From positions 94,240,001-94,304,000 of the forward strand of contig OZ287749.1 in NCBI GenBank assembly GCA_965649765.1: a stretch of DNA of 64,000 nt, read 5' to 3'. The notes under the pieces are model-generated. The model searched no databases, had not been told where the DNA came from, and was given only the letters and a program-made list of their open reading frames with translations. Every line of letters starts with the position of its first letter. Positions within the stretch are counted from its first letter, which is position 1. This DNA comes from Bispira polyomma. Lineage: Eukaryota. Shown here in pieces: positions 1-64,000 of the stretch. Made by a program: the position numbers and the translations under genes.

Positions 1-732
1 TAAAATTATATTTGTGAGAAACATCAACCAATAGAGAAGGCGAAAAACATAAACTTCTTGGCAAAGGGAATGACAATATCTTACCAATTGTAAACACACA
101 AATTAATCTTTCTCTCTTACAAAAAAACATGTTAAGCTTAAAACTTAAAAATATGGGCCCAACTGTAACCTAATTCAATGTACAGACAGGCATTATAGAA
201 TATTTAAGATATAGGTCATGTGGTTCAAAAGGCAAATGTCTTGAATGTTACACAGACCAATAACTGCATGAAACAAAGACTTTTAGAACTTGACAAAGGA
301 CAAAATATCACAATAATACCTATTGCCAAGTGGAAGAGCATATTATATCAAACAAATCCTTCTGTCAACAGTCCCTTGAAATGCACAGATTCCAAATATA
401 GACTAAATAAAATACCACAAGTTTTCAAGTTTGAATGAATGAAATCAGACACAAACTTATTCATTTACAGGAAGACCAAAGGAACTTCCAATAGTAAATT
501 GGAGTATATGTGTTGTAGGATTAAACTATTGACAATGCTACATACGTACAATGTATAAATAAACACAGTAAAATTTCCCCACTTTTCCATACCATGTATC
601 TCAATGAGAGACTTCCTTCTTAAGTAACCAATCTGTGGACAACTAATAATGGTGGCCGTAAACTATTTTAGAACAGATACACGGTGATAATTTGTGAAAA
701 CTGATACAGAGGTGAAACACTTGCACAAAAGA

Positions 733-3636
733 ATGGGTTGCTGTATTTTACTGACCCTTTTAGTTCTGTGCTGTATGACTAAAGCATTTTCTGCTGCTAC
801 TGGTTCTACGAGAAGTAAAACCTATAATGTCTCCAGGGTAAAGAGACGCATCATAGACTGGGATTTACATAGCACACCAGATAAGAGAGCAACTCTGGAT
901 ATAAGCACATATTCAAATCAAGAAGACAATGATTACAACTGCCTACAGAATCAGGTTATCCCGCAGTGTCAACAAGTTTTGAATCATTGTTTTATTTGTA
1001 AAGAAGGCTTACCTATTGCTGGGGTTACTGCTGGTGAAACGGTCTGCTTTATCAGCAACAACACTGAACTCAATCGAATCTTCCAGGGCTTAAAGAAGAC
1101 TACGGAGCTCCTACAGCTAGTGATCCTAAATAAATGGAAAGGCTACTTGCCAGTTGAACCTTCACCAATAGACATCACTCGACTGGGAACATTCACAAAG
1201 TTGAAATCATTCAAGTTGGCACCCTGCGATGAGGATTACAAACAACCATACCCTATCAAGTTTACGAAGGACACATTCAGGTATTTACGCGATTTATCAT
1301 CATTGTCCATTAACATAGCCAGTGTTGACCAGTCCTTGGCCAATATTGTCTCACACTTGCACAACTTGAAGACACTGGATCTCTCCTTTACCAGAAAGCT
1401 CAGCATGGTCAACGTGATTGACACCATAAAAGCTGTGAATGCCACAAGTCTGCGCTCCCTGTATCTTCTAACATTTCAGTGTGCTGGATGCAATGGCTAC
1501 AACTTCAGTTTGCACATTCCCACCTTCTTCTCCAATACAAGATTCCCAGCATTGGAAGAGCTGGTCATCAGTGAAAACAGCTTGGCCCGCATTTATCCAG
1601 GAATTACCCGCATTGCTCCCAACCTGAGGTTCTTGGACATATCAGGGAATATTTTATTGGATGGACACAATGCTGCCTTTATTATAGAAGTTTTACTACA
1701 CCCTAGCATTAAAGTACTGGACATGGCATACCAGGGATATGTAGGCGGGGGGAAATTTAGTTATCTAAACCATCAAATCAGGCCTGATGACAACCACATT
1801 GGTGTCAGACAAACCAGAGACTTAAAGAAATCTTACACGTCCCCTGCTCTAGGCAAGAACCCAATCATTTCTAGATCAGACAGATATATGGTCAGCTGTG
1901 TTAACAGAATTACAGAGATGCATTCCAGCCCAAATATCAGTGCTCTATTTTCTAACTTTGCACAGCAAAACAAAAAGCTCTTCCACAATATACTAAAATG
2001 TCTGCTGCCAACAGTGTTTGCAGAGGGACCTCCGATTGATGTAATACCAGAACTGAGAGATATTGTCAATACAACTTGTGCACTCTACATCAATATTCCA
2101 CTATCTCCAAATTTAAAAACTCTTTACATGAACCAACTGCACTTGGAAGCAGCATCGATAACTGGTGTGGTAGTGGATCAAAATATATGCTTCAGGAAAA
2201 ATAACCTCACCAACTTTATCTTTACCGATAATGCATACTGGATTAAGGCTGCTAAAATAGAGGACTTGCTTTCAAGATCATCCATAAGTGGACTGAACAA
2301 ACTAGCAAGCATAGATTTATCCAACAATGATCTGTTGGTTAATTTCACACATTTCACCGAAAATCTGTATACTCCGAGTGTACAAAACTTTACCATTGCC
2401 CAAAATAATATTACTTTTGTTAGCGATTACCAAGTATGTGGTGGGCAGACAATTCTGCAGAGAGTAGACTTCAGTGGTAATAGTTTAGGTAAGAAGCCAA
2501 ACTTTCCGCACAAACTGGTAAGTGGATGTTACCATCTGATTGAACTGGATTTGTCAAATAATCATTTTAATAATTCTGAGGAGGCTTTTAGTATTCATAT
2601 GTCTGACCTTCAAAGACTTCAAATCCTAAACTTAAGCAATAACCACCTGACTACAATTGGGAAAGAAATGAGAAAAGCCATTGACGAAAGTGCAGAACTA
2701 TCGCAACATCTGACCATTGATCTCGACCACAATCCACTTGTGTGCAACTGTCAAACGCTACCATTTACAAAATGGATAACAAATCATGTGAAACAAAGAA
2801 GTTCTAAAGTAAAGTTTCACAGATACGACCATTACAAATGTCTTGATATTTATTCTAGAGTGAGAAAACTCAATACTATAACCCCAGAAAAAGTAGATAA
2901 GTTTGACCATCAATGTCATCCATCAAATGTTATTTCAAATATCAAGATTGTGAGTATTACACTGGCGTGTGTCCTGTTCGTGCTACTCGTATACACTCTG
3001 TACCGTAAACGCTGGAGGCTTCGCTACCTTCTATTTGTACTCAAGCAGAAAACTCAAAGACTTCTCTGGTCGACAGAAAAAACAACCCCTAAAGTATGGA
3101 AATATGATGCCTTTGTCTCTTACTGTTCAGACGACAGATTCTGGGTGCATGGAGAGTTTCGCAGAATACTGGAGCACACATACGGATTCCGCTTATGCTT
3201 ACGTTACCGGGATTTTGAGGTTGGAGACACCATTAGCAATGCCATTCTTGAGAGTATAAAGCAAAGTCGTGAGATCATTATCATCATCAGTGATGCTGCA
3301 CTGACGCATGAATGGAACCAGTTTGAGCTGGAGCACAGCAACCTTCAAAGTGGTCGCAGGAAGAAGAGGCTGATTATCGTCAAGATGGGCAAGCTGAAGC
3401 ATATTGCTGAGAATCCACTAGCGGCCAACCTACTAGACCTACACGGTTACACAGAATGGTCAGACCACAGAGATAGGGTTCCTGTCTTTTGGGACAGTCT
3501 CGTGAAACATCTGTATGGCAAAGCTCATACCGCGAACCATTGCTCATGTCACTGCTTTTGGAGATGCTGTCACAGACACCAGGGATATCAGCAAATCACA
3601 GACTCACAGGACAGAGACAGTAGTACAGAGGAATAA
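733..3636 (+). CDS. Toll-like receptor (signal peptide, LRR ectodomain, LRR-CT, TM helix, TIR domain), single coding exon, ~967 aa
   Basis: Open frame 694-3636 with first ATG at 733 followed by a hydrophobic signal (MGCCILLTLLVLCCMTKAFSA). Many LxxLxLSxN repeats (LKTLDLSF, LRFLDISGN, LIELDLSNN, LQILNLSNNHL). LRR-CT NPLVCNC...KC...C, TM IVSITLACVLFVLLVYTLY then RKRWRLRY. TIR boxes YDAFVSY, LCLRYRDFEVG and FWDSL. Confidence 0.95.
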   Translation: MGCCILLTLLVLCCMTKAFSAATGSTRSKTYNVSRVKRRIIDWDLHSTPDKRATLDISTYSNQEDNDYNCLQNQVIPQCQQVLNHCFICKEGLPIAGVTAGETVCFISNNTELNRIFQGLKKTTELLQLVILNKWKGYLPVEPSPIDITRLGTFTKLKSFKLAPCDEDYKQPYPIKFTKDTFRYLRDLSSLSINIASVDQSLANIVSHLHNLKTLDLSFTRKLSMVNVIDTIKAVNATSLRSLYLLTFQCAGCNGYNFSLHIPTFFSNTRFPALEELVISENSLARIYPGITRIAPNLRFLDISGNILLDGHNAAFIIEVLLHPSIKVLDMAYQGYVGGGKFSYLNHQIRPDDNHIGVRQTRDLKKSYTSPALGKNPIISRSDRYMVSCVNRITEMHSSPNISALFSNFAQQNKKLFHNILKCLLPTVFAEGPPIDVIPELRDIVNTTCALYINIPLSPNLKTLYMNQLHLEAASITGVVVDQNICFRKNNLTNFIFTDNAYWIKAAKIEDLLSRSSISGLNKLASIDLSNNDLLVNFTHFTENLYTPSVQNFTIAQNNITFVSDYQVCGGQTILQRVDFSGNSLGKKPNFPHKLVSGCYHLIELDLSNNHFNNSEEAFSIHMSDLQRLQILNLSNNHLTTIGKEMRKAIDESAELSQHLTIDLDHNPLVCNCQTLPFTKWITNHVKQRSSKVKFHRYDHYKCLDIYSRVRKLNTITPEKVDKFDHQCHPSNVISNIKIVSITLACVLFVLLVYTLYRKRWRLRYLLFVLKQKTQRLLWSTEKTTPKVWKYDAFVSYCSDDRFWVHGEFRRILEHTYGFRLCLRYRDFEVGDTISNAILESIKQSREIIIIISDAALTHEWNQFELEHSNLQSGRRKKRLIIVKMGKLKHIAENPLAANLLDLHGYTEWSDHRDRVPVFWDSLVKHLYGKAHTANHCSCHCFWRCCHRHQGYQQITDSQDRDSSTEE

Positions 3637-4044
3637 GTTACACAGGTCAACAGGTGTACTGTATAGATATGAAACTGTAAGTTGTACATAACACAGTGGA
3701 AGCTCTGTGATCCAGACTTTTTTAGTCAAAAATTAGATCTTATATATATAGATGCAAGTTAAATATATTGTCACAATGAGTTGCACATAAACGCTGTTAT
3801 CATCAATTGCACACACATCGTGCTGGAAAACACACCGGCTGTTGTAAAAGTCATGCGATATGAATTTTAAGCATAAAAATTTATTTTGCAGTCGTGTTAG
3901 ATACGCTGCCATTTTTCGTACATAAAAACCAAAGGTTTGAGTGCAAATCCTCTGGAAAAGCAATACCTTATTTTAAAAGATTGCATTCCTGGTTTTGGGC
4001 TACAGAAGAACCTCTTTTATACAAGTTGACTTTTGTCAAATGTA

Positions 4045-4503
4045 CCAAAATTATCCGCGGAAGCGCCCATTGGGCGATAGGAGTGAATTGGAGTAAAACG
4101 GGTGTGGGCCATTACGCGAGCATCCCTTAAAAATCGAAATATAAATGGCATTTTTCTTTATTTCAAATGTTTTTTATACAGAATATGCTGACACACAAAC
4201 CACAAAAACACTTTTGATTTATATTTTGGCAAACATTTGTATTACGACTGGCCAATACAAAACCTTGAGACATACTACAAATTTTCTATCGATTGTTGAC
4301 GTCATAAAAAGACTAAAGGCTGGACTAAAAAGAATATAATATGGATGTAATAAACAACGGAAAGTATTTTTTATTAGGTATTTTATATATATCTCTTCTG
4401 GTATGTGTTTTTGTGGGTAAAGTTGGGTGTTTCTTAGTTTTTAGCCATTTTTGGGGGGGGTGGGCGACAATGCGAGATTGAGCGCTTCCACGGATGATTT
4501 CGG
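4045..4503. mobile_element. Non-autonomous TIR DNA transposon (MITE, Tc1/mariner-like TA flanks)
   Basis: Left end CCAAAATTATCCGCGGAAGCGC and right end GCGCTTCCACGGATGATTTCGG are ~22-bp imperfect inverted repeats, both flanked by TA. Confidence 0.65.
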
Positions 4504-5448
4504 TATATTTTTAATTTATTTGTATTACTATATACTCTTTTCTACTATATCAATCTTTTTATCCAATTATTTCATCATATATTTTTTCCTATATTAACAT
4601 GCACAAAGTGATATAACAAGCTCAAATAGAGGCTTAAAGCCTAAGGTATTGGTCTAATTCTTATCTGCATGCATATTGTACATGTAACATAAGGTTTGTG
4701 TTAATAAACATAGTTAAAAAAAAACAAATTAACATGAAATTTGTTGTTATATTTTGCCTAAATCAGCAATCTCTTAATTCACCCCACTATCTTATTTGCC
4801 ATAAATACACTGGAAACTGGCCAAAATGCAAACAGGAAGTGCGAACCGCTAAATTGTTCACAAATAAAAACAAGACTTAAAATGGTTTAGCGTTTGTTAA
4901 TTAAAAGGTATTAACTTAAAAATACTATTCCAAGTGTTCTACAAGTGTTCTCCAGAGGTGACATAGGTATCATTCATGACATCGATATGTTTGTTTTACA
5001 CATCAATATCAGCACCCAACTTCCCAAGGGCTCAAACAATTTACCCACGACTGGCCTTCACATTTTGTTTCAAACTGTGGTCACAGTGTTGTTAATAACA
5101 TATATACATCTAGAAACACCTCATCTCTCAGCTGTATTCTGACATACAGGAGGAGGCAAGATTTCAAAGGTCATGGTTATAACTCAAAAGTCTATTGTAG
5201 GTCAAACCATAAAATACAGGTCTAAGCAACAAAATCATTTATTCTAGCTACATCTAAACTTGGCCTAACACTGAGTCCCTCACAGATCAATGATTTTTAA
5301 CTGTTTAAAAAACATTTAATGTTTAAAGGGCACTGCAAATTTATAATATCTAAAGCTTTCTCGCACAGAGCGTATCCTGGCATCATTGATGCACAGACTT
5401 TGAAAGGATGCACTGTATTTAGACATGGGAGTCCTCTATAAAATAACA

Positions 5449-5558
5449 GGGCCTGTATTCACTAACAGACTTTTAGCCCGGTCTTAGACTTAAATCAATA
5501 TACTATTCTGCTAGATTTAAGCCCGAGACGTGGCTAAGTCCCTAGTGAATACGAGCCC
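5449..5558. mobile_element. ~110-bp palindromic MITE (PIF/Harbinger-like, CWG flanks), copy 1
   Basis: GGGCCTGTATTCAC...GTGAATACGAGCCC inverted ends with CAG flanks. Closely related copy at 15065-15173 and a relative at 51389-51480. Confidence 0.65.
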
Positions 5559-8500
5559 AGGTCCCCAGAGTTTGCCATCGGACCCTTTAAAATATTGAAT
5601 AATGGACTCCTGAAAACTAAAAGCTGTGGGGAACACACAATACTTAGACATACTCAGACATAGTTGGAAGAAGCATTTTCCAACGTTTTCCACCTTGGTA
5701 AGGCTAGAGATTTGATTACCCAAAACGTCCACCTTGCATGGCCGACTACAAAAGGATTCGGAAGGAAGCTAAAGTTATAGGAAGTTAGAGATAGGGTTCT
5801 CCCCGCCACAAGGCGATTTTCATTATTTCTCTTACTGCCTCTCCATACCGTCATAGTGTGAACTCCACCATACATGCTATAAAGAAGAAGGGGCTAGGGT
5901 ATTTCACTTTATCTTCTTATATCACATGCCTTGGTCATAAAAGTCTCTACTGGCCAGTCAGACCTATTTATAAGAATTTACATGGAACCTAACTAAAGCA
6001 ACATAACCTAATATCTAAAACTTTTTATTTTATAAATTATGTTGTCAACAATTACTAATATTGAGTGTCAAGAAAAACAACTGGAAAAACAACTGGCAAA
6101 ATTCACTGCACAGCAAAGTTTACTTAACAGTGAAATTCACCAAGTGACCAGTACCTCTCAGCATACCTTGAATATTCAAGATATCTGGCACTTTGTTCAT
6201 AGAAAAATCCAAGACAGCTCACAAAATGGAAGGAAGGTGGGCGAGACAGAAAAGAGATGAGACGTGACAAAAAAATCACATTAGCCCTCATTCCAAGTTC
6301 CTCCAAGTATCTGTTTATAAATAAAAAGACATGATAAGACATAGTTTTTTTAAAAAATATACACTTGTCAACCTATGGGAAACTCGTAGCTCTGGATCAA
6401 TATTTTCCTTTTTATTAATTACGCTTCGATGGATTGATTATTTGATTAATTAAATGACAGAACCAAAAAAAGAAACTTTATGTCAATGTTTTTTTCCTTT
6501 TATAATTATTGATATTACGTCACAAAAAAAAACATTCTTTTTAAAGTACAAAAACTATCTATTAGGCTATTAAAATGTTTTACATAGATACTGTAACAAG
6601 GAGCCTCCGGCATATTGGCTGAGGGAAGACATAAAAGACATCTCATAAAATGTCTTACTGAATACTGATCTACATTATCTACAGCCAAATTATCTTTATC
6701 TTGTCACCAAGGGTCCCACTATATTTTTCTAAACGATAATTTCTCAATCAAGTATTATTGGAATATCCTCTGCCTACAATATGTGCTCTTTTCACTTCAG
6801 TAAAGGTGCTTTCATAACGAGATACCCTCTGTGTAACTCATTGACTAGAACCAATGAGTTGAAGTACTGTATAATTTTCTTTTTTTAGTACAGTACCTTG
6901 ATATCAAGTTTGTTCACCTTGGTAATAAGCTTGTTGGTAAGTTACTTTGGGCCTGATGTCACTTTGAACATGTTTGTGTGTTATCATGACGGGCAGTTCA
7001 CTGATGGGTATTTGGTTGAAAGCTAACGAATTTTCCCACTTACATGCCAGGGATGAGATTTGAACCAACGATGGCTGAGGTGGGAGGCAAGTGTGTTACC
7101 ACTACACCATTAAGGCCCTTTCTTAACTAGTACACAAGATTATGAGGTCAAAGTTCGTAACTGCAACGTCAAAGGTCAACATGACATCAGACTAAAACCT
7201 TTTTCAACATCTTTACTGTGTAACAAATTTTTGTGTCAAATATAAACTTCCTGTGACTGTAGTTGTAGGTATCTAGTCCAGGCATCGCTCTGTAGGTCAA
7301 GGCCATACCTCCAAAGTCAAAGGTCACAATGAGGTCAGTACCTCATAGTGGGTAAATCGTTTGTGTGCCATGAGATATATATCAAAGACAAACTTGAAAC
7401 AGTTTATCATTTAATATTTAAGAAGTATTAGCTTAAAATATCATTAAAATTGTTGTACAAATGTTGTCAGAAGGTGAAATATGTATCATTTACGACATCG
7501 ATATGATTGTGTTGCACATCAATATTGGCCCCCAAGAGCCCAACAATAATATTGCCGATATTGACAAACCATTTACTCATGGTCAAAGAAATGTTTATGC
7601 GAAGTACAAAATTCCTATAACAAGCAGTTCTTATGAACAAGTCTGAAAAAGGAAGACAAAGCTGGTAATATATATTTTAAATATTTAGTCCAAATTGCAT
7701 GAATATGTTCGAAAGTCTTTTTGTGTTACAGTGATTCTGGAAACCTTATGTCCCATTGTGACAATGGGACACATTGTCACAATATCAGAGTAGATGTACG
7801 ACTAACTATACATCACAGAGGGTTCTCTGATCTATGGGAAGATAACATTAGATACAACAATATGTCAGTATCAACTTTCTATTAATAGGCACTATTCAAC
7901 AAAAGAATAAAAGGAGTGTCAGTTCCTCCACAAGTTCTGTATAAATCAGTCTTTGAACCATTAATTGTCTTCAGACATTGTCCTATTGATTTCAAAGCTT
8001 CAATGATTATGATAACAATCAACATCATTTTTTTTCAGATACAAGTGGGGACACACATGACGACAGGCAGACAGTAATGTTGTATATATTATAAGAAAAT
8101 TAGAGGTACAACAAATAGTTTGAACACACTTATTATATTTTGACCACCATTCTAACAAAACGGAAATTTGGTGAAAAATGAGAAACCAAAAGTTTTAGGT
8201 GAAGGTCAATATTCTATAATTAAAGGTCAAAATGATATCAAATCACCTTTTGCACGACTGTATACCCACTGAATATTTGGGTTAAATATTAACCTTCGAA
8301 GACAAGTATGAAGTAGTTACTAAGATACAATAAGAATTTCCTGTAATATATGTGGTTACTAGCCCGACTAGGTTTTTAGGTGGGTCAAGGTCACTTGTCT
8401 ATGATCAAAATGATTTTTAGGAGGCGGTCAAATACTCCCAAGGTCAAAGACAGATCAGACAAAAATTTTCACAACCGTACCTCTGACAGAATATTTGTAC

Positions 8501-11500
8501 CAAACATAAAGTGGTGACAAAAAAAATCAAAATATTTTCTGTTGTCTAGATCAGGAAGATATCTGCCTTTGCATGAAAACCCCGCCAGTTAGTCAAAATT
8601 ACTTTGTAGGTCTTCATTGAACTCAACTGGACAACTTGAACATGTTCATCAGATAAAAAAATAAAATCAAAGTAGAACTACAGTCAAACCATTAACATTG
8701 TATAACTGTAGAAAGAAACATTTGTACAACCAAATATGAACTTCCTGTGTAAAGTACATTATATAGCTTCTGAGACCTAATTCAGACTTAAGACAAGGAA
8801 GAACATGGTCATAACTCTGACATTGCGACACAATACACTGACAGCAATTAATGGCTGTCGGGTAAAAACTCATTTTTAATGTATCTGGAGCTCTTAACAA
8901 ACAAAACAAAAAAAAAAACAGATAGGGCCGTAACAGCCAATATTTTATAAAGCTCATTTTCATTATTAACTTTAAAATTATTTTCTAGGTCTTCATGATA
9001 TTCAACCTATATATTTATACATTAAATTCATAATTACATGAACAGCTGTCTTCCAGCATTTTATTTTTAAATGACACAGATATAGGTGCCTAATGATAAG
9101 TCTAAATTAACCGTTTCTATACGACTGCTTCCTGTTAATGCGACTTCTAAAAAACAAGATACAAAAGCCATCATGCAAGCCTGAACTCTAAATATCAGGG
9201 TAAATATATGCATGCACAAATAAGTCTTATTAGACAGCATTGTTATTATTAGGGCATGCATAGTTTAAGTTGACATGCAAGTGATATATATATATTTTTT
9301 TGATGGAATCAATGGAATGCAGACCAGATCCAGCTGCCTTGTAAGAGCAGCAAAGTCACATGACTGCGTTTGGATTGAATCACATGACTTTGGCATAAAA
9401 CATTGGTCACATGATAAGGAACAGGCTTATCTTCAGTGCTCGTAGCAACATCACAAGTAGCAAAGGTTAAGATTATCTTAACAAACATGGCGTATTAAAT
9501 TATGTAATTTTACAAGAAAATCTCTTTACAACCATTTTCGGATCAAATTTTTTCAAAACAATGATTAATTTTTGTGAGAACACAGGAGCAACAGGCACAT
9601 ATATTTACATGACAAAAGGGGTAAAGCTGGTAACAGCTACTAACACATGACAAATGACTCGCACAATACAGCACACTTATGACATCTTGTTTTTTTTACC
9701 TGTTTTGGCCATTTAAACTGTTTCCTTATTAGGTTTCTGAAGAGGTACACCACGATGGTCACAGATCCCACAATCAGGACGCTACTAATCACCATGGTTA
9801 CGGCTAGACTTTTAGAACGACCTTCACACTGTATTTCACTAATATCACAGATGCTTATATATCACATGTACGCCGCTCTAATATCCCCCAAGGTCAAATT
9901 GCTTCCTGACCCGAATCTCAGTCCAATTGCCAGGCAAGTAATTACTTTGCATAAACCGTGTATATACGAAAAAAAAAAGAAGAGTACTCTTGATTTATGC
10001 GTTATTACACAACAGCTGGAGACGGTACAGAACTAATATTTTCTTAGTCGTCAGCACAAAACACTCTTTACCAAAGAGAGAAAGAAAAAAAAGAGAAATA
10101 GCTATCCAAAATAAAACTATCATTTATATATATATTACTGCAGCACTACCGCAACTATTTCTGAGGCGAGAGCTGGCCGATACTTGGGTAGATGAATGAA
10201 TACATGTATGTGTGAATCATGGATTTCCTGGTGGCAAAAAATGTGTCTAGAGAGTTTTGATATAAGGAGGCTGCAGCCTGCTGTGGTGGAGAGGCACTTC
10301 GACTGTAGCGGCAGCTTATTACAAGTACAGCTAGACACGTCAAACTGGCATCTAGTCAACCTTCTGGCCCAATACAAGATCAATACTGTCTCATTTTATT
10401 TCTTTACAAAATGTATACATATATACTATCTTTTTTTTTGTCACTTTAAATAATTTTTATGGTAAACACTGAATCCTCAGTGGATTTAACCTTGTCTAGG
10501 ATACAAATAACAAAAAGAAGAGACACTTGCAGATACTCTCATTATATCACGTAGCATCTCTCAGATACAAAGCTAGTCTTCAGCACTTTGAAACCTGTTA
10601 CCTATGGTATTTTTGAACAGTTTCAAGTTTTTTGAGTTTACACTGTGTCTGAAACCGTGTGAATCACTCCATTCATAAATTTAAAAAAACATTTGTATGT
10701 GCACAGACTGTAGAAGCTGGCTTTTTATGTTGTATAATGACTGTTGTCAGAAAAAGAGGATCTTCTTAGGGGGTGTCAAATCAGAAAATAATTAGCTGTT
10801 AGGATATGTTTGTATTATCTGTCCTACTTTAAATATCTCATTAAACTCTATATATCTATCAATGTGTCTAAGATAATACAAGGGTGTGTATTAAAAAGAG
10901 GAAGAACAAATACAGACTGTCTAAAAACCGGCACACCTAGCACTAAGTGCTCCGTAAGTAAGAACTTGTAAGAACAAGCACCTGTCTAATTTCAATTTTC
11001 AATCTATTGAATTAACAAAGGGACACATGGCTACATGGTCTCCTTTTACAGGGAAACAAAAACACCACATAATTTGGAAAATGAAATCTTAATGCTTTAT
11101 ATTTGAATGAAATTAACTATTGTTGGGAGAAAAAAAGAAACCAAACTTTATATTGAAAAGTAAAGAAGCAAACGCAAAATTTAAAAAATTAAAGTGTAAG
11201 TTTCTTTTACAGATACAGCCACTGTGATATTATCTGTTTCCCCTATTTGTATACATTGATTAATGCGAATGTGTTTCTACCATAATTATCCAAATAAATG
11301 CCCAAGCTCATTTTACAAGAGGTGGGGGGGGACTAAATATTTGTGGGTCTGACTGGCAATTTGGAAATTTTATTAGTAAAACTCGCTGTTTGAATTGCAA
11401 AAAGTCTGAAAATCGAAATCAGTCCAAAATGATCTTTAACTGATCCAAAAATACAAGTGTATTTCTATGCGTGCATGTACTTGTAGGAGGAGGGGGGGAG

Positions 11501-12207
11501 ATTAGTAAGGGGGCGTATAATTAGATCAATACGATACACTTCAAATTTGACAGAAGTTCTAACCAATACCAAGTTTCAAGTTGAAAGACTCCATAATGTG
11601 AAACATCAAGTGGACAGACTGACATTGTAGATACACTTTTACACCTGACATGATCTGTCTGTACCCCAGTAAAAGGATCATAAGCTGTAGATTCACCACG
11701 TATTAACATCATGCACATATTTTTGACAAATTTTCTTTTCCGTGTAGATTGATGAATATTAAATTGGCAACATATATCAATATTTGGTCCAATGACAAAA
11801 ACCTGAAAATTGTATTGTTATAATTGTCATGGCCATATTTTCTTATTCATTTACTTTCGATTTTATCTATATTAATTTATATAACCTCAGTTATATAACT
11901 AGAAATAGGACGCCCTGTTAAGAGTAGCTGCAACATATGAAAAGAAACAGAATAGCATAGAAGAACACACATTAGCATGTGTAATGTCCACCCCATGAAC
12001 CTTTTGGAACAATTGCACAGTAGTCTTACAGGACTGTTTTGTTTGTAAAATATATCAACGATGCTCCAAAATTTATTAGTATACATGTAAATTATTTCAA
12101 CTGCACGGACAAAATGTCGTCGGACAAAATACTGAGGGGACAAAACGGCAGTCAAAATTGCAAGGGGGACAAAATACTGTCTAACTAAATGGTACATAAC
12201 ACATTTA

Positions 12208-13258
12208 CACAAGCACTGCCTAGTAGTGTGCACCATGTAACAGATTCCTGAAAAAAGGAAAAATGTCCATCAAGTGAATCCCATCAGCAAAAAATCCCAT
12301 CAGGAAAATTGGCCATCAGCAATTTTCGCCGAAATCGCTCTATCTCGCACGGTTAAGGAGAGACTCAAATTTATGTTTTTCCATTTTTGGCAGAAATTCA
12401 AAAATTCAAAATGGCCGCCATTTTTGGGGAGAGGAAATTTTTTTCAAAATTGCCAAGAGTACATTGATTAGGTACCCTGTGGGTCGAAAATTTCAACGAA
12501 ATCGCTCTATCTCGCACGGTTAAAGAGATAGAAGCAAATTTGTGTTTTTCCAGCTTTGGCAAAAATTCGAAAATTCAAAATGGCCGCTATTTTTGGGGAG
12601 AGGAAAATTTTTTGAATATTGCCTATAGTACATTTCTTAGATACCCTGTGGGTCGAAAATTTTGATGAAATCTCTATCTCGCACGGTTAAGGAGATAGAA
12701 TCAAATTTGTGTTTTTTTCATTTTTAGCAAAATTCGAAAATACAAAATGGCCGCCATTTTTGGGGAGAGGAAATTTTTTGAAAATTGCCAATAGTACATT
12801 TCTTAGATACTCTGTGGGTCGAAAATATTTTGATGAAATCACTCTATCTGGCACTGTTAAGGAGATAGAAGCAAATTTGTGTTTTTCCATTTTTGGCAAA
12901 AATTCGAAAAATCAAAAAGCAATCCCAAGCAAGCTATTGACCTAACTATTGCTCATACCAAATTTGGTAAAGATATGTCAAATATTTTTCCTTAAAATCC
13001 CCGAAAACCAAAAAAGTACATAAAAGTAAGTAAGTAGCTATTACTCAGTTAGCTATAGAGCTATCTTCACCAAAAGCAATCCCATGCAAGCTATTAACCC
13101 AATAAACACCCTTACCAAATTTGGTAAACATAGGATGAATACTTTTCCTTGAAATGACTGGAAACCAAGTGTGACGGACGGCGAACGCCGGACGGCGGAT
13201 GCTGAACGCCGGAAAAAGCAAAAATAATATGTCCACCCCCCACTGGGGTGGACATAAT
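12208..13258 (+). mobile_element. Helentron-associated non-autonomous element (HINE / pearl-like) carrying a ~168-bp internal satellite
   Basis: About 3.5 tandem units start at 12331, 12498, 12667 and 12835 (GAAATCGCTCTATCTCGCACGGTTAAGGAGA...). They are followed by a GACG-type microsatellite (~13172-13212) and a 3' hairpin TATGTCCACCCC-ccact-GGGGTGGACATA (13228-13256). The 5' end is approximate. Confidence 0.7.
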
Positions 13259-13511
13259 TACCAAATCCAATTATAAAACACTTAACACAGGATGGTTTTC
13301 CAGAAAATATGTCGTATTTTGTTCATGAGATATCATATTCAACACCTCATTAGAAGTAAATGGGCGGTCGTATAGACTGAAGCTCATTTAAATTAGGCTA
13401 CCCAAACTGCATGTGTTAAGTACAATATGCAGCACAGTCTGAAATGTGCTAATGATATTGAGTGATGGTGACAGCCAAAGGCCAAATAAAGGTCAAATCT
13501 AAGCCAGAGCA

Positions 13512-13750
13512 GGGCTGGTATTCTGGAAATAAACTCATGCTTAAACTCAAACTCACTTCAAATATGGGCTGTGCAGAAATCCTTGTACATGGAAATAATC
13601 TGTACGTGTGACCATTCATTTAAATAGACCTTTCAGCACTGAATTTAAATATAAAGTCAGATTTAAAGATGTTTACTTCATCCAGAGTTATCATTGACAT
13701 TCCAGATTTGAGTTGAGTATGAGCTGAGTATACGTTCGCGAATACAGATC
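13512..13750. mobile_element. ~240-bp MITE (Harbinger-like); inverted homologous copy at 30488-30730
   Basis: AAACTCA/TGAGTT subterminal motifs. The internal sequence (GTGACCATTCATTT...TTTCAGCACTGAATT) recurs reverse-complemented at ~30600-30640. Confidence 0.55.
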
Positions 13751-14654
13751 CAGACTCACTATAAGACATTCTAATTATAAGGATAAGTTCAGTAAATTAT
13801 AAACCGTAGAAGCAATTTGTGATTTGTAGAACAAGATCAGTGATATGGCTTTTTGAGAATAAAGATAATCATGATGATTCATATTGTTTGTTTTTTTATG
13901 AAGAAACAAATCTTTAAACTCAATACACCAAAATCTTTGTAACAGCTTCTGGAATTGGAAATGTACCAAATATGTAAAGCATAATTGATAACTGTTTTTA
14001 ACTTTCTTTACATTTGGCAACATTAGGTACAATGGTTTTTGTGACACTAAATTGGATATTTATAAGGAGCCAGTTGCCAGTAACACACTAAATGTGACAA
14101 AAAGTAAAACTTTTCTTTTTCTAAGCACTATATCACTAATCCTGTGCTATCATATATCACACAATATAATAATAGAATCTGTGTAGGTACAGGTACTTTT
14201 ACTTCAAAGTCAAATCTTAAGAAGCTAAGATAAGATAGTAAGTATGACCTGATTGTAGTTCCCATTGTTACCACATGGTGGCAACAGTGGAGAAACCAAT
14301 GGTGTTCATTAAATGTACAGAGAAAATACAGGAAATGCCTTAAATCAATACAAACACTATTATTACTATAGGTATCCTACTGAAAAACTCAGGGGGTGAA
14401 AACATTAACCCTAATTAAGTGTGAAATAGTTCACATCCAAAACAACAGTACAGAGCTATAGGACTGTAGATAAACATAGAATGGTCTCAGTTTAGTAAAA
14501 TCATATGATGTAATCATGTAACCTTTGTCAAAAAGCCTGATACTTAAACAGTCACTCAGTTCAAAATACATTAGAACCTTTATTTTACGTACAATGTGAT
14601 AATCTGTTTGGATAATAGAATGTTCATAAAGTAGAACACATATTCTATATTAAG

Positions 14655-15000
14655 TGGTGGTAATTTCCTTGTTGTTCCGAAGTTCCACCCATCTACTCAA
14701 AAGTCGGTTAAACAGTTTGGTCACAGCTTTGCTTTTGATGCTCCCATTGTTTGGAATGGTCTTCCTGATGTGATTCGTGCTTTCCCCTCACTAGCCTGTT
14801 TTAGAAAGAAGCCTAAAACCCACTTGTACACTAAAGCATATCCACCTTAGTCTCAATCATCCCCCCGGCGCGCTCTATGTTGCTGACCCTTTTTCTGTCC
14901 CTTGATTTTGGAAATTGGATAACTGTCTTTTGTGCTGGTGCACCTTAGAGTCCCCTTTGTTAAGGGGAGATTAAGTGCAATAAAAGTCTAATTACAATAT
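14655..15000 (+). mobile_element. LINE (L2/CR1-group) 3' fragment
   Basis: Encodes FGHSFAFDAPIVWNGLPDVIR...FRKKPKTHLYTKAYPP*, the typical C-terminus of L2/CR1-group ORF2, followed by a 3' UTR/tail. Confidence 0.7.
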
Positions 15001-15064
15001 TAAATGTGGAAGAGTGTCACTCTCACAGTGAAATGAAGTTCATGAAATCTAAGATATAAATAAC

Positions 15065-15173
15065 GGGGGCCGTATTCACGAAGGGACTTAGCCAGGTCTT
15101 AGGCCTAAATCAGTATACTTTTGTGCTAGATTTAAGCCTAAGACTTGGCTTAGTCAATTCGTGAATACAGCCC
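15065..15173. mobile_element. ~110-bp palindromic MITE, copy 2
   Basis: GGGGGCCGTATTCACG...CGTGAATACAGCCC; homologous to 5449-5558. Confidence 0.65.
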
Positions 15174-17010
15174 TTGGAGTTCAGATAATAGAGGTTTTGG
15201 TTTACTGGGTTTGAATACCCACTTCTTGATAAAAGACTCTATTTGTTAATTTTTAAAGGGTAATAGAGCAGTAACAAAAATTTGCTTAAGGGAGACTGCT
15301 TTTTACAAACTTTTCCGATTTTGGGATACTGCTAAAAAATAAACAACCCAGTAATAACCAGTTAGAAATGTCATCAAAAACAGGAAGCAATCAGATGTTT
15401 AGAACCAAAATAAACATACATACATTATTAGTGTGTCTGGTAACAGATAAAAGTACAAAAAAAACTTCAAATTTCAAAGTACGCCAACATATAATGCATA
15501 AAACCTATTGTTTTGATTGAATAGATAGAGTTTGGTAAGCATTTGAAATATTCAAAATTCTGGTTCCTTTATTTGATTACGCCGGTTGAGTGCTAAAATG
15601 ATACAGATCCAGAAAGACTGAGAGTAAGGTCTCATCCCTGGTATTTTGATGTCCTAAACATCATCTAGTTTGGCAATTAAGATGTAAAAGTAATAGCTTG
15701 GGTCACACTATTTTCATAAAGGTTCCAGTTCAATGTTATAGTTCACCGCTTCTCACACATTAAGAACTTGTATGCACCTATACTAACTTAACTAAAACAA
15801 AAAAATAAATAGAAATAAAGTGGAGTAACACTCCAAAATAACCATCAAGGGTGATTTACTAGACAAATTTAAGTCATAAAATAAACTCACTGCTTTGTAA
15901 AAACTAATTTTTTCCTGGCCAAATTCCAATAAGATTTCTACCACATCCCTTAAAGCAACCACACCAAATCAGTTTTGCAATACACAAAAAATGTGATATG
16001 TAAACAATGTTTACCACATGCAAATATGTTTAAACCATGTATCAAATGATAAATATTAAATATTGGTTATACAAGGAACAGCCATGATTCCACACATTAC
16101 TTGAGGCTTCTGTAAATTTGACATTAAAGGTTTCAGTTTTTAGTTTCATGGATAATTTGACAAAATAAATAGTTAAACAAGTAATGCTTTTATGCTTTCA
16201 TTTTGTAAAAAATTGGCTTGCCAGGAACTATGGACCATATCAGTTGACATACTAGAAGTATTAATTTGTAGAACCTGCAGTATTCAAACTTAAATATTTA
16301 CAGATGTTCTATCTTAGGACCAGATTACTTCTTTTCTAAGCCTTGAATCACATTTTAAAAATACATATTACACAAAAACATCCAAATATCCACCAGATTT
16401 TCCGACAACTGATGTCATGTAACATATGAAAGCGTAGACTTGCTTCCCTGTAGTATTAAAATAACGATACCTTTCTATCATTTGATGAAACATCTATATC
16501 TACACATAATCTTGCCTTTCTATTATCAGTTCTACCGTGCTGCCTATATTAGTTAAAACAGATTTTAAATTGACTGATTCACTTGTTCTGAACAGTAAAC
16601 TGTTAATCACAAACATTTACTTACTTGTTCAATATTTGCATATGTATCACTAACTACTCAGTTTTTTAAGCCCATATATTTACTACAAATTACAAAGAAC
16701 ACAATATATTTAGCAGTATCCTCCCTTGGGGAAACTAAAAAAAAATACTCCCTTTTCCTTCTTTTTACCTGGGAAACCAAACAGCAGAGCTTTCCTATGG
16801 ATGTTTTGCTCATTAATCCTCCTTAATTTAATTAAATCTCCACAAAAAGGGTATTTTCTTTGATTTTTCAACTTGGCTGCTTTTTACTAACGTTTTTAGA
16901 GTAGTACTTTGAACAGAAGAGCAATCAACAAACCTCCATTTACACAAGCAAATGACCCATATATGAACACTAACTGGAACCCAAGAGTGAGCAGCAGAAG
17001 ATATAAATCC

Positions 17011-17260
17011 TCCCACCATGGAACCAGAGCTAGGTAGATAGCCTCACAGCTGTAAATGGGATCCAGGTGAGTTAATAGCTAGCCTGTCTTCAGGATTAAC
17101 TCAAGATAGAAATCTTTCCCACCAAGGAACCAGAGCTAGGTAGAGAGCCTTACAGCAGTAAAATAACTGGCATCCAGGTGAGTTAATAGCTAGCCTGTCT
17201 TCAGGATCAACTCAAGATCTCCCACCAAGGAACCAGTCAGCTAGGTAGATAGCCTCAGCA
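17011..17260. repeat. Local tandem repeat, ~105-bp unit x ~2.3
   Basis: CCCACCAAGGAACCAGAGCTAGGTAGATAGCCT... recurs at ~17012, ~17118 and ~17221. Confidence 0.8.
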
Positions 17261-19003
17261 GTATTATCTTTAAGTAATTCCTATTTTACACCAAAAGAGT
17301 TGACCAAAAACCTCAAAATATAAATAAATTGGGCATAGAGCATTTTTTTACATAAAGATTTTAAATTGTGATAATATTGCGATATGTCATCATGAAAATC
17401 TGGTAATATTATGATTTCATGTTTGATTGATGTGGACATCACTAGGCTCAAGTGTTGCCGTTTGTTGTAGAAATATAGTCTTAAACGGGCATACTTTGTT
17501 TGGAAAAGTTTATCTCAACTTTCCAACAACTGTTTTTCAGAAGGAAGCTGAAGGTTACTTCAAGGAATGTTTACATATAGGCAAAAACTGTGTTTCAAAT
17601 TGGGCAAAGATATCTGTAACGCCTTGTCTGTGAACAATAAAACTTTATTTTTAAGAAATCACAATACTGACAATAGTGGCCATCTTGTTTACAAATACAA
17701 AATTAAGCCAAAGATCAGCAGGAGCAAGATATTATAGCAATAAACATATCCTGAAAATTTGGTGAGGCTAGCTGCAAAAGTTTTTTGTGAAAGTGGTAAC
17801 AAAGAAAATTTCTACACACAGCGGGGACGACTAACCATGTGTAAGTCACAGTATCCAACAGATGTATCTAGTGAAAACAACCGATGTTCTACTTCTACAT
17901 ACCATTTGCTTGATTTAGGTATTACAACTTTAAGATTCAGGAATTAAACAAAATATTAAAACAAAAAAATCAGATGAATGTCATTGTGTCCCCTGCTCTT
18001 AGGTAAGTTGGAGAGAGAAAAAAATTGTATAAACGCAGAGAAGTATAAAACAAGCATCCAGTGGTAGCATCACTTTATTTTAAGGAAATGGAACAGATTA
18101 TCAACCAAATATGAATGAAATCCATGGACAAAGCAATCCCTATGTGTCTGCCAGAGCAGGGGATACAAAAACTTGATGTGGTCACAGGGCCAGTTTGCCT
18201 AGTGGCTCGGATGACCACTTAAATTCTCCAATGGCAGATTCAAGATCCTTGGGATGTTGATAAAAGGTCATTCCCAAGCAAGTCTCGGTGCCCATAGTGT
18301 CTGCCTATGAGGAAGTGCATTTGAAATGACCCTGTGTTGTATAAGTGCACTATAACAAAATTGTAATGTCATATTTCATTTCATTTAACAGGCCCTAAAT
18401 CCTTTATAATCAATAAATCAGTTCAATATCTTTAAAAATTCCACTATACGCTAACTTGTCTTCTATTAACACCAGTTTCGTATTATGTACTCTTGTACTA
18501 AAATACTACTAACCATTTAACCATCGGTAAAGTTTTTACCATAATTGCAGCCTTGGAAGTAATGTGTTACATACAAACTGTTGGCAGTAACTCATTAGTA
18601 CTGTAATGTTACATAATGACATAGCTATATTAGTTATTAGAAGTTACATGTTTATGGATTCCCATAGGTCCACATATCGCTGACTCGGTGATGTTGAGCA
18701 ACATTTTACTGCACATTTGAAGTCAGCTCCAAACGCTGTTGAATATTCACAAGTTTTGGTTATTTTTGTATATGGAAGAACTTTCTACACTGCATTAATT
18801 GGAGTTGAGTAGGAGTTCGAGGCTTTGATCACACTTAAAAAAAATACACGCTGAGGTCTGTGATCAACATTAAGAGAACGTTAGGATTTTTATCTATCGG
18901 TTATCTATCACAGACTATCAAAATTTATCTTATAATTTCTTGTTACATTTCCAGTAGCAGAATTGTTTTAAAATTTTGAATATTGACCTGGGAAACCTAT
19001 AAA

Positions 19004-19190
19004 CAGTAGAACCTCTATTATCTGACCCTCTATTATCTGAATATTCTATTTTACAAACTCGAATTCACTCTCCCAAAATGTTTTTTTTTGCTATTGTTTC
19101 ATACTAAAATGTCCCTTCTATTTTACATACCTTCTATTACCCAAAGAATTCTCACTCTCCCAATATGGTCGGATAATAGAGGTTCTACTG
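19004..19190. mobile_element. Tc1/mariner (pogo-like) MITE
   Basis: TIRs CAGTAGAACCTCTATTATCTGACC / GGTCGGATAATAGAGGTTCTACTG with TA on the right flank. Related ends near 52003, 55261 and 58303-58650. Confidence 0.75.
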
Positions 19191-19360
19191 TATAACATAT
19201 ATGAAGAACATTTATTTTTCCTGTCAGAACTTCCTGTAGCAGTCCCTTTCTTTTTTGTGAAATATCTCGTGTCATATCTGTATATCTCAACTACCTCAAG
19301 CTATCTCTCCTACACAAGCTCTTCATTTTATCATAAATTTTGGTGATAAACATTATTCTC

Positions 19361-19700
19361 TTGTCTAGTGGTTAAAGTGTTTGCCTTTGAATCGGAGGGT
19401 CCACGTTCGATCCTCACTGCTGGCCTGGTGATTGTATCCTTGGACAAGATTCTTTAGACAAAACTACCCAGGTGTATAAATGGGTACCTGGCCACTAGGG
19501 GGTGTTAGTCTTTGTGCGCCGTATGTGGCAGCATAGTCTTTGTGCGCCGTATGTGGCCGCATGGCTATTATGCTTTCTGAGGCAGCTGAGACTGAACAAT
19601 TGGTCGACAAGTGGAAGAATACAGGCTGGGGGTATGAATTGTAAAGTCAGATGAGACCTCAATAGAGGTCATTTCAGACTATAAACCTACACACATTTAC
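19361..19700 (+). mobile_element. tRNA-derived SINE with CORE-like central domain
   Basis: Pol III A box (TCTAGTGGTTAA) and B box (GTTCGATCC), then GTATCCTTGGACAAG...CCCAGGTGTATAAATGGGTACC (CORE-like). Internal ~28-bp duplication at ~19507-19562. Confidence 0.65.
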
Positions 19701-19722
19701 CCGAACACTAGAACACCTTGGC

Positions 19723-19971
19723 AGGGGCTGCGGTGGCCTAGTGGTTAGCAAGCATTGCGCTTCACAATCACTGGTCTCTCACCTCTGGGCGGCGTGAGTT
19801 CGAATCCTGTCGATGCCTATGTGGGAAAGGTGGTTGTTCCTTACTGTGGGCCGCTGGTTTCATTGCAGAACCTTGATCAACTGTATGCAGTGTTTCCTCC
19901 AGCGTTTCCAACTACCCGTCCCAATATAACCTAAACAGGTACTAGGGTGGACGTTAAATATATAAATTCAA
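19723..19971 (+). mobile_element. tRNA-derived SINE, full length, 13-bp TSD
   Basis: A box GGTGGCCTAGTGGTTAG and B box GTTCGAATCC. Flanked by the direct repeat AGAACACCTTGGC (19710-19722 and 19972-19984). Second copy at 56389-56645. Confidence 0.85.
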
Positions 19972-20395
19972 AGAACACCTTGGCCAGGCTATGTGTTGTC
20001 TTACCTTTAAGGCCATGATAGCTACCACAAATACCTTAACACATCAAAGGAGGCAGCTAGTACCCTAAAACAAACCCTGTGGCAGCGGGAATTTCATGTA
20101 ATACTGACTCCTTAGCTGTTCATGTATAACTTGTACAAACTAAATTAACCCACACTAAGTTAAAGAAAGCCTAGGCTTCCATGTTACCAATCTCAATTTT
20201 ATGTGTGCTGAACAGATACGTCTTAAATAGATGTTGGCCTAATTCTGTTTCCATGCAGCCGACAAAATTCTGTTTTTGTGTTGTGTCACCTTTCATTGGA
20301 ATCACACTTTGGAAAGACATAACAAAATCACCCAAAAATCGGCCAGATTTATCAATTTTTTTCGCACCTCAGCATAAAAAAAAATCCAAAGCCTA

Positions 20396-21161
20396 AAGCC
20401 CATTGCACACTAAACCCGGTGCGGCGTGAAAAAAAAATAACCAGTCATTGCACACTAAAACCAGCGCGACGCGGCCCGTTTTTTTTTTAAATAGACATTG
20501 TTCTATATTTTTGTGGTGTCGCGTCTGAGTCATTCACAGAATGACTGGCCAGCAAATGCATCTATCATATACATCTTTATCAAAGGTCAGCTGATGACAC
20601 TGTATGAGCATGGGAGTCTTTTATAGGCAAGATTAATGGTCAACTGCAATGTAAAAGTTTCAGCAGGGATAAAAATGTTGACACTGGCCCACACCAAATA
20701 TTTAACTCTCATGGTTAATTGCAATCGATTGCAATTATTAATGACATCTCTGCTAAATCACTACAATCTCATTTTAAATATAATTTGGTATTTAAGGATG
20801 TGGCAATACATGCTACAACATTTATTCTTAATTGCAATTTTAAAAAGTTGCAAAGCAAACGGGGCCATCATAATGATTAAAGTTTATACGACTACTACAG
20901 ATTGGTGTGCAGATTGACAACATATGCTCTTTTCAGATACAGTTTTCATCTATTCAATGATTTTGATTGCTGACAAGTATGTGACATATATTTTAGAACA
21001 TATTATACAAAATGGTTCTTTAATATTTTAATCTCTATACTTTATTTCAATGTTACTGCTGTGTACTGTCGCTTTTGGTGTGCAAGCAAGGTATATTTGC
21101 TCCAGTGCCGCATCGGCAAGGGCCGTGTCGCGTTGCGCCGGATTCAGTCTACAATGGGCCT
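20396..21161. mobile_element. Non-autonomous Harbinger-like DNA transposon
   Basis: AAAGCCCATTGCACACTAAACCCGG at the left end and CCGGATTCAGTCTACAATGGGCCT at the right end are imperfect TIRs. Confidence 0.55.
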
Positions 21162-24100
21162 ATCTACCAACATATAATCTCACCTGACATATGGAAGTGG
21201 CTTCACCGTAAGTATTGCGATAAAAATAAAATTGGCGGCAGATGTTGGCTGGCTTCAGCCGATTTATATCTGACACATGACAGCATAGGCAAAGAAAAGT
21301 TTGCCGATAAAGTTAAAACAGTCAATAATACTTTTGGATATCTTATTTAATATGACAGCATGAGTCCTTACAAAAGACTATTTCTGATACAGGGTTTCTG
21401 AGAGCTGCAGTACTATTATAATGCTGTTCGAACTAAAGAAACATATATTCTTGAACTGTACTTTACCTGTGGGTTCTTTCATCACAAATTCTCTTAAAAC
21501 TATGTATGGCGTTTGTGTGCATTTACACAAAGCAGAATTTTTGCTACAATCTTAACTTTAATCTAGACCAAATGTAAACACTCCCAGACATTGTCTTATA
21601 TGGGACAACCTAATCAATAGTTAATACCATTTTGGAAAGCCAGCAGTTGATTTCCAAAGGACAATATTAAATTATTTAAATTTTGGAATCAAATCAATTG
21701 TTAAGAACTTAAGATCAACTTTTCTTATTAGACAAAGGATAGGATTACTGAGTATAAGCACCTTGCTATAAAAAATCCTGGAATAACCCTCAGGTGAAAA
21801 TAAATACACAGAGAATACTTCAACAAATGTTCTCCTGAAATAATCTAGACCGCTAGCATGTGCAGATAGATAGGCTGCAGCTTATATCTAATTAATTGAG
21901 TAAAAGGAATGCCTGGCACTTCACCACTGATTCACTGGGTCATTTAGCAGTAGGGAGGCCATACATCCCTACAGAGTGAGAGGTCCAGTTCTAATAAACT
22001 TGAAGGTATATGTGTATAGATATAAATAATATACACAGAGCCAGCAGAGGCATTCACTTTCGTTACAGTACATTTCATCACCATTTTTTGGGGCAAGGGT
22101 CACTTGACTCACTTTAGTCTTAAGGTTGGAATCAGGTTGCATTCTACCATATCCTATCCAAAGCCATCTTCTCTACTTCCTAATTCCTGTTGCCGGAGAC
22201 GTTATATTTGTCTATGCAGAAGGCTTTTGATTGGAAATGGTATGTGTGGCCAGAATGTTTTCATGATTTGATAATATTCTTTAATTTCTCTAGTCACCAC
22301 CTCTTTTGCAAAAAGGGTCACTTTCATCATGTTATAACTGTCAAACTTAAGTACCTTCTGCTACTGAATTTTAAACAAAACTCAAAATGGTGACAAAAGT
22401 GGCCCAACAAAAATGGCGGTGATAAAAGTGACTCTCTGTAAAAATTGTAATGACGAAAGTGACCGCTTGCCAAAAATAGTGACAAAGGTGCTGGTGACAA
22501 GAGTTATGATGATGAAAGTGAGTTCCAAATAGCCACCTGGACTGGCATCTGACCAGAAAGAAGAGCCAGAAATCTAGCAAATGGCCATTAAGAAACCCAT
22601 ACCTTGAAGGGCTTTTAAGCTAAAGGTCTTAAAGCATATAAACTTTATAATCATAATAACAAATTTTAACACACAATATCTTCAATTAAAAAAAAGATAT
22701 AAGTGATTAGATATAAGTGATTACACACAAGTTAATCAATTTTTTAAATCAGAGCTGAAACATAGAGGTATGACAAAAGAATTATAAAGGAAAAGCAATG
22801 TAACAAAATGATAATCTGGCCCATATGCTATCTGGAGTGATTTTACTATTTCCGGCTTCCTGGTTACAGATTATTTAAGGTAGAAACGAAAATTATGGAT
22901 AGGGTTGCAACTAAAATTCATAAAAGTAGTAAACATTTATAACTTTGGTGAACATTGACAGATATTAAAGGGGAATGACTACTTAACAATTTCAAACGCA
23001 TTTTGAAGACTAATTCACCAAAATAAATCTTCAGAAGCTATTTGATTAAGGGCCCTTCTAAAATGTACGGCCATCTTGTATTTAACAGGAAATCACCTAG
23101 TCCTATATTTTTCAAGATATCTCAAAAAAACCAACAGTTCAGACCTGTGTTCATTTATACTGAAATGTCAGGCATTTGATTGATTTTGATATATGATTTG
23201 TAGGGCCAGTACTTCGCCGGACTTCAGTATAGCCCAAAAGGCTATAAGATAATGTATAGCAAAATTGATAGTGGTCTCACTCCATCTTACAGGTCAGTTT
23301 TTCAGAATTGTTCAGCCCGTCAGTAAACTGTATGAATACTTGGTATAGCAACAGGACTGACATTTCTTTTTGGTGAAAATTGCTGGTTGTAGTTGTAGTG
23401 TATGTCTACATAATGAGTCAGAGTGTACACAGGTATGTCGGGGGACATCATGAGTGCAATGAGCGCTCTCTGTTTCACTGAGACAGCTCTTGCCATAAAT
23501 TTGCATGTGAATGCAAATTTGTAATTTAGAACAACTAGAATTTATGCCTACAATGACCTTGATTGTGCAAGTCAGCATCAGTATATTGCAGTTTTCACAT
23601 CATTCAGTTTGTAGAAACTGCAGTTGGTTTGGAATCTCCTTTACCGGTTTGAAAAAAATGGTAAGAACATCAATGAAATTGAAAACTGATTAAACAGTTT
23701 TTGTGTTTACAACTTTAGTTGTATGAGACAGTTTTTTAAAAATTGTGTGTAAAATAAGGCTAAATACACTCATTCCTGTGATTTATCGCAAATCTTTCTC
23801 TTCGGTATTTTTTTCACTTATTTCTGGAAATTAGAGGATACCAATGTGTGTTAGTATATGGAACAGAAGATGCAGTCATATTTCACCAGAATTCAATTCA
23901 AGTTAACTGGCGCACAACTGGCAAAACCTGTGGGAACATTACTTGCAGACTAATTAGTGTAGTATAATGGATGTGTTTGAGCTTTAACAGGCAGACTGCT
24001 ACATAACATAGGCACAAAGTATTATCCAAGGAAACACATTTTCAACTCAAGTTACTAAATAGGTAATTAGCCCTTTCTGGACCAGATAAATACAGCTAAT

Positions 24101-27100
24101 CAATAACTGACAGCCATACTCTTGTATTATTGTATCTCAAAAACAAAAGATTATCTCATAGTGATATTTGACTAAAGGGCCGCTCCTACTTTCAAACTGG
24201 CCTTGCGATTATCTCCTCTTACCCAGCACGTGTCTGCCGTTGCAAAAATGTGCCTTTATCACCAATCATATCCGGTTTTTAATCGCAGTCTGTTAAATTA
24301 TATTACGTATTGAGGAAAGTATAGCGATGCCCCTGCTGTGTCAAGTTCTTTGTGGAAATTTAAGTTTTTTTTCTAAATTTCCGCAATGGCCGTTGAGATC
24401 TATGCTTACCTAGGGTTTCAGATGGAAATCACTGTGGGTTCACATTTTTATACCGCTTATGTTGAGGGATGTTTCTGCGACCGACTAATCGCCATACACG
24501 CATAAACATTGTTTCGTAAGTCACTAAAGTGGGAGGCGGGCATAAAACAGGCTTAACTGTGTTCAGCATGCATCAAATTATAACTGAATATTTAGTTCTT
24601 GAAAGAATTTGTATAAACAGTTGGATATACATGTAATATAATTGAGATGCAAACACATTATCACTCATTATATTAGCATCCATTGCCTTAATAATAACAT
24701 CGATTTGACAATCAAGGTAATGAAAATACAGCCAGTCTGCTAAATGTTTGTAATAACAGTGCAATAAGCTTGTTTTGTGAAATTAAGCTTGTGGTGAAAT
24801 CTAATCTCTCCATCTGTATGATGTTGATCTATGTGTTGAGGCTGCAGTGCAGAGGCGCTGTGAAATAAGAAGAAAGTGCCAGAAAAAAGCACTAGGTTTG
24901 AAGTATAAGGGCAAACCATTATCTGTTAGATTTGAAACATAATCTGCTAATGGAATATTCATACCAAATTTGAACTTTTTTTCACATTGGCCATAAACAA
25001 AAAACAAAACGAGGAGAATGGCCTGGCAGCCATATCATCAGCGAAAGACATGGCGAAACGACAAATGAAAAACGGCCCAAAAATAGTGAACCATCAGTAA
25101 AATAGAACAATTGAAGCGGTGTTGAAATAGGTACAGTGTCTAGGATCTTCTATTTTCGCTCACGCTTTATAAAATGCTGACAATTTTCGCTTCTAGTAAA
25201 AAAATGACTGCTAAATAAAATTCACAGTACCTTTTCCATGGTAATTCTATTTAATCCCAACAACAATAAACATGATGCCGTCACATATTTTACTATATTA
25301 TTATATGGCGATACATCGATTTTCCACTTTCTTCCTTGCTTATACACAGCCAAAACGAGTCTGGGGATTTCCTCTTTTGAGGTATGACATCAGTTTCGGG
25401 CCTGTTTTTGTTGAGAGCGACTAACCTCAATTTGTATGTTGTTTTTTATTAGAAATGTATTAATATTCATTAAATGAAGAAGACAAAAACACTAAATAGA
25501 AGCAAGTACAATTATATATGTTTAATATTCGATTTTAATTAAAATATCTTGCATTATTGTACATATATATCTACCTATTGCCAACTTTCATCTGGAACAA
25601 ATTATACTGTCGAAACAGGCCCCAGTCTAGACATATAAATGAGCCAAGATCTGTTAGAAACTGTGATAAAACTTCACTTCGATGTTGAGAAATATTTCAA
25701 AATGCAAAGAATTGCTAATATATCTATGAAGTAGAAGGTTTGGAGAGATTTCCTTAAATAACGTATCTTTTTTCTATTTTTATATGGTTTTCGTGGTATT
25801 TTTACTGTAAACCCAAACAAGTGACTCAGCAGTTTTCAGAAACATCAAAGAAGAGATCTTGATCAGTAGAAGGTTCTAGCAACGTCTTCGTGGGAATAAA
25901 GTAGGAAAAGGGTATTGATCGTTTCACTGCGCATGCTTAAAAGATCATATGACCTTACTACGTACTCTTAATTTCATTCACAAAAAATCCATCAATGAAA
26001 CAGCGGACGACATCGCTTAATTTTTTTTACGAAAACGGAAAACTTGTCTAGAAACTGAGAAACTGGAAATGGGCGATAATGGACCCTTCAATCAAAGCAC
26101 ACGATCCCCCAACAGTCAATGACTGTTACTTACTTATTTCTAGCTATACTGACACCAAATTAAAAATGGACCATCACTGACACAAACTCCATATGTATGT
26201 CAAATATGAAAGCTGTAATCCTTGTGAGTTCTGAGATTACCCTGTTGACAGAATTTTGCCATGTGTAACCAAGGCTTTACCCCTATAACCCCCCCCTCTT
26301 TTTCCAGGATAGCATGATTATGCCAATAAGCATTGGCATAATCATGCAAAAAGCTTTTTAAAGTCACAGACATGACTTAGATGTCAAACTGCAGAACTGG
26401 TTTTCTTTTTCACAATATGAACAATACTTCCACTTTTAACAAAGGCAACTCTTTGCAAAACAGGTCTTGTTTTCCTTCTATATGCACATGTTTTCAATTA
26501 GAGTGAAATGTCCAGATAGACGACAAAATCACAACCTTCTGACTAATGGTGCGACGAGTCGGGCCAAACTCGAGTTGCAACTCGTTGGGCGATAATGGAA
26601 GCATACATCGAGTCCATACACTATCACTCTGAGTTCTCACATGTACATCCAAAACAGATAAAAACAATAATCTAGGCCTAATTTTTACAGCTAATACACA
26701 TTTTCCTTATAATTTCCAATATTCCACCACATATTTGTCATTTTGGTTTCGCGTTTGTTTGCCGCCATATTTCTAGACTGGTATCTGAGATTGGTTCATA
26801 CTAAATTCGCGGGTACGCGGATTTGGGACGGTTAGACGTTTGTGATTACTGGTGTTTTGGCTACTTGAGTCGAACTCGAGTTCAACTCGCTATTGTAGGC
26901 TCGACACTCGATCTGCAAAATAGCGGACGATCGCACCCCTACTTTTAACCTAAAATTCCTAAAATCACGCCAAATTAAGAATACTCTAGTATGATACTAG
27001 TGCTGTATTTGTACCAAATAGCAATTGACCTCTAGTTCCAGAGGTATCCTCAGTCAGCACAAGAATTTAATGATCAGAACTTCAAGGTCAAAGGTCAAAC

Positions 27101-42031: not shown

Positions 42032-42361
42032 TATGGTGAAACCGGGGTTTGGCTTTTAGTACGAACCCCAACCGCAGAACCTCAAAGTGATATAAAAGGT
42101 CAACGGCAGTCTGGAATCGTGGTAGTTATCTTGAGAAGTTCAAACTAAAAGGAGCGCCATATTGGAAAAGCTTTATATTCGCAGCCTTTGCTGTTGGAAA
42201 TCAACAGTTGAGGCATTCTACAAATACAAGAGACTACACAGTTAGTTGACTGTGTATATAACAATGATTAGTGCCAGCTCTGTGAAGTGTTAACAGCACA
42301 AGCTTCAGGGCTGGAGCAATAACATAACAGCAGCTAGGTTAGTGCACAAGAGTTTACTTTA
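42032..42361 (+). repeat. 5' LTR
   Basis: TATGGTGAAACC...GAGTTTACTTTA, matches 49667-49996; TATAAAA at 42091-42097. Confidence 0.95.
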
Positions 42362-42362
42362 T

Positions 42363-42381
42363 TGGTACCAGAAGTGGGGTT
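42363..42381 (+). promoter_or_regulatory. Primer binding site, complementary to the tRNA-Leu(TAA) 3' end
   Basis: TGGTACCAGAAGTGGGGTT, 1 nt after the 5' LTR. It is the reverse complement of ...AACCCCACTTCTGGTA-CCA, as recalled for metazoan tRNA-Leu(UAA). Confidence 0.8.
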
Positions 42382-42390
42382 AAAGCCAAT

Positions 42391-45300
42391 TTGCCAGTGG
42401 ATTCTGAGATGATTATTGTGTCAAGTGGAGACAACAAGGGAGCTTTGCTACCAAATCTTCTAGTGAAATCTGCTGAATTTATTCCAGTGCAGCTAATAAA
42501 TGACACCGAGGAGCCAATTGTTCTACGTGGAGGTCATGTGTTGGGATATGCAGTAGAATGTGAACATGTGTTGAATGAGATAGAAGATAACATTTGGGTG
42601 AGGACACAGTGTCAGCAACAGCTTCCAGAGCATCTACAGGGTCTGTTCGAGAGATCTGTGAAAAAAACTGACTACTGATGAAGCTGAAAAAGTTAGGACA
42701 TTGCTGATTAATTATCAGGACATATTTTCCAAAGGAAGCCATGATTTGGGATGCTTTACTGAGATCAGACACACAATGGATACTGGAGAGGAAAGGCCTG
42801 TGAAGCAGTCCATGAGAAGAATGCCTTTAGGTTTTGAAAACGAAGAGGAGGAAAACCTTAAGCTGATGTTAGACATTGGTGTTATAACAGAGTCATCATC
42901 AGACTGGGCATCTGCTCCAGTACTAGTGAGAAAGAAGGATGGAACAGTTAGATATTGTGTGGATTTTAGAGCGCTCAACTCAAAAACAGTAAAAGATTTG
43001 TTTCCGTGACCTTCGATTTCTCAGTGTATAGACCAACTAGCAGGAAATATGTATTTTTCGACTCTCGACATGGCTAGCGGCTATTGGCAAATTGAAATAG
43101 ATGAAAAGGACAGGCATAGAACTGCATTTATCACTAAATTCGGTTTGTTCGAACATAGGCGGATGGCCTTTGGACTTTGCAACGCGCCGGCTACTTTTCA
43201 GCGTGTAATACAGTTTGTCATGCGTGGCTTGACATGGGATAAAATACTGGCCTACATTGATGATGTGATTATTTTAGGGAAAAACTTTGAGGATCACCTC
43301 GATAACCTCCATCTGACCTTCGAAAGGTTCCGAAAATACAACCTGAAACTAAAACCCAAAAAGTGCAGCTTGTATCATTCTGAAACATTATTTCTGTGAA
43401 AAGTTGTGAGTCCTGAGGGAGTATCAGTGAATCCTGAGAATATACAGAAAGTGCAATGTTGGCCAATACCAAAATCAGTTAAAGATGTGGAGAAATTCCT
43501 AGTTTTTCTGAACTACCACAGAGAACACATAAGAGATTATACAAAGCTCACATCAAAACTCTATCTATTGACTGGGCTACTTTTTATTGGGGGGAGGAAG
43601 AGCAGGAGACATTTGAAACATTAAAAGAAAAATTAGTGACTGCCCCCATTCTTGTATATCCGAATGCAGATGACGTTTTTGTGTTGGATACGGATGCTTC
43701 CAATCACTCCATCGGAGCGGTACTATCACAGGTACAAAATGAACAAGAAAAAGTCATTTGCTACGGAAGTTTTGTGCTTACCCCAGAACAAAGGAAGTAT
43801 TGTGTGACAAGAAAAGAACTATTGGCTGTGGTACGATTCACAAGACAGTTTAGACATTATCTGTTAGGACGGAAATTTCTACTAAGAACCGATCACAACA
43901 GTTTAACGTGGCTTCTACGGTTCAAATACATCGAGGGACAGTTAGCACGCTGGCTTGAGGAGCTGAGTCAGTTTGATATGACCGTTCTTCACCGTCCTGG
44001 TACAAAGCATGGGAATGCAGATGGATTATCCCGGATTCCGGATGATTATACATTTTGTGATTGCTACAAGGCTGGGCTAGATCCGTCACTGTTGCCATGT
44101 AAAGGTTGTAAATATTGCACCAGAGCCCATAATCAGTGGTCAAGGTTCAGTGAAGAAGTGGATGATGTGATCCCATTAGCTATGAGAACTATTAGTGTAG
44201 AAAAGCCTATGGAGCCGTCGAATACTTGGATCACCGGTTATACGTATGAGCAGTTACAGGATGCGCAAATATCCGACCCATGTTTGCAGAAATTAATAAG
44301 TTGGATCTCTAATGGCCTGGAGCCGGAACAAAAGGATTTATCCCTATGTAGTCCGGATGTAAAGTACTTTTACTGAAACAAGCACATTTAGTGTATAACA
44401 ATGGACTATTGTATTATCTGTGGAAAGATGAAGTAAGTGATTGGCCATTGCTTATGATTCCAACTAGTTTAAAAGAAAAGGTTATGTCACTTAACCATGA
44501 TATGCCTTTAACTGGTCATATGGGGATCACAAAGACAACAGCTCGCATAAGGAAATCGTATTTGTGGTACGGAATGACTGGAGATGTCGAGTTATTTGTG
44601 AAATCTTGCGGGGTTTGTAACAGAAACAAAAAGGCCAGTGTGAAGCCGAAAGCGCCATTGGGACAGTACCATGCTGGTTCACCTCTAGAACGGGTTCACA
44701 TTGACATTCTTGGACCATTTACACCAAGCGCTAGAGGTAATCAATATGTACTGGTAATTATGCACCAGTTTACCAAATGGTTGGAATGTTTTCCGCTGCC
44801 GCATCAAAGTGCTGAAGAAGTTTCCAGATGTGTAGTCGACGGATTCATTTCAAGATTCGGTTGCCCTTTAGACATACATACCGACCAGGGTAGAAACTTT
44901 GAAGGGAAGTTATTTGCGTCTGTGTGTGAACTGTTACAAGTTGCTAAAACCCGTACAACGCCCTATAGACCATGTTCAAATGAGAACGATACAATAGAAC
45001 AATCCTACAGTTAATTAGATGTTTTTTGAGTAGCAATCAACAAACGTGGGATGAGCATCTTCAACAGTTAGCTGGGGCTATTCGTTCTACAATAAACAGA
45101 AATATCGGTTTCACTCCTAATTTAATGATGCTGGGCAGGGAAGTTATGCTACCAGTAGATTTAATGATGGGAACAATTGACAATCGGTATGATAGTGCAG
45201 CAGAATATGTGGTTAAGCTAAAAAACATTTTAAAACAGGTGCATACATTGGGTAGGGAGACTTTGTTATCCTCACAAATGCGTCAGAAAAGGGACTATGA

Positions 45301-45841
45301 CTTACGACTTAAAGTGCACACCTACGAAGTTGGAGACCTGGTATACAAATTGGACTCGACAAAGAAGGTAGGTCAAAGTCCTAAGTTACAACGGATCTGG
45401 AAGGGTCCTCTGCTGGTGGTTAAAGTTATTTCTCCAATACTCTTTAAAGTGGCAGAGAAAAAGAAAACCTATGTCTTACATCATGATAGGTTAAAGCCCT
45501 GCAGGGACAGAGAGGTACCACTTTGGTTAAGGAGAAAAAGAAATAATTTGTTACAGAATTTAGCAGAGACTCAAGATGATTCTGATCCAGAATCTATTGG
45601 CCTGAACATTCTATTTGATGAGACCAATGTAATCGAAAGTAGTAATGAAGTTATTAACAGTGATACCATTGTAGATAATAACCAGGCTGAGATTCCAGAT
45701 AATGTAATTAATGTAGAAGATCCCTTATCCAATACGCATGAGGACCTAGTTAGTGATGCATGTATTTCAGGCCGATTACCACCTAGTAGTAGAGGACGAA
45801 AGCGGAAGCAGCCTGGTCATCTAGCAGATTACCTTACTTAA
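42391..45841 (+). pseudogene. pol: Gypsy pol (RT, RNase H, integrase) with at least 6 disruptions
   Basis: RT: WASAPVLVRKKDG, YCVDFRALN, FSTLDMASGYWQI, MAFGLCNAPATFQR, YIDD. RNase H: LDTDAS, RKELLA, RTDH, NADGLSR. Integrase: H..H..CGVC, VHIDILG, HTDQG, GPY-like WKGP. In-frame TGA at 43007 and 43397; frame changes near 42670, 43580, 44370 and 44980. Confidence 0.95.
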
Positions 45842-45960
45842 GAATCTGTTATGTAGCTTGTATGGTTCGGTTCAGGTGAAGGTTTAGTGTAAGTTACTAA
45901 AATGCTCTTGTAATCTAACTGTTTATTCATGTGGTGTTGTTTTGAAATGCCTTATTGCAG

Positions 45961-47031
45961 ATGCCGCGGGGAGAGTCTCCCTATGTAAGGGGTCGCCAGC
46001 GAGGGGGCTCCGGCCGGAGAGGTGTAGGTGGAAGAGGATGAGGTCAGAGCCGCGGACACGACGTCTCTGGTGGTTACAGGAGTGGAGGGTATCGCCCTTG
46101 GTACCGTCCGTATGGTAGGGGTTCACGCCCAGGTAGTGTCAACCCCCAGGTAAGAGGTAGAGGGCGAGGGAATCAGCCTGAACCAAGGGGGCCGCGGGCA
46201 GGTCATGACGTTCCCCAGGTAAGCCATGAGAGTGTGGGTCTCTGTCATGAGGAAGATGGGAGAGCACCTAGGCAGGTAAGCCATGCAAGTGTGGGTCTCC
46301 GTCATGAGGAAGATGAGAGAGCACCTAGGCAAGCAGGACAGGTAAGAGGGCAGGCTGGTTCAAACGTTCAGACAGGGCGGAAACAACAGCATAGTGAAAG
46401 GTCCTCTAACACTGGTCCTGGTAGTAGGTATGGTGGTAGGGGTCATTCCGGGAACCATGGGCAACCAAGTCGCACCAACTGGACCCATTGGAACAAAAAC
46501 ACAGGTGCTTCAAGGGCACCTGAAACCATACCTGTTGAAGTATCCTTAACATCGCCACAGTCGACCAGTAGGGAAGAAGATGAGGCAGTAATAAGTATGC
46601 TGACCCAGATATTTAGCCTGGTAAGACTAGAAGTGATTAAAACCAGAGTATTTCATCCTTCAAACAGGGTAGAACCCTTTAACCAGGCACTGCTGATGGA
46701 ACGATGTTTGAGAGACATTAGGATCCAAATGGGCAATCAAGCAGCCCCACCTTCATCTGCTTTGGGGACACCAACACCAAAGTACCAGGAACTCCCAAGT
46801 ACGTCGGCTACCCAGAGTAGGCAAATGCAACCAGCACCGGGACATACCTCAGGAGCTAGTGTGCAAACTAAAGCTGAGGGCAAAAGCAATGTGTCGCCAG
46901 GCAATGTCTATGGAGCGGCACAAGAGGATTCCGAGTTTCAAGCTGTGAAAAGGAAGTCCTATGCTCAGCAAGATAAGAAGGTATTCCCTACAACAAAGCC
47001 GCAAGATAAAACAATACAAAATGCGGGCTGA
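45961..47031 (+). pseudogene. N-terminal part of the accessory ORF (RG/RGG-rich, disordered), one in-frame TGA at 46039
   Basis: Acceptor-like TTGTTTTGAAATGCCTTATTGCAG immediately precedes ATG 45961. Reads MPRGESPYVRGRQRGGSGRRGVGGRG*GQSRG...RGRGRG in the same frame as ORF 46234-47031. Confidence 0.65.
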
Positions 47032-49213
47032 GGGAAAGTGGCAAGTCGTTGGGTCAAGGAAGAGGAATTTTAAACCTAAACCAGGGCCAAGCGAGCCTAA
47101 AAAGTCTAAACCCGAAGTTAGAAAAGGTGTGGGGAAGGATACAAGGCGAAGTGGCGAGTCGGATGTTGTCACAAACCGAGTTCAGCCTGTCAAGAGAAAG
47201 GGTCCCCCTTACGAAGAAACGCCTGATGGTCCCTCTTTCAAAAAGAAGAAAAGACCTGCATGTTTTATGAAGGGTTGTGGAAAACCTCAGGCGCACATGA
47301 GGAAACACGTCATAGGGAAGCACCTACCTGAGGGTTTTAATACCGCGAGGGAAATGACGGATGATAAAAGAATGGCATCGTTGGAAGGTTTCGTGATAAC
47401 CATTCAGAACCTGTTGGGATGTAGCAATTATGAGGAACTGCTTCAAAAAGTTCAAATGCAGAAGTTGTATCCAGATCCTAGTCGAGTGCACCTCGAGACA
47501 TCAGAGGACGACTATCGTCTAATGGATCATTTTCAACTCTGGCTGTCAGGAAGTCATTTAAAGTGCACTCCCAATCCTAGTCCACCAAATTGTATAGCCT
47601 CGCTTGTGCATTGGAGGGTTGCAGCCTGCATGATAAACCATGTAGGGGAAGACAAGGCACAGGCCAAAACTTCGAAAACTCCAAGTATTGAAGTCCGTAT
47701 TGGAGACGTGTCAGGTGCGACGGCTAAGACAGAAGATCCTTTGGAGGCAACTGTTGTAAAGAAGGTGGTAGAGCCAACCTCTCCAAGTAAAAGAAAGGTG
47801 GGACTAACTCGCAAGACAAAATCCATCCTGTCTAGAGTCCTAACACAATCTGTAGCAGAGGCTATAAAGCAAGCACGGCAAGGAGAACCAGGACCAAGTG
47901 CGTCAGCTGAGGCTGAGTCTAAGCTGATGGATACTGATGCACTAGTTGGTGAACTAAACGTGGCATTGGGTTTAACTGACAGCGAAACAGATGCAGAAGC
48001 AAAAGAAGCAAACTCTGCAGTAACCCAGATGGAGGTGACAGAAAAACCTGAGGCTGGGCCTAGTGACAGTGAAGCTGGGGCGTCCAAGTACAAGAAAGGT
48101 GAATCGTCCTTTGCAATGACTGCCACGGAGGTGTCAAGGCGGTATAAGGCTGGAGAATTAACACAGTCTCAGTTCTCCCAGATTATCTTCGTGAATGAGA
48201 AGGAGTCAGCATGGGAAGAAGCAAAGCCATCTTACAGTGAGATATTACAGAAGCCTTCAGCTGTGAAAGTAAAGCCACAACCTCAGATGAAAGACGTTGG
48301 GAAACCCTGTTCAGAGTTTAGTTGGGAGAAAAGGAGATCAACTTTGGGAACCTGTCCGGAGTCACGAAAGATACCATTTGTTGACTCACATATGCACATG
48401 GACAAGCTTAAGGAAATGACACGCATGACCAAATTGGACGACTTACTACGGGTGGGTCCTATGCCTGAAGTGCCTGTACGCTTGGAAGCTGCAGTAGCAA
48501 ACTTTTGTTTTGAAATACTAAGTCGTGAGGAGATCCTCGTGTTTAAGAGGGACAATCGGCTATCCTTTACCTATGGCGTGCACCCAAAGCTAGCAAGGTC
48601 TATTTCACCAAAAAAGCTGGAGATTGTAAAGTCTTCCATTGAAAAGGATCCTCGATGTGTCGGGATTGGTGAAATAGGAATGGAGTTTACCCATGGTTTT
48701 TCCAGGTGGCGTGAACATCAAGTCAAGTTGTTGCGAGAACTCCTTAATTTTTATGTCAAAAAACAGTGGTCAAAGGTGATAGTGATCCATTGTCGAGATT
48801 TCAGTAACTCGCAGGACGCCAGTGATTTGTGTTTGGCTGGAATGACAGATATAATTAAAGAAAAGGACAAAAAGCAAAAAGTGCATAGGCATTGTTATAA
48901 CGGGGGAATGAAGGAGATGAAAAAATGGCAGGAAAATTTTCCTGGGATACTGTTCGGATTCACCAGGTTATTACTGCGTGCATCACGACACCCTGAAGTA
49001 GATCAGGTAGTACAGGAACTGCCTTTGAAAAAGATACTCCTGGAAACAGATTCCCCGTATCTGCTAGCCCCAGAACATTATAGCTGCACCTACAACACTT
49101 GCTACGGGGTGGAGGTTATAGCAAGAAGGGTAGCGGAGTTAAAGCAGAGTACAGTGGAGGAGGTTCTCAGGGTTACTTCTGAGAATGCCAAAAAGCTGTA
49201 CTCGCTGAGGTAA
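47021..49213 (+). CDS. Retrotransposon-borne protein: NLS, C2H2-like Zn finger, low-complexity linker, C-terminal TatD-family nuclease (48377-49213)
   Basis: Uninterrupted 730-codon frame. FVDSHMH, YGVHP, VGIGEIG, VIVIHCR, VHRHCY, ILLETDSPYL and ARRVAELK...TSENAKKLY match the TatD pattern. CFMKGC-x9-H-x4-HLP at 47261-47329. Confidence 0.9.
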   Translation: MRAEGKWQVVGSRKRNFKPKPGPSEPKKSKPEVRKGVGKDTRRSGESDVVTNRVQPVKRKGPPYEETPDGPSFKKKKRPACFMKGCGKPQAHMRKHVIGKHLPEGFNTAREMTDDKRMASLEGFVITIQNLLGCSNYEELLQKVQMQKLYPDPSRVHLETSEDDYRLMDHFQLWLSGSHLKCTPNPSPPNCIASLVHWRVAACMINHVGEDKAQAKTSKTPSIEVRIGDVSGATAKTEDPLEATVVKKVVEPTSPSKRKVGLTRKTKSILSRVLTQSVAEAIKQARQGEPGPSASAEAESKLMDTDALVGELNVALGLTDSETDAEAKEANSAVTQMEVTEKPEAGPSDSEAGASKYKKGESSFAMTATEVSRRYKAGELTQSQFSQIIFVNEKESAWEEAKPSYSEILQKPSAVKVKPQPQMKDVGKPCSEFSWEKRRSTLGTCPESRKIPFVDSHMHMDKLKEMTRMTKLDDLLRVGPMPEVPVRLEAAVANFCFEILSREEILVFKRDNRLSFTYGVHPKLARSISPKKLEIVKSSIEKDPRCVGIGEIGMEFTHGFSRWREHQVKLLRELLNFYVKKQWSKVIVIHCRDFSNSQDASDLCLAGMTDIIKEKDKKQKVHRHCYNGGMKEMKKWQENFPGILFGFTRLLLRASRHPEVDQVVQELPLKKILLETDSPYLLAPEHYSCTYNTCYGVEVIARRVAELKQSTVEEVLRVTSENAKKLYSLR

Positions 49214-49654
49214 AGAGGCTATCTGTAGGGGGTAGGAAGTGGCACCGACGTAACAAGTACGGTACTGCGTTCTGGGCAACCAGGGTGATTAGCGATTACC
49301 TAGATAAAATCAGGGGGTATATTTGGTAAGGGTGGAGAATGTGTAACTTGCAGCCTAGAATATAGTGGATGAAGGTATGTAACCACCCAAGTAAAATCTA
49401 TGGACAACTATGGACAATTGTAAAGTATGAGCAGCTATTTTTATTTTTAAAAAAAGTAATCACCCTGGTAAAGATTATAACATCTATGGTCAGTATAAAG
49501 TAAAAAGTAAATTTAGATGAAGTTTATATCATCTATGAACATTGTAATAAAAGTAAATTTAGGTGGTTGCAATAACGTAAATATATGAACTTTAAAAGTA
49601 GTATTTCCAAGCAAAATAATGTAGAGTCCAGGAGCTGTCGAGGTGGCCTATCAT

Positions 49655-49666
49655 GAGGGGGAGAAG
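49655..49666 (+). promoter_or_regulatory. Polypurine tract
   Basis: GAGGGGGAGAAG directly abutting the TG of the 3' LTR. Confidence 0.9.
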
Positions 49667-49996
49667 TGTGGTGAAACCAGGGTTTGGCTTTTAGTACGAA
49701 CCCCAACCGCAGAGCCTCGAAGTGATATAAAAGGTCAAGGGCAGTCTGGAATCGTGGTAGTTATCTTGAGAAGTTCAAACTAAAAGGAGCGCCATATTGG
49801 AAAAGCTTTATATTCACAGCCTTTGCTGTTGGAAATCAACAGTTGAGACATTCTACAAATGCAAGAGACTACACAGTTAGTTGACTGTGTATATAACAGT
49901 GATTAGTGCCAGCTCTGTGAAGTGTTAACAGCACAAACTTCAGGGCTGGAGCAATAACATAACAGCGGCCAAGTTAGTGAACAAGAGTTTACTTTA
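49667..49996 (+). repeat. 3' LTR
   Basis: TGTGGTGAAACC...GAGTTTACTTTA, followed by the ATAT TSD. Confidence 0.95.
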
Positions 49997-51388
49997 ATAT
50001 TAATCTAATAAATTAAAATATTAATATTAAAATAAAGTTAACAGCTCGAACAGCAAAAATATAAGCAAGTAAGCATAAATAACAGAATGCATAACTTTTT
50101 TATCCCTCCTAGCTACCCTAACTTTAAAAATAATTAAAGGGTGGTCACCCGAAAAAAGGGTACCCATCTATGTCAAAGTGTGTCGACATTTAGTAGTCAT
50201 ATACTTTTGCTGTCTCAGGAAAAAAAGAAAAAGATTTGTAGATTATTGTGGGTTTATGCATAAGCTAATTGATATGTTTAAAGTACTGTGTATATTATGT
50301 TAATGTTTTGAAATGGTAAAATTTAACAACTAACACCTCCGTTTAAGTTTACTGTTTTGATAGAAGAATGGCGATAATACAAGATTTGTCGAAGTTGCAA
50401 ATGTGTTGTTGTGCCACTGTTCCAACGAGTTTTCTGTCATCGGCAGTGCCTTGAATTTGTAATGTACGCACAAGGGACAGACAATCTAGTGACATTACAG
50501 CCTATGACTGGTGACTAGGTCTGCATCCCCCCCCCCCCCCCCCGCCCCCACTTCTCTACAGAATGACTAACATGATATATTAAACCTAACAATATGCTGA
50601 ATACACCTTCACCAAAATATGGCACAAATTCACTATATGCACATGACAGCCCTACCATACTATATACAAATTATGGACCCATTTACAACGATTGAACTTA
50701 CTGCTTTGCAATAAACCAAAATATCTTTGCCAAATTGTAACTGCTACTTTAGGCATTATGGGCATAATGCCTCGTTAAAAACAAGTGATATTTTTACAAC
50801 TTTATGTTGTGTTTAGAAAATTGACAAAAAACCACCAATTTGCAAAGCAATGCCGTTACACCATCAAGTAAATAAGGCTAAACCACCAAGGTGCTAAACC
50901 TCATGTCTTCAGTAAAGTGGTGCAATGATGAAATCATTTTAATGGGCGTTTGATGACAAGACATATTGTAGTTTAATTAAATTACTACTTGATACTTAAG
51001 CCATGATCGGGTCTGTATGTTTCACGGCAATATTCGTTGACATCTTATTTAACCTCTCACAAACTCAGATACCTAAAAAGTTAAAGTAGAAAATTGGCTA
51101 TTAAGTTTAAATCTTTTAACCAGAAGTGCCCAAGTTTAAATATTTTTTTGTTCACATAATTATTCTGTTTTGTGTGTGTAGTGTATCATACCCTGCTTTA
51201 GTTGTAATCCAGCTTGCAAGAATCATAGCTTGGGAGTGTTAGTTGTATAGAGTTCACTTTTGATCTTTAACCCATTATTTAGGGTCACAGGAATACTGGG
51301 CCTTGTGGGTAACACACTCGCTTAGGATTGCAGAGTACCTGGGTTCAATCCCAGTTTGGGGCTCCTAGGTACGATGCATAGTGGTCTG

Positions 51389-51480
51389 GGACGGTATTCA
51401 CTAAAGGTCTTAACTTAGTCTTAACTTTAAGATTTTAGTCCTAACTAAGTTAAGACGAAGATCTTTAGTGAATACCGCCC
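51389..51480. mobile_element. 92-bp hairpin MITE with CTG TSD, inserted in a tRNA-headed SINE (~51297-51590)
   Basis: CTG|GGGACGGTATTCACTAAAG...CTTTAGTGAATACCGCCC|CTG; tRNA-like head with GGTTCAATCCC upstream. Confidence 0.7.
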
Positions 51481-51759
51481 CTGGTATTGGGCTCTAACCG
51501 AAGTAGGGAGGTTAATCAATGTTAAATGCTCATCCTCAGGCCTCTTGCTTCAGTTGCAAGAAGTGGTTGGAATATAAGTTTTATAAACTAGTAGACACAA
51601 ATTCAATTTAAAACAATTAGAAAAATATTGTGGGACAGGAAATGGGTATATACAATTGAACACTTGTGATGTAAAGTTTTAAATTTGTATTAATATCTCC
51701 ATTTTTACAAGGTTTCCATATTGTCTTTCAGCAGATTCAGCTACAATAACAAAAACAAA

Positions 51760-54700
51760 ATGAAGAGTGCAGTTTCTAAAGGCATGCCATCTACCCACGT
51801 CAGTTTTAAAATATGGACTGCAAATAAAGATATGACGAAGAAGCCTCGTCTCCTTGTTAAAGAGATGGAAGATACATTTAAAGCATCAGCGAACAAAGTT
51901 AAGGCAGAGCAGATGAAAAAGTATATGAGAAATCAGTTTGAGTTCTTTGGTGTTACTGCACCAGAAAGAAGAAGTTTGAGCAAGAAGGTGATCTTAAATA
52001 CACAGTAAAACCTCTGATATCCAAACACATTAGGCAAGCCAATATTTTCTTTAGATAATTAAAAGGTCAGAAAATTTTAAAATAAAACAACAGTAACATT
52101 GAAGGCATAGAAATGGTTTCACAAAATGGAATATTCAGAATTAAAAGTTCAGCTAATAAAAATTTTGTGTGGCAAGTGAAATCTCTTTTTTCACACCAGT
52201 CATTTATGATTGTCAAAAGATTGTGGTTCCCTAAGTCAGGGGTTACCAGTCAGAAGGCCACCTTAATTGCCATCTTTTATTAACCAACATTTACAATCAC
52301 TAGTCCAGCGTATATTTTATTAATAAAGAATTAATCACTGTACCTACTCACTGAATAGTTAACTATTCCTGGCCACGTCATTTGATTTTTTTTTTATTTA
52401 TGTGGCATTTTTCCCCCTATAATTTCAATTGATTAAATGGCTATATGAATACATGATGGCGATGTAACAATATATTGCCTCAGAAACAATAATTTAACAT
52501 AATAATAACATTTTATAAATGGCTGTATCTATGAATACATCACATGCATGATGGCGATATAACTATACATGTACTAATTCAAAAACAATAATGTAAAATA
52601 ATACTATAATTTTTAGTGAAATGTTAAAGACAATTAAATTGTTAATCAAGGTGGCATTTTGGGGTGGCGTTCTTGTTTGGTGGCATTCGGACAGTATTTT
52701 AAGTCAGGATGCTGAAGTGGGTACGCATCTTCCTCATCCAGACTAAGAGCTAGAGTATTTTTTGCACACACTAAGTTTGTGTTTTCACAAGTATTGGTTA
52801 GGGGATACAGAGGTGCAGCACAAAGGTCTGACCTCACTTTGGTCATGTTAGTTTTGACATTGACCTTAAAAATATTGTCCAGTCGATTTCTTGGAAATGA
52901 CTAGTTACAGGAAGTTGGCTTATAAGGTTTAGAACTTTATATACATTCAAATTAAAAGAAATTTCATAAAATACTTTGGGGTGTCATAATCAAAATCATT
53001 GAAAATATTTGTAATTTATTTCATAACCAAAATGTTTTTAAATATTTTATAAAGTCCTTCCATCTGAAAAGAGTAGTTAGTTTACAACAAATGTGCTTAT
53101 TTATTTAAAAAAAATTCAGATTATGGAAAAATAATGATCACAATGTATTGGCGAGATTTATGTTGGCACCTTGTGTATATCTGCGTTAAAGCTTAATTGT
53201 AGTTTTTCTCTGTGTCTCACAGTTTATGACTGCAGCCTTGTCCCAAGGTGAACTGTACGCATTGGCTGCCATCTGCTGGGAGAAAACACAGAGAGAGTTT
53301 CAATTGTTTGGTTATGAGCTTCTAGAAAAAAGGTTTGCTAAAGGTTCAGAGATGTCCTCTAAATGGAAATTGTGTATTCTTATATTAGAGGCATAGACAT
53401 TACTCTATCTTTACTATTTTACAACTTTTCTTTACATTATTGTCCTCAATAAATAGTCTGTTAAAATTTGTTAAAACAGCTTATACAGTAACATTTCATC
53501 TGCCACTGTGGTCTAGTGGGTAAGACACTGGCTTAGGAACTCGGAGGACCTCAGTTCGATTCAAGCCTGGGCCGACCAGGTCCAGTCAGATACATAGTGG
53601 CCTGGTTGACCACCTTAAAATGGCGGTCCTCTGTCACTGAGTCCTTGCCTCGAAAAATTACATTGGTTTCTGAAATTCATTATAGAATTCTGTTTAAAAT
53701 CCAAGTCACGACTTTCAAAGCTGTTGTCACAAGGGCTGGATCTAGAGCTTTCTTAATCTCTGTCCCAATGTTATGGAATAGTATCCCAGTTGAGCTTAGA
53801 TCACTTACACCCCTCTCCCCTTAGTTCCCTCCCTGTACACCCCACATCCTTCCTTATTGCCTGGCTTTGTTTTTGGGACTTCTCGATTGGCTTACTGATT
53901 CTGTTGTTGCTCTTTAGAAGATGCCATCCATCAATAAGGTGCGTTAAAAATATAAAACCATATGCACTTACTAATAATTAATGATGGATAATTAATGATA
54001 AATTCTCTCTTAGTTAGCACGTCTTCCTTCACTATTGAAGCAAATGACATTGTTTTTACTTCTCTTTTATAGGCCAGAGTTATTGCTGCCCAGGAGTGCT
54101 CAGTATGATCCTATGGAGTTAGTGAAGGCCTTGGTAGTGACCAAAAGCTGGTGGGATACTGTTGACATGTTGGCCTGCAAAGGTGAGGGCTGCTTAAAGG
54201 GTTTATTGAAAATTAGAGAAAAAAAAGTGTAGAATGACTTTACCACTTTCAAGTCTATTAAAATGTTGCGTAGGTGTCTTATAACATTGGTATTACATAC
54301 ATTTCAGAGCACTTCTTTTTCACCAAAAAACCATAAACACACTTAAGTACATTGTCCAAGGGTGCAAGCACCAGGCATCAAACCTAGGGCCCCCTGTCTT
54401 AAACTCAAGCACTCTACCCACAAGGCCACAGAGACCACAAATGATAAAGTTTCTGTTATCCCAGAAAAAAATTGCTCTTCCAACCTATATCGATAATTAA
54501 GGGGCTAGAGTGTAAAGTTTCCCAACCAGACACTATAGTGAAAATAGACTGTTAATATGTGCAGAAATTCAGGGTTGGCGCTAGGATTTTTTAAAGTGGG
54601 GTTTTGGGGACCCCACCTCTCATAAAAAGTGGGGTCCCGGAGTAGCTTCCATGCATCTGATAGATAATTTTCATTTTTGTGACAAATATAATTTAAAAAT

Positions 54701-57049
54701 AATGAAATATATACTATTGTATTTCCACACTTATCAAACAACAGAATATAATAACATAGAATATGAAAATTTAAGTCAAACACTGTGAATTAAAAAAAGT
54801 TGGGCAATTTTCGTATTACCTAGGCCCTAACAGAATTTTGACTTTTAGAAACTACCCATTCAAAACGCCACGACCGGAAACACCAAATCAAAACATCAAG
54901 ATCTGCCATTTTTGCTAGATTGCTAGAAACTGTGATTAAACTTCAAAATATAGAAAAATTAAAAAGGGAAAATGGTGATTTCTTACTTTCAAATAAAGTC
55001 TGCATCCTAATGGACGCATTGTATGTTTTAATTTGCGTCCGCTGACGAAAATTCCGCGTTTTTAGATACTCGGGATTCCGTAAGCGCGAACCCTGAGAAA
55101 TATCACATAATATCCAGTATCACAGTATTGAGGTTTAGTGTGATCTGTAAGGTGTATTTTGTTAAGACTAACATTTAAAAATATACACACATATTCTTGT
55201 GCCTTGGATTTGCATGGTTGGGAATTTGTAATCTTTCTGCTTGAAGTTCTACTGTAAATACAGTAAAAACTCTATTATCCAAACGTATGTCCGAATGTTC
55301 AATTTCATTAAAATTTTTAGAAATGTCTATTTTTAAGTGATTCTGTCTTTGTCTCCAACCTCAGAATGACCACAAAGATCTTAGTGTACATGCTCACTGT
55401 CTTTCCTCAGTCCAGACTTTGATGGATCACTTTAAATCAAAATAAGTCCTAACAAAACTTAATTCAGTAGCAACAAAGATAATGAGGACTTAAGATCATT
55501 AATCCCAATTGTACTCCTGGGTAAATATATATTATCTTCTATTAACATCAAAAACCTTGGTGTTACTTTTGACTGCTGTCTCACTTGATATGCACAGCTG
55601 CAACATTTGTCGCTCCTGGAACTATGACAAAAGAATAAGAAATTGCTTGTCGCTGGATACTGCAATTACTTTGGCTAACTCCCTTTTGTTTTGGGTAATA
55701 AAGTCTTACATAAACAAGTTAGAGTCCATTCAAAAGTATCTATGTGTTCCTCCTTCCTTGCTACTCATCTTTCCTTCAGCCACTTTAGAGGGGAAAGAGA
55801 CTTTACCCCTCCTTGTTCTGTTGATGTAGTTCTGGGCCATCTGGCAGTAGCAGACAAAGATCATACCCTGTCAGTGCTAGAAGACTGGATCCACAGTGGG
55901 AACATGTGGCTCAAACGCTGTGCAATACTTTACCAATTGAGTTACAAGAAGAAAACCGACCAGCAGAAACTCTTCAGGTGTGTTTGTGTTGGCACATTAC
56001 GGTACTGTGATATTGGCATGTGAAGGACATATTGGTTAGGTGTGTTTGTGTTGGCACATTACGGTGCTGTGACATTTGTATATGAACGACAAATTTTAAT
56101 TATTGGTGCTTGTTCTCTGAAAAGGAAGTGTCCACATATTAGCATTAGTAGTCATCAGTAGGCAATGGTGCATTCATGGGCCAAGAAAGAATTGATTAAA
56201 TTTTAAAGCGGATTCAGGTACAAAAGTGAATCCAGGAATTGTTATCCTACCGCTCAACTAAGTTCCCTTTTAATTTTACATTTTGTGAATTATCTATGAT
56301 ACGGACTACATCTTTGCTCTCACAAGGTTTTTAGCTGATGACAGAAGAGAGCTTGAAGTGCTCTAAATGTATGTTGTCTCAAGGTGTGGGGGGGCCACGG
56401 TAGCCTACTGGTTAGCAAGCATTGCGCTTCACAATCACTGGTCTCTCACCTCTGTTATCAGCTGGCATGGGTTCGACTCCTGTCGATGCTTATGTAGGAA
56501 GGTGGTAGTTCCTTACCATGGGCCGCTGGTTTCAGTTCAGAACCTTGATCAACTGTATGCAGTGTTTTCTCCAGCGTTTCCAACTACCCGTCCCAATATA
56601 ACCTAAACAGGTACTAGAGTGGACGTTCAATATCCCAATTCAAAAGTCTCAAGGTGTGTAGATGATAATAGGAGCTTTAACTGATAAATATATGTTGTCT
56701 CAAGGTGTGTAAATGATAATAGTAGCTTTAACTGCTATAAATATATGTTGTCTCAACATGTGTAGATGATAAGAGCTTTGAGTACTATAAATTTATGCTC
56801 CCTCAAGATGTGTAGCGGATAAGAGTGAGCTTCGCGGGTATCAATTATAGTTCTCTATATTACTCTATATATTTCAGGTACTGCCTCCTCTGCTGCTCTC
56901 ATAAAGACTTCTTTATACAGAAAGCTATCGGTTGGGCTTTAAGGGAATATGCCAAAACCAGTCCCAAAGAAGTGCAGAAATTTGTGAATGCAAACAAGAA
57001 GAAACTGGCCCCATTAAGTGTCAGAGAGGCTTTGAAACATTTCAAATAA
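51760..57049 (+). CDS. alkD: AlkD-like DNA alkylation repair glycosylase (HEAT-like repeat family), 5 coding exons, 255 aa: 51760-51987, 53223-53332, 54073-54182, 55830-55977, 56878-57049
   Basis: All introns are GT-AG with compatible phases (0, 2, 1, 2); total 768 nt. Motifs KAEQMKKYMRNQFEFFGVTAPERR, CWEKTQREFQ, VTKSWWDTVD, WIHSGNMWLKRCAILYQLSYK, FFIQKAIGWALREYAKT and LAPLSVREALKH are colinear with Bacillus cereus AlkD as recalled. Confidence 0.93.
53665..53985 (+). mobile_element. LINE 3' fragment in alkD-like intron 2, preceded by a tRNA-like SINE head (~53505-53580)
   Basis: IHYRILFKI...GSRAFLISVPMLWNSIPVELR, then a TAA-rich tail. Confidence 0.6.
54570..55095. mobile_element. hAT-like non-autonomous element; longer copy lacking the left TIR at 57541-58252
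   Basis: CAGGGTTGGCGCT...AGCGCGAACCCTG termini. About 240 bp is near-identical to 57541-57743 and further blocks match 58056-58252. TSD is not clean. Confidence 0.7.
56330..56830. repeat. ~52-bp degenerate tandem repeat interrupted by a SINE
   Basis: TATATGTTGTCTCAAGGTGTGTAGATGATAATAGGAGCTTTAACTGATAAA-like units on both sides of the SINE. Confidence 0.7.
56389..56645 (+). mobile_element. tRNA-derived SINE (same family as 19723-19971), 13-bp TSD
   Basis: High identity to the 19723 copy; TSD GTCTCAAGGTGTG (56376-56388 and 56646-56658). Confidence 0.85.
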
Positions 57050-59849
57050 TACAGACAAAGATACAGTAAAAACATAATGATAAATTGCCACAACATTGTA
57101 TTGTATTGGAATTTATACTACAGTTATCTGCTTTTATCTGGTATTCAAATGGGTCAAGCAACCCTTTGTTAATTACTCAAGTACAACCAACCCGCCCTCG
57201 ACTGAAAAGTGACTTACTTGCGAGTGGTGAAGGTTGGTCCAGTAGTGTCATGTACCATATCTTGCAGCATATTTTGTTGCTGTTTTAATAACTAGGATAG
57301 TGTTCCAGAGAATTGCATTTAAAATATTTATCAATAATATCTGTCAATATCAGGGATGAAGATTGTGTACAAAGTTCATAGAATTGTATATCTAAGTTAA
57401 TCTAATGATATGTATTTGCATATTTTTTGTTCTATTTAAACTGCTCTATATCTTGACATATAGATGTTGTATCAAACATAATGTACTCTTATAAGTGGAT
57501 ATAAATTTAAGATTTAAAAAATATTTTAAAAGGGGTAAATTAGGATTTTTTAAAGTGGGGTTTTGGGGACCCCACCTCTCATAAAAAGTGGGGTCCCGGA
57601 GTAGCTTCCATGCATCTGATAGATAAATTTTCATTTTTGTGACAAATATAATTTAAAAATAATAAAATATATACTACTGTATTTCTACACTTGTCAAACA
57701 ACAGAATATAATAACATAGAATATGAAAATTTAAGTCAAACACTACAAATTAAATATTGATACTTCTACATCCAAATTTTTAATTTAAAATCAAACAAAC
57801 CAATGCTAGCCATGAGATATAAAAATTTAAGTCAAACACTACAAATTTGATATCTCTACATCCAAATATATAATTTAATACCGAACAAACAAATGTTACC
57901 CATGAAATTGTACTAAATATCTAACAAATAAGCTGTAGCTTAAAAAAAATAAAATGTGTCTCAGTGGTGTAATTGGATAAAACAAGTCGATTGTGAAGCC
58001 TTATTGACCATTAAGTTACATAATTATAATACGAAATAAAGTTTAGGAACTTGAACTGTGAATTAAAAAAAGTTGGGCAATTTTCGTATCACCCAGGCCC
58101 TAACAGAATTCCGAGTTTTAGAAACTACCCATTTAAAACGCCACGACCGGAATAACCAAATCGAAACATCGAGATCTGCCATTTTTTCTAGAATTTCTTT
58201 TCGGGAAAATTCCGCGTTTTTAGATATTCGGACGCCGTAAGCGCGAACCCTGTTTTCTGCCATCTAAAATTTTCACTATTGTTTTTACATGTATCTGCAA
58301 TACAGTAAAACCTCTATTATATAATCTTCTGTTGTCCGAATATTCAATATACAAACCACTTTTAAGTAGAACTCTGTAAAGTCAATTTTCCCTTTATGCG
58401 AGGAAAAATATGTAGTCCCCACAAAGGCATTTTCTTTTGAAAATCAACCCTAACCAATGAAAATCCTGCTTAAACAAAGCCATTTGTCCTGGTCCTAGGA
58501 GGCTTGACTTAAAGGTGTTTAACTGTATAAACTCATTTTCACTCATCCAAGTATAAACTCATTTTCACTCGTCCAAATTTAGATTTCATTTTGTTATATA
58601 CTAAAATCCCTCTTCTATTTTATAACCCAAATCTTGTTCTCCCAGCATGTTTGGATGATAGAGGTTTTGTTTGATGTAATATGCCTTGTAGTAAGCAGTT
58701 GTTCCGTATGACCTGTGATATGCACATATCTAACATATTTACAAGAACCATATTTTTAAAAGAATCAATAGGAGAATAAAATGAGTACAATAAGTAGAAT
58801 CACAGAAAACCAACATTCTTGTTCAAATTTCTCTTCTGTAAATACTTCATTTTATGTACAAATATATGAATATCTAAGATTGTCATTTTCCTGTTAGTGC
58901 AATACTTAAATTCAACATGCAGTAAGTGCTGCTTCTTCAGCTGTTTAACCCAAAAATATTTTCACTGTGAGATAGTAAGGTTTAAAGATTTGTACTTGAA
59001 GCAAATAAATACTTGACCTGCTAAACACCTCTGTGGTCTGTGCAAGCCTGCTGGTTGAGTGGAGAAAAACAATGAAGAGTTAAACAATATTTCTAAAGTG
59101 TGAGAGGTACTAGATTTCTACTCTCAAAAGTATTCTTTGAAAATCAGTCCGGGGCCTTTTTAGAACATGACCAACTGTGCCGAAGCTCCTATTTTGTCCA
59201 AGTGCATATAATTCATAATGTAGTCGAATGATTTTCTGAGCATGAATACATTCTAAAATTAGAATTCAACTTGTCAGAAAATTAAAATTTGGAAGACTAC
59301 TTATGAAATAGTTATTTCATAAACGCTTTATTTTTATTGTAAAATATTTGTTGTGCCTTGTATGTTTTGGAATATTATGATAAAATATCTCTTTTTGTAC
59401 TAATATACTTTGTTGTATTATGTAAGCTAAAGTGCAATAAAATTAATTCTTGTGTCTTTGATTTTCTGTTTAAGACAAGTAAATGGCTCCAGCATTTCTG
59501 TTCAATGATACATTCTTGCCGGGGCATAAAAACAGCTAAAGACAAAGTCACCCCAATCATAATAGAATTCAAAGTGGCAATTACCCCTTTCTTGATTGTA
59601 CAAGTACAACCAATCAGCAGTAGCAACAGTCATTCCCCTGACTGAAGAGAGACGTCAAGAAGACACCATTTTTCAATGTCCTCCAGGTTCTCCACAGCTG
59701 TAACCAAATAACGTCTTAGAAATTTTCTTTTTGTTTTATTTGTACTCTATGTACAAGACAGGCGTTCCTTTGAAAATAATCAGGCTTCTAACTGTGTCTG
59801 TTTCTCAGCTGTAGAAGGTTGAATCTCTTTACAGGCGATATGTTTAACG

Positions 59850-60448
59850 AATATATACCGGGTATGTCCTATATAAGCATGCAGACATTTGACCTTGAAT
59901 CTCCTCATTTAAGGTCATCGACTAAGTATCCCAAGTGACAGATTTTGGCCAAACTTAAAAGTGCCTATATCTCGCTTAGTATTGGTCCCAGAGGTTTGGA
60001 ATATGAAACCAACCTGTAGCAAATCAAGGGTTGGGAATCTTTTAATTTGGTCTGATTTGACCTTGGGGCCCCTCGTTCAAGGTACATCTTGGTCAAACTT
60101 AAAAGTGCCTATATCTCGCTTATTATTGGTCATAGAGGTTTGGGATGTGAAACCAACTTATAGGAAACCTGGGCTGGAAATCTTTTACTGTGGTCAGATT
60201 GACTTTGGACCCCTTGTGCAAGGTCAAATGGGCAGGCCAAACTTTAAAGTGCCTATTTCACACTTATTGATCCCACAGGTTTGCCATGTGAAACCCACTT
60301 GTGTCATTTAAGGCTTAAGCAATAAATGCCCTATAGGAAATCATAGACTTCTAGCTTGGGTGCTAGCTAGGGTGCATGCTACCTAGGGTGCTTTGTCTTT
60401 CTGGTGGATACAAATATGCATCGGTTCTGCGATGCGCTAGGTCTAGTT
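59850..60448 (-). mobile_element. HINE/Helentron-like element with ~145-bp internal tandem units
   Basis: GGCCAAACTTAAAAGTGCCTATATCTCGCTTA unit recurs at ~59947, ~60091 and ~60236. TTGACCTTG motifs; AACTAG-type end on the - strand. Confidence 0.55.
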
Positions 60449-61613
60449 TTGTGGATCAGGTGTCAAACCAGTATTGTTAAAAGTTTCATTTTCTTTTCAA
60501 ACCAACAATATTTAAAAAAACTGACAAAAAACTTTAAAATTATTTTGTGCAGAACCAATGAAATTTAGTAACATTATAATTTCGTTTACCAATAAATTAC
60601 TCTTTCACCACAAATAATTTTGGACACAACACTGGAGATGTTAACAAAAACTTAATTACATTAGAGGAAAACTTTTAATTTACAAAAAATGGACAAAAGC
60701 AGGAAACTACATTAAAAAACAAGATGAAAATTGCGACCAATTTGGTCGCTTAATTAGGTAGGGCTCTGACTTGGGACAGAGCAAACGTCTGATAAAAAAA
60801 CGGCCCGAAAATAGTGAACCATCAGTAAAATCAAAGGGGTGTCCAAATAGGTACAGTGTCTAGTATCTTCTATTTTCGCTCACGCTACGGCTGCGAAATT
60901 GCGCGTTTACATTTTCGTCCTCATTTTATTTTTTTCTAAATCCCAAAATAAGAGATTTGCTAGCAAAAGTGGTGTCCGTTAACAGGAAGCGTGCGCTAAC
61001 AGGACGTTTCATGATATATACACAAAATATTTCTCAAACTCGAGTCGATAGGGATTTTCGTAAAAACGATATCATTTTCCTCGACATTTATTTTCATTGA
61101 CTGGGTTTGCATTTGCTCTGATTGGCCATAGAAATACTCTTTACTACACCCCATTCATAAAAACGGACACGTGATCTGAACATACCGCCATTTCAGTCAA
61201 TCCCGTCTCGCCTACAACTATATGCTGATATGGGCCCATAACAGCTTTCCGTCTCGGCCATTTTTTCATATATTGAAACAATATTTTAAAATACGGTGAG
61301 ATTGTATCTCGGGAAATATTTCCCAGAATCGAACGGAAACGTTGTATGTCGGGAAATCATTAAGGTGATTAAACACAACAAATAACCACTTAAATTAGAA
61401 GATATCTATTATAAATTCATATATCTGCAGACCTTGTTTTATATTACGTTTTTATTAAGTCTGTGTCCTTGTAAGTGAAGCACATGTATGAGCGATAATG
61501 GAAGAATTTTATGCTTCTCCCAGAAGCCCTAACTTCCATATGAGGATATTTAACTGTCTCTGACTTTTGACTCGGCAAGAACCGCCAACATATATTACCT
61601 TATATCTACACAA

Positions 61614-61937
61614 TACAAGTTTCACTATCCTTCTTCACCCGCACCCGTATCCGTGGAAATAAAATAAGTATCTGGTTATATTTATAATGTACAGGTACAC
61701 CTGTCCGCACCCGTACCCGTATTGGAAGGGTTCTGACCCTTCTTTTCACGGGTGCGGGTGAAGTTATATAGTCATATTTATGTCCTTATTTTAAGATGGT
61801 AAAAGTTCATGTGGATCTTATAGATTAACTGACCAAAAAACGTGTGAGAATAAGGATAGGTGTAACTACAAACCACGGGTACGGGTGCTGATACGGATAA
61901 GGATACGGGTGGAAATAATGATAGGTGAAACTCGTAC
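61614..61937. mobile_element. MITE with long imperfect inverted repeats
   Basis: TACAAGTTTCACTATC / GATAGGTGAAACTCGTA ends with internal ACCCGT/ACGGGT inverted motifs. Confidence 0.6.
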
Positions 61938-64000
61938 TAAAACTTGGAAGGAAGCAATTACCGGAAGTCCCAGACAATAGCTATATTTATCTGTAGCAAT
62001 TATGTGTACATACTTACACAGGTCGATGAAATAAATCCATGTGTTTTAATAATCTAACATTATACTTCCCGGTACTTCTTTACTCTTCCCGGTATGTCCT
62101 TCCTGATGTATGTTTATTAATTATTTCCCGACTTCCCGGCATACAACATTTTTGTTGAATATCGGGAAATAATTCCCGGAATATAACCACTACGTTTAAA
62201 ATATGTACATCTCAGCGATTATGGAACGGAATTGAATTTTGTAAAAAGTTTCAGAAAGTGTATAAATTACTCTTTATAGTCGTATGAATCTTAAAATTGT
62301 AGCTTTACTACTACCTTCACAGTTTCTAACAGATCTCGGCTCATTTTCATTGACTTCATAAAAAATTTAGCGGATCCACACTTTTACAATCTTTTTGTAC
62401 ACCCGGATCACACAATAAATAGAAACTATACCTTTGCAAGCATATATAATCCTAACAGCAATGAAGGTTCTATGTTCACATATATTACTGCATATTATTG
62501 GGTGCACTTCAAATATATATCGATAAGCAATCGTTTTTTCCATCTTTCTTTATTGCTTATACACAGCCAAAACGAGTCTGGTGACGTAGCTGTTTCCGGA
62601 AATATATATTAAAGGTAAGATCAAAGACAATGGAAAGACGTTACTGCATATTGCAAGTTCGTGTGCAATTTCGGAATTACAAAATTAAGCTCTTCTTTAA
62701 CCCTAAAACTATATATATCCCTTAATTATTTAGTAATTTGCATTTAATATGTTAACTACTTACAATAGCTCAAATATCAAAGCATATATTCTGAAGCAAA
62801 TGGATGTTATCGGTTTACTTATTTGGAACTACTGGCATTTTAAAATTGCATACGGCCATTCCTGGTTTCTGTTTTAAATTTTCCGTCTTGTGAGAATAAA
62901 TTATGTGATCTAATCAGCTGTTTCATTGATGGACAATTTTTATGAATGAAATTGGAGTACTATGTATGGACACGTGATCTTCCGAGCATGCGCAGTGACA
63001 CTATCAATACCCTCTTGCTAATTTATTCTCACGAAAACGTATACTTGAGATAGATGTACTGATTAAATTACAAGCCTTTAACAAGTGAATGACGTCACAG
63101 TCTCACATTGGGTGACAAACCTGTCTCTTTGTGTGTTAAATGGCTGTTTCTCACTCAATTCTGCCTGAATTAACACAAATTTACAAACGGTGCCTCTTTG
63201 AAACAGACCCAACATGTATGCCAAATATGAAAGCCGAGGTCCTTGTAAGTTCTGAGATTACGTTGTTCCAAAATTGTTGCTAGGCCGTTGCTAAAAGAAA
63301 GTCATTATAAAAAATTAGGTAGGGATACCTACCTAATTTAAAAAGATGACTAATGGTAGGATTTTATTCAGATATGTTGAATTTACTGGACAGAATATCC
63401 GACAAACTAAAGTTTTCATAAATATCCCTTCTGCAGACCATGCTGACTAAATTATTTGACTACGGAAAGTGTCCCAGCAGTATTGGTAAAAATACAACCT
63501 GAACACAATGTACGTCTACTTCAACCATACTGAATACGCTTAGTATCATAATGACTGGAAACAGTTTGAAATATATATCCCCATGCTTCCAATTATCGAT
63601 AAAGTAAGCAGAAAAACACAGTCGAATACAAAGAAAATATTTACCTTTTATAATATATTTCATATTTTCGTAAATTTTGTTAGAAATTAGCCCAAAACGA
63701 AAGTTACAGGTATTGTGAAAACATAAAAATGCTTGTTTCTGATCGATACTAGGAAGTGATCAATAATAAAGTGTGGCAATAATGTAATGATTATTAGATC
63801 ATTTGAAGGAACTGACCACAAAGTAATGTCAATTTTACCACATATTTATATGGGACATATCAGCTACATTAACAGAGACAAGAGGAGAATGGCCTGGCGG
63901 CCATATCATGATAATGCCACTAAAAGCAAGTTATTGACCACTCTTACCTTGTTCATATTGTGAGACATATAGCTTCTGTAACTTTTATCCTTTAAAATAG

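Follow-up and report, generated by a model that had tools for sequence, protein, structure and literature searches.

A TatD nuclease fusion gene behind pol in a decayed Ty3/Gypsy retrotransposon of Bispira polyomma, with a predicted splice acceptor at its start codon

Behind its pol region, a decayed Ty3/Gypsy retrotransposon of Bispira polyomma carries a third open reading frame (ORF3) encoding a large TatD nuclease fusion. We regard the following, taken jointly, as almost certain: the start of ORF3 at position 45961, its nature as a single gene, its domain order, its intact metal ligands, and the two lesions that interrupt it in this copy. The fuller interpretation, in which positions 45961 to 47031 are the 5' third of a nuclease gene that is expressed from a spliced RNA and whose product acts in the nucleus on the element's own intermediates, appears fairly probable.

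RESULTS

Structure and decay of the host element

The element spans positions 42032 to 49996 (7,965 bp) and is a single insertion in the window, i.e., the whole 64,000-nt stretch of B. polyomma DNA that was analyzed (Table 1). It is a decayed Ty3/Gypsy LTR retrotransposon, and this copy is dead. The Pfam matches in pol run from reverse transcriptase (RT) through RNase H to integrase, i.e., in the Ty3/Gypsy order, and pol is split into six pieces with changing frames (approximately six apparent breaks). The primer-binding site (PBS) is one that we take to resemble the 3' end of tRNA-Leu. Directly behind it, gag and most of the protease are absent (approximately 630 nt lie between the PBS and the RT match), which we read as a probable internal deletion in the window copy. 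The LTR termini are TG..TA and not TG..CA, and the TG start of the 5' LTR has been lost through one change.

The host DNA is AT-rich. Directly left of the 5' LTR lies a second RT remnant (PF00078; positions 41193 to 41917, minus strand), which reads as a non-LTR type. Downstream of the element, two pieces of PF08713 (DNA alkylation repair enzyme; positions 51694 to 52008 and 55679 to 56023, plus strand; profile positions 3 to 45 and 115 to 159) are probably exons of a host gene. The window also contains a tandem array of 23-nt units (35618 to 36077) and an array of ~169-bp repeats (12336 to 12949). Since the translation of the latter matches the first 59 residues of protein P0109, that protein record is evidently a chimeric call over a related repeat.

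TABLE 1 Features of the retrotransposon and of ORF3 (positions in the window)
Feature	Position	Strand	Evidence
Left target-site duplication, ATAT	42028..42031	.	Identical 4 bases at both flanks
5' LTR, 330 bp	42032..42361	+	14 mismatches (12 transitions) versus 3' LTR
Primer-binding site, TGG start	42363..42379	+	Sequence, directly after 5' LTR
pol remnant (RT, RNase H, integrase)	42382..45841	+	PF00078, PF17919/PF17917, PF17921, PF00665, PF22938
CTAAC branch-point-like motif	45915..45919	+	Sole YTRAY in spacer; putative function
T-rich tract without AG, up to and including CAG; predicted splice acceptor	45920..45960	+	T share, AG-free length
ORF3 start codon and RG-rich N-terminal motif	45961..46023	+	14/21 residues identical to P0196 start
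Premature stop, TGA	46039..46041	+	P0196 homologous on both sides, without stop
Arg/Gly-rich low-complexity region	46042..46560	+	Sequence
Three-helix domain, UBA/CUE-like topology	46570..46734	+	62% identity to P0196; in 13/202 natural proteins
Frame break, frame 1 to frame 2	47002..47014	+	P0196: frame 1 to 47001, frame 2 from 47015
Basic cluster KKKKR, predicted nuclear localization signal	47240..47254	+	Precedes zinc finger
Family-specific domain, C2H2-type ligands and helical subdomain	47258..47671	+	In 142/202 natural proteins
TatD nuclease domain, class II (HxH)	48380..49204	+	PF01026, E = 1.9e-38
Polypurine tract	49655..49666	+	Sequence, abuts 3' LTR
3' LTR, 330 bp	49667..49996	+	Versus 5' LTR
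Right target-site duplication, ATAT	49997..50000	.	Identical to left flank

ORF3 is one gene with two lesions

Frame 1 is open from the ATG at 45961 to a stop at 47029, except for the TGA at 46039. This upstream ORF contains two stops (one of them terminal) versus 17 and 31 in the other frames, and a best-frame count of two or fewer occurred in 0 of 2,000 shuffles. The initial annotation had proposed the ATG at 45961 as the start, with one in-frame TGA, and had fused this frame to the downstream TatD ORF into a gene of ~1,083 aa. The single TGA is borne out, positions 45961 to 49210 comprise 1083.3 codons, and the rest of the proposal agrees with natural proteins, 13 of 202 of which join both parts. 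The most informative is P0196 (1,017 aa; head of a 115-member cluster), which is continuous, has no stop, and begins at the homologous Met (14 of its first 21 residues are identical). Its identity to the window is 43% over 229 columns of the upstream frame and 44% over 741 columns of the TatD ORF.

The shared Met at the start of P0196, together with its match first to the upstream frame and then to the whole TatD ORF, makes it evident that the two frames are one gene and that the stop and the frame break are lesions of the window copy. The P0196 alignment leaves position 46039 itself uncovered, and this site is absent from the best 40 of 661 substitution rows of the contig data; an origin of the TGA from CGA through CpG decay, as put forward in the initial annotation, would be one possibility. 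Since pol of the same copy has approximately six breaks, two in ORF3 fit its general decay. A frame junction at ~47026, as annotated initially, is ruled out by the P0196 match, which leaves frame 1 and enters frame 2 upstream of that position (Table 1). Programmed readthrough or frameshifting was rejected, given that no slippery heptamer was found at the frame break, that no stable RNA structure was found behind the TGA (z = 0.96), and that the natural proteins are continuous.

Other copies were examined in three contig sets (at most two samples, from one study), in which 219, 236, and 231 contigs covered positions 45400 to 48400; such numbers on a 3-kb stretch indicate a multicopy family. Near 47010, two contigs per set depart from the window in length, in a way that agrees with a continuous frame, and these contigs account for a third to all of the local depth, depending on the set and the row. 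Among the indel rows listed, those at 46332, 46421, and 46570 and the pair at 46529/46562 keep the upstream frame, while those at 46928 and 47578 disrupt the frame in some other copies. Among the best 40 of 661 substitution rows by support, 37 lie inside ORF3 (3 upstream were omitted), and third codon positions account for 10 of 18 substitutions upstream of the break (frame 1) and for 12 of 19 downstream of it (frame 2), or 22 of 37 in total (p = 0.001), versus 3 to 4 in each wrong frame.

A predicted splice acceptor abuts the start codon

The pol stop (45839 to 45841) is followed by a 119-nt spacer that ends in CAG (45958 to 45960) directly before the ATG at 45961. Among 630 AG sites of the element, most of whose competitors sit in coding sequence, the AG at 45959 and 45960 ranks first for both T share (0.51) and AG-free length (65 nt), features that were picked after the site had been seen. 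A branch-point-like motif lies approximately 40 nt upstream with no AG between, an arrangement found at 7 of the 630 sites, including this one. A strict acceptor pattern occurred in 0.25% of spacer shuffles and a loose one in 1.5%; in the host flanks, 18 of 6,291 AG sites match the acceptor features equally well (0.1 to 0.3%). A YAG directly before the ATG arose in 3% of the shuffles, and 18 of the 630 element AG sites are followed by ATG. The acceptor was originally described as pyrimidine rich. The CAG, the branch motif, and the AG-free tract were all found, but that wording was too strong, since the pyrimidine share (0.61) ranks only 24th of 699 and the tract is instead T rich.

Approximately 90 ATGs precede 45961 on unspliced RNA, so scanning ribosomes could not get to this start codon. 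Given the acceptor signals, translation of ORF3 from a spliced subgenomic RNA is likely. A donor scan returned one 7/9 match (42338, in the 5' LTR), which is indistinct from background; the donor may have been lost from the window copy together with the leader.

Several diverged contigs start, stop, or rejoin the window sequence within 45924 to 45975, around the acceptor and start codon, and the partial contig tables hint that this block is better conserved than its flanks. Another contig fuses the 5' LTR end and PBS directly to position 46674 in ORF3 and is a further deletion derivative; its left deletion end, directly behind the PBS, is common to the window copy. A break that recurs at this place might represent a splice donor or a hotspot of deletion.

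Domains of the predicted protein

The ORF3 product comprises, in order, an Arg-rich disordered region (IDR), a three-helix domain, a basic cluster, a C2H2-helical domain, another IDR, and TatD. In the reconstructed window copy, it is predicted to be a soluble protein of ~1,080 residues. No 19-residue hydrophobic window exceeded 1.41 in the two window pieces or in three intact relatives (maxima, 1.0 to 1.4). With no transmembrane stretch, and with TatD as the sole Pfam match, the possibility that ORF3 is an env gene was rejected.

An RGG box consists of repeated RGG triplets or of closely set RG dipeptides in a disordered region. The initial annotation assigned one to the N terminus; the dipeptides are indeed closely spaced in the disordered start (13 RG in the upstream frame, 11 of them in the first 120 residues), but the frame has a single RGG. 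P0196 also has one, and five other close relatives have none. RG dipeptides in the first 40 residues number 4 in P0196 and 0 to 3 in the other 19 long relatives listed. The starts of close relatives are 13 to 20% Arg, as RS and RD repeats without RGG. To judge from these compositions, the label overstates the N terminus. The associated idea of a condensate-forming region is weaker than that of a single gene: just a short RG-rich start is common to the window and P0196, its nearest relative, and more distant relatives are RS/RD rich and lack RGG. Within the Arg/Gly-rich region, there is a 57-nt in-frame tandem duplication (46216 to 46329), and a Trp-containing block (~46465 to 46527) is common to the window and P0196.

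The upstream half had been described as an IDR only, which overlooked the conserved three-helix domain. When the central part of the upstream frame served as the query, 1 protein among 22 candidates was retrieved, namely P0196, with 62% identity there. Pfam returned nothing for the upstream frame, including this domain, and the ESM Atlas returned nothing usable for the domain. The core of the structural model has a pLDDT of ~90. Compared with solved structures, it gives CUE/UBA rows with Z scores of 5.0 to 6.8 (e.g., 6h3a_B, Z = 5.8, rmsd 3.7, 57 aligned; 1otr, Z = 5.4, rmsd 2.2, 49 aligned), which are indistinct from those of unrelated bundles. A UBA/CUE assignment of this modeled domain is therefore a lead only.

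The stretch of 10 residues preceding the first Cys of the middle domain contains at least four Lys or Arg residues in 30 of 84 relatives, versus 8.5% of 1,415 background windows. Recruitment of the protein to the element's RNP had been suggested; the basic cluster would point to the nucleus and not solely to a cytoplasmic RNP. The middle domain itself (140 residues; model pLDDT, 93.7) has the Cys-Cys-His-His ligand spacing in 65 of 86 relatives, and each of these four residues reaches at least 90% conservation in an alignment of 71 rows. It has no Pfam match, including none to a Pfam zinc finger. Foldseek searches of the pdb and viral sets (E = 0.001) returned no match for the model of this domain or of the three-helix domain. 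In VIA-align, the best Z score for the middle domain was 3.0, which is no structural match and does not in itself prove a new fold. The ESM Atlas returned unnamed clusters only (scores, 0.91 to 0.93), among whose few recorded members Cnidaria or Mollusca are commonest.

In the TatD ORF, which stops at 49211 to 49213, residues H481, H483, E575, H614, H648, E699, and D701 are all present. We take the TatD metal-ligand motif to lie at these positions, which agree with the YcfH alignment. Across 155 family domains, H481 is found in 144 and H483 in 143 (10 domains have gaps), and the Glu, His, His, and Asp ligands are found in 154, 154, 155, and 154, respectively. The best solved relative is YcfH (profile E = 1e-52), and TATDN2 was absent among the solved-structure matches. 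In a tree with 30 prokaryotic TatD sequences (the usable ones among 52 fetched loci; eukaryotic TATDN1 to TATDN3 were left out), 129 family domains group together in a clade of their own (support, 0.88).

Natural relatives

In 13 of 202 natural proteins, which fall into six clusters, one chain unites the middle domain with the upstream helical domain. Five of these (P0196, P0153, P0161, P0166, and P0171) extend through the full TatD domain; the last four have the domain order of the window ORF3 in a single chain. These relatives are predicted proteins, taken as contiguous ORFs. Their multicopy clusters (60 members for P0001 and 115 for P0196) suggest that the relatives reside in LTR elements.

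A word-based search with the TatD ORF retrieved 1 protein among 8,000 candidates and missed P0196, and no protein was retrieved when alignment A3 was run against sequences of 1,121 to 3,200 residues. A DNA scan for the context of the relatives gave 10 viral and 80 metagenome loci (24 to 39% identity), none of which carried the middle domain or matched pol; these loci are prokaryote-like TatD. Three distant family members (P0056, P0130, and P0133) carry an N-terminal NADAR domain (PF08719) in place of the Arg-rich start, two of the matches lying above and one below the curated cutoff. In three further proteins (P0020, P0135, and P0083), the three-helix and middle domains are present and the chain ends before TatD; they may be truncated copies or domesticated forms. 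P0020 also has a very long RS-rich repeat region.

DISCUSSION

Cellular TatD enzymes act as 3'-5' exonucleases and as AP endonucleases (PMC10085689), and TATDN2 strips R-loops of their RNA strand (PMC10711561). We propose that gag-pol would be removed, as for env, with an intron that begins at a donor in the vicinity of the 5' LTR or leader and ends with the CAG at 45958 to 45960, and that the resulting spliced subgenomic RNA would allow translation of ORF3 from the ATG at 45961. The basic cluster would then direct the protein to the nucleus, where its Arg-rich start and zinc domain may bind RNA or DNA, and TatD may act as a 3'-5' exonuclease or an AP endonuclease or may strip RNA from RNA-DNA hybrids like TATDN2. 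As an outcome, hybrids would be cleared and ends trimmed or repaired during reverse transcription and integration. For this functional part (nuclear entry, nucleic-acid binding, and care by TatD of hybrids, DNA ends, and integration gaps), we put the chances at slightly less than even; against it stands the occurrence of the basic cluster in only 30 of 84 relatives.

The same gene, expressed in the same manner, might instead serve counter-defense by degrading surplus cDNA, RNA-DNA hybrids, or small guide RNAs on which host sensors or the piRNA pathway rely; the Arg-rich start and the UBA/CUE-like domain would then dock the protein on silencing granules or ubiquitinated proteins. We consider this role possible though rather doubtful. 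The long-retained intact active site, the Arg-rich disordered start of all close relatives, and the CUE/UBA-like topology of the three-helix domain would suit it, and a silencing-related role has been raised for rotifer DEDDy ORF3s (PMC5408684). However, the CUE/UBA fold match is weak, the three-helix domain is found in only 13 of the 202 proteins, and the basic cluster points to the nucleus. An even broader reading is likewise possible though rather doubtful. In it, a widespread, undescribed invertebrate Gypsy lineage would have replaced env with a spliced gene for a modular counter-defense nuclease, composed of an Arg-rich IDR, a module resembling ubiquitin-binding ones, a zinc-binding domain with a novel fold, and an active TatD, and would use it against host silencing or nucleic-acid sensing.

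Expression of the single gene could also proceed without splicing, from an internal promoter or through internal ribosome entry in the 119-nt spacer, with the CAG there by chance. The frequency of YAG before ATG in shuffled spacers, the 18 ATG-flanked AG sites of the element, and the donor scan speak for this, but the coincidence of a branch motif, a 65-nt AG-free zone, and a T-rich tract (0.25% of shuffles; 0.1 to 0.3% of 6,291 host-flank AG sites) makes it unlikely. Far less likely still is the capture of a TATDN2-like host gene by this single copy as a passenger with no role for the element: 219 to 236 contigs per set cover the 3-kb stretch of pol end and ORF3 with codon-biased differences, the relatives form clusters of 115 and 60 members, and the ORF is intronless and lies between pol and the polypurine tract. 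The least probable reading, which we consider largely refuted, holds that there are two separate ORFs or that recoding yields little of the long protein. In its favor, both the stop and the frame change are present in the window copy, and the length difference near 47010 is missing from part of the contig depth; yet P0196 and four more natural proteins run without interruption, and both a slippery heptamer and a stable structure behind the stop are missing. Our preferred reading remains a nuclease gene with a spliced message and a nuclear product.

An additional ORF behind pol is generally read as env. In this element, the env slot holds a large, long-conserved nuclease fusion that includes a domain unmatched in Pfam or among solved structures. 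The true start, the domain order, and the probable acceptor turn a "host-like" TatD annotation into a testable retrotransposon accessory gene. They also provide a second nuclease family, besides DEDDy, for asking what use enzymes in the env slot are to the element. Annotators should also be aware that a long TatD protein in an invertebrate gene set can come from a transposon gene.

Enzymatic ORF3s are already known (rotifer DEDDy and GDSL), and for TatD in the ORF3 slot we found no prior report. No TatD inside an LTR element turned up in our literature search, whose scope left out Repbase and the majority of subscription journals, and a prior description is possible. The term "TatD" is absent from the main texts of PMC5408684 and PMC13524379, and TatD passages in PMC5408686 and PMC6962438 were rejected as prior cases because they are unrelated.

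The closest parallel is provided by the Juno and Vesta LTR retrotransposons of bdelloid rotifers, in which ORF3 encodes a DEDDy 3'-5' exonuclease or a GDSL esterase and is typically expressed from spliced messages (PMC5408684). As in those elements, an enzyme without a transmembrane stretch occupies the ORF3 slot after pol instead of an envelope protein, the cargo is a nuclease, a spliced message is assumed, and the role is unproven in both cases. Unlike the DEDDy proteins, the window ORF3 has a TatD TIM barrel, which is the last domain of a ~1,000-residue protein with two more conserved domains. The gene also resembles Drosophila errantivirus env (PMC13669377 and PMC13524379) in lying between pol and the 3' LTR and in having a predicted conserved acceptor at the ORF start; errantivirus env splice acceptors are conserved (PMC13669377). 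It differs from env in having no signal or transmembrane stretch and no fusion-protein match, and its product is a predicted soluble nuclease. Class II TatD enzymes are defined by an N-terminal HxH motif (PMC10085689), and the window domain shares this motif and the metal ligands with TATDN2, TATDN3, and Escherichia coli YcfH and YjjV (PMC10085689, PMC10711561, and PMC12709183). Unlike the cellular members, it is retrotransposon borne and fused to a C2H2-helical domain without a Pfam or structural match, while its long N-terminal extension is a feature in common with TATDN2.

What the first reader, a model, noticed from the sequence alone, without database searches (positions are those of the whole stretch)
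45961..49213. Gypsy LTR retrotransposon carrying a TatD nuclease gene in the env position
Seen: between the integrase stop (45841) and the PPT/3' LTR, inside the TSD-bounded element, lies a sense-strand, uninterrupted ORF ending in a complete TatD domain. All classical metal/catalytic positions are present: HxH (DSHMH), E (GEIG), H (IHCR), H (RHCY) and D (ETD). Established: TatD/TATDN proteins are amidohydrolase-fold metal-dependent 3'-5' exonucleases/AP endonucleases, and TATDN2 acts on R-loops. The usual third ORF of Gypsy elements is env, yet this ORF has no signal peptide or TM helix. Inference: this is a Gypsy lineage that captured a nuclease as cargo. It might trim or clear cDNA and RNA:DNA hybrids to evade nucleic-acid sensing, handle abasic sites after deaminase/UNG attack, or destroy competing elements. 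Such elements could also account for multi-copy 'TatD hydrolase' gene models in invertebrate annotations. I cannot verify novelty without a literature/Repbase search.
Basis: partly seen in the sequence, partly recalled or inferred. Interest (0 to 1): 0.92.

Follow-up and report, generated by a model that had tools for sequence, protein, structure and literature searches.

The report
Gypsy retrotransposon lineage carrying TatD nuclease
A decayed copy of a Gypsy-type jumping gene carries, where an envelope gene would sit, a conserved two-part gene for a zinc-finger module plus a TatD nuclease, and the same layout recurs in intact elements of other marine invertebrates, so the nuclease belongs to this retroelement lineage and is not an accident of one copy.

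Summary
The TatD domain is real: Pfam PF01026 at full length (E 1.9e-38), a TatD TIM-barrel fold (TM 0.81-0.84 to solved TatD, YcfH and TATDN3), and all metal-binding residues present. It lies inside a 7,965-bp LTR element (42032-49996) with 330-nt LTRs 95.8% identical and a 4-bp target-site duplication.

Corrections to the finding:
- The reading frame is not open from 45961. ORF3 carries one frameshift in its N-terminal part.
- This copy is dead. gag and the start of pol are deleted, and pol has 4 frameshifts and 3 stops.

The main result is that the layout recurs. All 10 TatD relatives whose genomic context I looked up lie directly downstream of a Gypsy pol on the same strand. They come from six assemblies and include the sea urchin Diadema setosum. 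Two of them sit in about 13-kb elements with identical LTRs.

- ORF3 divergence tracks pol divergence (r 0.92).
- dN/dS is 0.08-0.22 in the one informative pair.
- ORF3 also holds a second conserved module, a CCHH zinc finger plus helical bundle, with no Pfam, PDB or viral-structure match.

No paper describing this was found. The closest precedent is the DEDDy-exonuclease ORF3 of bdelloid rotifer LTR elements. The function, probably an auxiliary nuclease acting on replication intermediates, is inferred only.

The parts
42028..42031 (.). left target-site duplication (ATAT)
   Evidence: Same 4 bases at 49997-50000. In AT-rich flanks a chance match is not negligible.
42032..42361 (+). 5' LTR, 330 nt
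   Evidence: Direct repeat found; ends read; 316/330 identical to the 3' LTR.
42363..42379 (+). primer-binding-site-like stretch starting with TGG, one base after the LTR
   Evidence: Read from the sequence. The tRNA was not identified; ARAGORN found no tRNA gene in the window.
42370..45841 (+). pol remnant (partial RT, RNase H, integrase zinc finger, core and C-terminal domain); broken gene given as one part
   Evidence: Pfam hits RVT_1, RT_RNaseH, Integrase_H2C2, rve, Integrase_p58_C. About 75% aa identity to L001 pol over its residues 148-1133. 4 frame changes and 3 in-frame stops; protease start and all of gag absent.
46234..49213 (+). ORF3 (two-module TatD gene); broken once (one frameshift), given as one part; homology to L001 ORF3 starts at 46390
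   Evidence: tblastn of L001 ORF3 (1017 aa) matches 46390-49210 in two frames. ORF list.
47231..47686 (+). N-module: CCHH zinc finger (ligand codons within 47261-47323) followed by a helical bundle
   Evidence: Conserved in 124 of 199 fetched proteins, always upstream of TatD. C, C, H, H invariant or at least 90% conserved. AF2 pLDDT 93, pTM 0.87. No PDB, BFVD or Pfam match.
48380..49204 (+). TatD nuclease domain, class II (HxH); ligand codons 48389-91, 48395-97 (HxH), 48671-73 (E), 48788-90 (H), 48890-92 (H), 49043-45 and 49049-51 (E-x-D)
   Evidence: PF01026 E 1.9e-38. TIGR00010 at 119.7 bits, below its 206 cutoff. PDB sequence hits YcfH, TATDN3 and TatD. Foldseek TM 0.81-0.84. Conserved columns.
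49655..49666 (+). polypurine-tract-like run abutting the 3' LTR
   Evidence: Read from the sequence.
49667..49996 (+). 3' LTR, 330 nt
49997..50000 (.). right target-site duplication (ATAT)

Best explanation
Shown:
- Window 42032-49996 is an old, defective insertion of a Ty3/Gypsy LTR retrotransposon.
- Its lineage carries, as a regular third gene between integrase and the 3' LTR, a two-module protein. The parts are a basic, disordered N-terminus, a CCHH zinc finger plus helical bundle (the N-module), a disordered linker, and a class II (HxH) TatD metal-dependent nuclease domain.
- The gene is an inherited, selected part of the lineage. It occurs in intact, recently inserted elements of other invertebrate genomes, co-diverges with pol, and keeps its metal ligands.

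Inferred (about 0.3 for this specific mechanism):
- ORF3 is translated from its own message.
- Its basic clusters take it to the nucleus.
- The zinc-finger module holds it on nucleic acid.
- It acts as an auxiliary nuclease on the element's own replication intermediates. It would remove RNA from RNA:DNA hybrids or trim 3' ends of the cDNA, as human TATDN2 does on R-loops and hairpin RNA, supplementing the element's RNase H and integrase.

The window copy itself is most likely inert.
For: TatD identity:
- Domain match; fold match.
- Catalytic and zinc-finger columns are invariant or at least 90% conserved in 45 proteins at 19-45% identity.

Element anatomy.

Recurrence:
- 10 of 10 TatD relatives looked up lie just downstream of a Gypsy pol on the same strand. 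These are L001-L005, L007, L008 (Diadema setosum), L009/L010, L013 and L014, from six assemblies.
- ORF3 lies inside the LTR pair in L001 and L002 (LTRs 100% identical), and in L005 and L008 (96%).

Co-divergence:
- Identity matrices of an RNase H piece and the TatD domain correlate at r 0.92, with 0 of 2000 Mantel permutations reaching that value.
- The ranking of relatives is the same for RNase H, integrase, TatD and the N-module.

Selection: L001 against L004 gives dN/dS of 0.22 for TatD, 0.08 for the N-module and 0.08 for RNase H.

Family size: 118 of the 150 full-length TatD domains among the fetched proteins also carry the N-module.

Not env-like: no hydrophobic segment.

Mechanistic analogy:
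- The HxH motif defines the class that holds TATDN2 and TATDN3, and TATDN2 proteins have long N-terminal extensions, often with a nuclear localisation signal (PMC10085689).
- Lysine/arginine clusters upstream of the zinc finger are visible in the translation.
Against: - No activity, substrate, expression or localisation data exist for any member.
- The dN/dS estimate rests on one pair of copies with 29 and 31 substitutions. All other pairs are saturated at synonymous sites.
- TatD enzymes also act as ssDNA 3' exonucleases and AP endonucleases (PMC10085689), so the substrate is open.
- NCBIfam TIGR00010 scores below its cutoff, so ORF3 is a divergent TatD.
- L002 and L005 share 93.5% nucleotide identity in gag and pol but only 69.5% in ORF3. 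ORF3 therefore also moves between related elements by recombination, and co-divergence is not strict.
- The hosts of most assemblies are unknown to me, so the taxonomic breadth beyond one echinoderm and a probably mollusc-like host is uncertain.
Confidence: 0.8

Rival explanations
1. Counter-defence role. The ORF3 nuclease removes surplus or abortive cDNA, RNA:DNA hybrids or small RNAs, so that host nucleic-acid sensing or small-RNA silencing is blunted. This would be a TREX1-like logic carried by the element itself.
For: It rests on the same conserved, probably active nuclease. ORF3 evolves faster than pol: 58% against 77-78% identity between the window and L001. ORF3 is also swapped between related elements, as expected for a gene in conflict with the host.
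Against: There are no data on targets. dN/dS is well below 1, with no sign of positive selection in the one informative pair. The catalytic core and zinc finger are strictly conserved, which does not look like an arms-race interface.
Confidence: 0.2
2. cDNA hygiene role. ORF3 acts as an AP endonuclease or 3' exonuclease on damaged or uracil-containing cDNA. This would be analogous to the dUTPase carried by some retroviruses and rotifer LTR elements.
For: TATDN1, TATDN3 and the three E. coli TatD paralogues have AP endonuclease and 3' exonuclease activity (PMC10085689). dUTPase is a known accessory domain in LTR elements (PMC5408684).
Against: AP activity was never shown for TATDN2 or for any class II protein with a long N-terminal extension. 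Nothing in the sequence separates this role from RNA:DNA-hybrid processing.
Confidence: 0.15
3. One-off transduction. This single copy picked up a host TatD gene or read through into one, and the arrangement has no lineage-level meaning.
For: The window copy is rearranged: gag is deleted and the genes are broken. The ORF3 region is more GC-rich than the rest of the element.
Against: The same gene order appears in 10 of 10 relatives from six assemblies. Several of these lie inside LTR pairs, two of which are identical. ORF3 co-diverges with pol.
Confidence: 0.02
4. ORF3 has a non-enzymatic, structural or envelope-like role, and the TatD fold is only a scaffold.
For: It sits in the env position. 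Enzymatic ORF3s of rotifer elements were once taken for env (PMC5408684).
Against: All metal ligands are conserved across 45 divergent members. There is no signal-peptide-like or transmembrane-like segment. The fold superposes on active TatD enzymes.
Confidence: 0.03

Closest known systems
Bdelloid rotifer LTR retrotransposons (Juno, Vesta) with a DEDDy 3'-5' exonuclease or GDSL esterase ORF3 (Rodriguez et al. 2017, PMC5408684)
   Same: These are LTR retrotransposons whose third ORF, in the env position, encodes an enzyme with intact catalytic residues and no transmembrane or coiled-coil features. In one case the enzyme is a 3'-5' nuclease, and some of those carry a Cys/His zinc motif. An auxiliary role in replication was proposed and is untested.
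   Different: The fold is unrelated (TIM-barrel amidohydrolase TatD against DnaQ-like DEDDy). The hosts differ (marine invertebrates including a sea urchin, against rotifers). The ORF3 here has a second conserved module of unknown fold. The rotifer ORF3s showed no departure from neutrality within genomes, whereas here one pair gives dN/dS of 0.08-0.22.
TATDN2 (human, medaka)
   Same: Both have a C-terminal class II (HxH) TatD domain behind a long, largely disordered, basic N-terminal extension. The TATDN2 activity on RNA in R-loops gives the best mechanistic analogy.
   Different: TATDN2 is a host gene. ORF3 lies inside LTR elements and is multi-copy, with clusters of 115, 60 and 33 member sequences. 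The papers read describe the TATDN2 N-terminus as disordered and mention no zinc-finger module. Orthology was not tested: no named TATDN2 came back from any search, and there is no solved structure.
Bacterial YcfH/TatD and human TATDN3 (closest solved structures: 6l25, 1yix, 4p5u, 2y1h)
   Same: The fold matches (TM 0.81-0.84) and so do the metal-ligand motifs.
   Different: Identity is only 19-25%. These are stand-alone proteins of about 260 aa, without the N-terminal extension or zinc-finger module. The NCBIfam subfamily and equivalog cutoffs are not reached.
Envelope-carrying Gypsy elements (errantiviruses and relatives; PMC13524379)
   Same: A third ORF sits downstream of pol, separated from it by a short spacer, inside the LTRs.
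   Different: ORF3 here has no fusion-glycoprotein features. It is a soluble nuclease-type protein. That paper does not mention nucleases or hydrolases.

Membership tests
TatD nuclease family (Pfam PF01026), class II | Profile match above the curated threshold over the whole domain | tested here: met
   132.8 bits against a cutoff of 27, profile positions 1-253 of 253.
TatD nuclease family (Pfam PF01026), class II | TIM-barrel amidohydrolase fold superposable on solved TatD enzymes | tested here: met
   AF2 domain pLDDT above 90. Foldseek E 3e-14 to 1e-9, with TM 0.79-0.85 to 6l25, 4p5u, 2y1h and 1zzm.
TatD nuclease family (Pfam PF01026), class II | N-terminal HxH motif (class II) plus E, H, H and D/E metal ligands | tested here: met
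   All present in the window and invariant or at least 90% conserved in 45 relatives. Class definition from PMC10085689.
TatD nuclease family (Pfam PF01026), class II | Metal-dependent nuclease activity | not testable with these tools
   No biochemical data exist.
NCBIfam TIGR00010 (YchF/TatD family DNA exonuclease subfamily) | Score at or above the curated cutoff | tested here: not met
   119.7 bits against a cutoff of 206. ORF3 is a divergent relative, not a member of the bacterial subfamily.
TATDN2 orthologue group | Groups with named TATDN2 proteins in a phylogeny that includes TATDN1, TATDN3, YcfH and YjjV | not tested
   No named TATDN2 sequence was returned by any search. My NJ tree of the 126 best hits held no usable outgroup.
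TATDN2 orthologue group | Host gene at a stable locus, not part of a mobile element | tested here: not met
   ORF3 lies inside LTR pairs, downstream of pol, and in multi-copy clusters.
Ty3/Gypsy (Metaviridae-type) LTR retrotransposon | Two LTRs in direct orientation with a target-site duplication, plus a primer-binding-site-like and a polypurine-tract-like stretch next to them | tested here: met
   The primer-binding-site tRNA was not identified.
Ty3/Gypsy (Metaviridae-type) LTR retrotransposon | pol domain order protease, RT, RNase H, integrase | tested here: met
   The order RT, RNase H, integrase is seen in the window. The full order including protease is seen in L002, L007, L008 and L013. 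The window copy lacks the protease.
Ty3/Gypsy (Metaviridae-type) LTR retrotransposon | gag with capsid and zinc-knuckle domains upstream of pol | tested here: not met
   Absent from the window copy. Present in relatives L001, L002, L007 and L008. The window holds a deleted derivative.
Ty3/Gypsy (Metaviridae-type) LTR retrotransposon | Placement in a named Gypsy clade (Mag, CsRn1, Gmr1, chromoviruses and others) by RT phylogeny | not tested
   No reference set of named clades was on hand.
Env-bearing Gypsy (errantivirus-like) | ORF3 with signal peptide, transmembrane anchor and fusion-protein features | tested here: not met
   Maximum hydropathy 1.16 and 1.41, with no window above 1.6. The domain content is TatD.
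DEDDy-ORF3 LTR elements of bdelloid rotifers | ORF3 with a DnaQ-like DEDDy exonuclease domain | tested here: not met
   The only Pfam family in ORF3 is PF01026. The fold search returns amidohydrolase-fold proteins only.

The most novel reading that the evidence does not exclude
The two-module ORF3 (CCHH zinc-finger/helical module plus class II TatD) marks a large, old clade of metazoan Gypsy elements in which a fourth enzyme has become a fixed part of the retroelement's replication toolkit. This element-borne gene pool and the heterogeneous animal TATDN2 clade (germ-cell genome guardians with long N-terminal extensions) may share a history, by capture in one direction or domestication in the other.
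Probability: 0.15. Interest if true: 0.85.

Novelty: new variant of a known kind. Interest (0 to 1): 0.62.

Why it matters
- LTR retroelements are usually described as gag, pol and sometimes env. Enzymatic third genes are known from only a few cases, such as the DEDDy exonuclease and GDSL esterase of rotifers, and dUTPase.
- This is a different nuclease fold, tied to a new zinc-finger module. It is held under constraint across elements as diverged as 28% in TatD, and is found in several assemblies including a sea urchin.
- It points to a replication or host-interaction step that needs an extra nuclease.
- It supplies a ready-made marker (two profile models) for annotating a whole element clade.
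- It warns that 'TatD/TATDN2-like' or 'uncharacterized' gene models in invertebrate genomes can be retroelement genes. One such model was found: XP_072166577.1 in Diadema setosum.
- It also raises the open question of how this gene relates to TATDN2.

Tried and rejected
- **Whole-ORF word-index search** found nothing, because the words came from the low-complexity N-terminus. The region search and the exhaustive search worked.
- **Cluster name look-ups** gave names for only 2 of 30 clusters. The host taxa of the ENA assemblies stay unknown, and no named TATDN2 was obtained.
- **NJ tree of 126 TatD domains** was meant to test monophyly against cellular TatDs. The best 150 hits are all close kin without an outgroup, so it was uninformative.
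- **dN/dS for most pairs** was saturated at synonymous sites. The L009/L010 pair has too few changes to use.
- **Fold and profile searches for the N-module** found no match in PDB, BFVD or Pfam at E up to 1.
- **tRNA scan** to name the primer-binding-site tRNA found none in the window.
- **The window LTR** has no nucleotide match in any fetched locus. No second copy of this exact family was available, and no other copy lies in the window.
- **Eight literature searches** on TatD or TATDN2 with retrotransposon, LTR, Gypsy, Ty3, transposable elements and reverse transcriptase, plus the gene-model name 'deoxyribonuclease TATDN2', found no description. Repbase, Dfam and GyDB could not be consulted.

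**Rejected explanations**
- A host gene next to an inserted element.
- A one-off transduction.
- An env-like role.

- No reading of pol or ORF3 across a frameshift. Each frame piece was searched apart.

- Those bounds bracket breaks.
Full report
**1. What is in the window**

A direct repeat pair marks an LTR element. Reading the ends gives these features:
- 330-nt LTRs at 42032-42361 and 49667-49996, with 316 of 330 bases identical.
- A 4-bp ATAT duplication on both sides.
- A TGG-initiated primer-binding-site-like stretch at 42363-42379.
- A 12-nt purine run at 49655-49666 that abuts the 3' LTR.

The element is 7,965 bp long. On the plus strand it holds Pfam-recognisable RT (partial), RNase H, integrase zinc finger, integrase core and integrase C-terminal domains, in that order. 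After a spacer comes an ORF that ends at 49213 and whose last 275 codons match PF01026 TatD_DNase end to end (E 1.9e-38, 132.8 bits). GC content rises from 0.34 in the background to about 0.40 in pol and about 0.50 in the ORF3 region.

**2. Checking the observation**

The TatD call is solid.
- Sequence hits to solved YcfH, TATDN3 and E. coli TatD have E values from 2e-13 to 1e-9.
- NCBIfam TIGR00010 scores 119.7 bits. That is below its cutoff, so this is a divergent member.
- An AlphaFold2 model has pLDDT above 90 across the domain. It superposes on TatD-family structures with TM 0.79-0.85.
They are invariant or at least 90% conserved in an alignment of 45 relatives at 19-45% identity.
- There is no transmembrane-like segment.

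Two points of the finding do not hold.
- The frame is not open from 45961. Compared with the intact 1017-aa ORF3 of relative L001, the window gene matches in two frames, so it carries one frameshift in its N-terminal part. Both conserved modules lie in the open downstream part.
- The copy is defective. gag and the protease end of pol are missing, which explains 7.97 kb against about 12.8 kb in L001. The pol remnant carries 4 frame changes and 3 in-frame stops relative to both L001 and L002. The LTRs are 4.2% diverged.

**3. The layout recurs**

A search restricted to the TatD region found six relatives at 45-60% identity. Their cluster sizes reach 115 members. An exhaustive profile-free search found 5,582 proteins at E up to 1e-3 and 42 at E up to 1e-30.

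I looked up the genomic context of ten TatD-bearing relatives. In all ten the gene lies directly downstream of a Gypsy pol on the same strand:
- L001 to L005, from assembly ERZ22147071.
- L007 and L009, from ERZ17174965.
- L010, from ERZ17093206.
- L013, from ERZ23488600.
- L014, from ERZ27295567.
- L008, from the sea urchin Diadema setosum chromosome OZ188192.1. There NCBI annotates the ORF as 'uncharacterized protein' XP_072166577.1, inside an intron of a host gene.

LTR pairs enclose gag, pol and ORF3 in four of these loci. They are 100% identical in L001 and L002, and 96% identical in L005 and L008. Intact copies of about 12.5-13 kb with identical LTRs show recent insertion.

**4. ORF3 belongs to the lineage**

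Single-frame pieces were compared separately and never joined. Identity of the window to L001, L002, L003, L004, L005, L007 and L008 is as follows.

| Piece | L001 | L002 | L003 | L004 | L005 | L007 | L008 |
|---|---|---|---|---|---|---|---|
| RNase H | 78 | 74 | 72 | 77 | 74 | 64 | 49 |
| Integrase | 77 | 72 | 74 | 67 | 71 | 54 | 53 |
| TatD | 58 | 49 | 47 | 55 | 44 | 31 | 28 |
| N-module | 47 | 41 | 38 | 43 | 37 | 25 | 26 |

- Over 12 elements, the RNase H and TatD identity matrices correlate at r 0.92. None of 2,000 Mantel permutations reached that value.
- The only pair with unsaturated synonymous sites is L001 against L004. It gives dN/dS of 0.22 for TatD (16 synonymous, 13 non-synonymous changes), 0.08 for the N-module (23 and 8) and 0.08 for RNase H.
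- Inheritance is not strictly vertical. L002 and L005 are 93.5% identical in gag and pol at the nucleotide level, but only 69.5% in ORF3 and 82.6% in the LTR. That indicates recombination between related TatD-bearing elements.

**5. A second module**

Residues upstream of TatD form a separately conserved unit at window 47231-47686.
- In the exhaustive search it hit proteins on its own.
- With profiles of both modules, 124 of 199 fetched proteins carry both, always in the order N-module then TatD. Eight carry the N-module only.
- Its hallmark is a C-x4-C-x9-H-x4-H set that is invariant or at least 90% conserved. The model shows it as a beta-beta-alpha zinc finger leading into a helical bundle, with pLDDT 93 and pTM 0.87.
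- It has no match in PDB (best E 3.5), in BFVD (best E 2.9) or in Pfam at E up to 1.
- The stretch before it is basic and predicted to be disordered, with lysine/arginine clusters.

**6. How it most likely works**

The points shown by the analysis are these:
- ORF3 is a soluble, two-module protein with a complete class II TatD active site.
- It is a separate ORF that follows pol after a short spacer of 33-290 nt in the relatives.
- It is conserved under purifying selection.

From the literature:
- Class II (HxH) TatD proteins include TATDN2 and TATDN3.
- TATDN2 proteins have long N-terminal extensions, often with a nuclear localisation signal (PMC10085689).
- Human TATDN2 is a Mg-dependent RNA 3' exonuclease and endonuclease. 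It removes the RNA strand of R-loops and leaves the DNA intact (PMC10711561).

The mechanism is inferred. ORF3 is made from its own message and enters the nucleus. The zinc-finger module tethers it to nucleic acid. It then processes RNA:DNA hybrids or 3' ends of the element's reverse-transcription intermediates, supplementing RNase H and integrase. I put about 0.3 on this specific mechanism. I put about 0.2 on a counter-defence role and about 0.15 on AP-site or uracil hygiene. The structural claim, that this is a lineage-defining and functional nuclease ORF3, I hold at about 0.85.

**7. Comparison with what is known**

- The nearest precedent is the ORF3 of bdelloid rotifer LTR retrotransposons. 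It encodes a DEDDy 3'-5' exonuclease or a GDSL esterase (PMC5408684). The position and logic are the same, but the fold, hosts and companion module differ.
- TATDN2 shares the overall architecture. However, it is a host gene, and the papers read describe its N-terminus as disordered (PMC12709183). Orthology could not be tested.
- Eight full-text searches found no paper that describes a TatD gene in a retroelement.
- A 'TATDN2' gene model listed among transposon-like genes in the giant squid Hox cluster (PMC6962438) fits the idea that such ORFs enter gene sets. An oyster paper listing 'deoxyribonuclease TATDN2' fits too. Neither is proof.
- Repbase, Dfam and GyDB were not available.

**8. Host**

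The window also holds an intact, intronless LRR-TIR (Toll-like receptor-type) ORF at 694-3636.
- Its best relative, at 55% identity, lies in assembly ERZ22147071, the same assembly that holds the closest elements.
- The only named hit is a Haliotis TLR4 at 27% identity.
- The host is an invertebrate and possibly a mollusc, but the evidence is weak.

**9. Verdict**

This is a new variant of a known kind, an LTR retroelement with an enzymatic rather than envelope third gene. It is widespread and under constraint, and it carries an uncharacterised companion module. The function is inferred only.

**10. Conduct**

- Early notebook entries list tool-printed bounds of ORF pieces that bracket breaks. 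I declare this as a slip.

Noticed in passing
window 694-3636 (+): An intact 980-aa intronless ORF with leucine-rich repeats and a TIR domain (Toll-like receptor type). Its best relative (55% identity) is in assembly ERZ22147071. The only named hit is Haliotis asinina TLR4 at 27%.
   Followed up: partly
window 41021-41914 (-): A reverse-transcriptase (RVT_1) fragment of another retroelement on the opposite strand, abutting the 5' LTR.
   Followed up: no
L004 compared with L001; window 42362-42370: L004 is 97% identical to L001 in pol at the nucleotide level and also lacks gag, like the window copy. gag-less derivatives that keep pol and ORF3 therefore arose at least twice.
   Followed up: partly
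L002 compared with L005: A mosaic pair. gag and pol are 93.5% identical at the nucleotide level, but ORF3 is only 69.5% identical (over 1544 of 2466 nt) and the LTR 82.6%. This suggests recombination that swaps the ORF3/LTR end between related elements.
   Followed up: partly
window 42370-45841 compared with 46234-49213: In this dead copy pol carries 7 breaks but ORF3, of similar length, carries only 1. ORF3 is also markedly more GC-rich (about 0.50 against 0.40). Chance, composition or some retained use cannot be told apart.
   Followed up: no
P0141 (1139 aa, ENA contig of 10.8 kb): A two-module ORF3 relative with a weak NADAR-domain match (E 4.5e-5, below cutoff) at its N-terminus.
   Followed up: no
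L008 5865-9911; L014 2830-6954: The integrase of the Diadema element and of L014 ends in a PHD finger. The window's close relatives show only the Integrase_p58_C motif.
   Followed up: no
L006 8001-12452 (P0029, 1483 aa): A long ORF with the N-module at its C-terminus. It has no TatD domain, no Pfam hit and no pol nearby. It is either a truncated ORF3 or another use of the module.
   Followed up: partly
L001 16007-23038; L003 1-1651; L004 15394-21860: Satellite arrays (units of 133, 169 and 351 nt in L001; 140 and 148 nt in L003; 42 nt in L004) lie next to the elements in assembly ERZ22147071.
   Followed up: no
L001 2628-5903; L002 2595-5750: gag is unusually long (1091 and 1051 aa). It has one zinc knuckle near the C-terminus and weak coiled-coil-type Pfam matches.
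   Followed up: no

Follow-up and report, generated by a model that had tools for sequence, protein, structure and literature searches.

Gene structure

The window, the whole 64,000-nucleotide stretch of Bispira polyomma DNA analysed here, carries a gene for an AlkD-type DNA glycosylase. Five coding exons, all bounded by GT-AG sites and separated by introns of phases 0, 2, 1 and 2, join into an open frame of 255 aa, confirming the exon chain and intact ORF of the initial annotation. The features of the locus are as follows; L001 and the sponge-like L002 are the two other genomic loci used for comparison, and residue numbers in brackets are those of Bacillus cereus AlkD.

51720..51740, + strand: pyrimidine tract resembling a splice acceptor, its three AGs in phase, immediately 5′ of the ATG; would imply an unlocated upstream exon
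51760..51987, + strand: coding exon 1; basic tail (aa 1-30) and helices with Y55 and M56 (Y27, M28)
51988..53222, + strand: intron 1, phase 0; aligned position identical in L001, and probably in Asterias, judging from read-through gene calls
53223..53332, + strand: coding exon 2; open alternative to the 3′ boundary at 53343
53333..54072, + strand: intron 2, phase 2; not in L001 or L002; high-copy repeats at about 53500-54010
54073..54182, + strand: coding exon 3; W140, D141 and D144 (W109, D110, D113)
54183..55829, + strand: intron 3, phase 1; position common to L001, L002 and, as it appears, the Amphimedon-like protein P0261
about 54580-55100: high-copy repeat of intron 3; second copy at about 57540-58250
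55830..55977, + strand: coding exon 4; W176, R179 and L186 (W145, R148, L155)
55978..56877, + strand: intron 4, phase 2; position as in L001; SINE-like, very high-copy repeat at about 56391-56645
56878..57049, + strand: coding exon 5; F210, F211, W218 and R221 (F179, F180, W187, R190) and the stop codon

As 105 open GT-AG combinations also keep the motifs, openness alone cannot set the exon boundaries. Those of introns 1, 3 and 4 were set by exact correspondence with L001, those of intron 2 by splice-site quality only; a 257-aa variant with the intron 2 donor after 53343 and the acceptor before 54078 is likewise open. Because acceptor-like AGs lie at 51730-51740, the sequence suggests that a further, unlocated exon precedes the ATG. 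An acceptor-like AG is found 3n+1 nt before the first ATG in all three genomic loci (window, L001 and L002), and in the window the frame is open there. A search of 49900-51690 yielded no convincing upstream coding exon.

Host origin of the locus

The locus is host DNA. Exon bins lie near single-copy depth in each of three DNA runs (about 90-140 in run X1), which come from one study and at most two samples, contigs without other letters span the exon-intron borders, and the repeats in introns 2, 3 and 4 reach summed depths of 4.6e4 to 6.9e6. Border-spanning contigs and single-copy exons beside high-copy host repeats also rule out bacterial contamination. The initial annotation had reached the same view from SINE, LINE and MITE insertions in the introns. 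Host origin and the repeats in introns 2-4 stand, whereas intron 1 is without such a very high-copy repeat, and the class names, read from the sequence by eye, are provisional. An Rfam search of 50000-59000 gave only two sub-threshold miRNA-like matches to one hairpin, taken as chance.

AlkD family membership and putative function

All five exons match PF08713 (DNA_alkylation) colinearly over profile positions 2-213, with E values of 1e-8, 0.06, 0.003, 1.5e-9 and 1e-19 for exons 1 to 5, three of them above the gathering cut-off singly. Together with the alignment of the exons to solved AlkD, this bears out the assignment to the family. B. cereus AlkD (PDB 3BVS, 3JXZ, 5CL3) was the best match of all four exons tested, and exon 1 aligns without gaps to its residues 4-47. 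The motifs lie at residues 55, 138, 176 and 210. As the initial annotation had read them, the equivalents of Y27, W109, D113, R148 and W187 are intact; among them are the catalytic W109, D113 and W187 and the D113-R148 pair, present as W140, D144, W218 and R179. In full, the two proteins are identical at Y27, M28, W109, D110, D113, W145, R148, L155, F179, F180, W187, R190 and K194, and the adduct- or DNA-contacting changes are Q38 to T, T39 to A and K156 to S. Among the 25 animal-type rows, not one departs from Y, W, W, D, D, W, R, W and R at these sites. Unlike the B. cereus gene, the window gene is spliced and animal, and its product has about 28 extra N-terminal residues, mostly the basic tail.

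AlkD2 (PDB 6M9M, 4X8Q) belongs to the same HEAT-like superfamily but was not matched by any exon tested and is remote, with an E of 0.006 against 1e-40 for AlkD when an animal homologue served as query. An ESM Atlas search with a homologue returned bacterial AlkD clusters only. The N-terminal helix with Y27 and M28, which we take to mark canonical AlkD as opposed to AlkD2, is present in exon 1.

Judging from the matches to solved AlkD, the protein would adopt a HEAT-like solenoid fold; it likely excises alkylated bases from DNA. By analogy with the B. cereus enzyme, for which the roles of the active-site residues have been described (PMC1874660, PMC8626424), the solenoid would hold the DNA by its minor groove with no base flipping, contacts to the damaged nucleotide would come from W140, D144 and W218, and R179 would be the partner of the aspartate. 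Hydrolysis would break the labile glycosidic bond in N3- or N7-alkylpurines, possibly also in bulky minor-groove adducts, and the abasic site would be left for a host repair pathway.

The adduct-shelf residues Y27, M28, W109, D110, L155 and W187 are all kept, as would be expected if the gene were retained chiefly to counter bulky alkylating genotoxins from microbes, in the manner of Streptomyces YtkR2 and C10R5. These members of the HEAT-like superfamily combine low product affinity with an extended loop between helices I and J and fewer DNA-binding residues (PMC8626424). However, the window protein is canonical AlkD-like, whereas YtkR2 and C10R5 are only 19-25% identical to AlkD (PMC8626424). 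Canonical AlkD confers only low protection against yatakemycin, owing to product inhibition (PMC8626424), and retention across nine phyla fits a housekeeping role. A mainly defensive role is thus quite improbable.

The N-terminal tail

The extension ahead of the core described in the initial annotation is present; its first 25 residues hold no Arg, four Lys and one acid, and have a hydrophobic moment of 0.33. It ends in KKPR. Among the 24 named animal proteins listed, 23 likewise have a K/R-rich tail before the core, the Nematostella model being the one exception; four bacterial controls are without it. An Arg-rich, acid-free amphipathic N-terminus is what we assume for a mitochondrial presequence, and the window tail is not of this kind. 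The organellar-targeting reading of the tail is therefore weak: with no Arg in 25 residues, a KKPR end and its likeness to the tails of nearly all animal homologues, the tail looks nuclear rather than organellar and likely serves nuclear import or DNA binding.

An organellar (mitochondrial) enzyme, addressed by the visible tail or by a presequence on an unlocated upstream exon and hence dually targeted, seems unlikely to us. The acceptor-like AG at 3n+1 nt in all three loci and the open frame in the window speak for it, as do 11 of 39 animal-type proteins with at least 8 residues before the conserved Met-Pro start, with Arg at 8% against a background of 4.6%. However, these extensions may be gene-caller artefacts, their depletion of acids is slight (4.2% against 5.3%), the hydrophobic moment of the window tail is modest and its first 25 residues lack Arg, and the search for an upstream coding exon was negative in 49900-51690.

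Occurrence among animals

The rarity implied by the initial annotation is not supported. Animal names stand on 29 of the best 120 of 2635 matches and come from nine phyla; neither vertebrates nor ecdysozoans occur among the named matches in these best 120. Twenty clusters that were looked up added nine further animals and two protists (Capsaspora and a dinoflagellate), the other nine being without organism. The eight best BLASTP matches among stored proteins are animal or animal-type. Identity to any stored relative reaches 50% at best, with 40-48% (median 44, n=25) to named animals, hardly more than the 32-48% (median 41, n=30) to prokaryote rows. Bacterial fragments made up most of the yield of a search among short proteins; of 123 short proteins, 36 had their best match in a protein not labelled prokaryotic, several of these 36 being probably bacterial.

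Hecox-Lea and Mark Welch (2018, PMC6264785, Fig. 4) have already described an AlkD clade of metazoans, which they did not identify in vertebrates or ecdysozoans. The AlkD list of that paper includes 10 non-rotifer animals, and its OTU list names Salpingoeca, amoebozoans, ciliates, green algae and Naegleria. The window gene shares family and host range with this clade as presented there and is a further, divergent member of the animal lineage reported in 2018, with one extra intron. The passages of PMC6264785 on metazoan AlkD contain no intron comparison, residue check or function. Patchy retention, one of two histories offered by the initial annotation, is supported, and the patchy range may best be read as loss of AlkD in vertebrates and ecdysozoans.

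Shared intron positions and protein trees

All three coding introns of L001 match window introns 1, 3 and 4 in alignment column and phase. The intron 3 pattern was the search criterion for L001; both of its free introns (2/2) match window positions and phases, with a chance of 1.3e-5 under uniform sites or of 0.005 when usable sites are limited to 5%. In L002, the second of the two genomic loci available for direct comparison, the intron 3 position is shared, one free intron is without a match, and introns 1 and 2 are absent. Proteins found without the intron pattern point the same way: P0375/P0376 track the Asterias protein for 86 aa and then depart from it with Val-Ser at the intron 1 position, and P0261, 82% like Amphimedon, carries an insert beginning with Gly-Lys at the intron 3 position. 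This read-through would place intron 1 in a starfish gene and intron 3 in one of sponge type. Since intron 2 is absent from L001 and L002, it is likely a lineage-specific gain. Intron 3 may date from the first animals, introns 1 and 4 from bilaterians or later, and intron 2 from this lineage.

The protein tree agrees weakly with a placement among animals. In a careful IQ-TREE run (78 rows, 226 columns) one 44-row group at 94/88 took in the window protein together with every one of the 37 other animal or animal-like rows; this group is unstarred, its bootstrap was not settled, and it also holds four non-animal or unplaced eukaryote-like rows and two prokaryote-labelled rows. None of 200 bootstrap trees (0%) showed animals as a clade of their own. 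A quick IQ-TREE run grouped the window with bilaterians and Trichoplax (26 rows, starred), whereas FastTree (227 rows) placed it outside the animal group with a support of 0.28, a placement outweighed by the shared introns.

Inheritance of the animal gene

The horizontal acquisition considered in the initial annotation is, as an event special to this lineage, not supported in view of the nine-phyla range, the common intron positions and the published metazoan clade; the broad animal clade it had set against horizontal transfer is largely what was found. Independent uptake of a bacterial alkD followed by the gain of four introns would have a precedent in the bdelloid Adineta vaga, another animal genome with AlkD, reported in PMC6264785 as a separate bacterial acquisition outside the metazoan clade. 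It would also suit the long end branch of the window protein (0.74), the FastTree placement, an AU test that gave no rejection of a window position among the prokaryotes (p 0.41, with 28 of 30 prokaryote-labelled rows plus the window constrained against 25 named animals plus L001, and the remaining rows free), and a C-terminal motif that B. cereus AlkD shares to the letter and from which many animals differ. However, it demands independent gain of three introns at the positions and phases of other animals, and both IQ-TREE runs place the window among them. The A. vaga gene is intronless, as its span equals its CDS length (753 nt), in contrast to the window gene with four introns, three of them common to other animals. 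The shared introns thus largely refute such an uptake, which we regard as very unlikely.

Transfer of a bacterial alkD into a single-celled animal ancestor (holozoan or earlier), which gained introns and the basic tail and then passed vertically, is a real possibility, if somewhat short of an even chance. It differs from the preferred reading only in the ultimate source. The AlkD family is mainly prokaryotic, identity between animal and bacterial proteins is 40-48%, and the tree has its eukaryote-like rows in scattered places (8-9 changes for 10 rows). The careful IQ-TREE run, however, resolves no donor clade, and homologues in Capsaspora and in the Salpingoeca, amoebozoans, ciliates, green algae and Naegleria of the published list fit early-eukaryote presence with losses equally well.

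Taken together, inheritance from early animals is favoured over recent bacterial uptake because the intron positions are common to other animal AlkD genes. We conclude with good confidence that the AlkD gene in the window is an animal gene, intact, single-copy and built of five exons, that it most likely came down by vertical inheritance from the animal common ancestor, and that its product is likely a nuclear base-excision glycosylase for cationic alkylpurines.

Implications

More speculatively, and rather doubtfully, AlkD may have been a second, non-base-flipping arm of alkylation repair in early animals, lost in vertebrates, insects and nematodes and kept in sponges, cnidarians, molluscs, annelids, echinoderms and amphioxus, in a nuclear form with the conserved basic start and a mitochondrial form with an upstream exon. 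If true, this two-form arm would enable its bearers to clear bulky minor-groove adducts through base excision. Searches of the open-access literature brought up no functional work on an animal AlkD outside the rotifers, so that a simple assay would fill a real gap on invertebrate alkylation repair. The intron positions add evidence, at the level of gene structure, for AlkD as part of an ancestral repair kit of animals that has been lost from the usual model animals, and against its being a stray from bacteria.

A five-exon AlkD gene in host DNA

The AlkD-type DNA glycosylase gene proposed in the initial annotation is present: five exons join into an open frame of 255 aa, and all five match Pfam PF08713 in colinear order (profile positions 2–213). 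The predicted introns 1–4 are all GT-AG, in phases 0, 2, 1 and 2.

Coding exons of the AlkD gene (GT-AG frame reconstruction, PF08713)
51760-51987, + strand, coding exon 1
53223-53332, + strand, coding exon 2
54073-54182, + strand, coding exon 3
55830-55977, + strand, coding exon 4
56878-57049, + strand, coding exon 5

Because 105 GT-AG combinations at the locus retain the motifs, the open frame is not proof of the exon boundaries; those of introns 1, 3 and 4 are backed by a second gene, on metagenome contig locus L001. An alternative splice choice at intron 2 is also open (257 aa), and we prefer the 255-aa protein on splice-site quality. In three public DNA runs, all from one study and at most two samples, the exons lay at approximately single-copy depth, contigs spanned the exon-intron borders without other letters, and repeats in introns 2–4 reached hundreds to tens of thousands of times exon depth. 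The gene is thus host DNA, as initially claimed. The intron repeats, labelled by eye, are presumably SINE, LINE and MITE copies.

A 58-nt tandem duplication (spacing 62, copies 88% alike) opens intron 4 at 55976-56095. It contains a second copy of the exon-4 donor site, which could serve as an alternative donor. At 56350-56812, a SINE-like repeat (~56391-56645) lies within a ~51-nt minisatellite reaching the exon-5 acceptor. A hairpin at 51388-51481 (24-nt arms, 92% complementary), ~280 nt upstream of the ATG, falls in a high-copy bin, shows weak sub-threshold miRNA-family matches and is probably a small inverted-repeat element. Elsewhere, a Gypsy-type LTR retroelement occupies 42034-49968 on the + strand (300-nt LTRs, 97% alike; pol broken). 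Between its integrase and 3′ LTR, whose region has a depth of ~10x single-copy, an open 754-aa frame (46949-49213) ends in a TatD DNase domain (PF01026, E 1.9e-38); a literature search on TatD with Gypsy retrotransposons found nothing related. A single-exon Toll-like receptor gene at 691-3636 on the + strand encodes LRR and TIR domains in an open frame of 981 aa.

Active site and proposed action

For exons 1, 3, 4 and 5, the best match is in each case the solved Bacillus cereus AlkD; AlkD2 is a distant relation.

Equivalent residues, aligned numbering (B. cereus AlkD = window protein)
Y27/M28 = Y55/M56
W109/D110/D113 = W140/D141/D144
W145/R148 = W176/R179
F179/F180 = F210/F211
W187/R190 = W218/R221

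In the mutagenesis account of PMC1874660, W109, D113 and R148 are essential; the active-site account of PMC8626424 gives W109, D113 and W187 as catalytic triad and Y27, M28, W109, D110, L155 and W187 as adduct shelf. All of these are retained in the window protein, which differs from B. cereus AlkD at Q38, T39 and K156. By analogy with the bacterial enzyme, it would bind the minor groove without base flipping, its Trp-Asp-Trp triad would hydrolyse the labile bond of N3- and N7-alkylpurines, and the abasic site would then pass to host base-excision repair. Given the retained shelf residues, removal of bulky adducts is possible. A dedicated anti-genotoxin enzyme is less likely, however, because product inhibition leaves canonical AlkD a poor protector against yatakemycin, according to PMC8626424.

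The N-terminal tail, initially read as a possible organellar signal, seems to point elsewhere. Of the 24 named animal proteins listed, 23 have a K/R-rich, acid-poor tail ahead of the AlkD core; the four bacterial controls all lack it. In the window protein, Arg is missing from the first 25 residues and the tail closes with KKPR; by general presequence criteria, such a composition is more in line with nuclear import or DNA binding than with a mitochondrial presequence. Three in-phase acceptor-like AGs, 19–28 nt upstream of the ATG, suggest an upstream exon. As a weaker lead, such an exon could encode a presequence: an acceptor-like AG lies 3n+1 nt ahead of the first ATG in all three genomic loci, and 11/39 animal-type proteins have additional, mildly Arg-rich residues before the conserved Met-Pro start, but no such exon was found in 49900-51690.

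Ancestry of the animal AlkD gene

The window protein is at most 50% identical to any stored relative (median 44% to named animals, 41% to prokaryote rows). With FastTree (227 rows), it fell outside the animal group, at a support of 0.28. In IQ-TREE runs under a mixture model (78 rows, 226 columns), it grouped with animals both times: within a starred group of 26 rows in the quick run, and next to a scallop and an unnamed animal-type protein (85/91) in the careful one. This pairing lies within a 44-row group (94/88; bootstrap not settled) holding all 38 animal or animal-like rows and six others: Capsaspora, a dinoflagellate, two unplaced and two long prokaryote-labelled rows. An AU test did not reject placement on the prokaryote side (p 0.41). 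The protein trees lean towards animal orthology without demonstrating it.

Intron positions were compared as well. A scan for metagenome contigs in which a phase-1 donor comes after the conserved motif, at the window's intron-3 position, yielded two loci. The AlkD gene on L001 is complete, of animal type and split into four coding exons; its three introns equal window introns 1, 3 and 4 in alignment column and phase. As intron 3 was the selection criterion, two of two free introns match, with a chance of about 1e-5, rising to 0.005 if no more than 5% of sites are intron-competent. L002, whose protein is 68% identical to that of the sponge Halichondria, shares intron 3, has neither intron 1 nor intron 2, and carries one other intron without window match. 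Among stored gene calls found without the pattern, P0375/P0376 track the Asterias protein for 86 residues, then read Val-Ser and stop at the intron-1 position, and P0261, 82% like Amphimedon, has an in-frame insert from Gly-Lys at the intron-3 position; from this protein-level read-through we infer introns 1 and 3, respectively. Together, these loci and calls indicate one ancestral intron-bearing AlkD gene in animals, with intron 3 dating back to the first animals, intron 1 common to the window gene and a deuterostome, and intron 2 a later gain. Sponge- and Trichoplax-like calls (P0394, P0395, P0399, P0410, P0449), derived from genomic DNA or transcripts, are unbroken over the intron-4 position; intron 4 may thus have arisen after intron 3.

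Among animals, the family has a wide range. A search seeded with a chiton homologue gave 2635 matches, and 29 of the best 120 bore animal names, from nine phyla; hosts among the matches listed are sponges, Trichoplax, Nematostella, molluscs, annelids, Lingula, Saccoglossus, echinoderms and amphioxus. A profile search of a representative library, with 20 clusters looked up, added nine further animals, Capsaspora and one dinoflagellate, nine being without organism. This range was already published in the bdelloid paper of Hecox-Lea and Mark Welch 2018 (PMC6264785), which describes a metazoan AlkD clade not identified in vertebrates or ecdysozoans. It was the only open-access report on animal AlkD found; a functional study of a non-rotifer animal AlkD was not found in the open-access literature, to which the search was confined. 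Of the two origins initially offered, shared introns and broad range favour patchy retention of an ancestral gene over a special horizontal acquisition: lineage-specific transfer, which requires three parallel intron gains, is not supported. A single-celled ancestor may first have acquired AlkD from bacteria. The window protein is a further member of the already reported animal AlkD lineage.
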